Below, in pieces: positions 1 through 64,000 of a stretch of DNA of 64,000 bases. The first letter of the stretch is position 1. Every line of letters begins with the position of its first letter. Origin of the DNA: Planctomycetota bacterium (lineage in GTDB: Bacteria; Planctomycetota; UBA8108; SXIK01); NCBI GenBank assembly GCA_965223265.1, contig OZ244999.1:4384001-4448000 (forward strand), given 5' to 3'. The translations under genes were made by a program, and so were the position numbers. Under the pieces are notes generated by a model. That model ran no database searches. It had not been told where the DNA came from and was given only the letters and a program-made list of their open reading frames with translations.

Positions 1-56
1 TCGGAACGACACTTGCCACACCACGAATGTTCCCCCACCTCGGCCAGCGAGCGATC

Positions 57-539
57 ATGAACCAGAAGAAACCGATCGACCTCCTCGACCGCGCGACATC
101 CACCGTCGACACCGACCAACTCGTGGATCGTGGCGTGCAGCAGCTTCGGATTCTCAGCGAATCGCGCTTCCTCGACCTTGTTCACTCGATGGTCCACGAC
201 ACACTGCGCGAGCACCTGAACGCCGAGGCCGAGGCCGACGCCGCTGCGCCGCAGCGTGCGACCGGTGACGTCACGCCACACGACCAAAAGCTGGAGCGCG
301 AGTACCAGAGGCGCTGGGACCTTTTGCGTAGCCAACATGACCGCAGCGTGCGGCAGACGGAGCGACGCATCGAACGACTCTCCCAGGTCATGCGCAAGCT
401 GGAGCGAGCGCTCAAACGGCAGCAAGTGCGAGCCGCGACGCGCGCTGCGACCGGCACCGACGCCGAGAAGCCCTCACGCGATCAAAAGTCACTGCTGCGC
501 GAAATGCTGCTGAGCGAGAACGACGACGCCGGCGCCTGA
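57..539 (+). CDS. hypothetical protein, predicted coiled-coil
   Basis: Open frame 27-539; ATG at 57 is the more likely start; heptad-like helical segment (QTERRIERLSQVMRKLERAL); no family recognised. Confidence 0.6.
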   Translation: MNQKKPIDLLDRATSTVDTDQLVDRGVQQLRILSESRFLDLVHSMVHDTLREHLNAEAEADAAAPQRATGDVTPHDQKLEREYQRRWDLLRSQHDRSVRQTERRIERLSQVMRKLERALKRQQVRAATRAATGTDAEKPSRDQKSLLREMLLSENDDAGA

Positions 540-547
540 TAGCCCAG

Positions 548-682
548 CAGCCTGTTGAAAAAGCGCGTCGAGTCGAATTTCGCCCCGGCCTAGGCTAGGA
601 GCGTGGCCAAGCGAGCCGCTCGCTTCGAGGTAAAACTGGTCGCTCGCGTTCAGATCAGCCGAATGACTCTTTCAACGAGCTG
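548..682. mobile_element. MITE-like remnant with imperfect terminal inverted repeats
   Basis: CAGCCTGTTGAAAAAG (548-563) vs reverse complement of CTCTTTCAACGAGCTG (667-682), 13/16 identical; resembles IS5/IS1182-type ends; lies between convergent genes; no transposase. Confidence 0.45.
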
Positions 683-818
683 TTCGGTTGAGAGAGTGCT
701 TTCAGCGTCACGACCATGGCGGCAAGTGCGGCGCACTCAAGCGCTCAGGCCACATCGCGTGGCACATCGCATGGCGACGAGCCTGGAATCAATGCCAGGC
801 AGAGGATCACCGGCAGCG

Positions 819-1046
819 TCACTTCGCTTCGGGGGTGGCCTCGGTCTCTTCCTCTTCCTTCTTCTTCTTTTCTTTACCGCGCTTGCGGATTTTGAGGACA
901 CGCACTTTGGGCAGACCGTAAGGTGACCCCTCTTCCTCCTGCCAGCGTCCTGTCCGCCGCAGCTCGAGGATGCGCTCGTAGCGCGTCAAAACATTGCGCG
1001 CTCGGATCAGATTGCCTTTGGTGACGAGACTCTTGTGGATGCTCAT
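819..1046 (-). CDS. PVC-superphylum small basic protein (TIGR04137-like)
   Basis: [18 protein letters not shown]...GRW....[10 protein letters not shown] plus a Lys-rich tail matches the PVC signature protein. Confidence 0.9.
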
Positions 1047-1063
1047 AGATCGCAGCTCACAGG

Positions 1064-1116
1064 ATATTCACACACTGTATTCATACACCTGTATTCATAC
1101 ACTTCGTATTCACACG
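1064..1116. repeat. four-copy direct repeat TATTCA(C/T)AC
   Basis: Copies at 1065, 1078, 1092 and 1107 (spacing 13/14/15), immediately upstream of the small basic protein gene. Confidence 0.7.
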
Positions 1117-1307
1117 CGTTGCAGACGTGCCGACAGGATTGTCGCAACCCGCCGCGTCACCTCAACACCGAAAAAGCTCGACTCTCGTCTGGACGCGGGG
1201 TAGGAGCTCGCGTCTCGTGGAGTCCGCTGGGGCGGCGACGCCAAGCGCGCTATTTTAGCGTTTCGGTTGCTGACAACAAGCAGTTTTCGTCGGCCGAGAC
1301 TCCCGCT

Positions 1308-2189
1308 CTACCCCGGCTCGAGAACCCCATCGCCGAGCGACACCCCGAGCACTCGGGCCGTGACAGCACACTTGACGCGGAGAAGAAAGAAAATCGACTT
1401 GGCCTTCCCCTCATTGCGTAGGTCATCGCCCTCCAGCGTCTGATAGGCCGCCTGGCCTTTGGCGATGACAAGATCGGAGGACTGATACTGCTCCCGAAAC
1501 TCCTGTGAGCAGGCGTTGAGAGGGACACCAAGGCAATCGATTCCCACGTCGATCAGCTCGGCAACTTCGCCGAGGCCGACCGCCTCGGCCTCGGCGCGCG
1601 TGGCATCAGCAAGAACTGGTATCTCGCGCAAAGTTGACAGCACTGCCGCCTTCGGTTTTTCCATCTTCTCGATCAGCAGCCGGTCGAAAAAGAGCTCGCC
1701 GGCGGCATCGTGGACGAAAAGGATCTTCTCGGCGCTCTCCACCGCCTGGCGAAAATCCTCGACGTGGTCGAGCGCCAGCGGCACCTTCTCAAAGCCACTG
1801 ACGAGCTTTTTGAGCGAAAAACCCTTGGCGAAATCCTGGCGGAGTTCGCAGTCGAGAATGTTCGCGGCGATGGAAAGGTGCAGAGCGGCAAGAAACGGGT
1901 CCGGTTTGTCGTCGACAACGGAGCGAATCCAATCTGCGTTGGTCGTCGTCTCCGCGATCCAGCGCTCCTTCTCGTCGTCGTACGGATCGCTGACGCCGAG
2001 CGCCTTCGCAGTCCGCCGCGCCACCCCGTGCATGAGCTCGGCCGGCGTCGCGACCTCGTCCACCTTCGCAAGGTCCTGCATGCCGTCGGCTAGAATCTTG
2101 CGATGCAGCCAGTCATCGCTCGTTTTGCGATCGGCCGTGTGAAGAAGCCGTCGAAGACAACAGGGGATGCACTCTGGTTGGTTGTTCAT
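1308..2189 (-). CDS. DUF89/ARMT1-like damage-control phosphatase family protein
   Basis: N-terminal CIPC, DPY, ANILD, HDAAGELFFD, DAT, IAKGQ and FFLLRVKC motifs; start reassigned to ATG 2189. Confidence 0.85.
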   Translation of the reverse strand: MNNQPECIPCCLRRLLHTADRKTSDDWLHRKILADGMQDLAKVDEVATPAELMHGVARRTAKALGVSDPYDDEKERWIAETTTNADWIRSVVDDKPDPFLAALHLSIAANILDCELRQDFAKGFSLKKLVSGFEKVPLALDHVEDFRQAVESAEKILFVHDAAGELFFDRLLIEKMEKPKAAVLSTLREIPVLADATRAEAEAVGLGEVAELIDVGIDCLGVPLNACSQEFREQYQSSDLVIAKGQAAYQTLEGDDLRNEGKAKSIFFLLRVKCAVTARVLGVSLGDGVLEPG

Positions 2190-2383
2190 CTGATCAACGC
2201 TGGCACGCATCGCAGCCGCGGCAGGGATCCCGGGACACCGACTCAGGCCCGAAATGGAGAGGACAATCCCGCCGCAAAAGAGAAGTTTTAAGAGCTTGCC
2301 GCTAACATCGGTGCGGCGCGGGCACAAGCTAAAGCGTTCACGACGATCGATTGGTTATCGGGCCGCGGAGGTCGCATGCCGCA

Positions 2384-5281
2384 TCACGACCCGGCGCGCG
2401 GATCTCGCCATCTCACGTAGGCGCCCTGGAAATTGTCCATGTACGCCTTTTGATAAGGCCGTTCAAGCGCTTTTCGCTTCAGAGTTTCACACACCGCGGT
2501 CGCGGAGGCGTCGTCGCCGAACTTTTCGCGCAGATGCACTTCGAAAATCGGCTGGCCCTCCTTGTAGCCATGCGGCTCCAGTCGGCATGGAAACCCAAGG
2601 CTGTCGAAGTAGGCAACGACACCGTTCGCCTCCTCGCGAAAGCAAAGACTGCGGACGATGACCGACCAGCCTCGGTAGGACCGCTCGGGCGTGGCGAGCT
2701 GAAGTTCTCCCTCGAAAGCGCCGCCAACCGTGGTGGCCGGCGTGGCACGACCCTGGGCTCCGTCTGGATCCATCGGTGAGATAATCGGCGCGCCGACGAA
2801 AGCTGTGATCCGATCGTTATCGCCCTCATCCAGAGCATCATCGTCAAGAGCATCACCGTCAAGAGCGTCATCGTCAACTGCACCGCGCTCGTCCATGTCG
2901 CCCGCGTCGGCCTCACCGAGCGCCTCACGAGCTGCGCCGGGCAGCTCGGAGGCCGAATCATCGGCAGTCTGCGGTGCCGCGTCTAACGATATTCCTGGTC
3001 GCGGCGTCGCATCGACACGCGGCGAGCGCTCTGCTGAGAGCTCCTCGCTCCCCAGTTGGTTCCTCAGATCACCGCCGAATGCCAAGGTGAACTGATCGCG
3101 CTCCAGCTGTCTTTTGCCGGTGATTTCGCCCTGGACGAACACCAGCCCGGCGCCGACCACAGCCAACAGCCCGACGACGAACATCGTCCCAACGCGCACC
3201 TCAATGCGTCGACTCAAAAGTCGCGAAGCTTCGGGACCCAGAAGCTTCTTAGTGCTCGCACTGCAGCGTTTGGCCGCCGCGACGAGGCGCTCGCGGCGCC
3301 GCCCCTTTTGGGCCTCTCCGGAAAGAATCTCAGTCTTGGATTCGGCCTCGGCGGATTCGGCCACCTCGCCCGCGCCCGGAGCCGTGGCTGCGAGCGCTGC
3401 TTCACCAACACCGTCGTGGCTCACGACCTCGTGCTGGCGTTGAGCCCCCTGCTCGCGCCGCGCCCGACCGCGACGACGACGCGATGAGCGCCGCTTTTCG
3501 GCGCTGTTTTCGCTGCTGTCGCGCACACTTTCGCCTTGCTGGCGGGGCGCGGAATCTTGGTCCGCGGCGCCAGCGTCGACTTCACGCCAGCGACGACGAC
3601 GGCGGCCGGAATCTTCCCCCTGCGGCCCGAACGCCTGCTGCGGTGGCGACACGCCGCCGGTAGCTTCCTCACACTCGACCGCAGGTAGCGTCTCGCGGCT
3701 CGCCCCCGAACGCCGGCGGGTGGTCTGATCAGGCCGACGCTGACGAGCGCGACGCTTGGTGCCGCCGGAACCGCTCGACGCAGCAGTGCGGGCGCGCGTC
3801 CGCGACGTGGCGACGTTTCGACGGCGCTCGCCACCCTCCGAAGGACCAAGATTCTGTGGATCTACACCGGGCTGAGCAGGCTCGTCAGCGCCACTGGAAT
3901 CGCTCACCACCGGGACTCCATCCCCAACGCCGGGTGCTACATCGAGCGTCGCTTCGAGACTCTCAGCCGCCTGCTCGACGGAGGCACACGCCGCGGCCAC
4001 CGCGACGAGCTCGGGCTGATCAGGGAGGTCGACACCCTGTGGCGACCGGGCCTGCTGCGAAACCGCGCGATCGCGGTCACCCGCGGGCACCTCACGCCGT
4101 CGTCTCGAGCGACGGCGACGGCGGCGGCGCGACTTCCTCGTTTTGCGCTCCGGCGACATCGAACCGACCTCGTTTTCCCCGCCGCCTGGACTGGCATCCA
4201 CTGGACTGGTACTGAGTGGACCGCTACCGACTGGATCGCCGAACGGAGCCCCCCCGGTGCGGGCCGCTGGTGCGCCCGCGCCTTCCAAGTCACGCAGGCG
4301 ATTACGCCGCAGCGGGTGGGCGACCGCCTCGTCGAAGATGGCAGGCTCAGACGGCGCCCCCGGAGACCGCATCGCAGCCGCGGGCATCGCGGACTCGTTG
4401 GCTGCGGAGAAAAGCTCGAAGCGTGACGCCGAACCGGAAGGGAACGCCTCACTACCGCGTTGCGGCTGGCCAACGTGCGGGCTGAGGCCGTCGAGATCGC
4501 CGTCTGCCAAAGCGCCGGGTGTCATCAGTTCGCTGGGTCTCCGATCGTCGCCCGCCCGGTGATGATGGTCTCGAACTCGATTCCCATGCGAGTCTTCCGT
4601 CACTGCCCACGGCTCCGCTGGTGTCCGGTCGCGCACGGCCGAACTGTCCGTTTCGCCACTGGTCGGTGAATCTGCGGGCTCGATCAACGGTGCGGATCCA
4701 GCGCCCCCCCGCGGCGACGCGAGGCGGCGCCAGCCCAGTCGGCGCGATGGCGAATGGCCGGAGTACTCGCTCTGATCGACCCCGAGCGGCACCTCCATGT
4801 CGTGTGCGACACTCTGATCTGGGCGCTCGCTGGCCCCTGGCGGCGCCTCTGACGACGCTGCGGCTCTGGTTTCACGGGGCCAACGTCCACTTGGCCACGG
4901 CAGCGCCGGCGCGCTCCGCCGACTGACAGACTCAAGACTCCGTCGTGGTCGCAGCAGCGGCTCGCTGGCAGCATGGCCACGTGGCCGCCCCTGCGCGGGC
5001 CGTGCGCCGCGCCAGCTCGTCACCCGCGAAGTCGCTTCCGACGTGGCTCCCGAAGCCGGATCGGCGTCCGACGCGGGTGTCTGACCCTCAAGGCTAGGGC
5101 TCTCAAGGCTAGGGCCCTCAAGGCTAGGGAGCGTGGCTGACGGCAAGGCGATCGCCCCATCGCCCGATGCGATGTGGAGGCTCTCAGCTTCGACGTCCTT
5201 TGGCTCGCGAGCCTCGTCGCTGTGCTGCGCAAGTCGGTACAGGATCTCGAACGCCTCGGCCGTATTCTTCCGGCGGACCAT
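2384..5281 (-). CDS. bitopic membrane protein with long disordered N-terminus and C-terminal SPOR-like domain
   Basis: GGAGGAGGAG RBS before ATG 5281; ~700 aa low-complexity region with Arg clusters; one TM (VGTMFVVGLLAVVGAGLVFV); acidic linker; C-terminal beta-alpha-beta-beta-alpha-beta pattern (WSVIVRS...EEANGVVAYF...FEVHL). Confidence 0.65.
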   Translation of the reverse strand: MVRRKNTAEAFEILYRLAQHSDEAREPKDVEAESLHIASGDGAIALPSATLPSLEGPSLESPSLEGQTPASDADPASGATSEATSRVTSWRGARPAQGRPRGHAASEPLLRPRRSLESVSRRSAPALPWPSGRWPRETRAAASSEAPPGASERPDQSVAHDMEVPLGVDQSEYSGHSPSRRLGWRRLASPRGGAGSAPLIEPADSPTSGETDSSAVRDRTPAEPWAVTEDSHGNRVRDHHHRAGDDRRPSELMTPGALADGDLDGLSPHVGQPQRGSEAFPSGSASRFELFSAANESAMPAAAMRSPGAPSEPAIFDEAVAHPLRRNRLRDLEGAGAPAARTGGAPFGDPVGSGPLSTSPVDASPGGGENEVGSMSPERKTRKSRRRRRRRSRRRREVPAGDRDRAVSQQARSPQGVDLPDQPELVAVAAACASVEQAAESLEATLDVAPGVGDGVPVVSDSSGADEPAQPGVDPQNLGPSEGGERRRNVATSRTRARTAASSGSGGTKRRARQRRPDQTTRRRSGASRETLPAVECEEATGGVSPPQQAFGPQGEDSGRRRRRWREVDAGAADQDSAPRQQGESVRDSSENSAEKRRSSRRRRGRARREQGAQRQHEVVSHDGVGEAALAATAPGAGEVAESAEAESKTEILSGEAQKGRRRERLVAAAKRCSASTKKLLGPEASRLLSRRIEVRVGTMFVVGLLAVVGAGLVFVQGEITGKRQLERDQFTLAFGGDLRNQLGSEELSAERSPRVDATPRPGISLDAAPQTADDSASELPGAAREALGEADAGDMDERGAVDDDALDGDALDDDALDEGDNDRITAFVGAPIISPMDPDGAQGRATPATTVGGAFEGELQLATPERSYRGWSVIVRSLCFREEANGVVAYFDSLGFPCRLEPHGYKEGQPIFEVHLREKFGDDASATAVCETLKRKALERPYQKAYMDNFQGAYVRWRDPRAGS
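5085..5129. repeat. 15-bp tandem repeat x3 within CDS (PSLE[G/S])
   Basis: ccctcaaggctaggg ctctcaaggctaggg ccctcaaggctaggg. Confidence 0.85.
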
Positions 5282-5612
5282 GGCTCCTCCTCCTCCTCCA
5301 CACCGCTGCCGAGAACTGCGCTCCAGAGATCCGCGAGATCGATCGCAACCGGTCACGATCACGATGGGTGTCAACCATGGTGCCGGGCTGGCACCACTCG
5401 GATGCTCGAGCGCGTCTCGTGGTCTCCGGCATCGCCCCCACCCAGCGACGCCCGGACCCTTCACGGTGCCGAGTTCTTCACCTTCAAATCACTTCCTCTG
5501 TCACTATCCGCTCGTCTTGGAAGGTCGCCGAGATTGGGGATTCAGCGCGTCTCGCGCGAACCCCCGACCACGCCACCCAGCGGCCACTTCCTCTCAAGCC
5601 AAACGCAGCAAA

Positions 5613-5692
5613 CTTCCGAAAACAGTCAAAAACGCTGCGATGAACCGGTGGCGAAAGGCGTCGCGATCTTCCGAAAAGCAATCTTCCGAAAA
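5613..5692. promoter_or_regulatory. repeated CTTCCGAAAA motif in a divergent promoter region (possible operator)
   Basis: Exact copies at 5613, 5668 and 5683; reverse complement at 21995-22004. Confidence 0.3.
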
Positions 5693-5999
5693 GATAGCTC
5701 CGATTGTGCGGAATGCAAGCACGGAGACAAAAGACCGCCCCCGAGCCGCCGTCGCCGCCCGGATCAGTGGAAGCGAGGTGGATGGTCGCGGTAGAATCCC
5801 ACCGGGCCTGTTTATCGGACCGATCCGCATCGATGGACGCGCTCACACCGGCCGCCTGCCGCTACGTGAGACCAGCGCGCGCTCGATCACCGCCAGTTCG
5901 CACGGCGTTTTCGCCGATGACTTTCATGCCCGCGCGCGTCGTCGAAAGGCGGCGAGCCGAGCGCATTTTTTTGACCACCAATCGAGACTCTGCGTCACC

Positions 6000-7493
6000 A
6001 TGCTCAAAGCGGATTCTTCGTCCCGACGGCTTCTCACCTTCGCCCTCACGCTCATCCTGTGCATGCAGCCGCTCGCGGCACGCTCACAAGAGCCCTCCCG
6101 GTCGAGTTCCGCGCCCAACCCAGCAGCTACGCCGAAGGAGGCTGCTCCCGGCGGCGAAAATGGCACCGCAGCGGATGACGAAAATGGGCCGACGCCAGCG
6201 AGGCCAACGATTTCTGTCCGTGTCGAGCACACCAGCGGGAGTGAACTCTTGACCGGAAACGACGGACAGGAGCTGAGACTCGTCACCTCGAGCGGTGGAC
6301 AACCTGCTCGCCTCGAGTTCGGCAGTAAGCGCTGGCAGCTCGCCGACATCTCCTACGTCAGATGGCTACAGCCCGCGGCGCGCGCGCTCAAAGCCAAAGA
6401 CTGGCTGCTCGTTCTCAAGGGTGGCGACGTGGTGCGCTGCCAGGTCGAAAGCGGCGACGGCGATCAGATCAAGGTTCGCGTCGCCGCTGGCATCCATCCG
6501 GGCGAAATGGTGGTCGGGCTTGAGTCGGTCCAAGCCGTGATCGCAGACGAAGCGATGACCGGCATCCCAGGCCGACTTGAATACGCGCCGGAGGTCCGGG
6601 CCCGCACGCTGCGCCGCGTCCTGGGGATGCGCCCCGGCGACGATGTGGCCCTTCTGCGCGCCTCCGTTTCAGATCCGGCATCCGGCGGCAAACTCGAAGG
6701 TCTCGTCGAATCGATGTCGCCCACGCAGGTGACACTGACGTCCGATCGGCTGGGAAAAATCGAAGTCGAATACGATCGCCTTCTCGCGGTTGTGATCTCT
6801 TCGGACCCCGACGAGGACGCCCCTGACTCGCCGCACCATCGCCTCCGCGCCGCGGGCGAAGCCCAGCTGCAGCTCAGCGATGGGTCGACGCTCTCCGGCC
6901 GCCTCACTGCCATGGGCAGCGGCGAGGTCGGTCTCGAGCATGAGATTCTGGGCGATCTCCGCGTCGACAGCTCAATGATCAATTCGATGGCACTCTTCGG
7001 AGGCCATCTCCGCTACATCTCGGATTTGAAGGTGAGCCGAGCCCTCGAGTTTCCCGGGCCATTCTTCAAGAAGTCGAAACGCTACGCGTTCAAACGAGAT
7101 TTCAGCGTCTTCTTCGGCCCGCTACGGCTGCAGAATCGTGTTTATCGAAAGGGGCTGGGCGTCCATTCGTTCTCGCAGCTCGACTTCGATCTCGAGGCGT
7201 CTGACGAGCTGTTTCTTGCCACCATCGGCATCGACGACAGCGCTCGTCCCGTCGATCCCCGATTGGCCGAACAAGGTGTCGCCGAGGTTGTGTTCCGAGT
7301 CAAGGTCGACGGCGAGCAGCGCTTCGAGAAGCGACAGTCCTGGCGCGACGAACCCGCTGACGTCGAAGTGGACGTTCGCGGCGGCAAGAAACTGACCCTC
7401 GAGGTCGACTTCGGTGGCCCCGCCGGCACGATGAACTCAGCTCTCGGTCGTGCCAACTGGGCGGAGGCGCGACTCGTGAAAGCGGCGAAATGA
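6000..7493 (+). CDS. secreted NPCBM/NEW2 domain protein
   Basis: Signal peptide from ATG 6000 (RRLLTFALTLILCMQPLAA); C-terminal YISDL...KGLGVHS...IGIDDS...VFRVKVDG...LTLEVD...ANWAEARL is typical of NPCBM. Confidence 0.8.
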   Translation: MLKADSSSRRLLTFALTLILCMQPLAARSQEPSRSSSAPNPAATPKEAAPGGENGTAADDENGPTPARPTISVRVEHTSGSELLTGNDGQELRLVTSSGGQPARLEFGSKRWQLADISYVRWLQPAARALKAKDWLLVLKGGDVVRCQVESGDGDQIKVRVAAGIHPGEMVVGLESVQAVIADEAMTGIPGRLEYAPEVRARTLRRVLGMRPGDDVALLRASVSDPASGGKLEGLVESMSPTQVTLTSDRLGKIEVEYDRLLAVVISSDPDEDAPDSPHHRLRAAGEAQLQLSDGSTLSGRLTAMGSGEVGLEHEILGDLRVDSSMINSMALFGGHLRYISDLKVSRALEFPGPFFKKSKRYAFKRDFSVFFGPLRLQNRVYRKGLGVHSFSQLDFDLEASDELFLATIGIDDSARPVDPRLAEQGVAEVVFRVKVDGEQRFEKRQSWRDEPADVEVDVRGGKKLTLEVDFGGPAGTMNSALGRANWAEARLVKAAK

Positions 7494-7595
7494 TTCTCCG
7501 CATCGGGTTCTGCTCGGCGGGTCTGCCGACGGCGTCGTGGCCACCCGACTGGCACGGAGTTCCCACCTTGCCGCGCCAACTGAAAGGATCGCCTC

Positions 7596-10500
7596 ATGCA
7601 TGCTCGTAACCTGCTCGCTCTCGCACTGGTTGCCATGCTGCCTTGCGATGCAATTGGTCAGGCGCAGCCATCAGCCGCGGCAGCAGGCTTTCTGCGAGCC
7701 GAGGCAAGACTCGCCCAGGGCGACTCTAAGGAAGCCATCGACGCATACCGCCAGGCCCTGGCGGCCGCAGCACTTGCCGCCGCGCCTGACGCGCTGCTCA
7801 TCGCAGAAATCGAGCTGGCGATCCATCGCCTCTTCGAGCTCGGACTGATTTACGGCGACGCTCGCGACGATCTCGCGGCGTTGAGAGTGTGGTCAGAGAC
7901 CTCCGCCGAACCGCGCCTTGCCGCCTTAGCAAAACGGCGCCTCGCAATCACCTTGGCACGCCTCGGTAGGCCCATTGAGGATGTTCGCAGCGTGCTCGCT
8001 CCACTCCTCTACTTGGAGCGCTATCGCGTCATCGGTCCGTTCGACAACGAACGCGGCGGCGGCTTCAAAACGCCGTACACGCCGGAAGAAGAGATCGACC
8101 TCGCGGCCTCTTACAGCGGCAAGACCCGTAGCGTCGCGTGGCGTGAGCTGCCGGTCACCCCCGTCGTCGGGGCCATCGAGCTCTCAGCGCTCTTTGACCC
8201 TGACTCAGAGGCGGTCGTCTACGCCCTCACCTACGTCCACTCGGAGCGCGCCCAACCTGCGGCTCTGCAGCTGGGAACGAAAGACGCCTACCGCGCCTGG
8301 GTCAACGGCCATGAGGTCGCGTCGAAAGACGTGAGGCGCCCGTTCCGCCACTCCCAGGACTCGATCGGCATCTGGCTCGAGGAGGGATGGAATCGCGTTC
8401 TCTTCAAGCTCGCGCACGGAAAAGGTCGATGGGTGTTCGCAGCCAGACTCAGTCGTCCTGACGGCAGCCCGCTTCTCGGCGTCCACGAAGGCTTTCCTCA
8501 AGTGGACGAGACGGCCGTGGCAACGCCCTCGCAGGAGCGAGAAACGCCGCTGGTAACGAAAAACGCGCTCGAGGCGCTCACGACGCTCGCGAGCAACGAC
8601 ACGAAAAACGGTCGCGCAGCATATTTGCTGGGGACGCTCCTGCGCCTGCGGCGGGCTCATGACGACGGTGAACACCCTGACACAGAGTGGCTCAAACGAG
8701 CCGTGCAGATCGATCCGAAGAGCGCGATGTTCCACCTCGAGCTCGCGGCAAGCTATCGACGCGAGGCGACGATTGCTGCGCAGCGCGACGAAAACGACTG
8801 GCGGCGTGCGACAGAAGCCGCCGCTGATCTCGGCGCCGCCCTCGCCGCGTATCGTTTGGCCGAGTACTACGAGCGTCAGTTCGGCAACCATGAACGCGCA
8901 CTCCACTATCTCGACATGGCAGAGAGTTCCAACCTGCACTATGAGGAAGCGGCGTTGCTGCGCGGCTCCATCGATGCGGCGCGAAGGTTTCCACGCGCCG
9001 CCGAACGCACCAACGCGAAACTTCGAAAGCTTCCCGCCCTCTCTGTAGCATCGCGACTAAGACTCGCTCAGTCGGATGTGGCCCGCGGTCGGCTCGCAGC
9101 CGCGATCGAAAGCACCGCGGCGATCGTCGATGCCGACCAGCTGCAACTCAACGCCGTCAGCCGACTCGCGAAGTGGCTGCTGGCCTCGGCTCAATTGGAA
9201 GCCGCAGTCGAGGTTGAGAAAAGGTCGCTCGCATTGCGCCCATTCGACATCGAGGGCTTACGAAGAATTGCCAGCGCTTTCATCGGTCGCGATCGCCACT
9301 CCGAAGCGCTCGACACCATCGAAGCGGCCCTCCGAATCCGCCCGACCGATCACAAGCTCCACGAAACGAAAGGCTTGATTCTCCGGCGGCTTGGCGCGCG
9401 CGACGCCGCCCTCGCCAGCTTCGATGAGGCCCTGCGCCTACAGCCCAACCTACCCCGCGTGCGCGAGTACGTCGAGTTCCTGCGGAATCGACCCGACGAA
9501 TTCGCCTCCCGTTTTCGCCGCGATACCAGCGCGCTCATCGCGGCCGCACGTGAGGCGGCTCGTAGCGGTTCGTTGCCGGCCGAGGACGTAGGACCTGCTC
9601 GAATCCTGCTCGAGCTCAACGCGGTCGACATCAACATCGACGGCACTGCTAAGGAGTTCGCGCACGTCGTCACTCAAGTCCTCAACGATCAAGGAATCCG
9701 CCTTTATGACCAGTTCAGCGCCGGGTATGCCGGTGGCGAGGAGTCTCTGGAGTTCAAGAAGGCCACAGTGCACCACGCCGACGGCTCGGTGAGCGAAGCG
9801 CGGCTGCGCCGATTCGGCGGCGACGGCGGTAGGAGCGACGGCGGGTACCGCCGCGGCAGCGTGGATTTGCCTCCCGTCGCACGCGGCGACGTGATCGAAG
9901 TCGAGTTCGTTCGTGAGGATCTGAAACAGAGCTTCTTCGGCGACTACTTCGGTCGCCGCGAAGTCTTTCAGCGTCAAGTCGATATCAGCGAAAAGACCTT
10001 CATCCTCGAACTACCGTCGTCGAGAAGCGTGACGTTCCACAAGCGCAACTTCACGGTCGAGCCTGAGTTTGAGGCTGGCGAGCGGGACGACGTCCAGACG
10101 TACCGCTGGACACTCCGCGACGTAGAGAAGCTCGACGCCGAGCCCGGACAACCACCGACGACGGAAGTCAGTCCGGTTCTCGAGATTTCGACGTTCGCCG
10201 ATTGGCACGCGTTCGGTTCGTGGTACTGGAACTTGATCCGCAAGCAATTCGAGTCGAGTCCGGAAATTCGGCGCCAAGTCCGCGAGCTCACTAGCGGCCT
10301 TGACGACGACCTCGACAAGGTCCGCGCCATCTACAACTACGTCACTACTGAGGTTCGCTATAACGCGTGGGAGTTCGGCGTACATGGATTCAAGCCCTAC
10401 AACGCTGCCACGATCTTTGCGCGCAAGTTCGGCGACTGCAAAGACAAGTCGACACTCATCAGCGTCATGCTCAACGAGATCGGAATCGACTCCCACCCGG

Positions 10501-11384
10501 TGCTCATTCGCGGCACGCAAGGTCGCGGCAACGAAGACCTGACGTTGCCTCTCGTCAACCACTTCAATCACTGCATCACGCACGTCCCGGCCGCGGACGG
10601 CCGTCCAGAGCTTTATCTGGACGGAACCGCGGCGCACCACCGGCTCGAGGAACTTCCATCGATGGATCGCGGTGCCAAAGTCTTCGTCGTCACCCCGGAC
10701 GGCGGTGAGATCAAACAGGTTGCGTGGAACACGCCGGGCGACATCGCTCTGGTCGAATCGACAACGGTCGCGATCGCCGACGATCTCAGCTCGCTCGTGG
10801 ACGTGCGCATCGAGGCGAGTGGTGACTACTCTGTCTACGTCCGCCAAGCTTTTGAACGTGATGCCCAGCGGACGCGTGAGCTCGAGAGAATCTTCTCGCG
10901 CCGGTTCGTCTCGCCGACGGTTGAGACACATAATTTCTCGCGGCTCGACGACCTCAACCTACCGGTCCACTTCGATGCACGGCTGCGCATCCCAACGTAC
11001 GTCGTCGAAACGCCGGAGGGGTGGGCCCTGCCGCCGGCGCGCGATTTCTTTTCCACTAGCGAGCAATTGACGGCGCTCGGCGCCCTCGAAGAACGGCGCT
11101 TTGACGTACTCCTCGGGAATCCACGTCGCTCACTCCTGCGCACCGTCTATTCACTGCCAGATCGCTTTACGGTGAAGTCGCTGCCTGAGTCGACGGAGCA
11201 GGTGACAGAATTCGCCCGTCTCAAAGTCTCGTATTCGTCTCCACAGCCTGACGAAATTGTTCTCGAGCGTGTGATCGAAATCCTGCAGCCGCGCGTGAAA
11301 CTCGACTCGTACGCGAAGTTCCGGCAGTTCACGGCGACGCTGCAGCGACTACAGGAGGAACGAGTGCTTCTCGACCGATCGTAG
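7596..11384 (+). CDS. secreted TPR + DUF3857 + transglutaminase-like protein (catalytic residues intact)
   Basis: Signal peptide; IGPF beta domain; TPR helices; VRY..EFG..G.KP, GDCKDK (Cys at 10437), FNHCI, YLDGT. Confidence 0.9.
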   Translation: MHARNLLALALVAMLPCDAIGQAQPSAAAAGFLRAEARLAQGDSKEAIDAYRQALAAAALAAAPDALLIAEIELAIHRLFELGLIYGDARDDLAALRVWSETSAEPRLAALAKRRLAITLARLGRPIEDVRSVLAPLLYLERYRVIGPFDNERGGGFKTPYTPEEEIDLAASYSGKTRSVAWRELPVTPVVGAIELSALFDPDSEAVVYALTYVHSERAQPAALQLGTKDAYRAWVNGHEVASKDVRRPFRHSQDSIGIWLEEGWNRVLFKLAHGKGRWVFAARLSRPDGSPLLGVHEGFPQVDETAVATPSQERETPLVTKNALEALTTLASNDTKNGRAAYLLGTLLRLRRAHDDGEHPDTEWLKRAVQIDPKSAMFHLELAASYRREATIAAQRDENDWRRATEAAADLGAALAAYRLAEYYERQFGNHERALHYLDMAESSNLHYEEAALLRGSIDAARRFPRAAERTNAKLRKLPALSVASRLRLAQSDVARGRLAAAIESTAAIVDADQLQLNAVSRLAKWLLASAQLEAAVEVEKRSLALRPFDIEGLRRIASAFIGRDRHSEALDTIEAALRIRPTDHKLHETKGLILRRLGARDAALASFDEALRLQPNLPRVREYVEFLRNRPDEFASRFRRDTSALIAAAREAARSGSLPAEDVGPARILLELNAVDINIDGTAKEFAHVVTQVLNDQGIRLYDQFSAGYAGGEESLEFKKATVHHADGSVSEARLRRFGGDGGRSDGGYRRGSVDLPPVARGDVIEVEFVREDLKQSFFGDYFGRREVFQRQVDISEKTFILELPSSRSVTFHKRNFTVEPEFEAGERDDVQTYRWTLRDVEKLDAEPGQPPTTEVSPVLEISTFADWHAFGSWYWNLIRKQFESSPEIRRQVRELTSGLDDDLDKVRAIYNYVTTEVRYNAWEFGVHGFKPYNAATIFARKFGDCKDKSTLISVMLNEIGIDSHPVLIRGTQGRGNEDLTLPLVNHFNHCITHVPAADGRPELYLDGTAAHHRLEELPSMDRGAKVFVVTPDGGEIKQVAWNTPGDIALVESTTVAIADDLSSLVDVRIEASGDYSVYVRQAFERDAQRTRELERIFSRRFVSPTVETHNFSRLDDLNLPVHFDARLRIPTYVVETPEGWALPPARDFFSTSEQLTALGALEERRFDVLLGNPRRSLLRTVYSLPDRFTVKSLPESTEQVTEFARLKVSYSSPQPDEIVLERVIEILQPRVKLDSYAKFRQFTATLQRLQEERVLLDRS

Positions 11385-11479
11385 TTTCCAGTCTGAACAC
11401 CTCGGGGCGCTGCCATTGAGTGCAGGTTGTGATGAGAGATCTCGATAAACAAGAAGATCCCAACCGAGAGTAGGAGCAC

Positions 11480-14400
11480 ATGAAAATAGGACGCAACTGG
11501 AAGCCAAGTGACGCCACGTCGCATCGACGGTGGATCAGCGTCGCTCGCGTTTCCTATTTCCCGCGCTCCGCGACGGTCACGATGGGCGTCGCCACGCTGC
11601 TGGGTGCGCTTCTCGGCTCACGTGGCATGGCACAGCCAGCTGCGGCGACGCAACCGCAAACGGCTCGCCGCTCGGCCCCAGACGCATCACACGGCAGAAA
11701 CGGCCTGCGTCACGATCTCGATCGCGAAAGCATTGAACTCGCCGTACGCAGCGAAGAGGAGCGACGCGGCGACTATGATGCCTTGTCGGAACAGTGGCTG
11801 CAGCGCCTCAGTCAAACGAATGACGTCTCCGCTGAGCTCATCGCTATGCGGCTCAGCGAGGTGCATCGCTTCCTCCGTGAGCCAACCGCAACGCTCACGA
11901 GTGCAGAAAAGGCTCTCGGCAACGATCGCCTGGACGGCTGGACACGCCACGCACTCGAAAACTACGCCATCCGTCTCTACGAAAGAGCCGGCGCATTCGA
12001 TCGCGCCGCATCTCTAGCAGCAGGCCAAGGCTTTCTGCGACACTGGCAGCTGATCGGGCCTTTCGCGAAGGGCCGATCGATCCTCCTTGACGAACCGTTC
12101 CCCCCTGAAAGCATCTTCGACCCCGGAGCCACCTACGACGCCGGTTGGCAAAAGCTCACGTGGCGTTCGTTGACACTGCCTGCGCAAGCGCCGACGGTGC
12201 GCCCAGCAGCACGCAGTTTTCCGTCGAACGGCGTCTTCTACGCGGCGACCCACGTGCGCGCCGCGCAAGCGGTGGAAGTGATCGTCGTACGCACATCGGC
12301 ACTCGATTTACGTCTTTGGATCGATGGCGAGCTCATAGCTGACGACAACGTCAATGCCGCGTTTCTACCGCGCCGCCGGTTGACCAGGGTGACGCTTCAC
12401 CCAGGAACGCACCGCATCTTGGTGAAGGCCCTCGGTTCCTTCTCGGTACGACTGACCGACGGCGACGGCGCAGCGATCGACAATTCCCTGCTCGCAGCGG
12501 AGGAAGCAGGAGCGCCAGCGGGTACGGCCCTTGCCGGCCTCGCGACGGCACCGCAGCCCGTGTCCCTTCTGGGGCGCTGGCAGGCCGACAGCAAGACAGC
12601 GAGCGACGCACAACCGCCCGCAGACGAAGCAGCCGCGGCTACGGAAACCACGAGTGCCGGCGACGCGCAAATTGCGTTCGCCCTCGCGGCGCTGAAGGAG
12701 AGTCGCTACGACCTTGCCGTCGAAGCGGCTGACCTCGCGATCGCGGCTCAACCCGACGACCCGGCAACACTCTACCACGCCGCTAGCGTCTACCGTTACT
12801 CGCGCTACCTGCCCTCAACTGTTGCCAAAAACCGCGCCGAGTCCGCGTTCAAAAAGTGCCTCGAGGTCGATCCGCAGTTCATTCCCGCCTACGAACGTGT
12901 CGCGCGCTACCTCGAGCAGGACAAGAACTTCGGACCGGCAGCCGAGACGATGAAGTCGGGTCTTGCGCTGGCACCAAGTTTCCTCCGCGGCCTGCTGCGA
13001 CTCAAGACAACCTACGCACAGGCGAGCTGGCGAGAAGAAGAAATCGAAACCGTGCGGCAAATCGAGGCGGTGGCGCCCCACCACCCGTCGGCGCCTCTGT
13101 TTTGGGGAGCGTACTATCGCGAGCTGAACAACCTGCAGGCGGCGCAGCAGCACCTCGCTCGGGCGCTGGACATTCATCCGGCGCGAACGGCAACACTCTC
13201 GAGCCTAGCCTCGCTGGCGCGCAGCGCCGGCGACATCGACGCCGCCGAGGGATACCTACGTCGTCGCCTCGAGATTCGTCCCGCCAGCGTCGAGGCAGCT
13301 GAAGAACTCGCCACGTTTCTCGCACGTCAGGAGCGCTACGACGAGGCGCTCGAGGCAACGTCGACACTTGCTGAACTCGAGCCGCAAGAGCCGAAACATG
13401 CGCGACGACGCGGCATGCTTCTCGAAGCGCAGAATCGCATCGAAGAAGCACAGGACGCGTATCGCCATGCGCTGCGCCTCGAGCCAGGAGCCATCGAATT
13501 GGCACGCTACCTCGGTGAGACGCAACCCGCCGGAGACCGCTTTTGGGACGAAAAGGACGAGAATCTCGATGACTGGCTCCCCCGCATTCCAGAGTCGGGG
13601 CCACTGGTCGAAGAGGCGAACGCGCTCGCGATTCTCGACATCAGCATCACACGCCTCGAACGTGACGGTTCTTCGTCGGAGTACGTCCACCAAGCTTTCA
13701 AGGTCCTCAGTGAGGAAGCCAAAAAAGAGCTCGCCGAGATCGAGACGCCAGGAGAAGTCGTCCTCCTACGGACAATCGCCCCGGACGGTGAGATTCTCGA
13801 ACCAGTCCCGGCGCTGGGCAAATCCGCGTATGTCATGCCAGGAGTTGTCCCCGGCGCGATCGTTGAGTTCGCCTACCGCGTCGATCGTGCGCATCAGCAA
13901 GGCCGCCCGCTCGACATGCGTCGATTCTATTTTCAGGATCCGTCGATGCGTCAGGCGTTTCTCCTGAGTCGTTACGTGATTCAGATCGCGCCAGGAGTCG
14001 ACGTCAGCTTCGACGAGCGCCAACTCAGCAGCAAAGACGACGGTGAAGCACTGCTGGCGAATGTCTCAAAGGACGTCGCGGAAGCTGCGGACGGCTCGCG
14101 CGTCGTCACGTACGAGGCTGCCAACGTGCCGCGACTCCAGCCAGAACGCATGCAGCCCGCATCGAGCGAATTGATCCCAAACGTCGCGATCAAGTCAAAA
14201 CGCACATGGGGTCACGTCGCGGCCGCACTGACTCGGAGCAATGAGGGCAGCAGCCGCGCGACGAGTGAGCTAAGAGAGCTCGCTCGTGAACTCGTCGCGG
14301 ACCATAGCACTGCCACCGGTAAGGCCCGTGCGATTTACGACTACGTGCGCCAAGAAATCCCGGCGGCTCAAGGTGGGAACACCGCTGCCGCTGTGTTTTT

Positions 14401-15382
14401 CGAGCGCGCCGGGGATCGCGACGCTCTGCTGAAGGCTTTGTACGACCTCGCCGGCGTAGCGTGCGATTGGGCCTTCCTGCGGCAGAACGAGGCGACGATG
14501 GCAGCGACGAACTGGAGCTTGCCCAGCGAGAATTTCTTTCAACACCGCATGCTCGCAGTCGATCTCGACGATGGCGAGGGAACCCACTTCGTGTCTCTTC
14601 GGAGCAGCCGATCGTTGCCGTTTGGATTCGTGCCGCGCGGCTTTCATGGCGGCAAAGCTCTCGTCCTCACGCCCGGAGCGCAGCGGATCGTCGCGATTGC
14701 GGCGTCGAATCCGACATCGTCGTCGAACTCGACGCACGTGTTCGTGCAACTCACCGATGGAGTCGACGGCGATGTCACTCTGGAGATGAACCTGCGCGAT
14801 GCAGCCAACCGTGCTAACAAGGATCGACTCAAGCCAGCGCCGGCGTTCCAGAAGAAAGTCGTCCTGCAGCGGCTCGTCAGCGGCTTGTTTCCAGGCGCCC
14901 AGGTTGACTCCGCTTCATTCGAAGGTCTGGACGATATCGAAGCGCCCATGCAAATTCGAGCGCGTCTGACAGCCCCGAAGATACTGCGACCGGTCGACGA
15001 CAAATTCACTTTTCGCCCGTTTGTTCGTCCTTCTTCTTTGGTTCGAACATTCGGCGACAAAGGAGACCGGCGGCTGCCTTGCCACTTCCGCAGCTCCGGC
15101 GTCGTCGTTCGCGACGAAGTCCGCGTCAAGTTGTCACCCGTCTATCGCGTTGACCAGCTACCCCGTCACGTCGTCCTTCTGTCCGCGCTGGGCGACTACT
15201 CGCTGACTGTACGGCAGAGCGCGGACGAGATTCACCTGGAGCGCTCGATGAATCTCTCGCCAGGGAGGCTGGCGGCACACGAGTATGCCGAGTTTCTCGA
15301 ATTCTGCCGCCAAGTCGATTTGTCTGGCGCGGAGAACATCGTTTTGCGACAGCGAACACCGAACGCGGAGTCAGGCGACTAA
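11480..15382 (+). CDS. TPR + DUF3857 + transglutaminase-like paralog lacking the catalytic Cys
   Basis: Same architecture (LIGPF, TPRs, PG..VEF.Y, KARAIYDYVR) but GDRDALL in place of GDCKDK; true start may be ATG 11582. Confidence 0.85.
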   Translation: MKIGRNWKPSDATSHRRWISVARVSYFPRSATVTMGVATLLGALLGSRGMAQPAAATQPQTARRSAPDASHGRNGLRHDLDRESIELAVRSEEERRGDYDALSEQWLQRLSQTNDVSAELIAMRLSEVHRFLREPTATLTSAEKALGNDRLDGWTRHALENYAIRLYERAGAFDRAASLAAGQGFLRHWQLIGPFAKGRSILLDEPFPPESIFDPGATYDAGWQKLTWRSLTLPAQAPTVRPAARSFPSNGVFYAATHVRAAQAVEVIVVRTSALDLRLWIDGELIADDNVNAAFLPRRRLTRVTLHPGTHRILVKALGSFSVRLTDGDGAAIDNSLLAAEEAGAPAGTALAGLATAPQPVSLLGRWQADSKTASDAQPPADEAAAATETTSAGDAQIAFALAALKESRYDLAVEAADLAIAAQPDDPATLYHAASVYRYSRYLPSTVAKNRAESAFKKCLEVDPQFIPAYERVARYLEQDKNFGPAAETMKSGLALAPSFLRGLLRLKTTYAQASWREEEIETVRQIEAVAPHHPSAPLFWGAYYRELNNLQAAQQHLARALDIHPARTATLSSLASLARSAGDIDAAEGYLRRRLEIRPASVEAAEELATFLARQERYDEALEATSTLAELEPQEPKHARRRGMLLEAQNRIEEAQDAYRHALRLEPGAIELARYLGETQPAGDRFWDEKDENLDDWLPRIPESGPLVEEANALAILDISITRLERDGSSSEYVHQAFKVLSEEAKKELAEIETPGEVVLLRTIAPDGEILEPVPALGKSAYVMPGVVPGAIVEFAYRVDRAHQQGRPLDMRRFYFQDPSMRQAFLLSRYVIQIAPGVDVSFDERQLSSKDDGEALLANVSKDVAEAADGSRVVTYEAANVPRLQPERMQPASSELIPNVAIKSKRTWGHVAAALTRSNEGSSRATSELRELARELVADHSTATGKARAIYDYVRQEIPAAQGGNTAAAVFFERAGDRDALLKALYDLAGVACDWAFLRQNEATMAATNWSLPSENFFQHRMLAVDLDDGEGTHFVSLRSSRSLPFGFVPRGFHGGKALVLTPGAQRIVAIAASNPTSSSNSTHVFVQLTDGVDGDVTLEMNLRDAANRANKDRLKPAPAFQKKVVLQRLVSGLFPGAQVDSASFEGLDDIEAPMQIRARLTAPKILRPVDDKFTFRPFVRPSSLVRTFGDKGDRRLPCHFRSSGVVVRDEVRVKLSPVYRVDQLPRHVVLLSALGDYSLTVRQSADEIHLERSMNLSPGRLAAHEYAEFLEFCRQVDLSGAENIVLRQRTPNAESGD

Positions 15383-15466
15383 CGCCTCCGCCACAGTTGG
15401 TATGACGCAGCCGCAACCCAGCCGCACACGGAACGGACGGTCTGTGGCGTACTCGCGCGTCCTGAA

Positions 15467-15874
15467 TCACCCCTGAGGCCAGAGCACCGACACGGTGGTG
15501 TGGATGCCACCACGCGCACCGAATTGCCCAGTGACCGTCAGTTGACGCGGCTTCAAGAGCGCTGCGAGGTCGTCCCGAACGCGATTCACGACATGCTCAT
15601 GGAAGATACCGACGTCGCGAAACGCCACGAAGTAGAGCTTCAGCGACTTGAGCTCGATGCATAGCTTGTCCGGTACGTACTCGATCGACAATGTCGCAAA
15701 GTCGGGCAAACCCGTCTTCGGACAGACGCACGTGAATTCCGGCACTTCGATGCGGATCGTATAGTCTCGATCCGAGTATTGGTTTTCCCACGTATCGAGT
15801 GCGGGCAGGTCGAATCGCCTCACGTCGTTTTGCAGGGCGTCATATCCGCCGCCGGTCAAGTCGTCTCGGGACAA
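15467..15874 (-). CDS. queF: NADPH-dependent preQ0 (7-cyano-7-deazaguanine) reductase QueF, type I
   Basis: [34 protein letters not shown]; GGAGG RBS precedes TTG at 15874. Confidence 0.95.
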
Positions 15875-16121
15875 TGAGCACCTCCGTCGCTGCTCCGAAT
15901 GCACGGGCGTAGCCCCCTGAGCCTCGCTCCAGGCAGAGGCGCGCCGCAGCCTTCACACAATCTTCACGATCGCAACACCTGCGCCACCACTTGCGATCAT
16001 GGCAGTGATCATTTAGCCTCAGAGGTTTTGGTTCCACCTCTTTCTCGTAAGAACGATCCGACTTGAGATCACTGGCCCGTTCGTCGCCCGCCGGCTGGTC
16101 AAGGATCGCCTTACCAAAGCG

Positions 16122-16814
16122 GTGCGACGACTACTCTTGAAGACTGATCGAGCGGGGTGCACCACCTTGGAGCGCAGCGTTGATTTCCAACTCGTCCTCT
16201 GCGGCACGGACCCCGAAGTCATCGACGCATACCACTGGCAGTTCGATGATCGACCCGAGGCCCAAATTGCGCAGGAGGACGTTTTGGACGCGACCGCGGA
16301 CGCGTTCATTCTGCCGGGAAACTCCTTCGGCTTCCTCGACAGCGGGCTAGCGCTCCGCGTCTCCGAGCGCCACGGTCTCGAGATCCAGGACCGTCTCCGA
16401 GCGCGCATCCGGGATGAATTCGCCGGCGAACTCCTCGTCGGGCAAGCGCTGCTAGAAACCACCCCTTCCGGCCAACACCTGGTGTACGCCCCGATCTGGC
16501 GCACGCCGAGACCGATCCGCGACCAGGTCAACGTCTACCTCGCAGTCCGAGGGGCGTTTCAATTGCTCAGCCGCGAGTCGGGCGACGCGGGCGGTGTGGG
16601 AGCGATCCGCACCGTCGCAGTTCCCCCCATCGGGGTCGAGCCACCGGGCGAGGTCAAGCCAGCCGTCTCGGCACGTCAGATGCGCTACGGTTTCAACGTC
16701 GGCTGCGGACGGCGGAGCCCGGCAGCGAAGAATCTCACTCGGCTGGTCCGGCGGGAACGGAAACTCTTGAAGGTACCGCGCTCGCTCACCACGGACGAGG
16801 AAGACGAGAATTGA
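16122..16814 (+). CDS. macro domain (Appr-1-p processing) family protein
   Basis: DAFILPGNSFGFLDSG, GELLVGQA, LVYAPIWRTP, NVYLAVRG, SARQM resemble bacterial macro domains; start uncertain. Confidence 0.7.
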   Translation: MRRLLLKTDRAGCTTLERSVDFQLVLCGTDPEVIDAYHWQFDDRPEAQIAQEDVLDATADAFILPGNSFGFLDSGLALRVSERHGLEIQDRLRARIRDEFAGELLVGQALLETTPSGQHLVYAPIWRTPRPIRDQVNVYLAVRGAFQLLSRESGDAGGVGAIRTVAVPPIGVEPPGEVKPAVSARQMRYGFNVGCGRRSPAAKNLTRLVRRERKLLKVPRSLTTDEEDEN

Positions 16815-16923
16815 TTGATCGGTCCCGGTCTCGTCACCTCGCCGCGCGTAGCAGATCCAAGCTGACAAAGTCCCAGCGCGAAGCGTAGAATGTCGGCCAA
16901 CACGCTTCACAACGAGGAGAGCT

Positions 16924-19900
16924 ATGGATCAGCCGAAATTCGCGCTCGCCGGCCCAGTCGGACGAACCGATCGACAGCAGCTTCGTCCTGCGCAGCTCGA
17001 CGAGCCAGGATTCGATCGCGCGATCCACGCCAGGACTTCGTCCAGGCGCGCCTGGGTCTTGAGGGCGCTTGCTCTCGTTACAATCGCCGCAGTTCACGCC
17101 GCGGCACCATTGAGCGCACAGGACGTCAAGTTCCGCCGCGGCGACGCGAACACCGATGGTTTTCTGGATATTAGCGACGCACTTTCGACTTTCGGTTGGC
17201 TCTTCGCGTCGAGCTTGACCCCACTTTGTCTCGACGCAGTCGACGCCAACGACGACAGCGGCATCGACGTCAGCGACGGCATCTTCTCACTCAATTTCCT
17301 TTTCGCTTCCGGCGCTCCAATTCCGACGCCGGGCCACGAGACGTGCGGGTTCGACCCCTCACCCGACGAGCTCAACTGCATCGCATACGACACCGCAGAT
17401 TGTGAGCAAGAACTTGCCGACGTAGAACTGAGAGAGATCGGCCACCTGCTCAACCGCGTCGCCTACGGCCCCAGCCAGGCGGACATAGACTACGTCCGCT
17501 CCGTTGGTATTGCCGCGTACGTCGACGAGCAGCTTCAACCTCACACCATCGACGAAACCGACAATACCGCGCTGACATCTCGGATCGACCGAGCGTTCAC
17601 CACCGTCGTGCCGATGGAGGAGTCGACGCTCGTGTCGATGGGTTCCGTTTGGCGCTATCGCAAAGGAGACTCCGAACCGCCGGCCGAATGGAAGGACACC
17701 AACTTCGATGACACTTCCTGGGCGGTCGGCGCGGCGAGCATCGGCTACGGCGACGGAGACGATGGCGTTGTCCTGACCGACATGGAAGGAAACTACCTGT
17801 CGGTCTATTTGCGCACGAACTTCTCTGTCGACCCTGCGAGCATCGAGACGCTTGTCTTGCGGGTCAACTACGACGACGCATTCGTCGCTTATTTGAACGG
17901 TTCCGAGATAACACGCCGTGGAATCTCAACCACACCGCCACTACACAACCGCCCGGCCGATAGCTCTCACGAAGCAGACGGCGCGATCGACATTGACGTC
18001 ACGACTCGCAAGGACATGCTTGTCGCTGGCACGAACGTGCTTGCCGTACAGGTTCACAACCGCTCACTCACCAGCTCTGATGTGACGATCGATGTCGGCC
18101 TGTTCAACCAAGCGCCAACTGGCGCGGAGCCGGTGGAGATCGTCCGCGACGTCACGCGCCTTCAAGGCATTCTGCATTCGCGAGGCATCTACTCACGCCG
18201 CCAACTGCAAGCGGTACTCGGAGAGTTTTGGGAGAACCACTTCACCACGGACTACGACAAAGTCGTTGAGCACCTCGACGAGATGCAGAATTCCGACGCT
18301 ACGGACGCGATGGGGCTGACACAAGCGGAATCAGAAGCGGCCCAAATCGAATTCGCTGAGTACCAGTTTTTCTACGACAACGCCCTCGGTAACTTCGGCG
18401 ACCTGCTTCTCTTCAGTGCGACGACCCCTTCGATGTTGATCTACCTTGACAGCGTTCTCAACTTCAAGGCCGAGCCCAACGAGAACTACTCGCGTGAGAT
18501 CCTCGAGCTGTCGGCGTTCGGCGTCGACAATCGATACGTGCAGAGAGACGTCGAGGAGTTGGCACGCGTCTTCACAGGCTGGGGCATCTGCAAGGTGCCG
18601 CGCGAGAGCGTCAATGAGTTTCCAGCGAACGCTACGGACTCGCCCAGCGTATGCGGGCCGACATTCGACGATACTCGACTCGTGCCGCTCGGACCGGGGT
18701 GGAAGTACTTCAAGGGAGAGAGCGAACCGACACCAGACGTCGACGGCAACCCAACCCTCGCGTGGACTGAAGAGGGGTTCGAGGCGACAGGCTGGATCGA
18801 CGGAGCCTCAGGATTCGGCTACAGCGACGGGGACGACGCCACGGCCTTGAACGACATGCAAGGGAGCTACACGAGCGTCTACGTGCGACGAATCTTTCAG
18901 CTTCCGGAGCTGAGCGAGCTCGCGACGTTGATCCTGTCGATCGACTACGACGACGGATTTATCGCCTACATCAATGGGGTCGAGGTTGCGCGCAGTTCGT
19001 CGATGGTCGACGTCGGCTATCCCCCAGCGTTCAATGCCACGGCGCGGGAATCTCGGGAGGCGGAAGGCATTCCTGACATCTTCAACTTGAGTCGATTCAA
19101 CACGATCCTACACGCCGGCGACAACGTTCTGGCGATTCAAGTGCACAACAGTGACATCGATAGCAGCGACCTGTCACTGCTACCAGAGATCATCGACCGC
19201 AGGACGACCTCGGATGGGATCGAGAACGGTGACCCAAACGGCGTCTGGACGTTTCGTTTCGACGCCGACCAGCACGATACGGCTCAGAAAACAGTGTTCG
19301 CCAACACGCCCTACCAGATCGACTTGCCCGCTCGTACCGGTCCGACAGGTGTGCAGGATGGGATCGAGGTAATACAGGCGATCGTCGACCACCCGTCGAC
19401 GGCTGAGTTCATCTGTATCAAACTCATTCAACGCTTCGTCTCCGACCGTCTGACGCTGGCTAATTACAAAGACGGCACAGCGCCTCCTGAGCTCATCGAG
19501 CTGCTCGCCGCGGCGATCGGCGCCTGGAACTCGACCACGCCGAAAGGCAACATCGGTGCTGTCGTCAGAACGTTGATCGACGCTGAAACTCGTACGAACC
19601 TCTTCTGGCAACCTACGACCTATCGCGCCAAGGTCAAGACTCCGATCGAATTCGTGAACAGTTCGGTGCGTGTCATGGACGCCGACGTGCTGGAAAACAC
19701 GCTGACGGGAATCATCGACTCGATGGGCATGCATTTCTTTACCCGCGACGACCCGGATGGCTGGTCGGAACTAGGGTTCGATTGGATCGATACAGGATCG
19801 ATGGGAGCGCGTATTGACTTTGCCCAAACTCTGGCCAGCAGTCGCAATGTCAACTATCGCTGGTCGATCTCCCCGTACCTCGAAGCCAGGGGAATCTCGA

Positions 19901-20109
19901 CGAGCTCGGAAATTGTCGGCTACTTCAATGACCTACTCTACGGCGGCACGCTGCAGCCAGAGAACCTGGCAATTCTGCTGGAATTCCTCGACACCGACGA
20001 CGCGTACAACGTTGTCAGTCTGCAGCCAAGCGACGTGCGTGCGTACGAACTGCGAGTTGCGGATTTCGTGGCTCTGCTTCTCAGCTTGCCGCAATGGAAC
20101 TTTCAGTAA
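16924..20109 (+). CDS. DUF1800 family protein with N-terminal dockerin-like domain and two inserted beta-sandwich domains
   Basis: FRRGDAN..D.NDD dockerin-like repeat pair; HLLNRVAYGP, FWENHF, YLD, PNENYSREILEL, FTGW, HPSTAEFI, KVKTP DUF1800 motifs; two W.Y..G..P..W....F....W..G..GY.D inserts. Confidence 0.85.
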   Translation: MDQPKFALAGPVGRTDRQQLRPAQLDEPGFDRAIHARTSSRRAWVLRALALVTIAAVHAAAPLSAQDVKFRRGDANTDGFLDISDALSTFGWLFASSLTPLCLDAVDANDDSGIDVSDGIFSLNFLFASGAPIPTPGHETCGFDPSPDELNCIAYDTADCEQELADVELREIGHLLNRVAYGPSQADIDYVRSVGIAAYVDEQLQPHTIDETDNTALTSRIDRAFTTVVPMEESTLVSMGSVWRYRKGDSEPPAEWKDTNFDDTSWAVGAASIGYGDGDDGVVLTDMEGNYLSVYLRTNFSVDPASIETLVLRVNYDDAFVAYLNGSEITRRGISTTPPLHNRPADSSHEADGAIDIDVTTRKDMLVAGTNVLAVQVHNRSLTSSDVTIDVGLFNQAPTGAEPVEIVRDVTRLQGILHSRGIYSRRQLQAVLGEFWENHFTTDYDKVVEHLDEMQNSDATDAMGLTQAESEAAQIEFAEYQFFYDNALGNFGDLLLFSATTPSMLIYLDSVLNFKAEPNENYSREILELSAFGVDNRYVQRDVEELARVFTGWGICKVPRESVNEFPANATDSPSVCGPTFDDTRLVPLGPGWKYFKGESEPTPDVDGNPTLAWTEEGFEATGWIDGASGFGYSDGDDATALNDMQGSYTSVYVRRIFQLPELSELATLILSIDYDDGFIAYINGVEVARSSSMVDVGYPPAFNATARESREAEGIPDIFNLSRFNTILHAGDNVLAIQVHNSDIDSSDLSLLPEIIDRRTTSDGIENGDPNGVWTFRFDADQHDTAQKTVFANTPYQIDLPARTGPTGVQDGIEVIQAIVDHPSTAEFICIKLIQRFVSDRLTLANYKDGTAPPELIELLAAAIGAWNSTTPKGNIGAVVRTLIDAETRTNLFWQPTTYRAKVKTPIEFVNSSVRVMDADVLENTLTGIIDSMGMHFFTRDDPDGWSELGFDWIDTGSMGARIDFAQTLASSRNVNYRWSISPYLEARGISTSSEIVGYFNDLLYGGTLQPENLAILLEFLDTDDAYNVVSLQPSDVRAYELRVADFVALLLSLPQWNFQ

Positions 20110-20187
20110 GCCGGCGAAACGAATGACGAATTCTTCTCGGACGGCTTTCACGCGCCGTCGGGATGCTGACCGCACGGAGACATAGAG

Positions 20188-21561
20188 ATGACCGAGTGGA
20201 ATCGACGAGACGTGCTCAAAACCGGAAGTACCGCGGCGTTCGCCCTCGGGGCGGCCTGCACGGCGCCATTCGCTCGCCTGCCGGCGATTCTCAGACCGGC
20301 ACTCCACGCCGGCGTCCTCGACAACTCGTCGAAGAAGTTCCTTTTCGTGTTCCAGCGCGGCGGGAACGACGGCGTCAACACGGTGATCCCGCGCGGAGAC
20401 ACCTCCTACAACCTCACGACTCGGCCGACGCTCCTGATCCCCGAAGCCGACGTGACCGCGGCAGGCACAGATCTGGGCAATGGCTTCGCGCAGCTCCATC
20501 CGCGCCTCGAGCCCATCATGGAAATCTACAACGCTTCGCACCTCAACGGTCAGGATGGGCCCGGGCAACTCGCGGTTCTGCACCGGATCGGCTACAGCGG
20601 TCAATCGCAGTCTCACTTCGACAGTCAACAGTTCTGGGAAAACGGCTTACCGGGGAATCCGGATCTCGAAGAGGGAATGATCTATCGTCACATCGAACAG
20701 ATCATTGACACCAGCGCGCAGCGCTTCAGCGCCGCCGCGATGACGACGTCCCAAATGGTCGCTCTGAAAGGCGCGACTCCACACCCAACCATTCCGGACG
20801 TCAACACCATGCGCTTCCGAGGCACTTCGGCTCGCGTCGACAAGTTTCTCGGATCGTTGCCAACCGACGAGCGCGGCCGCGGCCTCCTCGGTGTCTTTGG
20901 CGGCCCTAAGGATTTCGCGGCACAGCCATACCGCGGTCGGGTCTACGACACCGGACTCGCCCTCGTCGATGCCGTAACTACGGTCCAGGAAGCTCTTGCA
21001 CAAGGCACGTACGTCGCCGAAAACGGAGCGTCGTACCCGAACTCCACCTTTGGACGTCGACTGCGCGACGCGGCCATGCTGTTGAAGCGCACACCTGTGC
21101 GCATCCTTGGCGTCGAGATAGGCGGCTGGGACACGCATACGAATCAGGGAGGCTCCTACGGCAGTCACGCGAATCTGCTCGAGCAGATCGGGCAAGGTTT
21201 TCAGGCGCTTCATCGCGACCTCGCATCGCAGTGGGATCAACTCTGCGTGGCGACGATGACCGAGTTCGGACGCACCTCAGTTGAAAACGGTAGCTTCGGC
21301 ACCGACCACGCCTTTGCAACGACGATGTTCATCGCTGGAGGAGGCGTGCGTGGCGGCGTCTACAACTGCGACTCGACGACATGGTCGAGCGGAGACCTGT
21401 TCAGCCAAAACGAGCGATACGTCAGACACACGACCGATTTCCGTGCTGTCTTCGCCGAAATCTTTTCCTGGATGGGGAACACAAACCTGAGTGCAACGAT
21501 CCCCGGCTACGAAGCTCTTGAAGGGCGGGCCGACTTTCAGCCACTCGGATTCTTCGCGTAG
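20188..21561 (+). CDS. Tat-exported DUF1501 family protein
   Basis: NRRDVLK Tat motif; RGGNDG.N, SHF, GGWDTH, TEFGRT, GTDH, DFR; follows the DUF1800 gene. Confidence 0.9.
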   Translation: MTEWNRRDVLKTGSTAAFALGAACTAPFARLPAILRPALHAGVLDNSSKKFLFVFQRGGNDGVNTVIPRGDTSYNLTTRPTLLIPEADVTAAGTDLGNGFAQLHPRLEPIMEIYNASHLNGQDGPGQLAVLHRIGYSGQSQSHFDSQQFWENGLPGNPDLEEGMIYRHIEQIIDTSAQRFSAAAMTTSQMVALKGATPHPTIPDVNTMRFRGTSARVDKFLGSLPTDERGRGLLGVFGGPKDFAAQPYRGRVYDTGLALVDAVTTVQEALAQGTYVAENGASYPNSTFGRRLRDAAMLLKRTPVRILGVEIGGWDTHTNQGGSYGSHANLLEQIGQGFQALHRDLASQWDQLCVATMTEFGRTSVENGSFGTDHAFATTMFIAGGGVRGGVYNCDSTTWSSGDLFSQNERYVRHTTDFRAVFAEIFSWMGNTNLSATIPGYEALEGRADFQPLGFFA

Positions 21562-21644
21562 CAGCGACACCGACGCCGTGTCGACGCCGTCGGTAGCGGG
21601 ACAGGAGCAAGACCCCGCGTCGGCCCGGATCTCCGCGCTGGACC

Positions 21645-21975
21645 GGTGTGCGTTCGCGTAAGCGTGGGCGTCTGCCTGGCGTATGCGTCGATCTCTCCCC
21701 CGTCTCTGCCTCCCGTTCCCGCGTGCGTGGGGTGCGCGATTGCGATTGAGTGAGAGTTTGCGTGTGGGTGTGCGTGGGCGAGGGGGAACACGGCACGCCG
21801 TCAACCTCACCAAACGTGAGGGCCGCCGCGACGTCCTTCAACTGCCGATCGAACCTCAGGGAAAGGGTTTCTGAGCCCTTCCTGCGAAAACTTATGTAAC
21901 TGTCGGGTCTGACTCGGTATCTGCCTCTGCTTCCGTATCTGACTTCTGACTCTGTCTCTGGCTCCGCATCTGATT
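21645..21975. repeat. degenerate hexamer-periodic tracts
   Basis: GCGTNN run near 21650-21690, (T/G)GNG-rich run 21720-21780, TCTGNN run 21908-21975. Confidence 0.5.
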
Positions 21976-22101
21976 CCACCCCACAGTGAACGGTTTTTCG
22001 GAAGCTCCCGGAAAAGATGACGAAGCGTTGACATTTCCGCTTCATTTACGCTTGCACTTCGCCGATAGCATCATCAGCAATCAACTGAGAATCTTCTCTC
22101 G

Positions 22102-22148
22102 AGGCCAATCTGGCGTCCCCCTCTCCGCCAGGCTGGCCTTCTTTTTTT
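22102..22148 (+). terminator. rho-independent terminator
   Basis: AGGCCA..CTGGCG / CGCCAG..TGGCCT stem followed by TCTTTTTTT. Confidence 0.7.
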
Positions 22149-22288
22149 GGCGACGTCTCTCTCCACCGATCTCTCCACAAACATTCGCGGAAGTAGGAAG
22201 CGACGTACCCTCTGCGCTGCTCTATCATGGGAGGCAAGCCCCGTCCCAAGCTTCCCCGTCGATTGCAGTAGTGTGAGATGATCCTACG

Positions 22289-23737
22289 GTGAGCCTCCTA
22301 CGACTCTCTGGGTGTCGCTTCATCTTCGCCCAACACGTTGTCCTGGCGCTGGTATTGGTCACGGGGTGCGACGAATCCGTTCGCGTCGTTCGCCGCGGCG
22401 GCGGCACCGGCTCGAGTGAACCGCTCGTCGCCCTCGCGGTCACGCCGACCGCCGGCGACGTCGAAATCGGACCCAAGAGACGTTTCCAGGTGAGGCTATC
22501 GACTGAAGTCGATCCGACAACCGCCGACGACGCGATGATCCTCGCCGAGGCGTCGACCGGGGAACGCGTTGCCGGTAGCGTCGTGCTCCTCACACCAGCG
22601 AACCTGAATGAGGCACTGCTAGCGTTCGAGCCAGCTGCTGGAAAGCTGCGGGCCAACGCCAGGTATGAGCTGACGCTATCCCCAGATCTGATGAGCGACG
22701 ACGGCAGAGAGCTCGACCTGGAGGCAAGCGCGTCGATCGTGCCAACGACCTATCGCACGTTTCGGGTCGAACCAGCGCTCGACGGAACGATTCAGGCAGC
22801 GCCGACATCCTGTTCGGCAATGGAAGTGGTGTGGGAAGACGCGGTGGTCAGCGACAACAGTCCAGCCGAAGACATCACTTACCGCATCTTCGCCTCAGCT
22901 GACAGCGCCCAGTTCGACTTGGATCACCCGGCGCTCGAGACGGCAGCGGGCGTTCGCCGCACGTTCGTCGAAGGCCTCCAAGCCGACACGAACTATTTCG
23001 TCGCCATTGCCGCGGTCGACCCTCTTGGCAACGTGAGCTCTCTCTCGCCGCCGGCATCACTACGCACGCCGCCGCCCGATCGATGTGACCTCACACCCCC
23101 AACATTTGCTGGGGTGGAAGCAGTCAACGTGGACATTCTCCGCCCCGACACACTCGAAGTCTCTTGGGTTGCTGGGACCGACAACCAGACCGCTGCAAAC
23201 GACCTGCGCTACAACATCTTCGTCAGCGATCAGGCTGGATCAGCTGCTGGTAGCACCCCCTTCGCGCAATCAGGACCGGGGGCCACCAGCGCTGAGCTTG
23301 TCGGCGTTGCGACGGATACGACGCTGTTCGTCTCGGTGCGATCAGTGGATGCCGCGGGAAATCAGGACTCCAATAACGTCGAAATCGAAGTCCGCACACC
23401 TGCCAGCTTTCGTGGCGACGTCCAACCGATCTTGCGGCTTGCACCTCCGCAGGGAGGTGGCTGTACAGATGCTTTTTGCCACGCCGCCGCGACACGCTCA
23501 GGCGGCCTCAACCTCGAGAGCTACGACGGCCTCGTCGTCGAGGGCGGCAATACGCAAGCGCCTCGCACGATCATTCCGGGCGACAGCGTCGGAAGCTTCC
23601 TACTATGGCGAACGGACGAGACCAATCCGAGCTTTGTTCGCGACAGCTCTCGCATGCCACTCGGCAGTCCCCCACTCACACGCGTGCAGCTCTCCATCTT
23701 GGCGCGCTGGATCGACCAGGGCGCGTTCGACAACTGA
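22289..23737 (+). CDS. lipoprotein with Ig-like (Big_5) domain, 2 FN3 domains and a planctomycete cytochrome c (PSCyt1-like) domain
   Basis: Lipobox LVTGC; FN3 motifs (GLQADTNYFVAIAAVD..GN); SF..DVQPIL, CTDAFCH, GGLNL, PGDS..S.L, RMP, WIDQGA. Confidence 0.85.
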   Translation: MSLLRLSGCRFIFAQHVVLALVLVTGCDESVRVVRRGGGTGSSEPLVALAVTPTAGDVEIGPKRRFQVRLSTEVDPTTADDAMILAEASTGERVAGSVVLLTPANLNEALLAFEPAAGKLRANARYELTLSPDLMSDDGRELDLEASASIVPTTYRTFRVEPALDGTIQAAPTSCSAMEVVWEDAVVSDNSPAEDITYRIFASADSAQFDLDHPALETAAGVRRTFVEGLQADTNYFVAIAAVDPLGNVSSLSPPASLRTPPPDRCDLTPPTFAGVEAVNVDILRPDTLEVSWVAGTDNQTAANDLRYNIFVSDQAGSAAGSTPFAQSGPGATSAELVGVATDTTLFVSVRSVDAAGNQDSNNVEIEVRTPASFRGDVQPILRLAPPQGGGCTDAFCHAAATRSGGLNLESYDGLVVEGGNTQAPRTIIPGDSVGSFLLWRTDETNPSFVRDSSRMPLGSPPLTRVQLSILARWIDQGAFDN

Positions 23738-23889
23738 CCCGAGGCAGTGATCGCCACGCAGGTGGGGAACGAGCACCGGGTGCGCTGTTCAGCGTGGCGA
23801 CTTTAGAGATGACTTCTCCGACCGAATTCGAGTAAATGCCTCATAGCGTTAGGTTCCGCACTCATTCGATGATCGCTGGGAGAAAAGAG

Positions 23890-24459
23890 ATGTTCCAGAT
23901 GCGCCCCGCACTCGTCAGCATTTTCTTGGCTCTCGTTGTTACGACGTCGGTCCACGCCGCGCCGATGGAATTCGTGATCTTCCGGACGTCAGACCCGACC
24001 GACGAATTGGGTGTGTTCACCGTGGATCCGGATTTGGCGGCCCCGGCCGGGGTCAGCAGCGTGGCGATGAGCTCTCTCACATTCACGGAAGAAGTTTCAC
24101 CATTCGGCGAGCTCACGATCACATTGGGGGACATCGGGAACCCGGCAACCTTCCAGGCGATTTTCTCGGACGGGGAGATTTCGGAGATCACGGGTCTGGG
24201 ATCTGGCATGCTCCCCGGCGGGATCAGTTTCTTCCTCGACTTCACACCGAAGGGCGACCCGACGAATATCGATCTCGACGCGGTAGGGACGTTCGCTCTC
24301 GACGCCGGGGACGGGATGGTCATTGGGGATTCCGCGACCGGCTCGATCGGGATTCGTTTGTCAACAACACCCATTCCCGAACCCGGGACGTTCGCTCTCC
24401 TCACGGCAGGCCTGTCGCTCATCGGAGCGCGTCGCCTTCGACGCCATCCACGGGACTGA
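23890..24459 (+). CDS. PEP-CTERM sorting domain protein
   Basis: Signal peptide ending VHA; C-terminal IPEPGT + TM + RRLRR. Confidence 0.85.
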   Translation: MFQMRPALVSIFLALVVTTSVHAAPMEFVIFRTSDPTDELGVFTVDPDLAAPAGVSSVAMSSLTFTEEVSPFGELTITLGDIGNPATFQAIFSDGEISEITGLGSGMLPGGISFFLDFTPKGDPTNIDLDAVGTFALDAGDGMVIGDSATGSIGIRLSTTPIPEPGTFALLTAGLSLIGARRLRRHPRD

Positions 24460-24596
24460 GTTCGCAGGAAAGCTAACCTCAGGCGCCAAGCGACGCCGGC
24501 CACCGCTGACGCACTTTCGCCACCTTTTGCAAGCGTTCCGTTCTGATTCCGACTCGATTCACTTCACCTCGAGTTGCCGTAGCTACTAAAGTGAGG

Positions 24597-25508
24597 TTAG
24601 CAGCCCCCATCGCCGGGAATCAGATTGGTCAGCTGAATCAGGCCGCGCTTTACGGACGCTGTCCTATACAGAATGCTTCGAGCGCGACAGACCGTGAGCA
24701 AACTCTCAACGACCAACAATCCCGGGAGTAGCACCTTACGCCTGTGCGGCGAGACCTCCGTCCAAGCCGCACCTCTCACCTCGCGGTCGATCAGCCCGAG
24801 AACGTCGTCGACAACGAATTCTTCCTGCCCACAGAGCTGAACGATCGTCCGCACCGTCCCGCCCGTGCCGATCAGGACGCGATCGCGAAAGGCATGCAGG
24901 TCGAGGTGTTCTCGCAACACGCCGGCCGCGACCTGCCTCCCCTCCCGGACATATGCCAGGAGATCCTTGGTGTGCCGGATCTGGCAGTGAAGGCGAATCG
25001 CTCCCAGCGGCAGGCTGCTCTTACGGGTCGTGAACGGACTCAGAAACTCGACGACTTCGAGACTGCCTCCCCCAAGGTCGAAAAGCGTCGTCGGAAACGC
25101 GTCGATGCTTGACCGAAACCCAGTCTCGAGAAGAAAGGCCTCGATTCCCCCTTCGATGATATGAATCTTCAGCCCAACCTCTTCCCAAACGACACGCTGA
25201 AACACTTCCGCATTCTGCGCCTCCCGTAGCGCCGCCGTGCCGACGGCCGTCACCGTGTCGAACGCGATCTCAGGAAACTGTCGCTTGAGATCGCGAAGAA
25301 TCGACGTACAACGCGCGACCGTGCTGGGGCTAATGCGCGCATGCCGAAAGACATCGTAGCCGAGATCCCACGGAATCTTGATCTCGCGCTCGACGGCCCC
25401 GGCGTTTTCACCGCCGGCTGAGACCAGGTAGAATTTGATCGTCGTTGATCCGAACTCGAGAAACGCAGTTCTCGGAACAACCCCCTGAGTAGCGACCGGG
25501 ACTTCCAT
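24597..25508 (-). CDS. Ppx/GppA family phosphatase (short form)
   Basis: EFGSTTIK, GTAALREAQN, IIEG.IEA, FDLGGGSLE, SLPLGA, GTGGT; start reassigned to ATG 25508. Confidence 0.8.
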   Translation of the reverse strand: MEVPVATQGVVPRTAFLEFGSTTIKFYLVSAGGENAGAVEREIKIPWDLGYDVFRHARISPSTVARCTSILRDLKRQFPEIAFDTVTAVGTAALREAQNAEVFQRVVWEEVGLKIHIIEGGIEAFLLETGFRSSIDAFPTTLFDLGGGSLEVVEFLSPFTTRKSSLPLGAIRLHCQIRHTKDLLAYVREGRQVAAGVLREHLDLHAFRDRVLIGTGGTVRTIVQLCGQEEFVVDDVLGLIDREVRGAAWTEVSPHRRKVLLPGLLVVESLLTVCRARSILYRTASVKRGLIQLTNLIPGDGGC

Positions 25509-25790
25509 GTTGAATCGGATCAGATGTGGGTGAACGTGCGACGACGTCGCATTCGGCGTGACCGCCAGCAAAGTGGACTCAGAAGGTAGCATACCATCGT
25601 TACTGGAATCCGCACGTCGAGCCCCTCACACCGTGAACCGTGCCTGTCGAACTTAACCATAGCGACTCCATTCATCCTTTTACTCTCAGGTCACGCGACA
25701 AAACGTTCGCTCGACGTACAAGCCTCGCTGACGTCCTGCATCTTATCGCCCAAGTAGATCACGCCTGAATGTACGCTACGTAAAGATCAG

Positions 25791-28454
25791 ATGAAGACAG
25801 CACCCTCTCCGCGCCTCCGACTACTCAGCACAATCATGTGCTGCGCTGTCATAGGGAGCGGCTGCGAGGCCGAGAGGCCGCAAGAAGCAGACCGCATCGA
25901 AATCCTTACGGGGGACAACCAAACCGGCGCCCCCGGATCTTTCGTCGGGCAGCCTCTCCGAGTGCGAGTCCTTGGACCTCGGCGTGTCGACTTTCTCGGG
26001 CGCAAACGCGAACGCCAGCCAGCAACTGGCATCACGGTGAGGTTTCGCGTCCAAGGAGTGAAGGCGGCCGACAAAACTTCTCCGACGGCAGAATCAGAGG
26101 CTGACTCAGTAGGTTCGCAGGAGAAAACATCGATCGAGCCCTACCCTCTGCTCTTCGCGCGCGATTCGCAGCTGACGTCGTCGACGGTGCCACCGTCGCA
26201 GTCTCCACCCGGTCGCTCTCCGGGTGCCACGGAACTTCACGTGCCAACGGACGAAGCCGGCGTCGCGGCCGTCGACGTCAGGCTGGGAACGCAAAGCGGT
26301 GAGTGGCGCGTTGAGGCGAGAGTCCAGCGACGCCCGCGCAAAGACGACGACGTACACTTCCGAGTGACAAGTGGCGTCCAGAGTTCGCTTTCCGCTCTCG
26401 AAGGCCCGGTGGGATCTGACGTGCGATTCGAGATGCGTCTGCTGACCTGGGACGCGAACACAGGAAAAGCGGTGCCGCTGCCTGACCGCGAAGTGATGCT
26501 GAGTATCGTCGACGAACCGCGCGGCGCCGCGGGCACGGCAGAACTGAAGAATCGACGCGACGAGACCACGAATCAGGGCGAACGGCGTACGGAGATCACG
26601 CTTGGAGATCGTCCCGGACAGTATCGAATGCTGGCGGAAATCGCAGCAACGGACGCAGACGAACGCCAATGGCGAGGCATCGTCTATACGGTGGTGGCGA
26701 CGGATTGGCTTTGGATCGGAGTCCGCTTCATCGCCGCCGTCCTCGTCTTCGTCATCGGCATTCGCCTCCTCGGCAGCGGCACCCTCCTCCTCGTAGGCGG
26801 GTACAGCGATCGTCCGACCGAGACCTGGTCGAAGAGTCGACTCTCAGGGTTTGTCGGTGGAGCAGCCGCAGGCGTAACGTTTCAGTCCTCGTCTCTCGTC
26901 GTCTCCTACCTAGCGAGTCTGGCCAACAGCGGCCTTCTGAGGGCCCCGGCAGCGCTCAGCCTGATTCTGGGAGCGAACGTGAGTGCCACCCTTCTTTGCC
27001 AAATTCTCGCGCTCGACGTTTCGCTGTTGGCTGCGCCTTTTCTTATGGTCGGCACGCTCTTTTTTGTCGCGCGGCGACACTCTCGGTTCGAAGCCTGGGC
27101 GTGGGTGTGCGTCGGCCTCGGGCTCGTGCTTTTGAGCTGGAATCTTCTCGAGGACACGTACGCAACAGCCGCGCTCAGCAACAATCTTCGCACCGCCCTG
27201 CTTGCCGATGCTTCCTCCTTCGGAAGATTCTTTGTTCTCCTGGGCACCGCGCTCGGAGCAGGATTCCTACTGCGCACGTCCAATTTGCTCGTCGTCCTCG
27301 CCATGTTAGCCGTCGCCCACGAACTCCTGCCGTCAGACAATGCGGTCCCGCTCGTGTTGGGTGCAAACCTCGGGGCAGCGGTGATGGTGTACGTCCTGGT
27401 GCAAAGAAAACGCCTCGAAGCGCGGCGGCTGGCTCTGCTCAACCTCTTAGTCCACACGCTCACATGCGGTCTGCTGGTGATTCTCGGCCTCATAAAAGTC
27501 CGGGGGCACTCCCCGCTGTTGTGGTGTATCGAAGCCGTCGTTCCGGGACAGCTTCTCTCGCCGCTGCCAGGAAACACGGTGCAGCACGTTGCGATGGCGC
27601 ACACGCTCTACAACCTGTTTGCCGCGGTCCTCTTTCTTGCGACACCACGTCTACCCATACGCCTCGTCGATCGTCTGCTCCCGAACATCGCCAGCGACGA
27701 CGAGCTCAAACCGATCCACTTAGACGAGAGTTTGGTGAGCGTGCCGGCGCTCGCGCTCCGCCAGACAACGGCCGAAGTGACGTACCTCACTGAGGTGACA
27801 CGCAAAGCCGTCGCCGAAGCCTTCGATGCCTTTCGATATGACGATCTCGATCTAGCTCATCAAGTGGGACGACGGGAGGAGTTGATCTTCGACCTGTCCC
27901 GAAACGTTAGCCGTTATCTCGTGCTTGTCGGCGAGCGACAGCTCTCGCACCGCGACGCGACACGCCTGGAGATTCTTCAAAGTGCAACCGAGGCAGTCGC
28001 TCGCATCGCAACGTACGCCGACGCTCTCAGAGACCTCACAGCTCGCAAGATCGACGAAAAAGCCCACAGCAGCGAAGAGGTCGGACGCGATCTGAACGAA
28101 GTGTACGATCTCGTCGCCGCGCAGTTCGAGAACATTCTGACGCTCCTCAAGGAGCGCGATTTTCGCACCGAGGAAAGCGCGGTGAAGATGGTCGAGCGGC
28201 TCGCCAAGTATAGTAGCCGCATCGATGGTCATTGGCGGCAACGCGCCTCGGGCTCCGGTCAACAGAGAGCCGCACTTCCGGCGCCGGAGTCGTCCGCTGG
28301 CTCTGCTCCGGAGGCGGACGCCATGGTCTCGTTCACGGATCACGTCGAAAGTCTGGTCCATCAAGAGGCATTTCGCCTCCTCTTCTCGATCGCGGCGGAC
28401 CTGGCTCAGATCGCGCAGCGCATGCGCATCCTCGCCCCACAGCGCGGAGAGTGA
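25791..28454 (+). CDS. Na/Pi cotransporter (NptA/YjbB-like) with PhoU-like C-terminus and N-terminal lipoprotein Ig-like domains
   Basis: Lipobox-like IGSGC; GDNQ.G..G....PLRVRV Ig motif; FQSSS, LGANV, LGANLG, AMAHTLYN; helical PhoU-like tail. Confidence 0.85.
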   Translation: MKTAPSPRLRLLSTIMCCAVIGSGCEAERPQEADRIEILTGDNQTGAPGSFVGQPLRVRVLGPRRVDFLGRKRERQPATGITVRFRVQGVKAADKTSPTAESEADSVGSQEKTSIEPYPLLFARDSQLTSSTVPPSQSPPGRSPGATELHVPTDEAGVAAVDVRLGTQSGEWRVEARVQRRPRKDDDVHFRVTSGVQSSLSALEGPVGSDVRFEMRLLTWDANTGKAVPLPDREVMLSIVDEPRGAAGTAELKNRRDETTNQGERRTEITLGDRPGQYRMLAEIAATDADERQWRGIVYTVVATDWLWIGVRFIAAVLVFVIGIRLLGSGTLLLVGGYSDRPTETWSKSRLSGFVGGAAAGVTFQSSSLVVSYLASLANSGLLRAPAALSLILGANVSATLLCQILALDVSLLAAPFLMVGTLFFVARRHSRFEAWAWVCVGLGLVLLSWNLLEDTYATAALSNNLRTALLADASSFGRFFVLLGTALGAGFLLRTSNLLVVLAMLAVAHELLPSDNAVPLVLGANLGAAVMVYVLVQRKRLEARRLALLNLLVHTLTCGLLVILGLIKVRGHSPLLWCIEAVVPGQLLSPLPGNTVQHVAMAHTLYNLFAAVLFLATPRLPIRLVDRLLPNIASDDELKPIHLDESLVSVPALALRQTTAEVTYLTEVTRKAVAEAFDAFRYDDLDLAHQVGRREELIFDLSRNVSRYLVLVGERQLSHRDATRLEILQSATEAVARIATYADALRDLTARKIDEKAHSSEEVGRDLNEVYDLVAAQFENILTLLKERDFRTEESAVKMVERLAKYSSRIDGHWRQRASGSGQQRAALPAPESSAGSAPEADAMVSFTDHVESLVHQEAFRLLFSIAADLAQIAQRMRILAPQRGE

Positions 28455-28679
28455 CGGACGCGGCGCTTTTGGGGGTTTCACCGTCGCACGATCTTTCTGC
28501 TGCAGCGTCGGCTGAGAATGACCGAGGAAGTCTTCGGTGGCAGGCTGTGACGCGGGACTGAGACGGGACCGTGACGCAGGACTGGGGCTCGCACGCAGAG
28601 CAAGATTGCGCCCATGCCCCCGACGCCGCTAAAATCGCGCCTTTTCAACAGCACGAAGAGAACGAAGGATAGCGCAGCC

Positions 28680-30731
28680 ATGCCCCGCCTCACCCTCCCC
28701 GACGGCAGCATCCGCGACTACGACGATGCGGTCACACCGGCCGAAGTCGCGGCAGACATCGGACCTGGCCTCGCCAAGGCTGCGATTGGTGCTCGGGTGA
28801 ACGGCGAACTCGTGGATGTCTCGACGAAGATCGACTCCGATGCCGATCTCAGCCTCGTCACCATGCCGAAGGCGAGTCAAGAGCCGAGCGCCGACGCACT
28901 TTTTCTCATCCGGCACAGCTGTGCGCACGTCATGGCGGAAGCGATTCAGCGTCTGATCCCCGACGCTCAGCTCGTCTACGGCCCCCCTGTCGACGAGGGC
29001 TTTTACTACGACATCGCACTACCGGAAGAACGGCCGTTGAGCTCGAACGATTTCGATGCCATCGAGAAGGAGATGCGGCGAATCGTCGGGGAGAAGCGGC
29101 GCTTCACCCGCTATGAACTCCCAGCGACCGAAGGCATGACGAAGCTGGACGCCGAGGGCAGCAAATACAAGCTCGACAACGCGCAGCGCGCGCTCGATGG
29201 CGGCGCCGACTCCCTCTCATGGTACGCCACCGGTGAACCGAACAGCGACTGGGAAGACCTATGCCGCGGTCCGCATGTTCCGAGCACTGGTCATATCGGC
29301 GCCTTCAAGGTCATGAGCTTGGCATCGAGCTACTGGCACGGCGACGCGAACTCCGATCGTCTAACGCGAGTCTACGGTACAGCCTTCTCCCATCAGAAGC
29401 AGCTGGATGCTTATCTCCATCGACTCGAAGAGTCGAAAAAACGAGACCACCGTGTCCTCGGGAGAAAGTATGGACTCTTCCACATTGACGACACCGTCGG
29501 ACAAGGGCTCATTCTATGGAAGCCGAACGGTGCCCTCATCCGCCGAGAGCTTGAAGAGTTCATTCGCACGGAGCTAGTGAAGGACGGTTACAACACGGTC
29601 TACACCCCGCACATCGGCAAACTTGATCTCTACAAAACGAGCGGACACTTCCCCTACTACCGCGACAGCCAGTTCCCGCCGCTCATTCACCACGAGGCTC
29701 TGGATCGGTTGGCGACAGAATCGGTCAGTTGCGGCGAGCTATCGAACCTCCTCGATCAAGGAGAAATCGATGGCTACCTCCTCAAGCCGATGAACTGTCC
29801 GCACCACATCAAGATCTTCGATTCCGAGCCGCGCAGCTATCGAGATTTGCCGATTCGGCTGGCGGAGTTCGGCACAGTCTATCGCTGGGAGCAATCCGGA
29901 GAGCTGAGTGGGATGACCCGAGTACGCGGTTTCACGCAGGATGACGCACACCTCTTCTGCGCTGAAGACCAAGTCGGTGACGAGATTCGCGGCTGTCTGC
30001 GGATCGTGCGCCTGATCCTGTCGACACTCGGATTGACCGATTATCGCGTCCGCGTCGGCCTTCGCGATCCAGATAGCGGCAAGTACACTGGCGACCCGGC
30101 CGTGTGGGATAAAGCGGAGGCAGCGTGCCTTGATGCAGCCCGCACGCTCGACGTTCCGTTCACACAGGAGCCAGGCGAAGCGGCCTTCTACGGCCCTAAA
30201 ATCGACTTTGTCGTTCGCGACGTCCTCGGGCGGGAGTGGCAACTGGGGACGGTCCAGGTCGACTACAACCTACCCGAACGGTTTGATCTGACCTACGTCG
30301 GATCGGACAACAAAGCCCACCGCCCAGTTATGGTCCACCGCGCGCCGTTTGGCTCTATGGAGCGGTTTATCGGCATCCTGATCGAGCACTTCGCAGGCTC
30401 CTTCCCGACGTGGCTGGCGCCCGAGCAGGCTCGCGTGCTCCCAATCAGCGACAAGTTCCTCGACTACGCGCAAGAGGTTCAGGGGCGACTGCTCGACGAA
30501 GGCCTCCGCGTCGGCATCGATCGCAGCGACGAGCGCATTCAGGCGAAGATCAAGATCGGTACGGAGGAGAGAGTCCCCTACCTATTGATCGTCGGCGGCA
30601 AAGATAAAGACGCGGGAACGGTGTCGGTGCGTCGACGCGGCAAGGGTGATGAAGGCGCTCAGCCACTGGAAGCATTCATCGCAAGTATCCTCGCCGAAGT
30701 TCGCGAGCGGCGCCTCGACACCGCGAATTAG
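28680..30731 (+). CDS. thrS: threonine--tRNA ligase
   Basis: TGS domain LPDGS, RHSCAH, DLCRGPH, KPMNCPHH, RVRGFTQDDAH, AFYGPKID, QLGTVQ, HRA. Confidence 0.98.
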   Translation: MPRLTLPDGSIRDYDDAVTPAEVAADIGPGLAKAAIGARVNGELVDVSTKIDSDADLSLVTMPKASQEPSADALFLIRHSCAHVMAEAIQRLIPDAQLVYGPPVDEGFYYDIALPEERPLSSNDFDAIEKEMRRIVGEKRRFTRYELPATEGMTKLDAEGSKYKLDNAQRALDGGADSLSWYATGEPNSDWEDLCRGPHVPSTGHIGAFKVMSLASSYWHGDANSDRLTRVYGTAFSHQKQLDAYLHRLEESKKRDHRVLGRKYGLFHIDDTVGQGLILWKPNGALIRRELEEFIRTELVKDGYNTVYTPHIGKLDLYKTSGHFPYYRDSQFPPLIHHEALDRLATESVSCGELSNLLDQGEIDGYLLKPMNCPHHIKIFDSEPRSYRDLPIRLAEFGTVYRWEQSGELSGMTRVRGFTQDDAHLFCAEDQVGDEIRGCLRIVRLILSTLGLTDYRVRVGLRDPDSGKYTGDPAVWDKAEAACLDAARTLDVPFTQEPGEAAFYGPKIDFVVRDVLGREWQLGTVQVDYNLPERFDLTYVGSDNKAHRPVMVHRAPFGSMERFIGILIEHFAGSFPTWLAPEQARVLPISDKFLDYAQEVQGRLLDEGLRVGIDRSDERIQAKIKIGTEERVPYLLIVGGKDKDAGTVSVRRRGKGDEGAQPLEAFIASILAEVRERRLDTAN

Positions 30732-30866
30732 ATCGCCGGCGAGTAGACTCCAGCGCCTGCAGCAGATGGCGGCAGGAAACTCCTCCAGCTGGGCGAGTCG
30801 CACACCAGGAGTAGCGTTGAGTCGCGCTGGGGTTCGATTGCCTTTCAGCGAAACGTCACGCCTGGT

Positions 30867-31787
30867 TCATCCCACCGCCGGACCTGCCGAAGCCCACTGC
30901 CACTCGGGATGCGACGGCGCCGACTTGATGCCGCGAAACATGCGCACGAACTCGCGCCGGCGGACAAACCCGAGCTCCTGCAGCCTGGCAGTCCACTGCT
31001 GAGCGCGCTCGCCCGCTTCGAGGGCGTCGATCGCTACAGCCGTCCCCACATCGAGCCGCTGTAGCACATTTGCCAGCAGTGCTTCGGCGATCGCCGGCCC
31101 GGTCGCAACAATCGGTCCGACGTGTGCGTAGAGGGAACCAGGTCGCGCGCTGGCGTACCCTGTCACGGAAACGCATTCAGCGCAGGAGTTCACGCTCGCG
31201 TCGACGACGAAGCTCAGTTGCGGAGACTGCCGCGCCCATGCCTCGATGACATCGACTCTTGGTGCCCCGAAGGCATGGCGGTCGAGCTCGAACGCTGCCG
31301 GGGCGTCGGCATTCAAGTCGAAGCTCCGTACGGTGATCGAGCCAGCGAGGTGCGCTGATCGTTCTTGACACTCACTTGATACAGTCGCGACCCACCGTCC
31401 CAGCCTCACGTGATCATGAAATCCCAAAGTCTGATAAAGGCGCTGCCCCTCAGTCGTCGCATCGAGTCCGACGGTATGACACTCGCTGTCTAAGCTTTCC
31501 AGTGCTCGACCAAGGAGACGTCGACCGATGCCCTGCCGCCGCACACTTCGGTCAACAAGTACCATGCCGACCCAACCAACAGAGCCCGAATGGACCACCG
31601 TCGTCGTCGTGCCGACTCCAACGCCACCGACCTCGGCAACGAAACAGCCATGTGGACGGAAACGAAGAAAGTGGTGCCAGTCCGCAGCCGTTTGATTCCA
31701 ACCGGCCTCCTCTTTGAGACGCATACCGAGCTCGACGTCCGTCGATTGCATGCGACGAATGTGCACCGAGTCAGCCACGTTGCCCAT
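30867..31787 (-). CDS. GNAT family N-acetyltransferase (two-domain, YitH-like)
   Basis: GWNQT..DW, VGMVLV...RRQGIG, LDAT..G..LY..LGF, VGPIVA; start ATG 31787 overlaps the upstream gene's stop. Confidence 0.85.
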   Translation of the reverse strand: MGNVADSVHIRRMQSTDVELGMRLKEEAGWNQTAADWHHFLRFRPHGCFVAEVGGVGVGTTTTVVHSGSVGWVGMVLVDRSVRRQGIGRRLLGRALESLDSECHTVGLDATTEGQRLYQTLGFHDHVRLGRWVATVSSECQERSAHLAGSITVRSFDLNADAPAAFELDRHAFGAPRVDVIEAWARQSPQLSFVVDASVNSCAECVSVTGYASARPGSLYAHVGPIVATGPAIAEALLANVLQRLDVGTAVAIDALEAGERAQQWTARLQELGFVRRREFVRMFRGIKSAPSHPEWQWASAGPAVG

Positions 31788-33402
31788 GCGCCGCTCCATC
31801 GTTGGAACCGCCCCACCACGGCAGTCGCTCCACATCGACGCCGAGGTCGTGAGCCACGACCCGCGCGGCATTGTAACCACCGAGTCCGGTGATGTTGCCT
31901 CCGGGATGCGTCGACCCACCGCACAAGTAGAGCGCGCGAATGGGGGTACGGTACGACCCTGCGCCCTCGAAGGGACGGTGAAAGCCGATCTGTCCATCGG
32001 CGAACGACCCGACGAGGAGATCTCCCGCCTGCATGTTCGGAAGGCGCTCGTATGTCGCGGCGGGAGTGGCGTGAAACGATCCACGCACCACACCTGGCTC
32101 TGCGAGGTTCGGCGCGTAGCTCGACCACATCTCCAGCAGCTCCGATGCGTGCGCACCTGCAACCTCCGACCATGTGGTGGATTCCCCCGAGAGGTCGAAT
32201 GGCACCTTCTCCCACAAAAACGCCGTGTGCTTCCCCGGCGGCGCTTGCCCGCCATCAAAGCGAGTCGGTGTCGCTCCCCACGCAACTCTCATCGGAGGCC
32301 GCCGTCGCCCCTCGTGCGCGCGGACGATGGCGTCAAACTGTTCCAGGCTCTCGAGACCAAGAATCGTCATGAACGCATCATCAATCTCCGGCCGCCGCTC
32401 CACTGCGCGGTAGCGAGGCCGCTCATTGAGCGCGAGGTAAAGCCCAAAAAGCGGTGCGAGGACGTTGTAGCGAAACCCGCGCGCCTTCTCCTGAAGGCGG
32501 CGTGAGATCTCCGAAGTCGGCAATAAATCGACGAACGTCTGCTGCGGATTCAACCCGGAGGCGACAAACGCGTTGGCTCCGATCGTCTCGCCGCCGGCTA
32601 ACTCGACGCCGACTGCTCGCTCGCCCTGCAGCAGAATCCGTTCGATCGTGACGTCGCAGCGAATCGCGCTACCGTGCGCCTCGATGGCGGCAACGAGCCC
32701 CTGCGCGAGGGCGTGAGAGCCGCCAACACACATCTGTGCCTTGTGCGGTGACGCCAACAGCGACGGAATCGAGTGGCCGAAACCCTTGAGACGTAAGTCG
32801 ACCTCTCGCAGGCCATTGAAAAATAGGAGGCCCGCTCGAACGACATCGTTTTCGAATTCGCGCATGACGAATTCGAGCGGCGACCAGGCGCTAACCTCGA
32901 GCAAACGCCGACCCGCCGGCGTCGAGCTGAGGCGTGCCTGCCTCACCTCGGGTGGTAGCGGCGGCGCCTCTGACTCGGGCACGACGAGCTCGTCGACGAT
33001 GGGTGCGAACTCGTCAATCCATTGCCGCAGCTTCCGCGCGTCGCGGCGTGAAAACTCAGCAAAGGAGGCTGCGGTTTTTTCGTTGTCGGTCCACCACTCG
33101 AGCGTGCGCCCGTCACGAAGAATCATCGCTACGTTGAGCTCAGGCTCAACGTAGCGGACACCGTAGTGCTCGAGTTCTAGATCACGAAACCACGGCTTCG
33201 AGGTGAGCGCACGATGAAAGAACGAATGAACGTTGTGGCGAAACCCCTCCAGACCGGGATGGGAATCCGTTGCCAATCCGCCGCCGAACTCCGCTGCGCG
33301 CTCGAGGACGAGGCAGCGGAGCCCGGCACGCGCCAAATAGGCTGCCAGCACGAGCGTGTTGTGCCCACTTCCAAGCAGCAGTCCGTCATAGGTGGTGTCC
33401 AT
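31771..33402 (-). CDS. phytoene dehydrogenase-like FAD-dependent oxidoreductase (COG1233)
   Basis: GSGHN..LA..G..VLER...GG Rossmann fold; APPGKH; LYLCG.STHPGG.ITG..GYNAA. Confidence 0.85.
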   Translation of the reverse strand: MDTTYDGLLLGSGHNTLVLAAYLARAGLRCLVLERAAEFGGGLATDSHPGLEGFRHNVHSFFHRALTSKPWFRDLELEHYGVRYVEPELNVAMILRDGRTLEWWTDNEKTAASFAEFSRRDARKLRQWIDEFAPIVDELVVPESEAPPLPPEVRQARLSSTPAGRRLLEVSAWSPLEFVMREFENDVVRAGLLFFNGLREVDLRLKGFGHSIPSLLASPHKAQMCVGGSHALAQGLVAAIEAHGSAIRCDVTIERILLQGERAVGVELAGGETIGANAFVASGLNPQQTFVDLLPTSEISRRLQEKARGFRYNVLAPLFGLYLALNERPRYRAVERRPEIDDAFMTILGLESLEQFDAIVRAHEGRRRPPMRVAWGATPTRFDGGQAPPGKHTAFLWEKVPFDLSGESTTWSEVAGAHASELLEMWSSYAPNLAEPGVVRGSFHATPAATYERLPNMQAGDLLVGSFADGQIGFHRPFEGAGSYRTPIRALYLCGGSTHPGGNITGLGGYNAARVVAHDLGVDVERLPWWGGSNDGAAHGQRG

Positions 33403-33514
33403 CAGCAGCTACGCGGGATGAGGAGGAGACGGAGCGATACAAGTCCTCGGCAGGCTCGCCGATGCTTGCGAGCACCTTCATGCCGCCGCTGGAGGATCAC
33501 TCTGGGATAGGCCA

Positions 33515-36500
33515 TCAGCCTGTGGTCAGGCAACTGATTTCATGCAGGCGTGCCCCTGTGCAAATATCGAGGGCCAACTCGGCCATCGCAGGATGGCACG
33601 TGAAGAACAGGATCTGGTGGTCGCGTGCGAAGCGATCGAACGCCTCGAGCATGCCCCGAGCGCGCCCGGGATCAAAATTGACGAAGACGTCGTCAAGGAT
33701 AAGCGGCAAATGAACGCTCCGGGAGGAGTATTCCGCAACCAATCCGAGTCGAAGAGCAAGATAGAGCTGCTCGGCTGTGCCGCGACTGAGCTCGCTGGTC
33801 CGTTTGCGCTTACCATCGACGTCGACGAGGATGATGTCTTGTCCATCCGTCGCCTGTAGCACGCGGGTGTATCGCCCGTCGGTTGCTAGGCGGAGGATTT
33901 CCGACGCTGCCGCGAACACGTGCGGCTGTCGCTTGAGTTCGTATTCACGCATGGTGCGCGCGATTAAGGCTCGAGCCAGCGACGCCGTCTCGAAACGTCG
34001 AGTCGCTTGCTTCAACTCGTTCTCCAACCCGGCACGTCGCGTTCGGAGCGTATCCAAATCGGCGGACTGTTCCAGCTCTCGTCTCGCCGCTTCACTGTCC
34101 CGTGCGGCTCGGATGGCGTCGTCTCGCGATCGCTCGACAGACTCGAGTGCTAAGTCGATGCGTTCCGCTTCCGCCTTCCACCGTTCAAGGTCGCCGCACG
34201 GTAAATCACGCCGTACGACCGCAGCTGCCTCGCCGCATCCGAGTCTGCTCTCAAGCTGCCGCTCACAACCCTGAATCACCCGCTCAAGTTCTCGGCGTCT
34301 CTTGGCGCGGCGTAAACTCTCGCGCAATTCCACTTCATTGGTTGCACCGACTTCATCAAACAGCGCCGAGAGTTCCTGCCGCGTGCGTCGGCGCTCCTCT
34401 TCAACTGACTGCAGACGTGCCTGTCGACGACCGATCTCGGTTGCTAGCGCCTCCAGTCGCGCGCGGCGTTGATCGTCGGCCTCGAGTCGGTCCATAAACT
34501 CAAAAAGAAGGGTGACCGGGTCAGAGTTCCCAGACGCCATCTCAGCCTGTCGCCCGCTCTGATCAGGAGAGCTCGAAGTACTTGGCGCAGGGCCGGACGC
34601 CACATCGACGACCCCGCAGCTCTCAGATGCGTCGGCCAGAAGCGCGGCGACGCCGTGACGCCAATCGCTCACCAGCTTCTCTAGTCGCACAGCTTGCGCA
34701 CGCTCTTCGGCTTTTCGCGTCCATAGCAGCCTCAATCGATCGAGCTCGGTAAAAAAGTCCTGCGCCGCTTCCAGCTCAAGGGTCTCTGGCATCCCATTTC
34801 GACGCTGCCACTCATCCCATGCGGCACGGTTCACGGTCTCACGTCGCTCCATCTCGTAGCACCGCTCCCTGATCACTTCGACCTCGCTGCGAATCGATTC
34901 AAGCTCGAGCTCAACAACCTCAAGCCGTTCACGGCATTCTTCCGCTGCGACAACAGCGCCATGAGCGTGTTGCAGACAACGTGCCATCCCGTCGAGATCT
35001 TGTTCTTCCGGCTCGGAGGAGAGGCCCAGCCGAGTGGCGCACTCGCTGACCTTTTCATGCAGTGCCTCTTGGCAAGCCCGACTCTCCTCGAGCACGGCTG
35101 CGAAGTTCTTGCGTTCACGCTTGCGGCGGCGCAGAAGGACTCCTGCGCAGACTGCCGCAAGAAGCATCACGAGCACGCCACCAACGATCATCGCGACGCC
35201 ACCACGTGTCACGGCGAGTTCAGGGCTGACAAACCAAAACGCAACGACGAGCGAGAAGGCCGTGCCGAGGGCTAGCGCCGCTAACGCGGCGACAAGGATC
35301 ACATCGCTCGGCACTGTGACACCCGACGACGCCGCCAGTGGTGATTCGTTCTTTACGGGTTCGCCCGTAGGGGACTCGACCTCCGCGCTCCCGGGGGCCG
35401 CTCCAAAGCTCGTCGCACTCCCACCGCGCGTGAGGAAAGCATATTTCGCCCGCTCGATTTTCAGCTCGTGCCACGCCCCCTGCAGGCGACCAAGAAGCTC
35501 CTCCTGCTCTGAAATCTCCTCTGGCGACGGTGCTTCGACCAGTCGGCGCTGCAAACGAGTGGCCTCAGTCTGAAGGCGTCTCTCTTCACGTTCCGGCGCC
35601 TGAAGCGCCGCCTCCAGCTCGGCTCGCTGCGTGCGACAAGTCTTAGCGGCGGCCTGAAGCGCCGCCAGCTCGTCGCGGGCCGGAGTCTCGCCGGTGTCCA
35701 AAAAGTGCCGAAACGCCTCCGACCAGTTTCCCGTCGCCTCCATCCCGCTCTCAAGAGCAGACGTCGCCGCCCGAAGCCGTTGCCGCGTCGCACTCAGCTC
35801 CTCGGTGCGTTGGCGAAACGAGCCGACGTCGGCGTACAGCTCGTTCGCGCGCACGCGCCACCGAGCCGCCTCAGGCAAGACACCTGCCTCCAGCCGCAGA
35901 CGCGAAGCGTCGTCTGTCTTCAACTCAGCCCGTAGCGTAGCGATCTGTGCCTTGAGCGACTCAGCATGCCCGGTGAGTGCGCTCAGCCGGCGCTCAACGT
36001 CGTCGTGGTCCAAAACTGTCTCAGGAAGCTCCTGCATCTCGACGCGAGCGGCGTTCGCCTCACACCAAAGTGGCCAGAGATCGATGAGCGCCTCGAATCG
36101 AGAACGCTCCGATCGCAGCCCCTCAGCCTCAGCGCGCAGCCCATGCACGCTCGCCTCATGGCGTGCCTGCGCGTCGACGAGATCGCCGTAGTTTTCCATG
36201 GCGGCGCGCGCACGCTGTTCTTCGCCGCGGCACGCAGCGTATTCGGTGGCGAGCTGGGAGAGCCGTCCGCTGGCGCCTCTCTGTTTCAGCAGCGAAGAGA
36301 TTTCCTCATCCAGCTGCCGCCGCACCTGGCGAACGGCTCTACCCGCTCCTGCCATGCCGGCTGAAAAAATTCGATCTTTGACTCCTTGCTTCGAAAGCGA
36401 TGCGAAATCCTGAAGCTCCGTGAGGCTGAACGCGAAGACCGACTTGAAGAGCGCGCGATCCATCCCCCCGACAAGCTGGGAGAGCTCGGCCTCACCCGCC

Positions 36501-36808
36501 TCACGGCCATCGTCGTACTGCAAAAACGCTTGCCGCTTGCCGCGGGCGCTGCGCTCGATCGTCAGCCCTTTGCCGTTCACCTCGACGAGGAGTCGTCCTC
36601 CGTGTTCGCCACCGCGAAGCGGAGGATAAAGGCGCTCACTACTGCGCCCATCAGGAAAGCCGAAGAGCACCCCACGAAGAAACGCCAGAAGCGTGCTCTT
36701 ACCAGCTTCATTCGGCCCGAGAAAGACCGTCATTGCAGTGTCGAGTCCGTCGACGTGTTCGTCGCAAAAGAGACCGAACCCATCGATATGCCAGCCGCGG
36801 AGAATCAT
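33515..36808 (-). CDS. YhaN-like SMC/Rad50-type ATPase (AAA_27) with internal TM hairpin
   Basis: GFG.F, Walker A GPNEAGKS, long coiled coils, LSRGT.EQLYLALRL, LPLILDD, FTCH. Confidence 0.9.
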   Translation of the reverse strand: MILRGWHIDGFGLFCDEHVDGLDTAMTVFLGPNEAGKSTLLAFLRGVLFGFPDGRSSERLYPPLRGGEHGGRLLVEVNGKGLTIERSARGKRQAFLQYDDGREAGEAELSQLVGGMDRALFKSVFAFSLTELQDFASLSKQGVKDRIFSAGMAGAGRAVRQVRRQLDEEISSLLKQRGASGRLSQLATEYAACRGEEQRARAAMENYGDLVDAQARHEASVHGLRAEAEGLRSERSRFEALIDLWPLWCEANAARVEMQELPETVLDHDDVERRLSALTGHAESLKAQIATLRAELKTDDASRLRLEAGVLPEAARWRVRANELYADVGSFRQRTEELSATRQRLRAATSALESGMEATGNWSEAFRHFLDTGETPARDELAALQAAAKTCRTQRAELEAALQAPEREERRLQTEATRLQRRLVEAPSPEEISEQEELLGRLQGAWHELKIERAKYAFLTRGGSATSFGAAPGSAEVESPTGEPVKNESPLAASSGVTVPSDVILVAALAALALGTAFSLVVAFWFVSPELAVTRGGVAMIVGGVLVMLLAAVCAGVLLRRRKRERKNFAAVLEESRACQEALHEKVSECATRLGLSSEPEEQDLDGMARCLQHAHGAVVAAEECRERLEVVELELESIRSEVEVIRERCYEMERRETVNRAAWDEWQRRNGMPETLELEAAQDFFTELDRLRLLWTRKAEERAQAVRLEKLVSDWRHGVAALLADASESCGVVDVASGPAPSTSSSPDQSGRQAEMASGNSDPVTLLFEFMDRLEADDQRRARLEALATEIGRRQARLQSVEEERRRTRQELSALFDEVGATNEVELRESLRRAKRRRELERVIQGCERQLESRLGCGEAAAVVRRDLPCGDLERWKAEAERIDLALESVERSRDDAIRAARDSEAARRELEQSADLDTLRTRRAGLENELKQATRRFETASLARALIARTMREYELKRQPHVFAAASEILRLATDGRYTRVLQATDGQDIILVDVDGKRKRTSELSRGTAEQLYLALRLGLVAEYSSRSVHLPLILDDVFVNFDPGRARGMLEAFDRFARDHQILFFTCHPAMAELALDICTGARLHEISCLTTG

Positions 36809-38079
36809 TCGTCGTCGAGTGTCTCCTTGAGTCGATCGATGGCCTCCTCGGCAGCCACGCGCACGAGCGTTTCTGCTGCTTCACCGTGCCTCTCAGCGGA
36901 CCACTGTGAGAGAGCGCGCCGCGCTAGAAGCGCCGTCGACTCGTCCATGAACGTCTCAAGATCTGGCGGTGCCTCGCACAACTCATTCGTAAGCCGAAGT
37001 AACTGCGACAGAAAATCGTCACGGCGCAGTAGCTCGGCGTCGTCCAAACGGCGTCCGGTCAGGGCTTTGACGCTCTCCCACCACAGAAGAGGCTGCTGCG
37101 ATTCACACTCAGCGCGCAGCTCTGTGAGCAGGCCTTCAAGCACACCAACTCGCTTCAGGTCACGATGCAGCGGCCCGCGCCCGTAGAGCACGCAACGCAC
37201 AACGAGTCCTCTGCCGTCTTCCTCCGACTGGCGCTGGCAGGCAGCGGCGTACAATTCGTCGCGGAGCTCGCGAATGTCGTTGACGCCCTCGATCGGTACG
37301 TTCAACTCGACAAACCGCAAGACGTCGAGCGCCTCGAAGGAGACTCGAGCGACTCTATCGTCTTCGACTTCGACGACGACCGCCCCCTTCGCACCAAGCT
37401 CACTCGGCTTGGGGGACCGGCCTTGGAGTGCTCCGGGGTAGATGATCCAAGGATCCCCTTTGCTGACTTGCGTGTACTGGTGGATATGTCCAAGAGCCCA
37501 GTAATCATACCCGGTGGCTGCAAGATCGGAGACCTCGCAAGGGCTGTACGGCTCGTGTCCGTCGCCGCTACCGACGCTGCAGTGCAGCACCCCTATGGAT
37601 AGACCTGGCTCGCCTCGGAGCTGGAATCGCCGCGCCAAGTTCTCGCGCACCGCGGCGGCACCGAAACTGATTCCACAGACGCTCGCGAGACGCACGCCGT
37701 CCTTCACGACTGGGACGCACTCGACGTGCGAGGCACCGAATGTATGCACGCTCTCTGGCCACCGACATGTTCCCCTTCGGCCATCGAGCGGATCATGGTT
37801 GCCGTGCGCGATCAACGTTTGAACTCCCGCTCGATCGAGACGCTCAAGCCCGCGGGCAAACCTCAATTGCGCTCGTATGCTCGCCTCTGTGCTGTCGAAC
37901 ACGTCGCCCGCAATGACCAAAAATGCTGCCTCACGCTGAAGCGTGAACGCCACCAGCGCGTCGAAAGCAGCAAGCGATGCATCGCGCAGCTCTGCCGCCA
38001 CTCGTGGCGAGCTCCTCGCCACGCCCGTAAACGGACTGCCAAGGTGGAAGTCTGCTGCATGCACAAACGAGAATCGCAT
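36805..38079 (-). CDS. YhaO-like Mre11/SbcD metallophosphoesterase
   Basis: ADFHL, AGDVFD, GNHD, LH, ALGHIH, YPG..QGR; 4-nt overlap with the yhaN-like gene; start ATG 38079. Confidence 0.9.
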   Translation of the reverse strand: MRFSFVHAADFHLGSPFTGVARSSPRVAAELRDASLAAFDALVAFTLQREAAFLVIAGDVFDSTEASIRAQLRFARGLERLDRAGVQTLIAHGNHDPLDGRRGTCRWPESVHTFGASHVECVPVVKDGVRLASVCGISFGAAAVRENLARRFQLRGEPGLSIGVLHCSVGSGDGHEPYSPCEVSDLAATGYDYWALGHIHQYTQVSKGDPWIIYPGALQGRSPKPSELGAKGAVVVEVEDDRVARVSFEALDVLRFVELNVPIEGVNDIRELRDELYAAACQRQSEEDGRGLVVRCVLYGRGPLHRDLKRVGVLEGLLTELRAECESQQPLLWWESVKALTGRRLDDAELLRRDDFLSQLLRLTNELCEAPPDLETFMDESTALLARRALSQWSAERHGEAAETLVRVAAEEAIDRLKETLDDE

Positions 38080-38304
38080 TCTTCTCCACTCCCTTCGCAC
38101 GCCAATAACGCGCGGTGTCGGCAAGGACGCTCTCTCGCATCCTCTTGTCGATCGCTCAGTCACCGTCGCAAGGGTGCCTACCGCGATGCGCAAGTCGACG
38201 ATGTGCGTCGGGTCGAGTCGCGAGGCGCGGCACCGCCAGTGTCGCGCCTCGCGCGCGGCAGCGCAAGGGGCAAACCACACACTCCGCGCCGGCCCAGGAC
38301 GTCG

Positions 38305-39087
38305 TCACAGTCGCGAGCGAGTTCGTATCAAGTCTATGGCCGTCTCGTGCACGACGCTATCCGCAGGCGTCGTCTGTGCGATGATCTGGAGCTCCGCGAC
38401 GGGTGGCAGAGATGCTGGCCCAAGCTCCTCCAGAAGCTGTAGCGACAACGTTCGACTGAGGAGATCCAAGTCTTGCCGCAGGACGCATTCCCGCAGAACT
38501 GCCCGCGCTCGCTCGGGGTCAATGCGAGCCAGTGCGGCGAGAGCTCGGTGACGAACGAGATGGAATGCGTCGGCCCGAATCGCTCGTTCGACACCCGCGG
38601 ACGACGACCTGGCTGCGGCCCCGATCTCGCCGAGTGTCCCGGCCGCCCAGTACCGCGTCGCCGGATCGCCTGAAATCAACGCCTCGGAGAGCGCATCGAC
38701 AGCGGCATCACCGTACGCAGTCAATTCTCGCGACGCCGACGGCGCAGTGTCACGCCGAAAACGATCAATCAAGTAGGGAATGGCCCGCCGCGAACGTCGC
38801 TCGGCGAGTGAATCCACCACAGCCTCGCGATGATCACCGACCGGGATACACAACAGCATGGCATCGACTCCACCCCGGCAGAGAGCGAGTGCTCGGCCAC
38901 TACTGAGTAAAAGCGCGCCGAGAAGGCTCGCGGAGATGAGGAACACACCGGCGACTAGGAGTGTCGCTGGTCGCAGCGAACGCACTCGCGCCGACGCCGG
39001 GCTGCTATTGTGTGGATCAATCAACGTCGCCCCCCGCTTCAAGAGGAGAGCGCTATCGGCTACCCGGCGAACGAGCCTGAAAGTCAC
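38305..39087 (-). CDS. membrane-anchored HEAT-repeat protein
   Basis: N-terminal hydrophobic segment; AVDALSEAL..RYWAAGTLGEIG and VRHRALAALARI HEAT-like repeats. Confidence 0.7.
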   Translation of the reverse strand: MTFRLVRRVADSALLLKRGATLIDPHNSSPASARVRSLRPATLLVAGVFLISASLLGALLLSSGRALALCRGGVDAMLLCIPVGDHREAVVDSLAERRSRRAIPYLIDRFRRDTAPSASRELTAYGDAAVDALSEALISGDPATRYWAAGTLGEIGAAARSSSAGVERAIRADAFHLVRHRALAALARIDPERARAVLRECVLRQDLDLLSRTLSLQLLEELGPASLPPVAELQIIAQTTPADSVVHETAIDLIRTRSRL

Positions 39088-39325
39088 CGGAAGCTCACCG
39101 TGATGTCTTCAGGTGGCTCGAACAAAACGAGCGGTTAGGCGTGGCACGGATTTAGGGATTTAGGCAGCGCCCTCCACACTGTCCTCGGCGTAGAGGCACG
39201 CATGGGCGCAGCGGAGACTGACGGATGGCGTTTTCGGCCCCGGTGCCGACAGGAATGGCGGAATCGGAGTGAGCGCCGGTCGAACGAACCATCGAGAGCT
39301 TTTCTTGAGCAGCAATTCACGCCAC

Positions 39326-42300
39326 TCAGTTGCTGAACGTGATGAAGTTATCACTCATCGACAGATGCTGCGCCGCAATCCAGGCAGCCGAGCGCGTCAC
39401 ACCTGAGATGCGCACTTCGTCGAGAAGGCCGAGGAAATATGCCGTAGAGCCTGCGACTCGGCCGATATTGAGCGGCTGAGGGTTGGCGACGAGCGGCGAC
39501 AGCGTCGAGTCTGCTGTCACGTCCACTCCATCGAGATAGACACGGCCCGTGCCGCCGTCGACTGACGTAGCAACGTAGTACCAAGTGTCCGATGAGAGGG
39601 TCAGGCCAGTGGCGCGAAGGTAGTTCGTTCCGCTGCCGAGCGACGTGACACGGCCTGAGCTCTGATGCACTTCAAGGTTGTAACCAAATGAATCGTTCCA
39701 GACGTTCTTCTTCGAGACGATCCGCGGCGGATGCCCGGACTGCCCCGCCGCCAAACTGAACCAAGCCTCGATCGACAGCTGACCGGTGACCTCCAAACTG
39801 GGGCTCGTGCCGGCGTCAATAAAGTCGTCGACGCCGTCGAAGGAGCGAGCTGCACCGATCTGACCTGCCCCGGCGGTGCTGCCGCTGTTGACGCCATCGT
39901 TAATGTTCGCCGTCGAGTCTTGCAGGTCGGAGTTGAGATGCCAGACGGCATTGTAGCCTGCCGTCCAAACGCCGGCGGCGTCCTGGCCATCCGGTGCAAC
40001 AGGATTATCATAGTAGAGCATGATGTAATCCACGCTCGAAACTGCGTCGATTTGGGGTACTCTCACCCATACGTAGGACGTCCCGGTTGGATCCCATGTG
40101 TCGATTTCGTGTGACAACACAGTGGTCCCGTCGTCATCGATGAAGCGAAGATCTTCACCAGCGGCCTGGATTGCGGCGTAGTCGAGCTTCGTCGCATCCA
40201 GCGTCACCAGAACCGGGAAGTCCACCAGGTTCTCCGCCTGCGCCGCGTTGTTGAACGTCAACTGACGGCGCTGACCCCACGACGCATCCCACCAGCCAAT
40301 GTTGCTCACCGTGATCGTCGTCGTCGCGCTGTCTGTGTCGCCGTCGTCGTCCGTCACCGTCAACGTCGCAAGGTACGTCCCCGCAGAGGCATACTCGTGC
40401 GTCGTCGTCACACCTGTGTCACCTTGAGTGTCGCCAAAGTCCCATGAGTACGACACAATCGTGCCGTCCGTGTCGCTCGAGCCAGAAGCGTCAAAGCTCA
40501 CCAAAAGCGGCTCCAGACCCGACTCCGGAGTCGCTGTGAACGACGCCGTCGGAGGATCGTTCGGCACAGGAAGAACCGTCAGCACAGCATCCGCGCTCGT
40601 CACGCTCCCAAAAGCGTTACTCACCTCGACGCTGTAAAATCCCCCGTCATCCGCGAGCGTCAACACCGGCGTCGTGTATGAGCTGCTGGTCGCACCGGCG
40701 ATCGGTACACTGTTCAAAAGCCACTGATACGACAGCGGCGCTGTTCCGCTCGCCACCACGTCGAACGTCGCGGTCTCCCCTTCGAAAACCGACTGACTCT
40801 GCGGGTCCTGCGTGATGCTCGGCGGCGACGGCGCCGCGTCCACCGTGATCGACACCGCGGCCGACGTCTCGCTCACACCACCGTCGTTCGTCGCCACGGC
40901 CGTCAGGCTGTGCGTCCCTACAGGAACACCATTCCAGACGTACTCGTACGGGGCCGTTGTGTCGCTGCCAAGAAGGCCACCATCGGCATAAAAGTCCACC
41001 TGGTCCACTGTGCCTTCAGGGTCCGAAGCCGTCGCTTCGATCGTCACATTCACTGGCTCAACGTACGACGTACCATCCGCCGGTGACGTGATGCTCACCG
41101 TCGGCGGTGGACGACCGCCGCCCTCCCCGACGCCGTACGTCAGCATCCCGTCGCTCATCGACTGGTGCTGCGCCGCAATCCACGCCGCCGAGCGCGTCAC
41201 GCTCGAGATCCGCACTTCGTCGAGAACCCCCAGAAAGTACGCCGTCGAGCCGGCCACCCGGCCGATGTTTAGTGGCTGGGGATTCGCCACCAGCGACGAC
41301 ATCGTCGAGTCCGTCGTCACGTCCACGCCATCGAGGTACACCTGGCCCGATGTGCCGCTCGCTGACGTCGCTACGTAGTGCCACGTGTCCGTGCCAAGCA
41401 CCACCCCGCTGGCGCGCAGCGAGTCCGAGCCGCTGCCCAGGGACGTGATGCGTCCTGAGCTCTGCTGCACCTCGAGGTTGTAACCGAACGGGTCGTTCCA
41501 GACGTTCTTCTTCGAAACGATCCGCGGCGGATGGCCTGATTGACCCGGCGCCAGGCGGATCCATGCCTCGATCGACAGCTGGCCTGTGATCTCAAGGCTG
41601 GCGCTCGTCCCCGCGTCGATGAAGTCGTCCACTCCATCAAACGTGCGGGCGCCGCCGATGCGTCCGGCGCCGGGCGCGGTGCCGTTGTCGACACCGTCGT
41701 TGGCGTTCGACGTCGAGTCCTGTGTGCCATCGAGGTGCCACACGCCTGCGTAACCGGCACTCCACACCCCCGCGGCGTCCTGGCCGTCAGGCGCCGAACC
41801 GTTGTCGTAGTAGAGCATCATGTAGTCAGTCGTCGAGCTCGCGTCGATCTGCGGCACCTTCACCCACACGTGCGACGTGCCCGCCGGGTCCCACGACTCG
41901 ATCTCGTGCGACAGCACCGTGAAGCTATCCGCGTCAATAAACCGCAGGTCTTCACCTTGCGCTTGCGTCAGCGAATAGTCGATCCGCGTCGCATCCAGCG
42001 TCACCAGCACCGGGAAGTCCACCAAGTTCTCCGCCTGCGCAGCGTTGTTGAACGTCAACTGACGGCGCTGACCCCACGACGCATCCCACCAGCCTATGTT
42101 GCTCACCGTGATCGTCGTCGTCGTGCTGTCTGTGTCGCCGTCGTCGTCCGTCACCGTCAACGTCGCAAGGTACGTCCCCGCAGAGGCATACTCGTGCGTC
42201 GTCGTCACACCTGTGTCACCTTGAGTGTCGCCAAAGTCCCATGAGTACGACACAATCGTGCCGTCCGTGTCGCTCGAGCCAGAAGCGTCAAAGCTCACCA

Positions 42301-45300
42301 AAAGCGGCTCCAGACCCGACTCCGGAGTCGCTGTGAACGACGCCGTCGGAGGATCGTTCGGCACAGGAAGAACCGTCAGCACAGCATCCGCGCTCGTCAC
42401 GCTCCCAAAAGCGTTACTCACCTCGACGCTGTAAAATCCCCCGTCATCCGCGAGCGTCAACACCGGCGTCGTGTATGAGCTGCTGGTCGCACCGCCGATC
42501 GGTACACTGTTCAATAGCCACTGATACGACAGCGGCGCTGTTCCGCTCGCCACCACGTCGAACGTCGCGGTCTCCCCTTCGAAAACCGACTGGCTCTGCG
42601 GGTCCTGCGTGATGCTCGGCGGCGACGGCGCCGCGTCCACCGTGATCGACACCGCAGCCGACGTCTCGCTCACACCGCCGTCGTTCGTCGCCACCGCCGT
42701 CAGGCTGTGTGTCCCTACAGGAACACCATTCCAGACGTACTCGTAAGGGCTCGTTGTGTCGCTGCCAAGAAGGCCACCATCGGCATAAAAGTCCACCTGG
42801 TCCACGGTGCCTTCAGGGTCTGAAGCCGTCGCTTCGATCGTCACATTCACTGGCTCAACGTACAAAGTCCCATCCGCCGGTGACGTGATGCTCACAGTCG
42901 GCGGTGGACGACCGCCGCCCTCCCCGACGCCGTACGTCAGCATCCCGTCGCTCATCGACTGGTGCTGCGCTGCAATCCACGCCGCCGAGCGCGTCACGCT
43001 CGAGATGCGCACTTCGTCGAGAACCCCGAGAAAATATGCCGTCGAGCCGGCCACCCGGCCGATATTGAGCGGCTGGGGATTCGCCACCAGCGACGACATC
43101 GTCGAGTCCGTCGTCACGTCCACGCCGTCGAGGTACACCTGGCCCGTTGTGCCGCTCGCTGACGTCGCTATGTAGTGCCACGTGTCCGTGCCAAGCACTA
43201 CACCGTCGGCGCGCAGCGAGTCCGAACCGCTGCCCAGAGACGTGATGCGGCTATTGCTCTGCTGCACCTCGAGGTTGTAACCAAACGGGTCATTCCAGAC
43301 GTTCTTCTTCGAGACGATCCGCGGTGGATGCCCGGACTGCCCAGGCGCAAGGCGGATCCAAGCCTCGATCGAAAGCTGGCCCGTGATCTCCAAACTCGCA
43401 CTTGTCCCCGCGTCGATGAAGTCGTCCACTCCATCAAACGAGCGGGCGCTGCCGATGCGTCCAGCGCTCGGCGCTGTGCCGTTGTCGACACCGTCGTTGG
43501 CGTTCGACGTCGAGTCCTGTGTGCCATCGAGGTGCCACACGCCTGCGTAACCGGCACTCCACACCCCCGCGGCGTCCTGGCCGTCAGGGGCCGAAGCGTT
43601 GTCGTAGTAGAGCATCATGTAGTCAGTCGTCGAGCTCGCGTCGATCTGCGGCACCTTCACCCACACGTGCGACGTGCCCGCCGGGTCCCACGACTCGATC
43701 TCGTGCGACAGTACTGTAAAACCGTCCGCATCGATGAACCGAATGTCTTCGCCTTGCGCTTGCGTCAGCGAATAGTCGATCCGCGTCGCATCCAGCGTCA
43801 CCAGCACCGGGAAGTCCACCAAGTTCTCCGCCTGCGCAGCGTTGTTGAACGTCAACTGACGGCGCTGACCCCACGACGCATCCCACCAGCCTATGTTGCT
43901 CACCGTGATCGTCGTCGTCGTGCTGTCTGTGTCGCCGTCGTCGTCCGTCACCGTCAGCGTCGCAAGGTACGTCCCCGCAGAGGCATACTCGTGCGTCGTC
44001 GTCACGCCTGTGTCACCTTGAGTGTCGCCAAAGTCCCATGAGTACGACACAATCGTGCCGTCCGTGTCGCTCGAGCCAGAGGCGTCAAAGCTCACCAAAA
44101 GCGGCTCCAGACCCGACTCCGGAGTCGCTGTGAACGACGCCGTCGGAGGATCGTTCGGCACCGGAAGAACCGTCAGCACAGCATCCGCGCTCGTCACGCT
44201 CCCAAAAGCGTTACTCACCTCGACGCTGTAAAATCCCCCGTCGTCCGCGAGCGTCAACACCGGCGTCGTGTATGAGCTGCTGGTCGCACCGCCGATCGGT
44301 ACACTGTTCAATAGCCACTGATACGACAGCGGCGCTGTTCCGCTCGCCACCACGTCGAACGTCGCGGTCTCCCCTTCGAAAACCGACTGGCTCTGCGGGT
44401 CCTGCGTGATGCTCGGCGGCGACGGCGCCGCGTCCACCGTGATCGACACCGCGGCCGACGTCTCGCTCACACCGCCGTCGTTCGTCGCCACCGCCGTCAG
44501 GCTGTGTGTCCCTACAGGAACACCATTCCAGACGTACTCGTAAGGGCTCGTTGTGTCGCTGCCAAGAAGGCCACCATCGGCATAAAAGTCCACCTGGTCC
44601 ACGGTGCCTTCAGGGTCTGAAGCCGTCGCTTCGATCGTCACATTCACTGGCTCAACGTACAAAGTCCCATCCGCCGGTGACGTGATGCTCACAGTCGGCG
44701 GTGGACGACCGCCGCCCTCCCCGACGCCGTACGTCAGCATCCCGTCGCTCATCGACTGGTGCTGCGCTGCAATCCACGCCGCCGAGCGCGTCACGCTCGA
44801 GATGCGCACTTCGTCGAGAACCCCGAGAAAATATGCCGTCGAGCCGGCCACCCGGCCGATATTGAGCGGCTGGGGATTCGCCACCAGCGACGACATCGTC
44901 GAGTCCGTCGTCACGTCCACGCCGTCGAGGTACACCTGGCCCGTTGTGCCGCTCGCTGACGTCGCTATGTAGTGCCACGTGTCCGTGCCAAGCACTACAC
45001 CGTCGGCGCGCAGCGAGTCCGAACCGCTGCCCAGAGACGTGATGCGGCTATTGCTCTGCTGCACCTCGAGGTTGTAACCAAACGGGTCATTCCAGACGTT
45101 CTTCTTCGAGACGATCCGCGGTGGATGCCCGGACTGCCCAGGCGCAAGGCGGATCCAAGCCTCGATCGAAAGCTGGCCCGTGATCTCCAAACTCGCACTT
45201 GTCCCCGCGTCGATGAAGTCGTCCACTCCATCAAACGAGCGGGCGCTGCCGATGCGTCCAGCGCTCGGCGCTGTGCCGTTGTCGACACCGTCGTTAGCGT

Positions 45301-48300
45301 TCGACGTCGAGTCCTGAAAGTCGTCAAGGTGCCACACGCCTGCGTAACCGGCACTCCACACCCCCGCTGCGTCCTGGCCGTCAGGTGCCGAAGCGTTGTC
45401 GTAGTAGAGCATCATGTGGTCAGTCGTCGAACCCGCGTCGATCTGCGGCACCTTCACCCACACGTGCGACGTGCCCGCCGGGTCCCACGACTCGATCTCG
45501 TGCGACAGCACTGTAAAACCGTCCGCATCGATGAACCGCAGATCCTCACCTTGCGCTTGCGTCAGCGAATAGTCGATCCGCGTCGCATCCAGCGTCACCA
45601 GTACCGGGAAGTTCACCAGGTTCTCCGCCTGCGCCGCGTTGTTGAACGTCAAGCGATGCCGGCGTGACCAGCTGAGATCCCACCACGATCCGTTGACCGT
45701 GATGGTGTCGCTGATGGAGTCGGTGAATCCGTCGTTGTCAGTGACCGTCAGCGTGGCGGTGAAATCACCCACGGACGTGTACTCGTGAGAGGTCGTGACA
45801 CCGGTGTCGACGCCGCCGTCGCCGAAGGTCCAATCGTAGCTCACGATGGTGCCGTCGGTGTCAAAGGACCCTGACGCGTCGAACTGCACGGTGAGCGGGA
45901 TCTCCCCCGAGGTTGGGGTGGCGGTGAACGCCGCCGTCGGGGGTTGACCGGAACCACTCACGACGCTGACCATGACGGAGTCGACATCGACATGCCCCAG
46001 GTCGTTGATCACTTCAAGGAGTATCTCGTGATCGCCGACAGCGAGAGAGACCTGCGGCGACACGCCCGTCGCCAGCACAGTGCTGTCCGGCAGCAGCCAT
46101 GTATAAGAGGAGATGACCGCACCTGGGTCGTTGCTCGCGGACGCATCGAGAGTCACCAACTCGAACCCGTCCTCATCCGTATCCGTCACCATCTGATCGG
46201 CACCCGCGTCCGCAACGAGCGTTGAGCCGCAGTCGGGCAACACGCGGACATGCGTCGTGGTCGAGAGCCCTGCAGCATCTGAGACGGTGAGAAAGATGCG
46301 ATAGAAGTAAATGTTGCCGTCGCATCCGGCGGGCGAAATGACCGTGCTAGTGCTGCAGTTCGGGTCAACGGGATCGCGGTGATCGTGGTCGTTGTGGATA
46401 AGGAAAGTTTGCCACGCACAGGTCAGTTCGCCTTGGCTGTGCTCCGCGTCCGAAATCGTCGCCGTCAAACTGAACGGGGTGTCACCGGCCATGGAATAGA
46501 GAGTGCCGTCGACTGGACTATCAATCGTGACACTGGGCGGCGTGTTGTTGAGCGAAATCACGACGGTCGCTGTATCGGTTGCACCCCCCGAATCGGTCAC
46601 GGTCAAAACGACATCGAACTGGGTCGGCACCCCAGGCGATGCGGTGAACTGATGGGACGGGTCTGCCTGGGTGCTGATCGGGCTGCCGTCGCCGAAATCC
46701 CACTCGTAGGTCACAGCACCTTCGGGATCAGACGAGTTGCTGCCGGTGAACTGGACCGTCAAAGGTGTGGGGCCGTAGAAAACGTCTGCTGAGGCAACTG
46801 CGGTCGGGTTTTGATTACCGCCGGGTGCGTACGCCACCTCGAAGATCTGGTCAGTATTCCAATCGACGTAGTAGAGCCCGCCGGTCTGGGGATGCGTCGC
46901 GATGTAGACGATCGAACGGGCAGCGCTCGAGTCGAGAAAATCCCTGACTTCTACCGGCTGATCGCTGCCGTCGAAGACGAAGTTACGGATCCACCTGCCA
47001 GAGTAGTCGGCGTGGAAGTAAGTGTCTTTGTACTGCGCTGGGAAATCGTCGGCCGTGTACCACACACCGCCGATCGCCGAATTGCCGCCGAACTGCGGCC
47101 CGGCCACGGGCGAGCCGGCTGCACCGATGTTGATGACGTCGGCGTCGAGTCCATCGTAGATCCCGGTCCGTGATGGGCCGCTCCCATGACGCCAGTCAAT
47201 GGCGGGACGCGTATGGAGAAAAACCTCGACGCTGCCTGGAATGGCCTGCGCTGGATCACAGGGGTTGGGAAAGAACGGGTTAGGATCTAACGTGTCCTGC
47301 TGAATGAGGTCGTTGAAATAGAAAAACTCTTGCGTACAGCCACCGACACCGAAAAGCGGATTGGGAGCATCTTCGTTCGGGACGTCACGCGAAAAGTAGC
47401 CGCTATGGACCGTCAACCCCTCAAACGCCGGCCAGCCAAAATTCTGTCCCGGAGCAGTGGCAACGTGAAGATCTTCCCAGATCTGCCAGCCGACATCGCC
47501 GATGTAGATCGAACCTGGGTTTCCATCTGATGGGGTGTGAGATCCTGAATTCGGCCGCAGCGCAATGCGACAAGGATTTCTCAGCCCAAGCGACCAGACC
47601 CGGGAACGCGCCGAGCGCGGCGCCGCGGCCTCCCAAAATGGATTGCTCGGCAACCCGTCACCAGTGTCTGGATCGAGACGGACGATCTTGCCGCTGAGCG
47701 AACTCAGCATCTGCGACCGATACGCGCCCACGTTCTCGTCTGGGCGGATGATCCCGTCCGCTAACCCGTCGACGTAGTAAGTCTCGGAAGCACTGCCTGT
47801 ATCGGTCGACGAGTAGCTGGCACCGTCGCCGCACGAAGCGATCAGCGTGCCATCGGTTCCAAAGATCAGTCCACCAACGCCGTGAGATTGGTGCAGAATC
47901 GGAAAACCGGTGCTCGCTGTCTCCCCGAGAAGGACCAAGCGGCTGTTCGGATCGATCGCCGTCGCATGCCCGAAATCGTCATCGCCAGGGGGTTTGATCG
48001 CAGTGTAACGGGTGATTCGCCCAATCGTCGCGGCGAAATACTCGTTTTGCGCCGGGTTGTAGCTCGGCGTACCAGCGTGCAGCAGATGATGCCGATCGAC
48101 GACGTAGAGCAGGTAGACATGACCGTTGAGGTGATAGTTGGGGTGGAGGGCGAAACCGAGGAGACCGTAGTCACGCCAACCTCCGACCTCGTCGTTGATG
48201 TCGATGAATGGAGTCGCCAATTTGACTCCGTTCTCAACGATCCAGACGCGTCCGCCGCGCTCCCAGACAAAGACTCGATTCTCGTGATCCTGCGGGTCGA

Positions 48301-48433
48301 ACGTCAGCCCTATGACCTCGTTCCACCCACTGCCGACGGTGGTCTCGACGAAGTCAGGAGGAAGCGCCCACAAAGAGACCGGAAGACAGAAAGCCAGCGC
48401 TAGATGGATCCCTACGTTCGCTCGTCTTGGCAT
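39326..48433 (-). CDS. giant secreted PQQ glucose/sorbosone dehydrogenase-like protein with PKD, DUF2341, LamG and Ig repeats (3035 aa)
   Basis: Signal peptide; GSDH motifs (GLLGFALHP, SHGVGGL.FG.DG.L, GLRNP, GDVG, NFGWP); PKD WDFGD; DLRF..HEIE..WVKVP DUF2341; LDEVRIS LamG. Confidence 0.9.
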   Translation of the reverse strand: MPRRANVGIHLALAFCLPVSLWALPPDFVETTVGSGWNEVIGLTFDPQDHENRVFVWERGGRVWIVENGVKLATPFIDINDEVGGWRDYGLLGFALHPNYHLNGHVYLLYVVDRHHLLHAGTPSYNPAQNEYFAATIGRITRYTAIKPPGDDDFGHATAIDPNSRLVLLGETASTGFPILHQSHGVGGLIFGTDGTLIASCGDGASYSSTDTGSASETYYVDGLADGIIRPDENVGAYRSQMLSSLSGKIVRLDPDTGDGLPSNPFWEAAAPRSARSRVWSLGLRNPCRIALRPNSGSHTPSDGNPGSIYIGDVGWQIWEDLHVATAPGQNFGWPAFEGLTVHSGYFSRDVPNEDAPNPLFGVGGCTQEFFYFNDLIQQDTLDPNPFFPNPCDPAQAIPGSVEVFLHTRPAIDWRHGSGPSRTGIYDGLDADVINIGAAGSPVAGPQFGGNSAIGGVWYTADDFPAQYKDTYFHADYSGRWIRNFVFDGSDQPVEVRDFLDSSAARSIVYIATHPQTGGLYYVDWNTDQIFEVAYAPGGNQNPTAVASADVFYGPTPLTVQFTGSNSSDPEGAVTYEWDFGDGSPISTQADPSHQFTASPGVPTQFDVVLTVTDSGGATDTATVVISLNNTPPSVTIDSPVDGTLYSMAGDTPFSLTATISDAEHSQGELTCAWQTFLIHNDHDHRDPVDPNCSTSTVISPAGCDGNIYFYRIFLTVSDAAGLSTTTHVRVLPDCGSTLVADAGADQMVTDTDEDGFELVTLDASASNDPGAVISSYTWLLPDSTVLATGVSPQVSLAVGDHEILLEVINDLGHVDVDSVMVSVVSGSGQPPTAAFTATPTSGEIPLTVQFDASGSFDTDGTIVSYDWTFGDGGVDTGVTTSHEYTSVGDFTATLTVTDNDGFTDSISDTITVNGSWWDLSWSRRHRLTFNNAAQAENLVNFPVLVTLDATRIDYSLTQAQGEDLRFIDADGFTVLSHEIESWDPAGTSHVWVKVPQIDAGSTTDHMMLYYDNASAPDGQDAAGVWSAGYAGVWHLDDFQDSTSNANDGVDNGTAPSAGRIGSARSFDGVDDFIDAGTSASLEITGQLSIEAWIRLAPGQSGHPPRIVSKKNVWNDPFGYNLEVQQSNSRITSLGSGSDSLRADGVVLGTDTWHYIATSASGTTGQVYLDGVDVTTDSTMSSLVANPQPLNIGRVAGSTAYFLGVLDEVRISSVTRSAAWIAAQHQSMSDGMLTYGVGEGGGRPPPTVSITSPADGTLYVEPVNVTIEATASDPEGTVDQVDFYADGGLLGSDTTSPYEYVWNGVPVGTHSLTAVATNDGGVSETSAAVSITVDAAPSPPSITQDPQSQSVFEGETATFDVVASGTAPLSYQWLLNSVPIGGATSSSYTTPVLTLADDGGFYSVEVSNAFGSVTSADAVLTVLPVPNDPPTASFTATPESGLEPLLVSFDASGSSDTDGTIVSYSWDFGDTQGDTGVTTTHEYASAGTYLATLTVTDDDGDTDSTTTTITVSNIGWWDASWGQRRQLTFNNAAQAENLVDFPVLVTLDATRIDYSLTQAQGEDIRFIDADGFTVLSHEIESWDPAGTSHVWVKVPQIDASSTTDYMMLYYDNASAPDGQDAAGVWSAGYAGVWHLDGTQDSTSNANDGVDNGTAPSAGRIGSARSFDGVDDFIDAGTSASLEITGQLSIEAWIRLAPGQSGHPPRIVSKKNVWNDPFGYNLEVQQSNSRITSLGSGSDSLRADGVVLGTDTWHYIATSASGTTGQVYLDGVDVTTDSTMSSLVANPQPLNIGRVAGSTAYFLGVLDEVRISSVTRSAAWIAAQHQSMSDGMLTYGVGEGGGRPPPTVSITSPADGTLYVEPVNVTIEATASDPEGTVDQVDFYADGGLLGSDTTSPYEYVWNGVPVGTHSLTAVATNDGGVSETSAAVSITVDAAPSPPSITQDPQSQSVFEGETATFDVVASGTAPLSYQWLLNSVPIGGATSSSYTTPVLTLADDGGFYSVEVSNAFGSVTSADAVLTVLPVPNDPPTASFTATPESGLEPLLVSFDASGSSDTDGTIVSYSWDFGDTQGDTGVTTTHEYASAGTYLATLTVTDDDGDTDSTTTTITVSNIGWWDASWGQRRQLTFNNAAQAENLVDFPVLVTLDATRIDYSLTQAQGEDLRFIDADSFTVLSHEIESWDPAGTSHVWVKVPQIDASSTTDYMMLYYDNGSAPDGQDAAGVWSAGYAGVWHLDGTQDSTSNANDGVDNGTAPGAGRIGGARTFDGVDDFIDAGTSASLEITGQLSIEAWIRLAPGQSGHPPRIVSKKNVWNDPFGYNLEVQQSSGRITSLGSGSDSLRASGVVLGTDTWHYVATSASGTSGQVYLDGVDVTTDSTMSSLVANPQPLNIGRVAGSTAYFLGVLDEVRISSVTRSAAWIAAQHQSMSDGMLTYGVGEGGGRPPPTVSITSPADGTSYVEPVNVTIEATASDPEGTVDQVDFYADGGLLGSDTTAPYEYVWNGVPVGTHSLTAVATNDGGVSETSAAVSITVDAAPSPPSITQDPQSQSVFEGETATFDVVASGTAPLSYQWLLNSVPIAGATSSSYTTPVLTLADDGGFYSVEVSNAFGSVTSADAVLTVLPVPNDPPTASFTATPESGLEPLLVSFDASGSSDTDGTIVSYSWDFGDTQGDTGVTTTHEYASAGTYLATLTVTDDDGDTDSATTTITVSNIGWWDASWGQRRQLTFNNAAQAENLVDFPVLVTLDATKLDYAAIQAAGEDLRFIDDDGTTVLSHEIDTWDPTGTSYVWVRVPQIDAVSSVDYIMLYYDNPVAPDGQDAAGVWTAGYNAVWHLNSDLQDSTANINDGVNSGSTAGAGQIGAARSFDGVDDFIDAGTSPSLEVTGQLSIEAWFSLAAGQSGHPPRIVSKKNVWNDSFGYNLEVHQSSGRVTSLGSGTNYLRATGLTLSSDTWYYVATSVDGGTGRVYLDGVDVTADSTLSPLVANPQPLNIGRVAGSTAYFLGLLDEVRISGVTRSAAWIAAQHLSMSDNFITFSN
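39350..45920. repeat. intragenic 1797-bp tandem repeat, about 3.6 copies
   Basis: Identical shadow ORFs at 40428/42225/44022 and near-identical ones at 41010/42807/44604; near-identical DNA ~40190-45650. Confidence 0.95.
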
Positions 48434-48750
48434 GCGCTTTCCCTACGTTGACAAAAAGCAAGCGGAAAACTGGAGCGCGGCCGTATTTAAGGCATAAAAC
48501 TAGCCCAGTTGCCCTGATCTCCGCCGTTCGATTGAAGCACCCGCTAGATTGTTCCTAGAGATTGTTCTAGTCGAGTGTCGCCCACCCGCCGGCCGAATGC
48601 AAGCTTAACATTATCGGGCTACCCCAACGGCCAGAGCACGCGAGGCACTCCCCCCAAACAACGGCCAGAACGGTCTTGATCGCACCGTTTTCGGATGCGC
48701 GCAATCGCCGGCGCATCACGCCGCGCTCCACCGGCACCCGCGGCGCACCT

Positions 48751-50013
48751 TCAGTTGACGCCGTCTCCGAGACGCCAGAGCGCCAAGCCGCTCCACAGCT
48801 TTGGGTAAAAGTAGGTCGTTTTGTGCGGGAAGACCTCGTGCCCCTCGACGACGCCCCGAAACTCGTCGCGACCTACAGGCTGCATGCGAAAAAGGACGTC
48901 GCCGTCGCCACGCTCGAGCGCCACCCTCTCGCCAGTCCCCTCCTTGAAGTACGTCACGCCCGCAGGTGCTACGCAGCTGCTCAGCCAATCGCCGAGCACG
49001 ACGTCTTGGAGCAAACCGTAACTGGTCGCGGCGACACCTTGGCGGGCACTCCGGAGAGCCGAGGGAAATCGCACCGGATACCCATCGCTGGCAGTCTCAA
49101 TGACCATGTCCCAAGCCTCAGCGGCGGCGACTTGTTCCATCTTCGGGAGGACGCGCTCCAGGGCCTCTGCCGCAGACATGCCCTGCAGCTTCACCATACG
49201 ATGTGTCGCCAGGATCGACAGCCCATCGCTGAACAGATTCGCAAACGTCATGAGCTGCCAGTTCGCGGCGGCGTCCCCGTGCGCGAGCTCGTCGCGGTAA
49301 CGCAGCCCCATGGTGTAGCGGTGATGTCCGTCGGCGATGATCGGATTCTGTGCAGCGAATAGCGTGGTTAATTGCGCCACATCGGCGTCTGCCCCGATGC
49401 GAAAGAGCGCGTGACGCTCACCCGGCTTGGCCTCCACTTCGACGACGGGCTCACCCGCAGCATTCGCCTCGAGAATCGCATCGATGTGCCGTTCAGGATC
49501 CGAGTAGAGGAGAAAGATCGACTCGAGATGGGTTCGCGTCGCATGCAAAAGCTGGAGCCGGTCGTCCACGACCTTGGGGAACGTCTGCTCGTGCGGCAAA
49601 ACCACGCCGTCGGCGAAAGGATGCAGCCTTCCAAGCGCGAGGAGCCCGTGGAAACGCCGCGCCGCGCCGCGCCCGGAAGCCTCTTCTACAGGCACGTGGT
49701 AGTCGACGGTGTAGACGTAAAATCCGGGTGTCTCGTCCTGGCGCAAAACCCCTTTCCCCAGCCACCTCTCCAACTCGCGCGACCGTGATGCATAGTCCAC
49801 CGCCCCTGCCGCACTGTCGGCATCAGAAGCAGCGCCTAAGGTCAATCGCGTCACGTTGTAAGGTGAGCGCTCGAGCAGCTCGGCGTGCTGCGAGGGCGAG
49901 ATCACGTCGTACGGAGGCGCCGTAACGGCCTCCGCTACAGCACGCTCGGGTGGTTCAATCGACCTGAGAACTCCGACGTCGTAGCGGAGAGCACGGAGAG
50001 GAGATATGTCCAT
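48751..50013 (-). CDS. DUF1015 family protein
   Basis: P.RALRY, APPYDVIS, PHEQT, IADGHHRY, P.K.TYFYPKL.SGL; start ATG 50013. Confidence 0.85.
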   Translation of the reverse strand: MDISPLRALRYDVGVLRSIEPPERAVAEAVTAPPYDVISPSQHAELLERSPYNVTRLTLGAASDADSAAGAVDYASRSRELERWLGKGVLRQDETPGFYVYTVDYHVPVEEASGRGAARRFHGLLALGRLHPFADGVVLPHEQTFPKVVDDRLQLLHATRTHLESIFLLYSDPERHIDAILEANAAGEPVVEVEAKPGERHALFRIGADADVAQLTTLFAAQNPIIADGHHRYTMGLRYRDELAHGDAAANWQLMTFANLFSDGLSILATHRMVKLQGMSAAEALERVLPKMEQVAAAEAWDMVIETASDGYPVRFPSALRSARQGVAATSYGLLQDVVLGDWLSSCVAPAGVTYFKEGTGERVALERGDGDVLFRMQPVGRDEFRGVVEGHEVFPHKTTYFYPKLWSGLALWRLGDGVN

Positions 50014-50026
50014 GTGGGCGTTGGCT

Positions 50027-51349
50027 TCACTTCTTGGATGGAGTCGACGCGGACGATGCGCGCGCCAAATCCGCTTTAATCTGGTCGTAACACTCGACAA
50101 GGCTGATCAGCGCGTAGGACGTGTCGAGCAGAGGCAAGTTCTCCATCCAACGGTCGCTCGTGTTCACCCAGCTTCCATCACTGGCCTGCATCCCGATAAG
50201 CTTCGCGCTCAGTTCAGCCGCCCAGTCGCGCGGCTCGCCCTTCGCGTCCTTGATCGTTGTCTCGCCGTAAAGGCGCAGAGCCTTCGCCATCGTGTGATAG
50301 TAGTAGAAGAGACCGTGAAGCCCAGCGCTGGGGTTTCGTGCGGTGGCCATCCCCGGATTGAGGTCGATGCTATAGTTGCGCGAGATCCACTCAACCAAGC
50401 GGCGAAAGTCAGGGTCGCTACGCTCGACTCGGGCGTGCAGGAAACTCTTCAGCGCCGCATAACTCATGCTGCCGTAGGACGAAAACACCCGAACACCTCC
50501 GTCGAGCGTCTCGATTGGCCCGCGTGTGGTGTTCGGCGAATAACGTGCGCCGCCGTCGCCCGTGCTGCCGATGCCTTTAGCGCCTAATCTCGGGTCGACG
50601 TCACCCGGTCGGTTGAGACACAAGCGCAGGTACGGCTGAACATGCGTCCAGAGCTCGTCGCTCGGTGAAAGTCCGGACGCCACCAGCGCATCGAGGGCGA
50701 ACTGCGTGTTTGAGAGGTCGCCGCGAAGCCCGCTGCCATAGCCGAAGCCGCCGAAGTGAAGATGCCTCTTCGGGTCGTAACCGGCAGCTGGCCCAAACTG
50801 CAGCCCACGCACGTACTCGCGAGCCCTAGTGATCGCGTCAGCGTATTTGGCGCGATCGAGCTCAACGAGTGCGAGGATCGCCACAGAGGTCTTGTAGTTG
50901 GGTAGTGTCGGGTCCTTGAGGTCGAAGAAGGCGCCACTCTGCCGTTGCCGCGCCAGGATGAAGTCTACCGCCGCCGAGATGTAGGGGCCGTCAGCCTCCG
51001 TGTAGTCGCGAGGATTCCGCGCCAAGGCATAGAGCGCGAAGGTTGTCAGCCCGAGATCCGAGGTGTTCTTCACCCTCACATAAGGACCGTCACCGTACGG
51101 GCCGTAGCCACCGTCCGGGTTCTGTCGCTGCGCAATCCAACGCGAGCCGAGGTCGACAGCCCCCTTGATCCTACCGAGAAGCTGCTCGCGCTCGTCCGTC
51201 AAGGCCACATTCGAGAGCCCCAGGGACGCCACAAACGCGACGGCGCAGAGGAGCTGAATCCGCCCCCAAGCTCGGCGTCGTGAGGTGCTGAAGAGAAACA
51301 TGTCGAACATCTCTGCAGGCGAAGGCGCCGAAAACGCCGTCCACAACAT
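50027..51349 (-). CDS. secreted prenyltransferase/squalene cyclase-repeat protein
   Basis: QNPDGG, Q..DGSW repeats, GGFGY, DLSNTQFAL, YGSMSYA.LK, YYY. Confidence 0.8.
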   Translation of the reverse strand: MLWTAFSAPSPAEMFDMFLFSTSRRRAWGRIQLLCAVAFVASLGLSNVALTDEREQLLGRIKGAVDLGSRWIAQRQNPDGGYGPYGDGPYVRVKNTSDLGLTTFALYALARNPRDYTEADGPYISAAVDFILARQRQSGAFFDLKDPTLPNYKTSVAILALVELDRAKYADAITRAREYVRGLQFGPAAGYDPKRHLHFGGFGYGSGLRGDLSNTQFALDALVASGLSPSDELWTHVQPYLRLCLNRPGDVDPRLGAKGIGSTGDGGARYSPNTTRGPIETLDGGVRVFSSYGSMSYAALKSFLHARVERSDPDFRRLVEWISRNYSIDLNPGMATARNPSAGLHGLFYYYHTMAKALRLYGETTIKDAKGEPRDWAAELSAKLIGMQASDGSWVNTSDRWMENLPLLDTSYALISLVECYDQIKADLARASSASTPSKK

Positions 51350-51486
51350 AGTCGCGCTCCTTTTCTGCTTCTACTGTGCCGCGTCTTTCCCGGCGCCCTA
51401 TCGACCGTTACGATCCTTCGAAAGTCTAACCGCGCCGACACCGAAATTCGAGCTGCCGCAGCGACGATCGCAAGCGCGCAGCGAGC

Positions 51487-54400
51487 TCACGCCGGGAAGT
51501 AGTCCTGAAGACTCCTCACCCCGAAATCTCGCTGCTTCAGGGCGCTGACTCCGCGCACGGCAGCACGTGCCGCCGGAATCGTCGTGATGCACGGAATGTT
51601 CAGTTGGATCGCCAACTCGCGAATCTGCGCTTCGTCAAACTGCCGCCCACGACCGGAAGGTGTGTTGATGATGAGTTTGACGTCCCCCGATCGCATCAGA
51701 TCGAGAATGTTCGGCTCGCCCCGACGAATCTTCTTGATCTCCGTAACGCCGGAGATGCCTGCGGCACTGAGGCGCCGCTTCGTTCCAGGCGTCGCGATCA
51801 CCTCGAAGCCAAGCTGCAAAAGGTCTCGCGCGATCGCAGGCATGTACTTCTTGTCGCGATCGACGACGCTCAAGAAGACCTTCCCGCTCAGTGGCAACCC
51901 TTGCGTCGCCGCCATATGCGCTTTCGCGAAGGCCATACCGAAGTCATCGTCAATCCCCATGACTTCTCCCGTCGACTTCATCTCGGGTCCGAGGATGATG
52001 TCGGTGCCCGGAAAGCGGTTGAACGGGAAAACGGACTTCTTCACAGCGATGTGGTTGACTCGCACCTCGCGGACAAACCCTAAATCAGCGAGGCGACAGC
52101 CGATCATCACCTTCGTCGCCAACTTCGCCAGCGGCACGCCGATCGCCTTCGAGACGAACGGCACCGTGCGCGATGCCCGCGGGTTGGCTTCGAGCACGTA
52201 AACCTTGTCGCCTTTGATTGCGAACTGCACGTTCATCAGCCCGCGCACCTTGAGTCCTTCGGCAAGCAAGCGCGCCACCCGACGAATCTCGCGGAGCACG
52301 CCCTCATTCAGCGAGTAGGGCGGCAGCGTACAGCTCGAGTCGCCGGAGTGCACCCCCGCCTCTTCGATATGCTCCATGATTCCTGCGACCACAGTCTGCT
52401 CTCCGTCGGCGATGCAGTCGACATCAACTTCAATCGCCTCCTCCAGGTATTTGTCGATCAGAATCGGGCTACCTGGATTCACGTCCGCCGCAAACTCGAT
52501 GTACCTTCGCAGCTGCGCATCGTCCCAGACAATCTCCATCGCACGCCCACCGAGTACGAATGATGGTCGGACGAGAACGGGATAGTCGATCTCGTGCGCA
52601 ACGCGCAGAGCGCCTTCGAAATCGGTTGCGGTACCGTTCGCCGGCTGCATCAGGCCAAGGCGCTGGAGAAGATTCTTGAACTGCTCGCGATCCTCGGCGA
52701 GATCGATCGATTCCGGTGACGTCCCGAGAATCGGCACACCGGCTTCCTTCAGCCCGCGCGCCAGATTGAGTGGAGTCTGACCACCGAGCTGTAGAATGAC
52801 GCCTCGTGGTTGCTCACTGTCGTAGATATTGAGAACATTCTCGAGAGTGAGCGGCTCAAAGTAGAGCTTGTCCGACGTGTCGTAGTCAGTTGAGACGGTC
52901 TCGGGGTTCGAGTTGACCATGATCGACCCCCATCCTTCTTCGCTGAGGGCGAAGGCGGCGTGGACGCAGCAGTAGTCGAACTCGATTCCTTGGCCGATGC
53001 GATTCGGCCCGCCTCCGAGGATCATCGCCTTGTTGCCGGAAGCACAGCGATTCTCATCCTCGTACTCGTACGTAGAGTAGTAGTATGGCGTAAACGCCTC
53101 GAATTCGGCCGCGCACGTATCGACCAGTTTGAACGTCGGTCGCACCCCTGCCTGCTTGCGGTGCTCACGCACCTCAGACTCCGTGCTGCCCCAAGCCACG
53201 GCCAATTGACGATCGGCGTAACCAAGTCGTTTGGACTCCTGGAAAACCGAAGCGGGGACATCATCGACCGACTGATAGAGTGTTAGCTGATCCTCATACT
53301 CAACCAGCTCCTGAATGTTGTCTAAGAACCAAATGTCGATCCCCGTGAGATCGCTGACCTCTTCGACGCCGAGGCCACGCTTCAGCGCGTGACGAACGAA
53401 AAAGAGCCGCGAGCTATTCGGCGTCTTCAGGTTGGCTCGAATCTCGTCCAAAGACAGCCGCTCGGAATCATCCTCTTGGCCGCCGAGGCCGAGCCCCGCG
53501 GCCTTCGCCTCGAGCGAGCGGATCGCCTTCTGCAGCGATTCCTTGAACGTGCGTCCGATCGACATGACTTCGCCTACCGATTTCATACTCGTCGTCAGCG
53601 TCGGGTCGGAATCTGGAAACTTGGCGAAGTCGAATCGCGGAATCTTGACAACGCAGTAGTCGATCGACGGCTCAAAGCAGGCGGGTGTCTTTTTGGTGAT
53701 GTCGTTGGGAATCTCGTCGAGCGTGTAGCCGACCGCAAGACGCGTCGCAATCTTAGCGATGGCGAAACCCGTTGCTTTTGATGCCAGAGCTGAGCTGCGG
53801 GAGACGCGAGGATTCATCTCGATGACAATCATCCGTCCGGTGCGTGGATCGGTCGCGAATTGAATGTTCGCTCCGCCTGTTTCGACTCCTATCCGACGAA
53901 TGATCGCCAGCGCGGCGTTGCGCATCGTCTGATACTCTTTGTCAGTCAGAGTCTGCGCGGGAGCGACGGTAATACTATCGCCCGTGTGAACGCCCATAGC
54001 GTCAAAGTTTTCGATCGAGCAGACGATCACGACGTTGTCGTTACGATCGCGCATCACCTCGAGCTCGAACTCCTTCCAGCCCTCGACGGACTCCTCGACG
54101 AGGATTTCCGACGTCGGGCTGGCGAGAAACCCAGCGCGGCAAATCTGGCGGAATTGGTCAGCGTCATACGCCATTCCGCCGCCGGTGCCTCCGAGCGTGA
54201 AGCTGGGGCGAATCACCATCGGCAGTCCGATGTCGCCGAGTGCGGCCTCCGCCTCGTCCATGTTCCGGAGGACCGCGCTACGCGGCACTTCCAGGCCACA
54301 GTCCGCGACCGCATCTTTGAACAGCTGTCGATCTTCGGCGCACTGAATCACGTCATAGCTCGCGCCCAAGAGCTCGACACCGTACTTGTCGAGCACTCCC

Positions 54401-54714
54401 GCTTCCCACAACTCAGCTGCGAGGTTCAGCCCGGTTTGGCCCCCGAGTGTCGGCAGGAGAGCATCCGGTCTTTCCCGGTCGATGATCTTGCTGACGGCAG
54501 CAAGAGTCAATGGCTCGACATAGGTGCGGTCACTGAACTCCGGGTCCGTCATGATCGTTGCCGGGTTCGAGTTGACCAAGACGACGCAGTAGCCTTCTTT
54601 CCTCAACTCCTTGCATGCTTGAGTCCCGGAGTAGTCGAACTCGCAAGCCTGGCCGATGATGATCGGCCCCGAACCGATCAGGAGAATCTTCTCTATGTCG
54701 TCGCGTCGCGGCAT
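51487..54714 (-). CDS. carB: carbamoyl-phosphate synthase large subunit
   Basis: [24 protein letters not shown]; duplicated ATP-grasp domains; MGS domain. Confidence 0.99.
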
Positions 54715-55346
54715 AATGTCTCGTTTGTAATCCTACCCGGCAACCTCATCCAATCTGTTCACCGCCGCAGCGACAGCGGTCGACGCGGGCAACGCTGGCC
54801 CGAGGTCTCTCGCCCGATCAACACGCTGAGCTCGGAGTTCTTAGTAGATCAAGGCCGGCAAGCTCTGCTGACCTCCCGAGGAGGTCGACCGCATCCATAT
54901 CCATTCCCGTTGGCGGCTTTGCGAGCGGACTTTCCGACACCGCCGTCGCGACCGATCGGCGCAGTCGTGCGCAACGACCGCGGATCTGCCGCGGCGCTGG
55001 TCGGACAGTGACCGAGCTCCCAAAGACCACTTCGATCTTAGGAAAAACGGCTGCGCCCGGACAGTCACCACCACGATCTCGAGTGCAAAATTTCGGGAAG
55101 TTAGCACACAACGCACGCGGTTGCAACTTCTTGCGCGAGTCTGGCTGCACCGATAAGCTCTCGAGTGGCTCGCCGCGACGTTTCTGGCTGCTCCGCGCTG
55201 CCCACGGGCCTGTTAGGCAGGGACGCCGAGGCCCTCTGCTCCCCACTCACCTGGTTGTGTGTTAGGGTGTCGCGACGCACGACCTGGAGAAGAAGAGCGG
55301 GGCCGCTTGATCCGCTCCCGTCGCCGGCCGCACCAAGGAGAACCTT

Positions 55347-56459
55347 GTGAGCTATTCCGAAGTCAAAGCTCGGCTTGGCGAATTCCTCAATCGGATCGAC
55401 GACATTCGCCACACGGTCGATGTCGACGCCAATCTGAAGCGCATCGAAGAGCTCGAAGCGAAGATGGCGGCTCCTGGATTCTGGGACAACAACGAGTCGG
55501 CGCAGGAAACGATAGCGCTCGTCAAACGGCTCAAGAGCGACACCGACCCGGTCGTCGAGCTGACGGAGCGCCTGATCGAACAGCGCGAGCTCGCCGAACT
55601 CGGCGAAGCAGAGGACGACTCCGACACTCTCGCCGACCTGACATCCGAGCTCGAGTCGGTCGGGACCGCCCTCGAGGAACTCGAGCTGAAGGCGACGCTC
55701 AACGAGCCACATGACGGCAACGACGCGTTCATTTCGGTTCACGCTGGTGCCGGCGGCACGGAGTCGTGCGATTGGGCCTCTATGTTGGCGCGTCAATACG
55801 TACGTTTCTGCGAAAAGCAAGGGTTTGCAATCGACGAGATCGACCGCCTGGCTGGCGAGGAAGCGGGAATCCGCAGCGCCATGTACTCCGTCAAGGGGCC
55901 GTACGCGTATGGACTCCTGAAGGCAGAAGTGGGCGTCCACCGACTCGTCCGCATCTCCCCATTCGACGCCAAAGGACGGCGGCATACCTCGTTCGCCGCC
56001 GTCGACGTCATGCCAGACCTTCCTGAAACTTCTAAGGAGGTCGAAGTCAACCCGGCAGACCTGCGCGTTGATACCTACCGTGCCGGCGGCGCCGGGGGCC
56101 AACACGTCAACAAGACCGATTCCGCCGTGCGCATCACTCACCTGCCGACCGGAATCGTCGTGCAATGCCAGAACGAGCGCTCGCAGCACTCCAATCGTGC
56201 CACCGCGATGAAGATGCTCAAAGCACGCCTCATTTTAGAGGAAGAGAAAAAGCGAGACGCGGAGTTAGCGAAGCTCTACGGCGAGAAAGGTGAGATCGCC
56301 TTCGGGGCCCAGATTCGATCCTACACGCTGCAGCCGTTCACGCTCGTCAAGGACCATCGCACGCAGCACGAGTGCGGCAATGCCAACGCTGTGCTCGACG
56401 GCGAGATCCTGGCGTTTATCGATGCGTACTTGAGACATCGCCGCCGGAAATCGAACTGA
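55347..56459 (+). CDS. prfB: peptide chain release factor 2 (no programmed frameshift)
   Basis: AAGGAG RBS then GTG; SPF motif; GGQHVNKTDSAVR; continuous frame. Confidence 0.98.
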   Translation: MSYSEVKARLGEFLNRIDDIRHTVDVDANLKRIEELEAKMAAPGFWDNNESAQETIALVKRLKSDTDPVVELTERLIEQRELAELGEAEDDSDTLADLTSELESVGTALEELELKATLNEPHDGNDAFISVHAGAGGTESCDWASMLARQYVRFCEKQGFAIDEIDRLAGEEAGIRSAMYSVKGPYAYGLLKAEVGVHRLVRISPFDAKGRRHTSFAAVDVMPDLPETSKEVEVNPADLRVDTYRAGGAGGQHVNKTDSAVRITHLPTGIVVQCQNERSQHSNRATAMKMLKARLILEEEKKRDAELAKLYGEKGEIAFGAQIRSYTLQPFTLVKDHRTQHECGNANAVLDGEILAFIDAYLRHRRRKSN

Positions 56460-56510
56460 CGCGTATCGATCCGGCGAAACCTGGCCAAAAAACCGACGCG
56501 ACCTTCTGTC

Positions 56511-57452
56511 ATGACTGCTCTCCGCCCAGCCAACGTGAAGCCGTTCGCCCAACGTCTTGAAGAAGCGATCGATGCCAAAGGAAGCTGTCTCGTTGTCGGC
56601 CTCGACCCAATCCTCGAGCGCCTGCCGCCAGATAGCCTCGCAGCGATCGGGCACCGAGCCTCGGGCTCTGAGGGAGAAACCGCGCGCGCCGCGGCGTCCT
56701 TCGGGCTCTTTTGCCGCGTGGTGATCGAACAGGTCGCCGACGTCGCCGTCGCCGTCAAGCCGAACATTGCCTTCTTCGAGCGCTACGGCGCCGCAGGGCT
56801 CGACGTCTTGCGGTCGATCTCGAAGGAAGCGCAGGACGCTGGTCTACTCGTCATCCTCGATGCCAAGAGAGGCGATATCGGCCACACGGCCGAGGCGTAC
56901 GCCGAAGCCCTGCTCGGCACCACGAACGACACGCTCGGGCCCCACGTCGACGCGTTGACCCTGAATCCGTATCTCGGGCGAGATTCCATCACGCCGTTCG
57001 TCGATCGAGCGCAAGCGCTGGGTCGCGGACTGTTCCTGCTCGTGCGAACTTCCAATCGATCCGCAGCGGACTTCCAGGAGCTCGAAGTCGCCGGCGCGCC
57101 GCTGTACGTCGAAGTCGCGCGCCAGGTTGCTGCTTGGGCGACCGAGTGCCGAGAGAAAGACGGCTGGAGCTGCATCGGCGCCGTGGTCGGCGCCACGTCG
57201 CCCGAAGCCGCGGCACAGATACGGGAGATCCTTACCGCCAGCTATTTCTTAGTGCCTGGGGTCGGAGCACAGGGAGGCGATCCAAAGGATCTCGCGCCAT
57301 ATTTCGTCGCCGGAGGCCACGGCGCGATCATCAATGCGTCGCGTTCGATCATCTTCGCGTACGAAAGTCGACCAGGGCCATGGCCTGACGCAATTCGCGC
57401 CGCGGCACAGGAGACACGCGACACACTGGAGATGGTGCGCACGGGCCGCTGA
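56511..57452 (+). CDS. pyrF: orotidine-5'-phosphate decarboxylase (type 2)
   Basis: VGLDP, KPNIAFFE, DAKRGDI..T, NPYLG, VRTSN, VVGAT, PG.GAQGG, SR.I. Confidence 0.95.
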   Translation: MTALRPANVKPFAQRLEEAIDAKGSCLVVGLDPILERLPPDSLAAIGHRASGSEGETARAAASFGLFCRVVIEQVADVAVAVKPNIAFFERYGAAGLDVLRSISKEAQDAGLLVILDAKRGDIGHTAEAYAEALLGTTNDTLGPHVDALTLNPYLGRDSITPFVDRAQALGRGLFLLVRTSNRSAADFQELEVAGAPLYVEVARQVAAWATECREKDGWSCIGAVVGATSPEAAAQIREILTASYFLVPGVGAQGGDPKDLAPYFVAGGHGAIINASRSIIFAYESRPGPWPDAIRAAAQETRDTLEMVRTGR

Positions 57453-57579
57453 CGCGCTGCACCCGTCCGGGACCATAGCGGACCATGGTGTCAGTACACC
57501 CCGGCGACTCGATGCGATCCCGATGATCGCCATGCCAGTGTAGCCCCGAGTGAGGCCGTCGACTCACCGGTCGGTCGGA

Positions 57580-58539
57580 TCACGGCACAGCGCTGGAAGG
57601 CGACTCGGCGACATCGGCAGCACCACCGGTACCTTTGCCGCTTCGCGACGACGCACTGAGCATGGCGCGACGCTTGGCGCGAATCGCTCGCTGTATACGG
57701 CGCATCCGCTCTCGGGAATGGGCGCCCTCGGCAGTGCCGTTGCCGTTCTTGATGCCGCCGTTCTTACTGCCCCCGTTGGCGCTCGTGGCGTCGTGGGCGG
57801 TCGCCAGCTGCGATCTGTAGCAGGCATCGGCGCGATCGAACGCCGCCGCCGCTTGCACAAAGAAACCTGAGTTGTAGAAGCTGCAGCCGACCTCGTAGTA
57901 GCCCTCGTACGCGCCCAAGTCGTACATCAAGTCGTAAAAGGTCTCGATGCCGTTCTCGTAGGCCAACGCCACGAAGTCATTCCTGTGAATGTAGAGAGAA
58001 CGAATGAAGAGTTGGATGCGCGAGAAGCTTGCGAGGTGCTCCTCAAGGCGCAGCCGCGCCCGACCGAACAAATAACGAATGTGCTGCAGCTTGTGGGGAA
58101 AGAGCGTGTGAGCTTCATCGAGGATGTGTCGCAGCTCGACTTCCGCGTCGTCGCGCTCATAGAGCGGCGCGTACGTGATGACGTTGTAGTGCTCTTCCTT
58201 GAGAATCGAGATCTCGTGAAAGATGTCGGCGACGTACCGGTCCAGGAGATCGGTCTGATCTTGACCTCGAAAGACGAGGTGGCACAAATCCTTGAGCTCG
58301 TGGATATATCCGTTCCGAAGGCGCTCAAGGCCCTTGAGGTCGAGCAGGCTCGCCAGCTCCTGTGACTTGAGCCGCAGGTCGGCGCGCGGGATCCCCAAAA
58401 GCTCTGAGTAGCTCGAGACCTTGTTCTCGTAGCGCTCGAACTGCTCCATGAAGGCGGAGTGCGAGCGGTAGAAAAGCTCGACGATCGTCCAGATCCTCTG
58501 ACCGAGCTCCTGCTCGACCGGCGAGAACCGATGCATCAT
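57580..58539 (-). CDS. hypothetical all-helical protein with C-terminal TPR-like segment
   Basis: GGAGG RBS; coherent helical sequence (LKDLCH.VFR, IFHEISILKEEHY); family not identified. Confidence 0.7.
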   Translation of the reverse strand: MMHRFSPVEQELGQRIWTIVELFYRSHSAFMEQFERYENKVSSYSELLGIPRADLRLKSQELASLLDLKGLERLRNGYIHELKDLCHLVFRGQDQTDLLDRYVADIFHEISILKEEHYNVITYAPLYERDDAEVELRHILDEAHTLFPHKLQHIRYLFGRARLRLEEHLASFSRIQLFIRSLYIHRNDFVALAYENGIETFYDLMYDLGAYEGYYEVGCSFYNSGFFVQAAAAFDRADACYRSQLATAHDATSANGGSKNGGIKNGNGTAEGAHSRERMRRIQRAIRAKRRAMLSASSRSGKGTGGAADVAESPSSAVP

Positions 58540-58987
58540 GTGTACTACCTCCCCGTGCTCCGGACGGCACCCAGCCCACTAGAACCGGCAGTCGAAGCCG
58601 CGTCAATGTCCTGCGACCGGGAAATTCGCGTGCCAAGGGCAAAGTGGGGCGAACGGGTGAGCGCGCCGTCGACGAGCCCGGCCTTAACCCGTAAACTGGA
58701 TCTTTTCCCTATCCCAGCTCTCCCGCCCTCAAGTGCCCAATACCCCTGCGGCCTACACCCAGGGTATCGGCTTTCAGGATCGGGGGGATTTTGGGTGCGA
58801 ACGGCTGTTTCCACCTGTTCCAGCAACCCAGGAGCCCCCAAGCGGGGTGTCAACAAGTTAGGCACCCCTCGAGCCGGGACCCCTCTCCTAAACTCCCTTG
58901 CCCCCCAAGAGGAACGCACCCGCCCGGTCGACGCTCTCGCATGGCCGTGGTCGGCTCGCATCTCTCAGATCTCAGGAGTCAATCTGT

Positions 58988-61900
58988 ATGCGAAGTCCAC
59001 GAGAGACCGTCTCTCTTCTCCACGTCAGCCGCGCCTCGCTTTGGATCGCAACGTTCGCTCTGGCGGCGGCAGTCGGCTGCAATGATTCGTCAAGCAGCGG
59101 CGGTGGCGGAGGGAGCGGTATGCCTCCCGGAACTCCTGGCACGGCGACGGTCTCCGTAGTTTCGGTGACACCGTCGGACGGCGCCAACGACGTGGCGACG
59201 AGCGCGGCGGTTCAGATCGAGTTTTCCGCCGACGTCGACGCGGCGACAGTGACCGCAGCGAACTTTCAAGTTTCGGGCTCGGTGACCGGCCTCGTCGCGG
59301 GCGCATACGCCTACGACGGAACGAACTTCGTAGCCACCTTCACACCGGACGAAGAGTTCGCGTTTGGAGAGACGATCGCGGTGGACTTGACCACCGACAT
59401 CAAAGCTGCCGACGGCGGCGCGTTCGACGGTTTCATGTCTAGCTTCACGATCGAGGCAAGCCCACCTCTGCCGGCGAATCTCGTCACCATCGAGTCAGCT
59501 TCTCCAGAGCGCGCAGCGCAGGGTGTCGACGCGAATGCTGAGGTGAATGTTCTGCTGAGCGACAGCGTTGTCCCCAGCTCCGTCAACGTCGCAACCGCGT
59601 GGCTAAACAGTAGCCTCACGGGACGCGTCGCGGCCCAGCTCGTGCTCATGGACTCGAGTCGCCGCATTCGAATGTTTCCGTCTCGGCCGTTTCGCGCCGG
59701 AGAAGTCATTACGGTACACCTTTCGGCTCTTATCGAGCCAGCCGACGCGGCTCAAGTGTTCGTCGGTGAGTCGTTTCGCTTTCGCGTCGCCTCAGCAGCT
59801 ACGGATCTGACGAATGCGCGCCGATCAGTGACGAGCGCGGTCACAACCATCAAGGAACTGCTCAGCGGCGACTTCAACCTCGACGACCACCTCGACCTCG
59901 CCTACCTGACCGACGGTGGCAGAGAGATCCACTTTCTTCTCGGCGACGGTAGTGGAGATTTCCCCGGCCGCGCTCGCGTCGGTTTCCCAATGGAGCTCCT
60001 CAGCATCGCAACAGGCGACCTTGACGTCGACGGCGATGTAGACTTCATTGTCGGCACTCTGACGGGCGTGGCGACAGCCACGAACCTCGCAGCGCAGCAG
60101 AACGTGGCGGGCGACGAAGTCCGTTTCACGCCTTCCTCGGAAGTGATCCTCGGTAGCGCGGTGCGCGGTATTGTCGCGGGCGACATCGACTTTCTGGGCG
60201 ATCTCGATTACGTACTCGACACCGACGCTGGGCTCGAAGTTCGCTTGGGCTCGCTCGCCTCGAATTCCGTTCAGGTTTTGGGCGCCAGCCGCCAGGCGGC
60301 GTCGCCACTGCGCCTTGACGACCTCAACCTCGACGGTCAAGTCGACCTGGTTTACGGCGCCGCGACCGGGACGCGCCTCGCTTACCGCCTCGGTCGGTTG
60401 CCAGACGTCAACGGCGGTCAGGGTGGCAACGACGCGACGAATCCATTCGGTCCGGAACGCTCAGTCGAAATAGGCCATGGTGTTGAAGATCTGCTCGTCG
60501 AAAACCTGGACTCAAATGCAACGCCGGAAATCCTGGTACTCACGACTGCCGGTGCAACACTCGAAGGCGGCGCACTCCGAATCCTCACGCGCAACGAAGT
60601 GGGCGGGTATGAAGTGGAGGAGCTTGTCGGTCCAGCGCCGGAGGCAGGCGGCGACGGCGACGGCCAAGGCGCCAGCCTCGACACTGGGCGCTTGGCGCTC
60701 GCCGACTTTGAGGGGGATGCGGCGCTGGATCCGATCGTCTCGAGTGCTCTGAACGAGCGCGTCGTTTGGATCCCGCATCAAAGCGGCGCGCCCCTACTCC
60801 AGCAGGGCGAAGAGCTTCTCCGTGCACCCGTCGCGCTCTCCGTCATCGCCGGCGACTTCACGGCGAACGGCGCTACAGAAATCTACGCCGCAGCTTTGAA
60901 CGAGGTTCACGGACTGATCGTCCGCGATGACGTGCCGCCGCCGGCAGATACCTTTCATCTCCGCGTCGTCGGTTCCGAAGCTCGCCGGGGTCAAGCGAGT
61001 GCCGCGGCGCTGCTACGGGCAACGAGCTCATCGCCTATGGATGGATACTCGCTCATCGTCGGCTACGATCCGGCGGTGCTCTCACCGCAGAGCGCAAGTT
61101 TCGTCGGCACGGAAACCGAATCAGCGGCAGCAGACTTCACCCGGTTTCAATTGCGGGCTGGCGACAGCGCTGTGACCGTCGAAGCGGTGGTCGACGTCTC
61201 CGCGGCGGTCCGCACCATTCCCCCCATCAACGATGCTGCCCTCTGTCGACTTCTCTTCACTGTCCAACCGGATGCGGCGCTCGGCGACTCCTCCCTGACG
61301 CTCGTGGACACGCTAGCAAGCGTACCTGCGATCTCAACGCGCTTCGTCGTGGGGAGTGATACGATCACTCCGACATTGGAAGACGGCGAGCTCACGATCG
61401 TCTCCGGCGACGAGCCAAACGGTGGTGAGAACCCGAACAAGATGCGCGCCGGCGACGCCGCGATCGCCGCGGGCACCTCGGGGCTCGTGCCAATCTTTGG
61501 CACGGCGGAGGAAAACGTCGACGCGTTCACGACGATTCTCGGCTTCGATCCCGACTTCCTCGACTTCGAAGACGTCGATCTGACCGGGTCCGCGACTGAA
61601 CCGCTCAACCCTGAGTTCACGTTCCTCCGACGCGCGCCAGAAGGTGATCACTTCACGTACACCGTCATCTTTGACTTTAACCCGCCGTTCGACCGCCAAG
61701 CGATTCCGGCCGGCGACGACTTTCTCCTTTTTAGCGCTCGCTTTGCAGTCAAACGCAGCACACCAACCGGTGCCTACCCGGTAATGTTCCTCGACGGCGT
61801 CGGCGATCCCGCGCTTTTCAACATCTTTGCGTTCGGCGGTCAATCCATTCTGGTCGACACGCAAAACGGAGTGATCGAGGTGGAAGGCACTGGAGAGACA

Positions 61901-62164
61901 TTCTTCATCCGTGGTGACGCCAACGTCGACGGCGTGGTCGACCTGGACGACTCCGGGGTGATCAACGCTTTCGTCTTCGGGGAATCGGACTCGGTTCCTT
62001 GCCGTGACGCCGTGGACGTCAACGACGACGGAGAACTCTCGGTCAGTGACGCAACATTCTTCCTGCGTTTCTTTCTGCAAGGCGACGTCGAGCCACCGGC
62101 GCCGTTCCCCGATCCAGGCATGGATCCGACGGAAGACTCGCTCGACTGCGAACAAGGAATCTAA
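58988..62164 (+). CDS. lipoprotein: 2x Big_5 Ig + FG-GAP repeats + 2 cohesin-like domains + dockerin-like domain
   Basis: Lipobox AVGC; SVTPSDGA..V...I.FS Ig domains; GDFNLD/GDLDVDGD repeats; two ~150-aa beta domains with G(Y/F)DP..L; C-terminal FIRGDAN..D.NDDG. Confidence 0.85.
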   Translation: MRSPRETVSLLHVSRASLWIATFALAAAVGCNDSSSSGGGGGSGMPPGTPGTATVSVVSVTPSDGANDVATSAAVQIEFSADVDAATVTAANFQVSGSVTGLVAGAYAYDGTNFVATFTPDEEFAFGETIAVDLTTDIKAADGGAFDGFMSSFTIEASPPLPANLVTIESASPERAAQGVDANAEVNVLLSDSVVPSSVNVATAWLNSSLTGRVAAQLVLMDSSRRIRMFPSRPFRAGEVITVHLSALIEPADAAQVFVGESFRFRVASAATDLTNARRSVTSAVTTIKELLSGDFNLDDHLDLAYLTDGGREIHFLLGDGSGDFPGRARVGFPMELLSIATGDLDVDGDVDFIVGTLTGVATATNLAAQQNVAGDEVRFTPSSEVILGSAVRGIVAGDIDFLGDLDYVLDTDAGLEVRLGSLASNSVQVLGASRQAASPLRLDDLNLDGQVDLVYGAATGTRLAYRLGRLPDVNGGQGGNDATNPFGPERSVEIGHGVEDLLVENLDSNATPEILVLTTAGATLEGGALRILTRNEVGGYEVEELVGPAPEAGGDGDGQGASLDTGRLALADFEGDAALDPIVSSALNERVVWIPHQSGAPLLQQGEELLRAPVALSVIAGDFTANGATEIYAAALNEVHGLIVRDDVPPPADTFHLRVVGSEARRGQASAAALLRATSSSPMDGYSLIVGYDPAVLSPQSASFVGTETESAAADFTRFQLRAGDSAVTVEAVVDVSAAVRTIPPINDAALCRLLFTVQPDAALGDSSLTLVDTLASVPAISTRFVVGSDTITPTLEDGELTIVSGDEPNGGENPNKMRAGDAAIAAGTSGLVPIFGTAEENVDAFTTILGFDPDFLDFEDVDLTGSATEPLNPEFTFLRRAPEGDHFTYTVIFDFNPPFDRQAIPAGDDFLLFSARFAVKRSTPTGAYPVMFLDGVGDPALFNIFAFGGQSILVDTQNGVIEVEGTGETFFIRGDANVDGVVDLDDSGVINAFVFGESDSVPCRDAVDVNDDGELSVSDATFFLRFFLQGDVEPPAPFPDPGMDPTEDSLDCEQGI

Positions 62165-62531
62165 CCGCTGCACCGAGTGCGCGGCCCTTCACATCAGCAC
62201 CCTCGTCAGCGGCGCTCGCAGAACGGAAACGATGGCCTCCTCAGCACGGTTGGCGGCGATTTCATGTGCGCCGAAACGGCTCTTGGTCCGTAGCTCGCGG
62301 GAGCCAGCCTGAGGTCTCTGCGTGCGCAGTTCGCCAGCCCGAGTCGTCCCACGCCAGCGCCGGCATCCGCTCCTCCAAGTCGACCCAAAATACATCCATA
62401 ACTCACTACGCAAAAATATCTTACAACTCCCCCTTGACGACAAAACGGCCTTACCTACGGCTGCTTCTCAGCGGCTCCAGTTCTGGAGGTGTGCGCCCTG
62501 CAGCAGCTTAGAACAATCTCAGAAAAACCCC

Positions 62532-62560
62532 TTGCGGGCCCAACCACGATCCTTTAGATT
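62532..62560 (+). promoter_or_regulatory. sigma70-like promoter
   Basis: TTGCGG-17 bp-TAGATT preceded by an A-tract; a weaker tandem candidate TTGACG lies at 62434. Confidence 0.6.
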
Positions 62561-62566
62561 TCCCTT

Positions 62567-62875
62567 CCCTCGAGCACCGCTCAAAGCGACGGGCTTGGTG
62601 GGGAAAAGAAGCTTCCGAACCCGGTCAAAGTCAGGCGGACAGCCTTCGGAAACGGAGATTGTGAGGACTCGTCGTCGAACGGTCTCCGAAGCGGCAAGAC
62701 GACTTGAACGACCGTGTTTGGACGCAGCTCGACGTCCCCGGCTGTGGGTCTGTAGTCAATTTCTAGGTTGACCCAGACGGTGATTTTGTCGACACAAACA
62801 AGCCAATCTGATTGAGATCCGTTCTCCGCCAGGTGAAGACCAGTTCATGCCGCTGGTTCTCGCCTGGCTTTTTTG
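62567..62875 (+). ncRNA. candidate structured ncRNA of unknown class (~310 nt)
   Basis: Bracketed by a promoter and a terminator, no credible ORF, several stems, downstream gene convergent. Confidence 0.55.
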
Positions 62876-62878
62876 TTT
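62828..62878 (+). terminator. rho-independent terminator
   Basis: GCCAGGTGAAGACCAG / CTGGTTCTCGCCTGGC stem followed by TTTTTTGTTT. Confidence 0.85.
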
Positions 62879-63125
62879 GAGGCGGATCTTCGACCACTCG
62901 GAGACTCCGGCATTTGCGGTAGCGCCCGCTTCAGCTAGCGGTGCCCCTCGCGGAATGCCCCGGGCTGCGTTTGTTCAGACACCCCGCTGCGTAGGTCTAC
63001 CTCGGGAGCGTGCGCGGCCGCCGCGACCCGGGCGAGATGACACGCTCGAGGGCCCCTCTTGGAGATCTGAGACGAGCAGAGCTCCCCGGCTGCCGGCGCA
63101 GCGGCCATGTGGCCCAGCCCGAGCT

Positions 63126-64000
63126 TCAGGACCCGCCTTCGGCCGGCTGCGCGGCTGGATCGCTCGTCGTCGGCGCGGCGTCGCCGCTGCTCGCGCCTTC
63201 GTCGGTGGGTGCCGCGCTGCCGTCACTCTCCCCGGCTGGGTCGATCTCTGTGCCCTCTTGCGGCTCTTCCCCATCCTCTGCGGGCTCCTCCGGCTCTTCC
63301 TCCTTCGGTAGGAAGTCTTCGAGTTTCTTATCCCAGCTGCCGAACTTGTATTTCAACATTCGATAGACGCGGTCGGCATTGGCCGCATCGGAGATGCGAA
63401 AGTAGTGTCCGTCGTCTTCACCCTTGTCGTTCTTGATCGTGTCGCCAAAGGCCACTTCGAACGACAGCAACGCGCCCTCGGGCTCGTCCTTGCGGCGATA
63501 CTGCATCGCAGCACGAAGCTGAGGCTGATCAAGACCGTAGGCCGCAGGTTCCTTCGGCTCGACGACATCCTCGACGCTGATGGTCTGCCCGGCATTGAGG
63601 ATGCCGCGCGCTACATAAGACTGACCGCTCTCAACCTCGTGGGTCTCCGTGCCGCTCGTGACGACGAAGTACTCCTCGCGCTTCGTCTCCGGTTCACTCT
63701 TCTCCCCTTCGCCATCCTTGTCCGCGCTCGAGTCGTCCTCCGGCGCGTCGACGGGGACGTCGCGGAACCGCCGTTCCACGAGAAGGTCTTGCTGCTCAGG
63801 TCGAACGACTCGGACCGACTGAATCTCCATGTCACTCGGCAGCTTGAAGACGTCTTTTTCGATGTAGTTCTTCCCTTCAGCATCGTCCCCCCACAGACTA
63901 GCATCCGAGCGCAGGTTCGTCGCCACGCGATACGTCGCATCTTCATCATCGAAACGGACGAAAACGCGTGTGTTCGTAATGCTACCGCCGGTCGCCGTCT
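63126..64000 (-). CDS. DUF4340-like domain protein, 5' end outside window
   Basis: Frame open to the window edge; FVR...TY, YGLDQP, FGD...YFR...RVY pattern; acidic tail. Confidence 0.65.
   Translation of the reverse strand, partial: TATGGSITNTRVFVRFDDEDATYRVATNLRSDASLWGDDAEGKNYIEKDVFKLPSDMEIQSVRVVRPEQQDLLVERRFRDVPVDAPEDDSSADKDGEGEKSEPETKREEYFVVTSGTETHEVESGQSYVARGILNAGQTISVEDVVEPKEPAAYGLDQPQLRAAMQYRRKDEPEGALLSFEVAFGDTIKNDKGEDDGHYFRISDAANADRVYRMLKYKFGSWDKKLEDFLPKEEEPEEPAEDGEEPQEGTEIDPAGESDGSAAPTDEGASSGDAAPTTSDPAAQPAEGGS

What the first reader, a model, noticed from the sequence alone, without database searches (positions are those of the whole stretch)
62430..62878. Standalone ~310-nt structured RNA gene candidate with its own promoter and terminator
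Seen: in a ~960-bp gap between convergent genes there is TTGCGG-N17-TAGATT (62532-62560) after an A-tract, a second weaker promoter-like site (TTGACG, 62434), and a strong intrinsic terminator (62828-62878). Local stems: CGAGC..CGC-TCAAA-GCG..GCTTG at the 5' end, CGGAGATTGT/ACGGTCTCCG (62653-62/62679-88), GGACG/CGTCC (62720-24/62733-37), GTCTG..GTCAAT/GTTGAC.CAGAC (62748-78). Nested long-range pairings are also possible: GGCTTG/CAAGCC (62592-97/62799-804), GTCAAAGTCA/TGATTTTGTC (62624-33/62781-90), ACAGCC/GGCTGT (62639-44/62740-45). Established: tmRNA tRNA-like ends, RNase P GAGGAAAGUCC and the SRP domain IV motif are absent, and no credible sense gene follows, so it is not a riboswitch leader. 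Inference: a stable multi-branched ncRNA of an unclassified or highly diverged class. Pairings were found by eye.
Basis: partly seen in the sequence, partly recalled or inferred. Interest (0 to 1): 0.85.

Follow-up and report, generated by a model that had tools for sequence, protein, structure and literature searches.

The report
Small regulatory RNA gene, histone-like target
This gap holds a real RNA gene, but it looks like a small regulatory RNA whose short conserved 3' stretch can pair with the ribosome-binding site of a lysine-rich, histone-like protein gene and with a second RNA, not a large structured RNA.

Summary
Both are conserved in 10 of 59 genomes of the same class and in 14 metagenome contigs. 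All named records are uncultured Planctomycetota.

The roughly 250-nt body is not conserved. It ranges from 24 to 392 nt, has no shared sequence, and in this window folds little better than shuffles (z -1.69).

Three parts are conserved:
- the promoter;
- a stretch AUCCGUUCUCC (62817-62827);
- the terminator hairpin, where 9 of 16 pairs change on both sides.

The complement, GGAGAACGGAU, has two conserved homes:
- It forms the Shine-Dalgarno-to-AUG stretch of a Lys/Ala-rich "MAKKK" gene in five genomes, and of a DUF1931 histone-fold gene with a Lys-rich tail in two more.
- It lies in the terminator hairpin of a second conserved RNA in nine genomes.

Best reading (about 0.6): a chaperone-independent, trans-acting sRNA that blocks translation of a histone-like protein, with a decoy partner RNA. 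It works like Chlamydia IhtA/HctA but is not a homologue.

It matches no Rfam family. No expression data were available.

The parts
62507..62527 (+). Conserved upstream motif CTTAGAACAATCTC followed by an A-tract. Possibly an UP element or a regulator site at about -60 to -40.
   Evidence: CTTAG(G/A)ACAAT or a close variant, plus the A-tract, is visible in most of the 17 aligned promoter regions. CTTAG[AG]ACAAT occurs once in the 9.18-Mb genome.
62532..62560 (+). Sigma-70-type promoter: -35 TTGCGG (62532-62537), 17-nt spacer, -10 TAGATT (62555-62560). Predicted start near 62567.
   Evidence: The hexamers recur with a 17-18-nt spacer of variable sequence in all 20 loci examined. The loci were picked with a TTGC...TAnAnT regular expression, so those letters are fixed by construction. 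The generic scan does not call this promoter. The start site is inferred, not measured.
62567..62815 (+). Variable body of the RNA, 249 nt in this window.
   Evidence: 24-392 nt in homologues with no alignable sequence. Fold z = -1.69. No ATG-initiated ORF lies in this stretch and no ORF is shared with homologues.
62816..62827 (+). Seed GAUCCGUUCUCC. The conserved core AUCCGUUCUCC is 62817-62827.
   Evidence: ATCCGTTCTC is invariant in 19 of 19 aligned 3' modules. This is partly by ascertainment, because most were found with a pattern holding these letters. The four found by plain DNA similarity and the nine found by the covariance model carry it too. It is complementary to the ribosome-binding site of the Lys-rich gene and to the partner RNA hairpin.
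62828..62878 (+). Intrinsic terminator: 16-bp stem (62828-62843 with 62853-62868), loop UUCAUGCCG (62844-62852), U-run 62869-62874.
   Evidence: Called by the scan. On 19 sequences, 95.7% of cells pair and 9 of 16 pairs change on both sides; 0 of 500 shuffles reach either value, and slid controls pair in 20-54% of cells.

Best explanation
The locus encodes a lineage-restricted, trans-acting base-pairing small RNA, here called S.

**Transcript (inferred).** A sigma-70-type promoter starts transcription near 62567. The intrinsic terminator ends it near 62874.

**Working part.** Only the last 60 nt or so matter: an exposed stretch, AUCCGUUCUCC, directly in front of the terminator hairpin. The long body is evolutionary filler.

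**Proposed mechanism (inferred).**
- The exposed stretch pairs with GGAGAACGGAU. In this genome that sequence is the Shine-Dalgarno sequence plus spacer directly before the AUG of a 110-aa Lys/Ala/Thr-rich, histone-H1-like gene (G000 C1:3867688-3868017, - strand).
- Pairing would cover the ribosome-binding site and block translation.
- A second conserved RNA, here called A (about C1:7869090-7869362, - strand), has its own TTGACA-N17-TACGAT promoter. It carries the same GCGGAGAACGGAU inside its terminator hairpin, so it could act as a decoy that titrates S, or be a second target.
- Neither Hfq nor ProQ was found, so pairing would be chaperone-independent.

**Shown versus inferred.** Shown: conservation of the promoter, seed and terminator; the complementarities; and their conservation in other genomes. 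Inferred: transcription, the ends of the RNA, repression, and the decoy role.
For: **1. The gene is under selection as an RNA gene.**
- The promoter block and the 3' block recur in the same order in related genomes.
- The seed pattern occurs in 10 of 21 genomes of the order, with 0 hits for the reversed control.
- A covariance model of the 3' module scores 75.8-91.2 bits in 8 of 59 genomes of the class and 37.7 bits in a ninth. A tenth genome (G005) has the seed with an altered hairpin (18.7 bits).
- 14 metagenome loci score 71.4-88.4 bits.
- The terminator stem covaries: 9 of 16 pairs change on both sides, 0 of 500 shuffles.
- Flanking proteins are only 30-47% identical. The seed stretch is invariant and the 84-column 3'-module alignment has a mean column identity of 74%.

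**2. The body is dispensable.** It is 24 nt in G009 and 392 nt in G001.

**3. A conserved mRNA site.**
- GGAGAACGGAT directly precedes the ATG of an MAKKK Lys-rich gene in G000, G001, G002, G014 and G016.
- It also precedes a DUF1931 histone-fold gene with a Lys-rich tail in G012. That protein matches PDB 9qt0 at E = 6.8e-15.
- G017 has GGAGGACGGATTC before the same kind of gene. Its one change keeps pairing as G-U.
- The rest of these 5' leaders is diverged.
- The homologous gene in G042, a genome without S, has GGAGAAAGGAGCC instead.

**4. A conserved partner RNA.**
- CGGAGAACGGAT sits in a terminator hairpin in G000, G001, G002, G003, G005, G007, G012 and G016, and in a hairpin without a U-run in G009.
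- The outer stems differ but still pair: GGGGCUG/CAGCCCC, GGGGCCG/CGGCCCC, GGGCUUGAAGG/CCUUCAGGCCC.
- The seed-to-A duplexes are -23.3 to -33.3 kcal/mol, z -3.6 to -5.8, with 0-2 of 200 shuffles as good.
- In G000 the match runs 18 nt.
- The promoter of A is called by the generic scan at 10 of 12 consensus positions.

**5. Co-occurrence.** S and A are both confined to the same three families. Eight genomes hold both. None of the 48 genomes outside these lineages holds either. The five genus-g5 genomes examined, which lack S and A, show no Lys-rich MAKKK gene of this kind.
Against: - **No expression data.** No RNA run holds the locus, so the transcript, its ends and its level are unknown.
- **A single genome gives no signal.** By raw duplex energy the Lys-rich gene ranks 112th of 20,527 start windows in G000. 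Five of 268,262 candidate start windows have 12 or more contiguous complementary bases, which by my own arithmetic is about the number expected by chance. The case rests on conservation.
- **Little true covariation.** The seed and the site are both invariant. The only changes are one G-U-compatible change in G017 and different lengths of flanking pairing.
- **Genomes are kin.** The co-occurrence amounts to a few evolutionary events.
- **Three S-bearing genomes show no such ribosome-binding site.** No such site was found in G005, G007 or G009. They are 80-91% complete.
- **The site in A is partly hidden.** In predicted folds of A, GGAGAA is paired within the hairpin and only about CGGAU is exposed.
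- **The seed is only moderately open.** In whole-RNA folds its mean unpaired probability is 0.37-0.84. Seven of those RNAs were cut inside the terminator by my script.
- **The 11-mer also occurs elsewhere.** It occurs in coding-like sequence, with 7 places in G000 in all. The apparent enrichment over the reversed control may reflect codon usage.
Confidence: 0.6

Rival explanations
1. S and A form an RNA-RNA pair in which A, or the S:A duplex, is the functional entity. The match to the Lys-rich gene's ribosome-binding site would be a coincidence, arising because both contain a strong SD-like GGAGAA.
For: The S:A complementarity is longer (13-18 nt) and statistically stronger than the 11-14-nt match to the ribosome-binding site. 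A is found in nine genomes, against seven for the ribosome-binding site. The match in G000 alone is not above chance.
Against: The spacer ACGGAU between SD and AUG is conserved in leaders that are otherwise diverged, and before two different kinds of basic-protein gene. It is absent from the homologue in a genome without S (G042).
Confidence: 0.15
2. The conserved 3' module is mainly the 3' UTR and terminator of the upstream large surface-protein gene. It would act in cis on that mRNA, for stability or 3'-5' UTR pairing, and not as an independent sRNA.
For: The RNA gene lies directly downstream of an orthologous large gene in 12 of 18 loci examined (C-termini seen). No other terminator was found between that gene's stop codon and the module.
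Against: A promoter with conserved hexamers and a variable spacer lies between the gene and the module in all 20 loci. In 4 metagenome loci the neighbourhood is rearranged, yet the promoter and module stay together. The upstream gene's start region (AGGAG...ATG at 58988) shows no extended complementarity to the seed.
Confidence: 0.1
3. One reading: a large, stably folded, multi-branched non-coding RNA of a new structural class, for example protein-binding or catalytic.
For: The full transcript folds with z = -3.95. Rfam 6S finds nothing in this genome at E up to 10, so at least one housekeeping RNA is unaccounted for.
Against: Body length runs from 24 to 392 nt with no shared sequence. Body fold z is -1.69. 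There is no Rfam match of any kind. A 24-nt body cannot hold a multi-branched fold.
Confidence: 0.04
4. A conserved DNA feature that makes no functional RNA: for example a regulator site plus a terminator insulating two convergent genes.
For: There is no expression evidence. The locus sits between convergent genes.
Against: A bare terminator does not explain an invariant 11-nt stretch in front of it, a semi-conserved loop, a dedicated promoter, or exact complements conserved at two other kinds of locus.
Confidence: 0.05

Closest known systems
IhtA sRNA and the hctA (histone-like Hc1) mRNA of Chlamydia
   Same: Both are small RNAs in a PVC-group bacterium predicted (here) or shown (there) to block translation initiation of a small, very basic, histone-like DNA-binding protein. 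Basis: abstracts of PMC4355289 and PMC3469542, from the search listing and the outline. In neither case is Hfq invoked: none was found here, and its absence from Chlamydia is my recollection, not a call.
   Different: There is no sequence or structure homology: cmscan against all Rfam families, which include IhtA according to a passage of PMC9029176, gave nothing at E up to 10. [quoted passage not shown] Here an 11-14-nt linear stretch next to the terminator covers the SD and spacer. The target proteins have no demonstrated homology: no Pfam or NCBIfam hit, only an Atlas lead to clusters where 17-42% of members carry PF07382 HC2.
Seed-plus-terminator sRNAs with their own promoter at the 3' end of a gene, such as DapZ and MicL of enterobacteria (recalled, not looked up)
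   Same: An own promoter close behind or inside a protein gene, a conserved seed immediately upstream of an intrinsic terminator, and a non-conserved remainder.
   Different: Those are Hfq-dependent and proteobacterial. Here neither Hfq nor ProQ was detected, and the body is unusually variable and long (up to 392 nt).
Target-mimic sponge or anti-sRNA pairs, such as AgvB or SroC against GcvB (recalled, not looked up)
   Same: A second transcript carries a copy of the mRNA target sequence and could titrate the sRNA.
   Different: Here the mimic sits in the terminator hairpin of an independently transcribed, conserved RNA. The decoy role is purely inferred.
6S RNA (Rfam RF00013)
   Same: A single-copy non-coding RNA gene in an intergenic gap. 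Rfam finds no 6S in this genome.
   Different: No match to the model. A body of 24-392 nt is incompatible with a conserved rod that has a central bubble.

Membership tests
Trans-acting base-pairing sRNA | Independent transcription unit: own promoter and intrinsic terminator, no ORF | tested here: met
   The promoter hexamers are conserved with a variable spacer in 20 of 20 loci. The terminator stem covaries. No shared ORF: the body shrinks to 24 nt, and the minus-strand ORF that starts in the loop is interrupted in one homologue, by my own reading of the sequences. Transcription itself was not observed.
Trans-acting base-pairing sRNA | Short conserved accessible seed while the rest of the RNA drifts | tested here: met
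   ATCCGTTCTC is invariant in 19 of 19 sequences (partly by ascertainment). The body is unalignable. Mean unpaired probability of the seed is 0.37-0.84.
Trans-acting base-pairing sRNA | Conserved complementary site in a target mRNA, typically at the ribosome-binding site | tested here: met
   The SD-to-AUG stretch is complementary in 7 of 10 S-bearing genomes. The match in G000 alone is not above chance.
Trans-acting base-pairing sRNA | Expression and regulatory effect on the target | not testable with these tools
   No RNA holder was listed.
Hfq- or ProQ-dependent sRNA | Presence of the chaperone gene in the genome | tested here: not met
   PF17209 (Hfq) and PF04352 (ProQ) gave 0 matches in G000 at E up to 0.01, while both rang in control genomes.
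IhtA (Rfam family) | Match to the family covariance model | tested here: not met
   cmscan of 62150-63140 against all 4227 Rfam families at E up to 10 gave only snoR113 at E = 6.
IhtA (Rfam family) | A loop of 6-7 nt that covers the AUG and not the SD | tested here: not met
   Here the complement covers the SD and spacer and ends at or just before the AUG. The IhtA features come from the abstract and section headings of PMC4355289.
6S RNA | Match to RF00013; a conserved rod of about 180 nt with a central bubble | tested here: not met
   No hit. Length varies from about 90 to 450 nt.
   Only the terminator helix is conserved. Body z = -1.69.
tmRNA / RNase P RNA / SRP RNA | Match to the family model at this locus | tested here: not met
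   All three are found elsewhere in G000, at 180.4, 252.2 and 56.2 bits. None lies in the window.

The most novel reading that the evidence does not exclude
S, A and the Lys-rich or histone-fold genes form a two-RNA switch that sets the level of histone-like nucleoid proteins in an uncultured Planctomycetota lineage. S would repress translation at the ribosome-binding site, and A, which carries a copy of that site in its terminator hairpin, would relieve the repression. Alongside Chlamydia IhtA/HctA, this would make RNA control of histone-like condensation proteins a recurring, independently evolved theme in the PVC group. It would also be the first sRNA regulon defined in Planctomycetota.
Probability: 0.3. 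Interest if true: 0.75.

Novelty: new member of a known kind. Interest (0 to 1): 0.58.

Why it matters
Regulatory RNAs are almost unknown in Planctomycetota. A 2022 review counts 8 annotated sRNA families for the whole PVC group (table passage of PMC9029176), and my three literature searches listed nothing on a planctomycete sRNA of this kind.

This locus gives a concrete, testable trio:
- a small RNA;
- a putative decoy RNA;
- ribosome-binding sites of genes for very basic, histone-like proteins, including a bacterial histone-fold (DUF1931) protein.

If confirmed, it would link RNA regulation to nucleoid proteins outside Chlamydia. It would also supply a defined seed-target pair for work in organisms without Hfq or ProQ.

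The locus also shows that a long, well-folding intergenic transcript can be mostly filler around a 60-nt working part.

Tried and rejected
**Known RNA families.**
- Rfam at gathering score gave 0 hits, both on the whole window and on six partner-RNA loci.
- Rfam in E-value mode on the gap gave noise only.
- ARAGORN found nothing.
- 6S, tmRNA, RNase P and SRP models were run on the genome.

**Expression.** No RNA holder was listed for the locus.

**Wider homologues.**
- The weak covariance-model hits in family f6 (G030, G047) lie inside a nucleoside-diphosphate-kinase-like coding sequence and were rejected. The other weak hits (24-28.5 bits) were not pursued.
- The genome-contig scan returned 66 stretches. 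Only 7 scored 37.7 bits or more, and these were the same Planctomycetota genomes already in hand. Four weak hits in Firmicutes were taken as chance terminators.

**A second S:A contact.**
- The S terminator loop (U)CAUGCC is complementary to a GGCAUG found at +36 to +71 in 6 of the 6 A RNAs that have a recognisable promoter. In the predicted folds GGCAUG is largely unpaired, lying in or beside a hairpin loop.
- The duplexes are weak (-10.8 to -14.8 kcal/mol). Against shuffles they are not convincing: z was -0.9 to -2.1 in three genomes; in G001 the best site lay elsewhere; in G016 my script found no CAUGCC loop. I keep this as a lead only.

**Single-genome target prediction.** The Lys-rich gene ranks 112th of 20,527 windows. 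Contiguous matches of 12 nt or more occur in 5 of 268,262 windows. Neither result is significant on its own.

**Compensating seed in a genome without S.** In G042 the complement of its own ribosome-binding site occurs 3 times. One is the site itself, and the other two are not followed by a terminator.

**3'-5' UTR pairing with the upstream gene.** No extended match was found.

**Naming the Lys-rich protein.**
- Pfam, NCBIfam and PDB sequence searches gave nothing.
- The exact look-up did not find it in the collection.
- The Atlas gave only a lead to HC2-type clusters, with low recognition.

**Other checks.**
- The own-genome similarity at C1:5953806 is a coding sequence and was taken as chance.
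- Three further copies of CGGAGAACGGAT in G000 lie in coding-like sequence.
- Supplementary files of papers were not opened.

Full report
**What is in the sequence.** The finding lies in a 961-bp gap between two convergent genes.
- The + strand gene ends at 62164. It encodes a 1088-aa lipoprotein-like product with Big_5 and FG-GAP domains.
- The - strand gene ends at 63126 and has a DUF4340 domain.
These are TTGCGG (62532-62537), a 17-nt spacer, TAGATT (62555-62560), an A-tract before them, TTGACG at 62434, and a 16-bp hairpin (62828-62868) followed by a T-run.
- Taken alone, these motifs are not beyond chance. The generic scan calls the terminator (one found, 1.1 expected) but not the promoter.

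**Known RNA families are excluded.**
- Rfam gives nothing at gathering score in the window. In E-value mode on the gap it gives only a noise hit at E = 6.
- ARAGORN finds nothing.
- tmRNA, RNase P RNA and SRP RNA are elsewhere in the 9.18-Mb single-contig genome, at 180.4, 252.2 and 56.2 bits.
- Rfam's 6S model finds nothing in the genome at E up to 10.

**Comparison changes the picture.**
- A DNA search of 40 relatives found two separate conserved blocks in the same order and orientation in G001, G002, G014 and G016. One is the promoter region and the other is the 3' end. Between them lies an unalignable stretch of different length.
- The pattern ATCCGTTCTCYGYCRG occurs in 10 of 21 genomes of the order, at 13 places, with no hit for the reversed control. 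Three of the 13 places are not homologues. One of these turned out to be the antisense of a partner RNA, described below.
- A covariance model of the 3' module was run on all 59 genomes of the class. It scored 75.8-91.2 bits in eight genomes and 37.7 bits in a ninth. A tenth, G005, has the seed with an altered hairpin (18.7 bits).
- Weak hits in another family lie inside an ndk-like coding sequence.
- A scan of species-representative genomes returned only these same genomes. Their titles read Planctomycetota or Planctomycetia MAGs.
- A metagenome scan added 14 loci at 71.4-88.4 bits.

**Anatomy of the family.**
- All 20 loci examined, about 17 of them distinct, have the same promoter layout: CTTAGGACAAT, an A-tract, CC-TTGCsG, a 17-18-nt spacer of variable sequence, and TAnAGT or TAGATT.
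- The hexamer letters were part of my search expression, so their invariance is by construction. The shared upstream motif and the spacing were not.
- From the -10 box to the seed, the RNA body measures 24 nt in G009, 60 in G005, 122 in G007 and 164-392 elsewhere. It is 249 nt in this window.
- In this window the body folds with z = -1.69, and 7 of 200 shuffles fold as well. The opposite strand gives z = -1.11. The -3.95 for the whole RNA is therefore mostly the terminator.
- On 19 aligned 3' modules, ATCCGTTCTC is invariant and the hairpin pairs in 95.7% of cells. Nine of 16 pairs change on both sides, and 0 of 500 shuffles reach this.
- The flanking proteins are only 30-47% identical. The upstream large gene is syntenic in 12 of 18 loci.

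**What the seed can pair with: ribosome-binding sites.**
- The complement GGAGAACGGAT was searched in five relatives. It gave 44 places, against 1 for the reversed control. This excess may partly reflect codon usage.
- The first recurrent context is the Shine-Dalgarno sequence plus spacer directly before the ATG of genes starting MAKKK.
- In G000 this is aaaGGAGAACGGATCATG before a 110-aa Lys/Ala/Thr-rich protein at C1:3868017, - strand.
- The same motif stands before Lys-rich genes in G001, G002, G014 and G016.
- In G012 it stands before a 77-aa protein with a Lys-rich tail. That protein's core matches the solved DUF1931 protein 9qt0 (E = 6.8e-15) and, weakly, the Bdellovibrio-type histone 8cmp (E = 0.068).
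- G017 has GGAGGACGGATTC before a similar gene. Its one change still pairs as G-U, and the flank extends the duplex to 13 bp.
- The leaders are otherwise diverged. The homologue in G042, which lacks S, reads GGAGAAAGGAGCC.
- No family name could be attached to the Lys-rich protein. The Atlas points to clusters in which 17-42% of members carry PF07382 (HC2), which is a lead only.

**What the seed can pair with: a partner RNA.**
- The second recurrent context is the terminator hairpin of another conserved transcript, here called A. It is present in G000, G001, G002, G003, G005, G007, G012 and G016.
- G009 has the hairpin without a U-run.
- A has a TTGACA-N17-TACGAT promoter. This was recognised in 6 of 9 loci by my expression and is called by the generic scan in G000 at 10 of 12 positions.
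- A has a variable body of 190-440 nt and no Rfam match.
- Its outer hairpin stems differ between genomes but still pair.
- The fold hides GGAGAA against a U/C-rich strand and leaves about CGGAU at the tip.
- Seed-to-A duplexes are -23.3 to -33.3 kcal/mol, with z from -3.6 to -5.8. In G000 the match is 18 nt.
- S and A share their distribution. Eight genomes hold both. G003 shows only A, and G014 and G017 show only S; these three assemblies are 80-85% complete. None of the other 48 genomes of the class holds either.
- The five genus-g5 genomes examined, which lack S and A, also show no Lys-rich MAKKK gene of this kind.

**Limits.**
- In G000 alone the ribosome-binding-site match is not special. 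It ranks 112th of 20,527 by duplex energy, and five of 268,262 start windows have 12 nt or more.
- The argument rests on conservation among kin, with almost no true covariation.
- Three S-bearing genomes show no such ribosome-binding site.
- The possible second S:A contact, loop CAUGCC with GGCAUG, is conserved in place but not significant in energy.
- There is no RNA-seq for the locus.
- Hfq and ProQ were not found.

**Verdict.**
- The locus most likely encodes a chaperone-independent, trans-acting sRNA. Its seed would occlude the ribosome-binding site of a histone-like basic protein gene, and the partner RNA would act as a decoy (confidence about 0.6).
- It works like Chlamydia IhtA on hctA (abstracts of PMC4355289 and PMC3469542). 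It is not a member of that family, because there is no model match and the pairing mode differs.
- It is a new member of a known kind.
- Literature searches listed nothing that describes it. A review counts only 8 annotated sRNA families for the whole PVC group (passage of PMC9029176).

Noticed in passing
Outside the window: G000 C1:7869090-7869362, - strand (locus L032:1474-1781): A second conserved non-coding RNA ('A'). It has a TTGACA-N17-TACGAT promoter, a GGCAUG motif 36-71 nt downstream of the predicted start, and a terminator hairpin carrying GCGGAGAACGGAU. It matches no Rfam family.
   Followed up: partly
Outside the window: G000 C1:3867688-3868017, - strand (L103:1185-1514): A 110-aa Lys/Ala/Thr-rich, histone-H1-like ORF with a U-rich leader and the ribosome-binding site GGAGAACGGATC. 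Its exact sequence is not among the called proteins of the large protein collection.
   Followed up: partly
L100 (G016 C447:6835-6881, at a contig end): At least 3.5 tandem copies of a 14-nt unit, GGAGAACGGATCCT, which contains the anti-seed. This could be a multi-site decoy or an assembly-end repeat.
   Followed up: no
L024 (G001), just after the S terminator: Three tandem copies of CCCTTTTTTTAGGGGG follow the terminator, forming a stack of extra terminator-like hairpins.
   Followed up: no
Outside the window: G000 C1:4492819, - strand: This is the best duplex-energy hit of the seed among start windows: GCGGAGAGCGGGTCATG before a 422-codon ORF, 13 bp including two G-U pairs, about 46 kb from the S gene. 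Conservation was not checked.
   Followed up: no
window 58988-62164 (+): A large lipoprotein-like protein with Big_5 and FG-GAP domains and a dockerin-like C-terminus ending ...DPTEDSLDCEQGI. It stays next to the sRNA gene in 12 of 18 loci at 30-47% identity.
   Followed up: partly
G000, whole genome: No 6S RNA by Rfam RF00013 at E up to 10, and no Hfq or ProQ by Pfam.
   Followed up: no
L057 and L061 (G027, G029): These weak covariance-model hits lie in T-rich repeats that look like the antisense of Lys-rich coding sequence. Other families of the class may therefore hold Lys-rich genes too.
   Followed up: no
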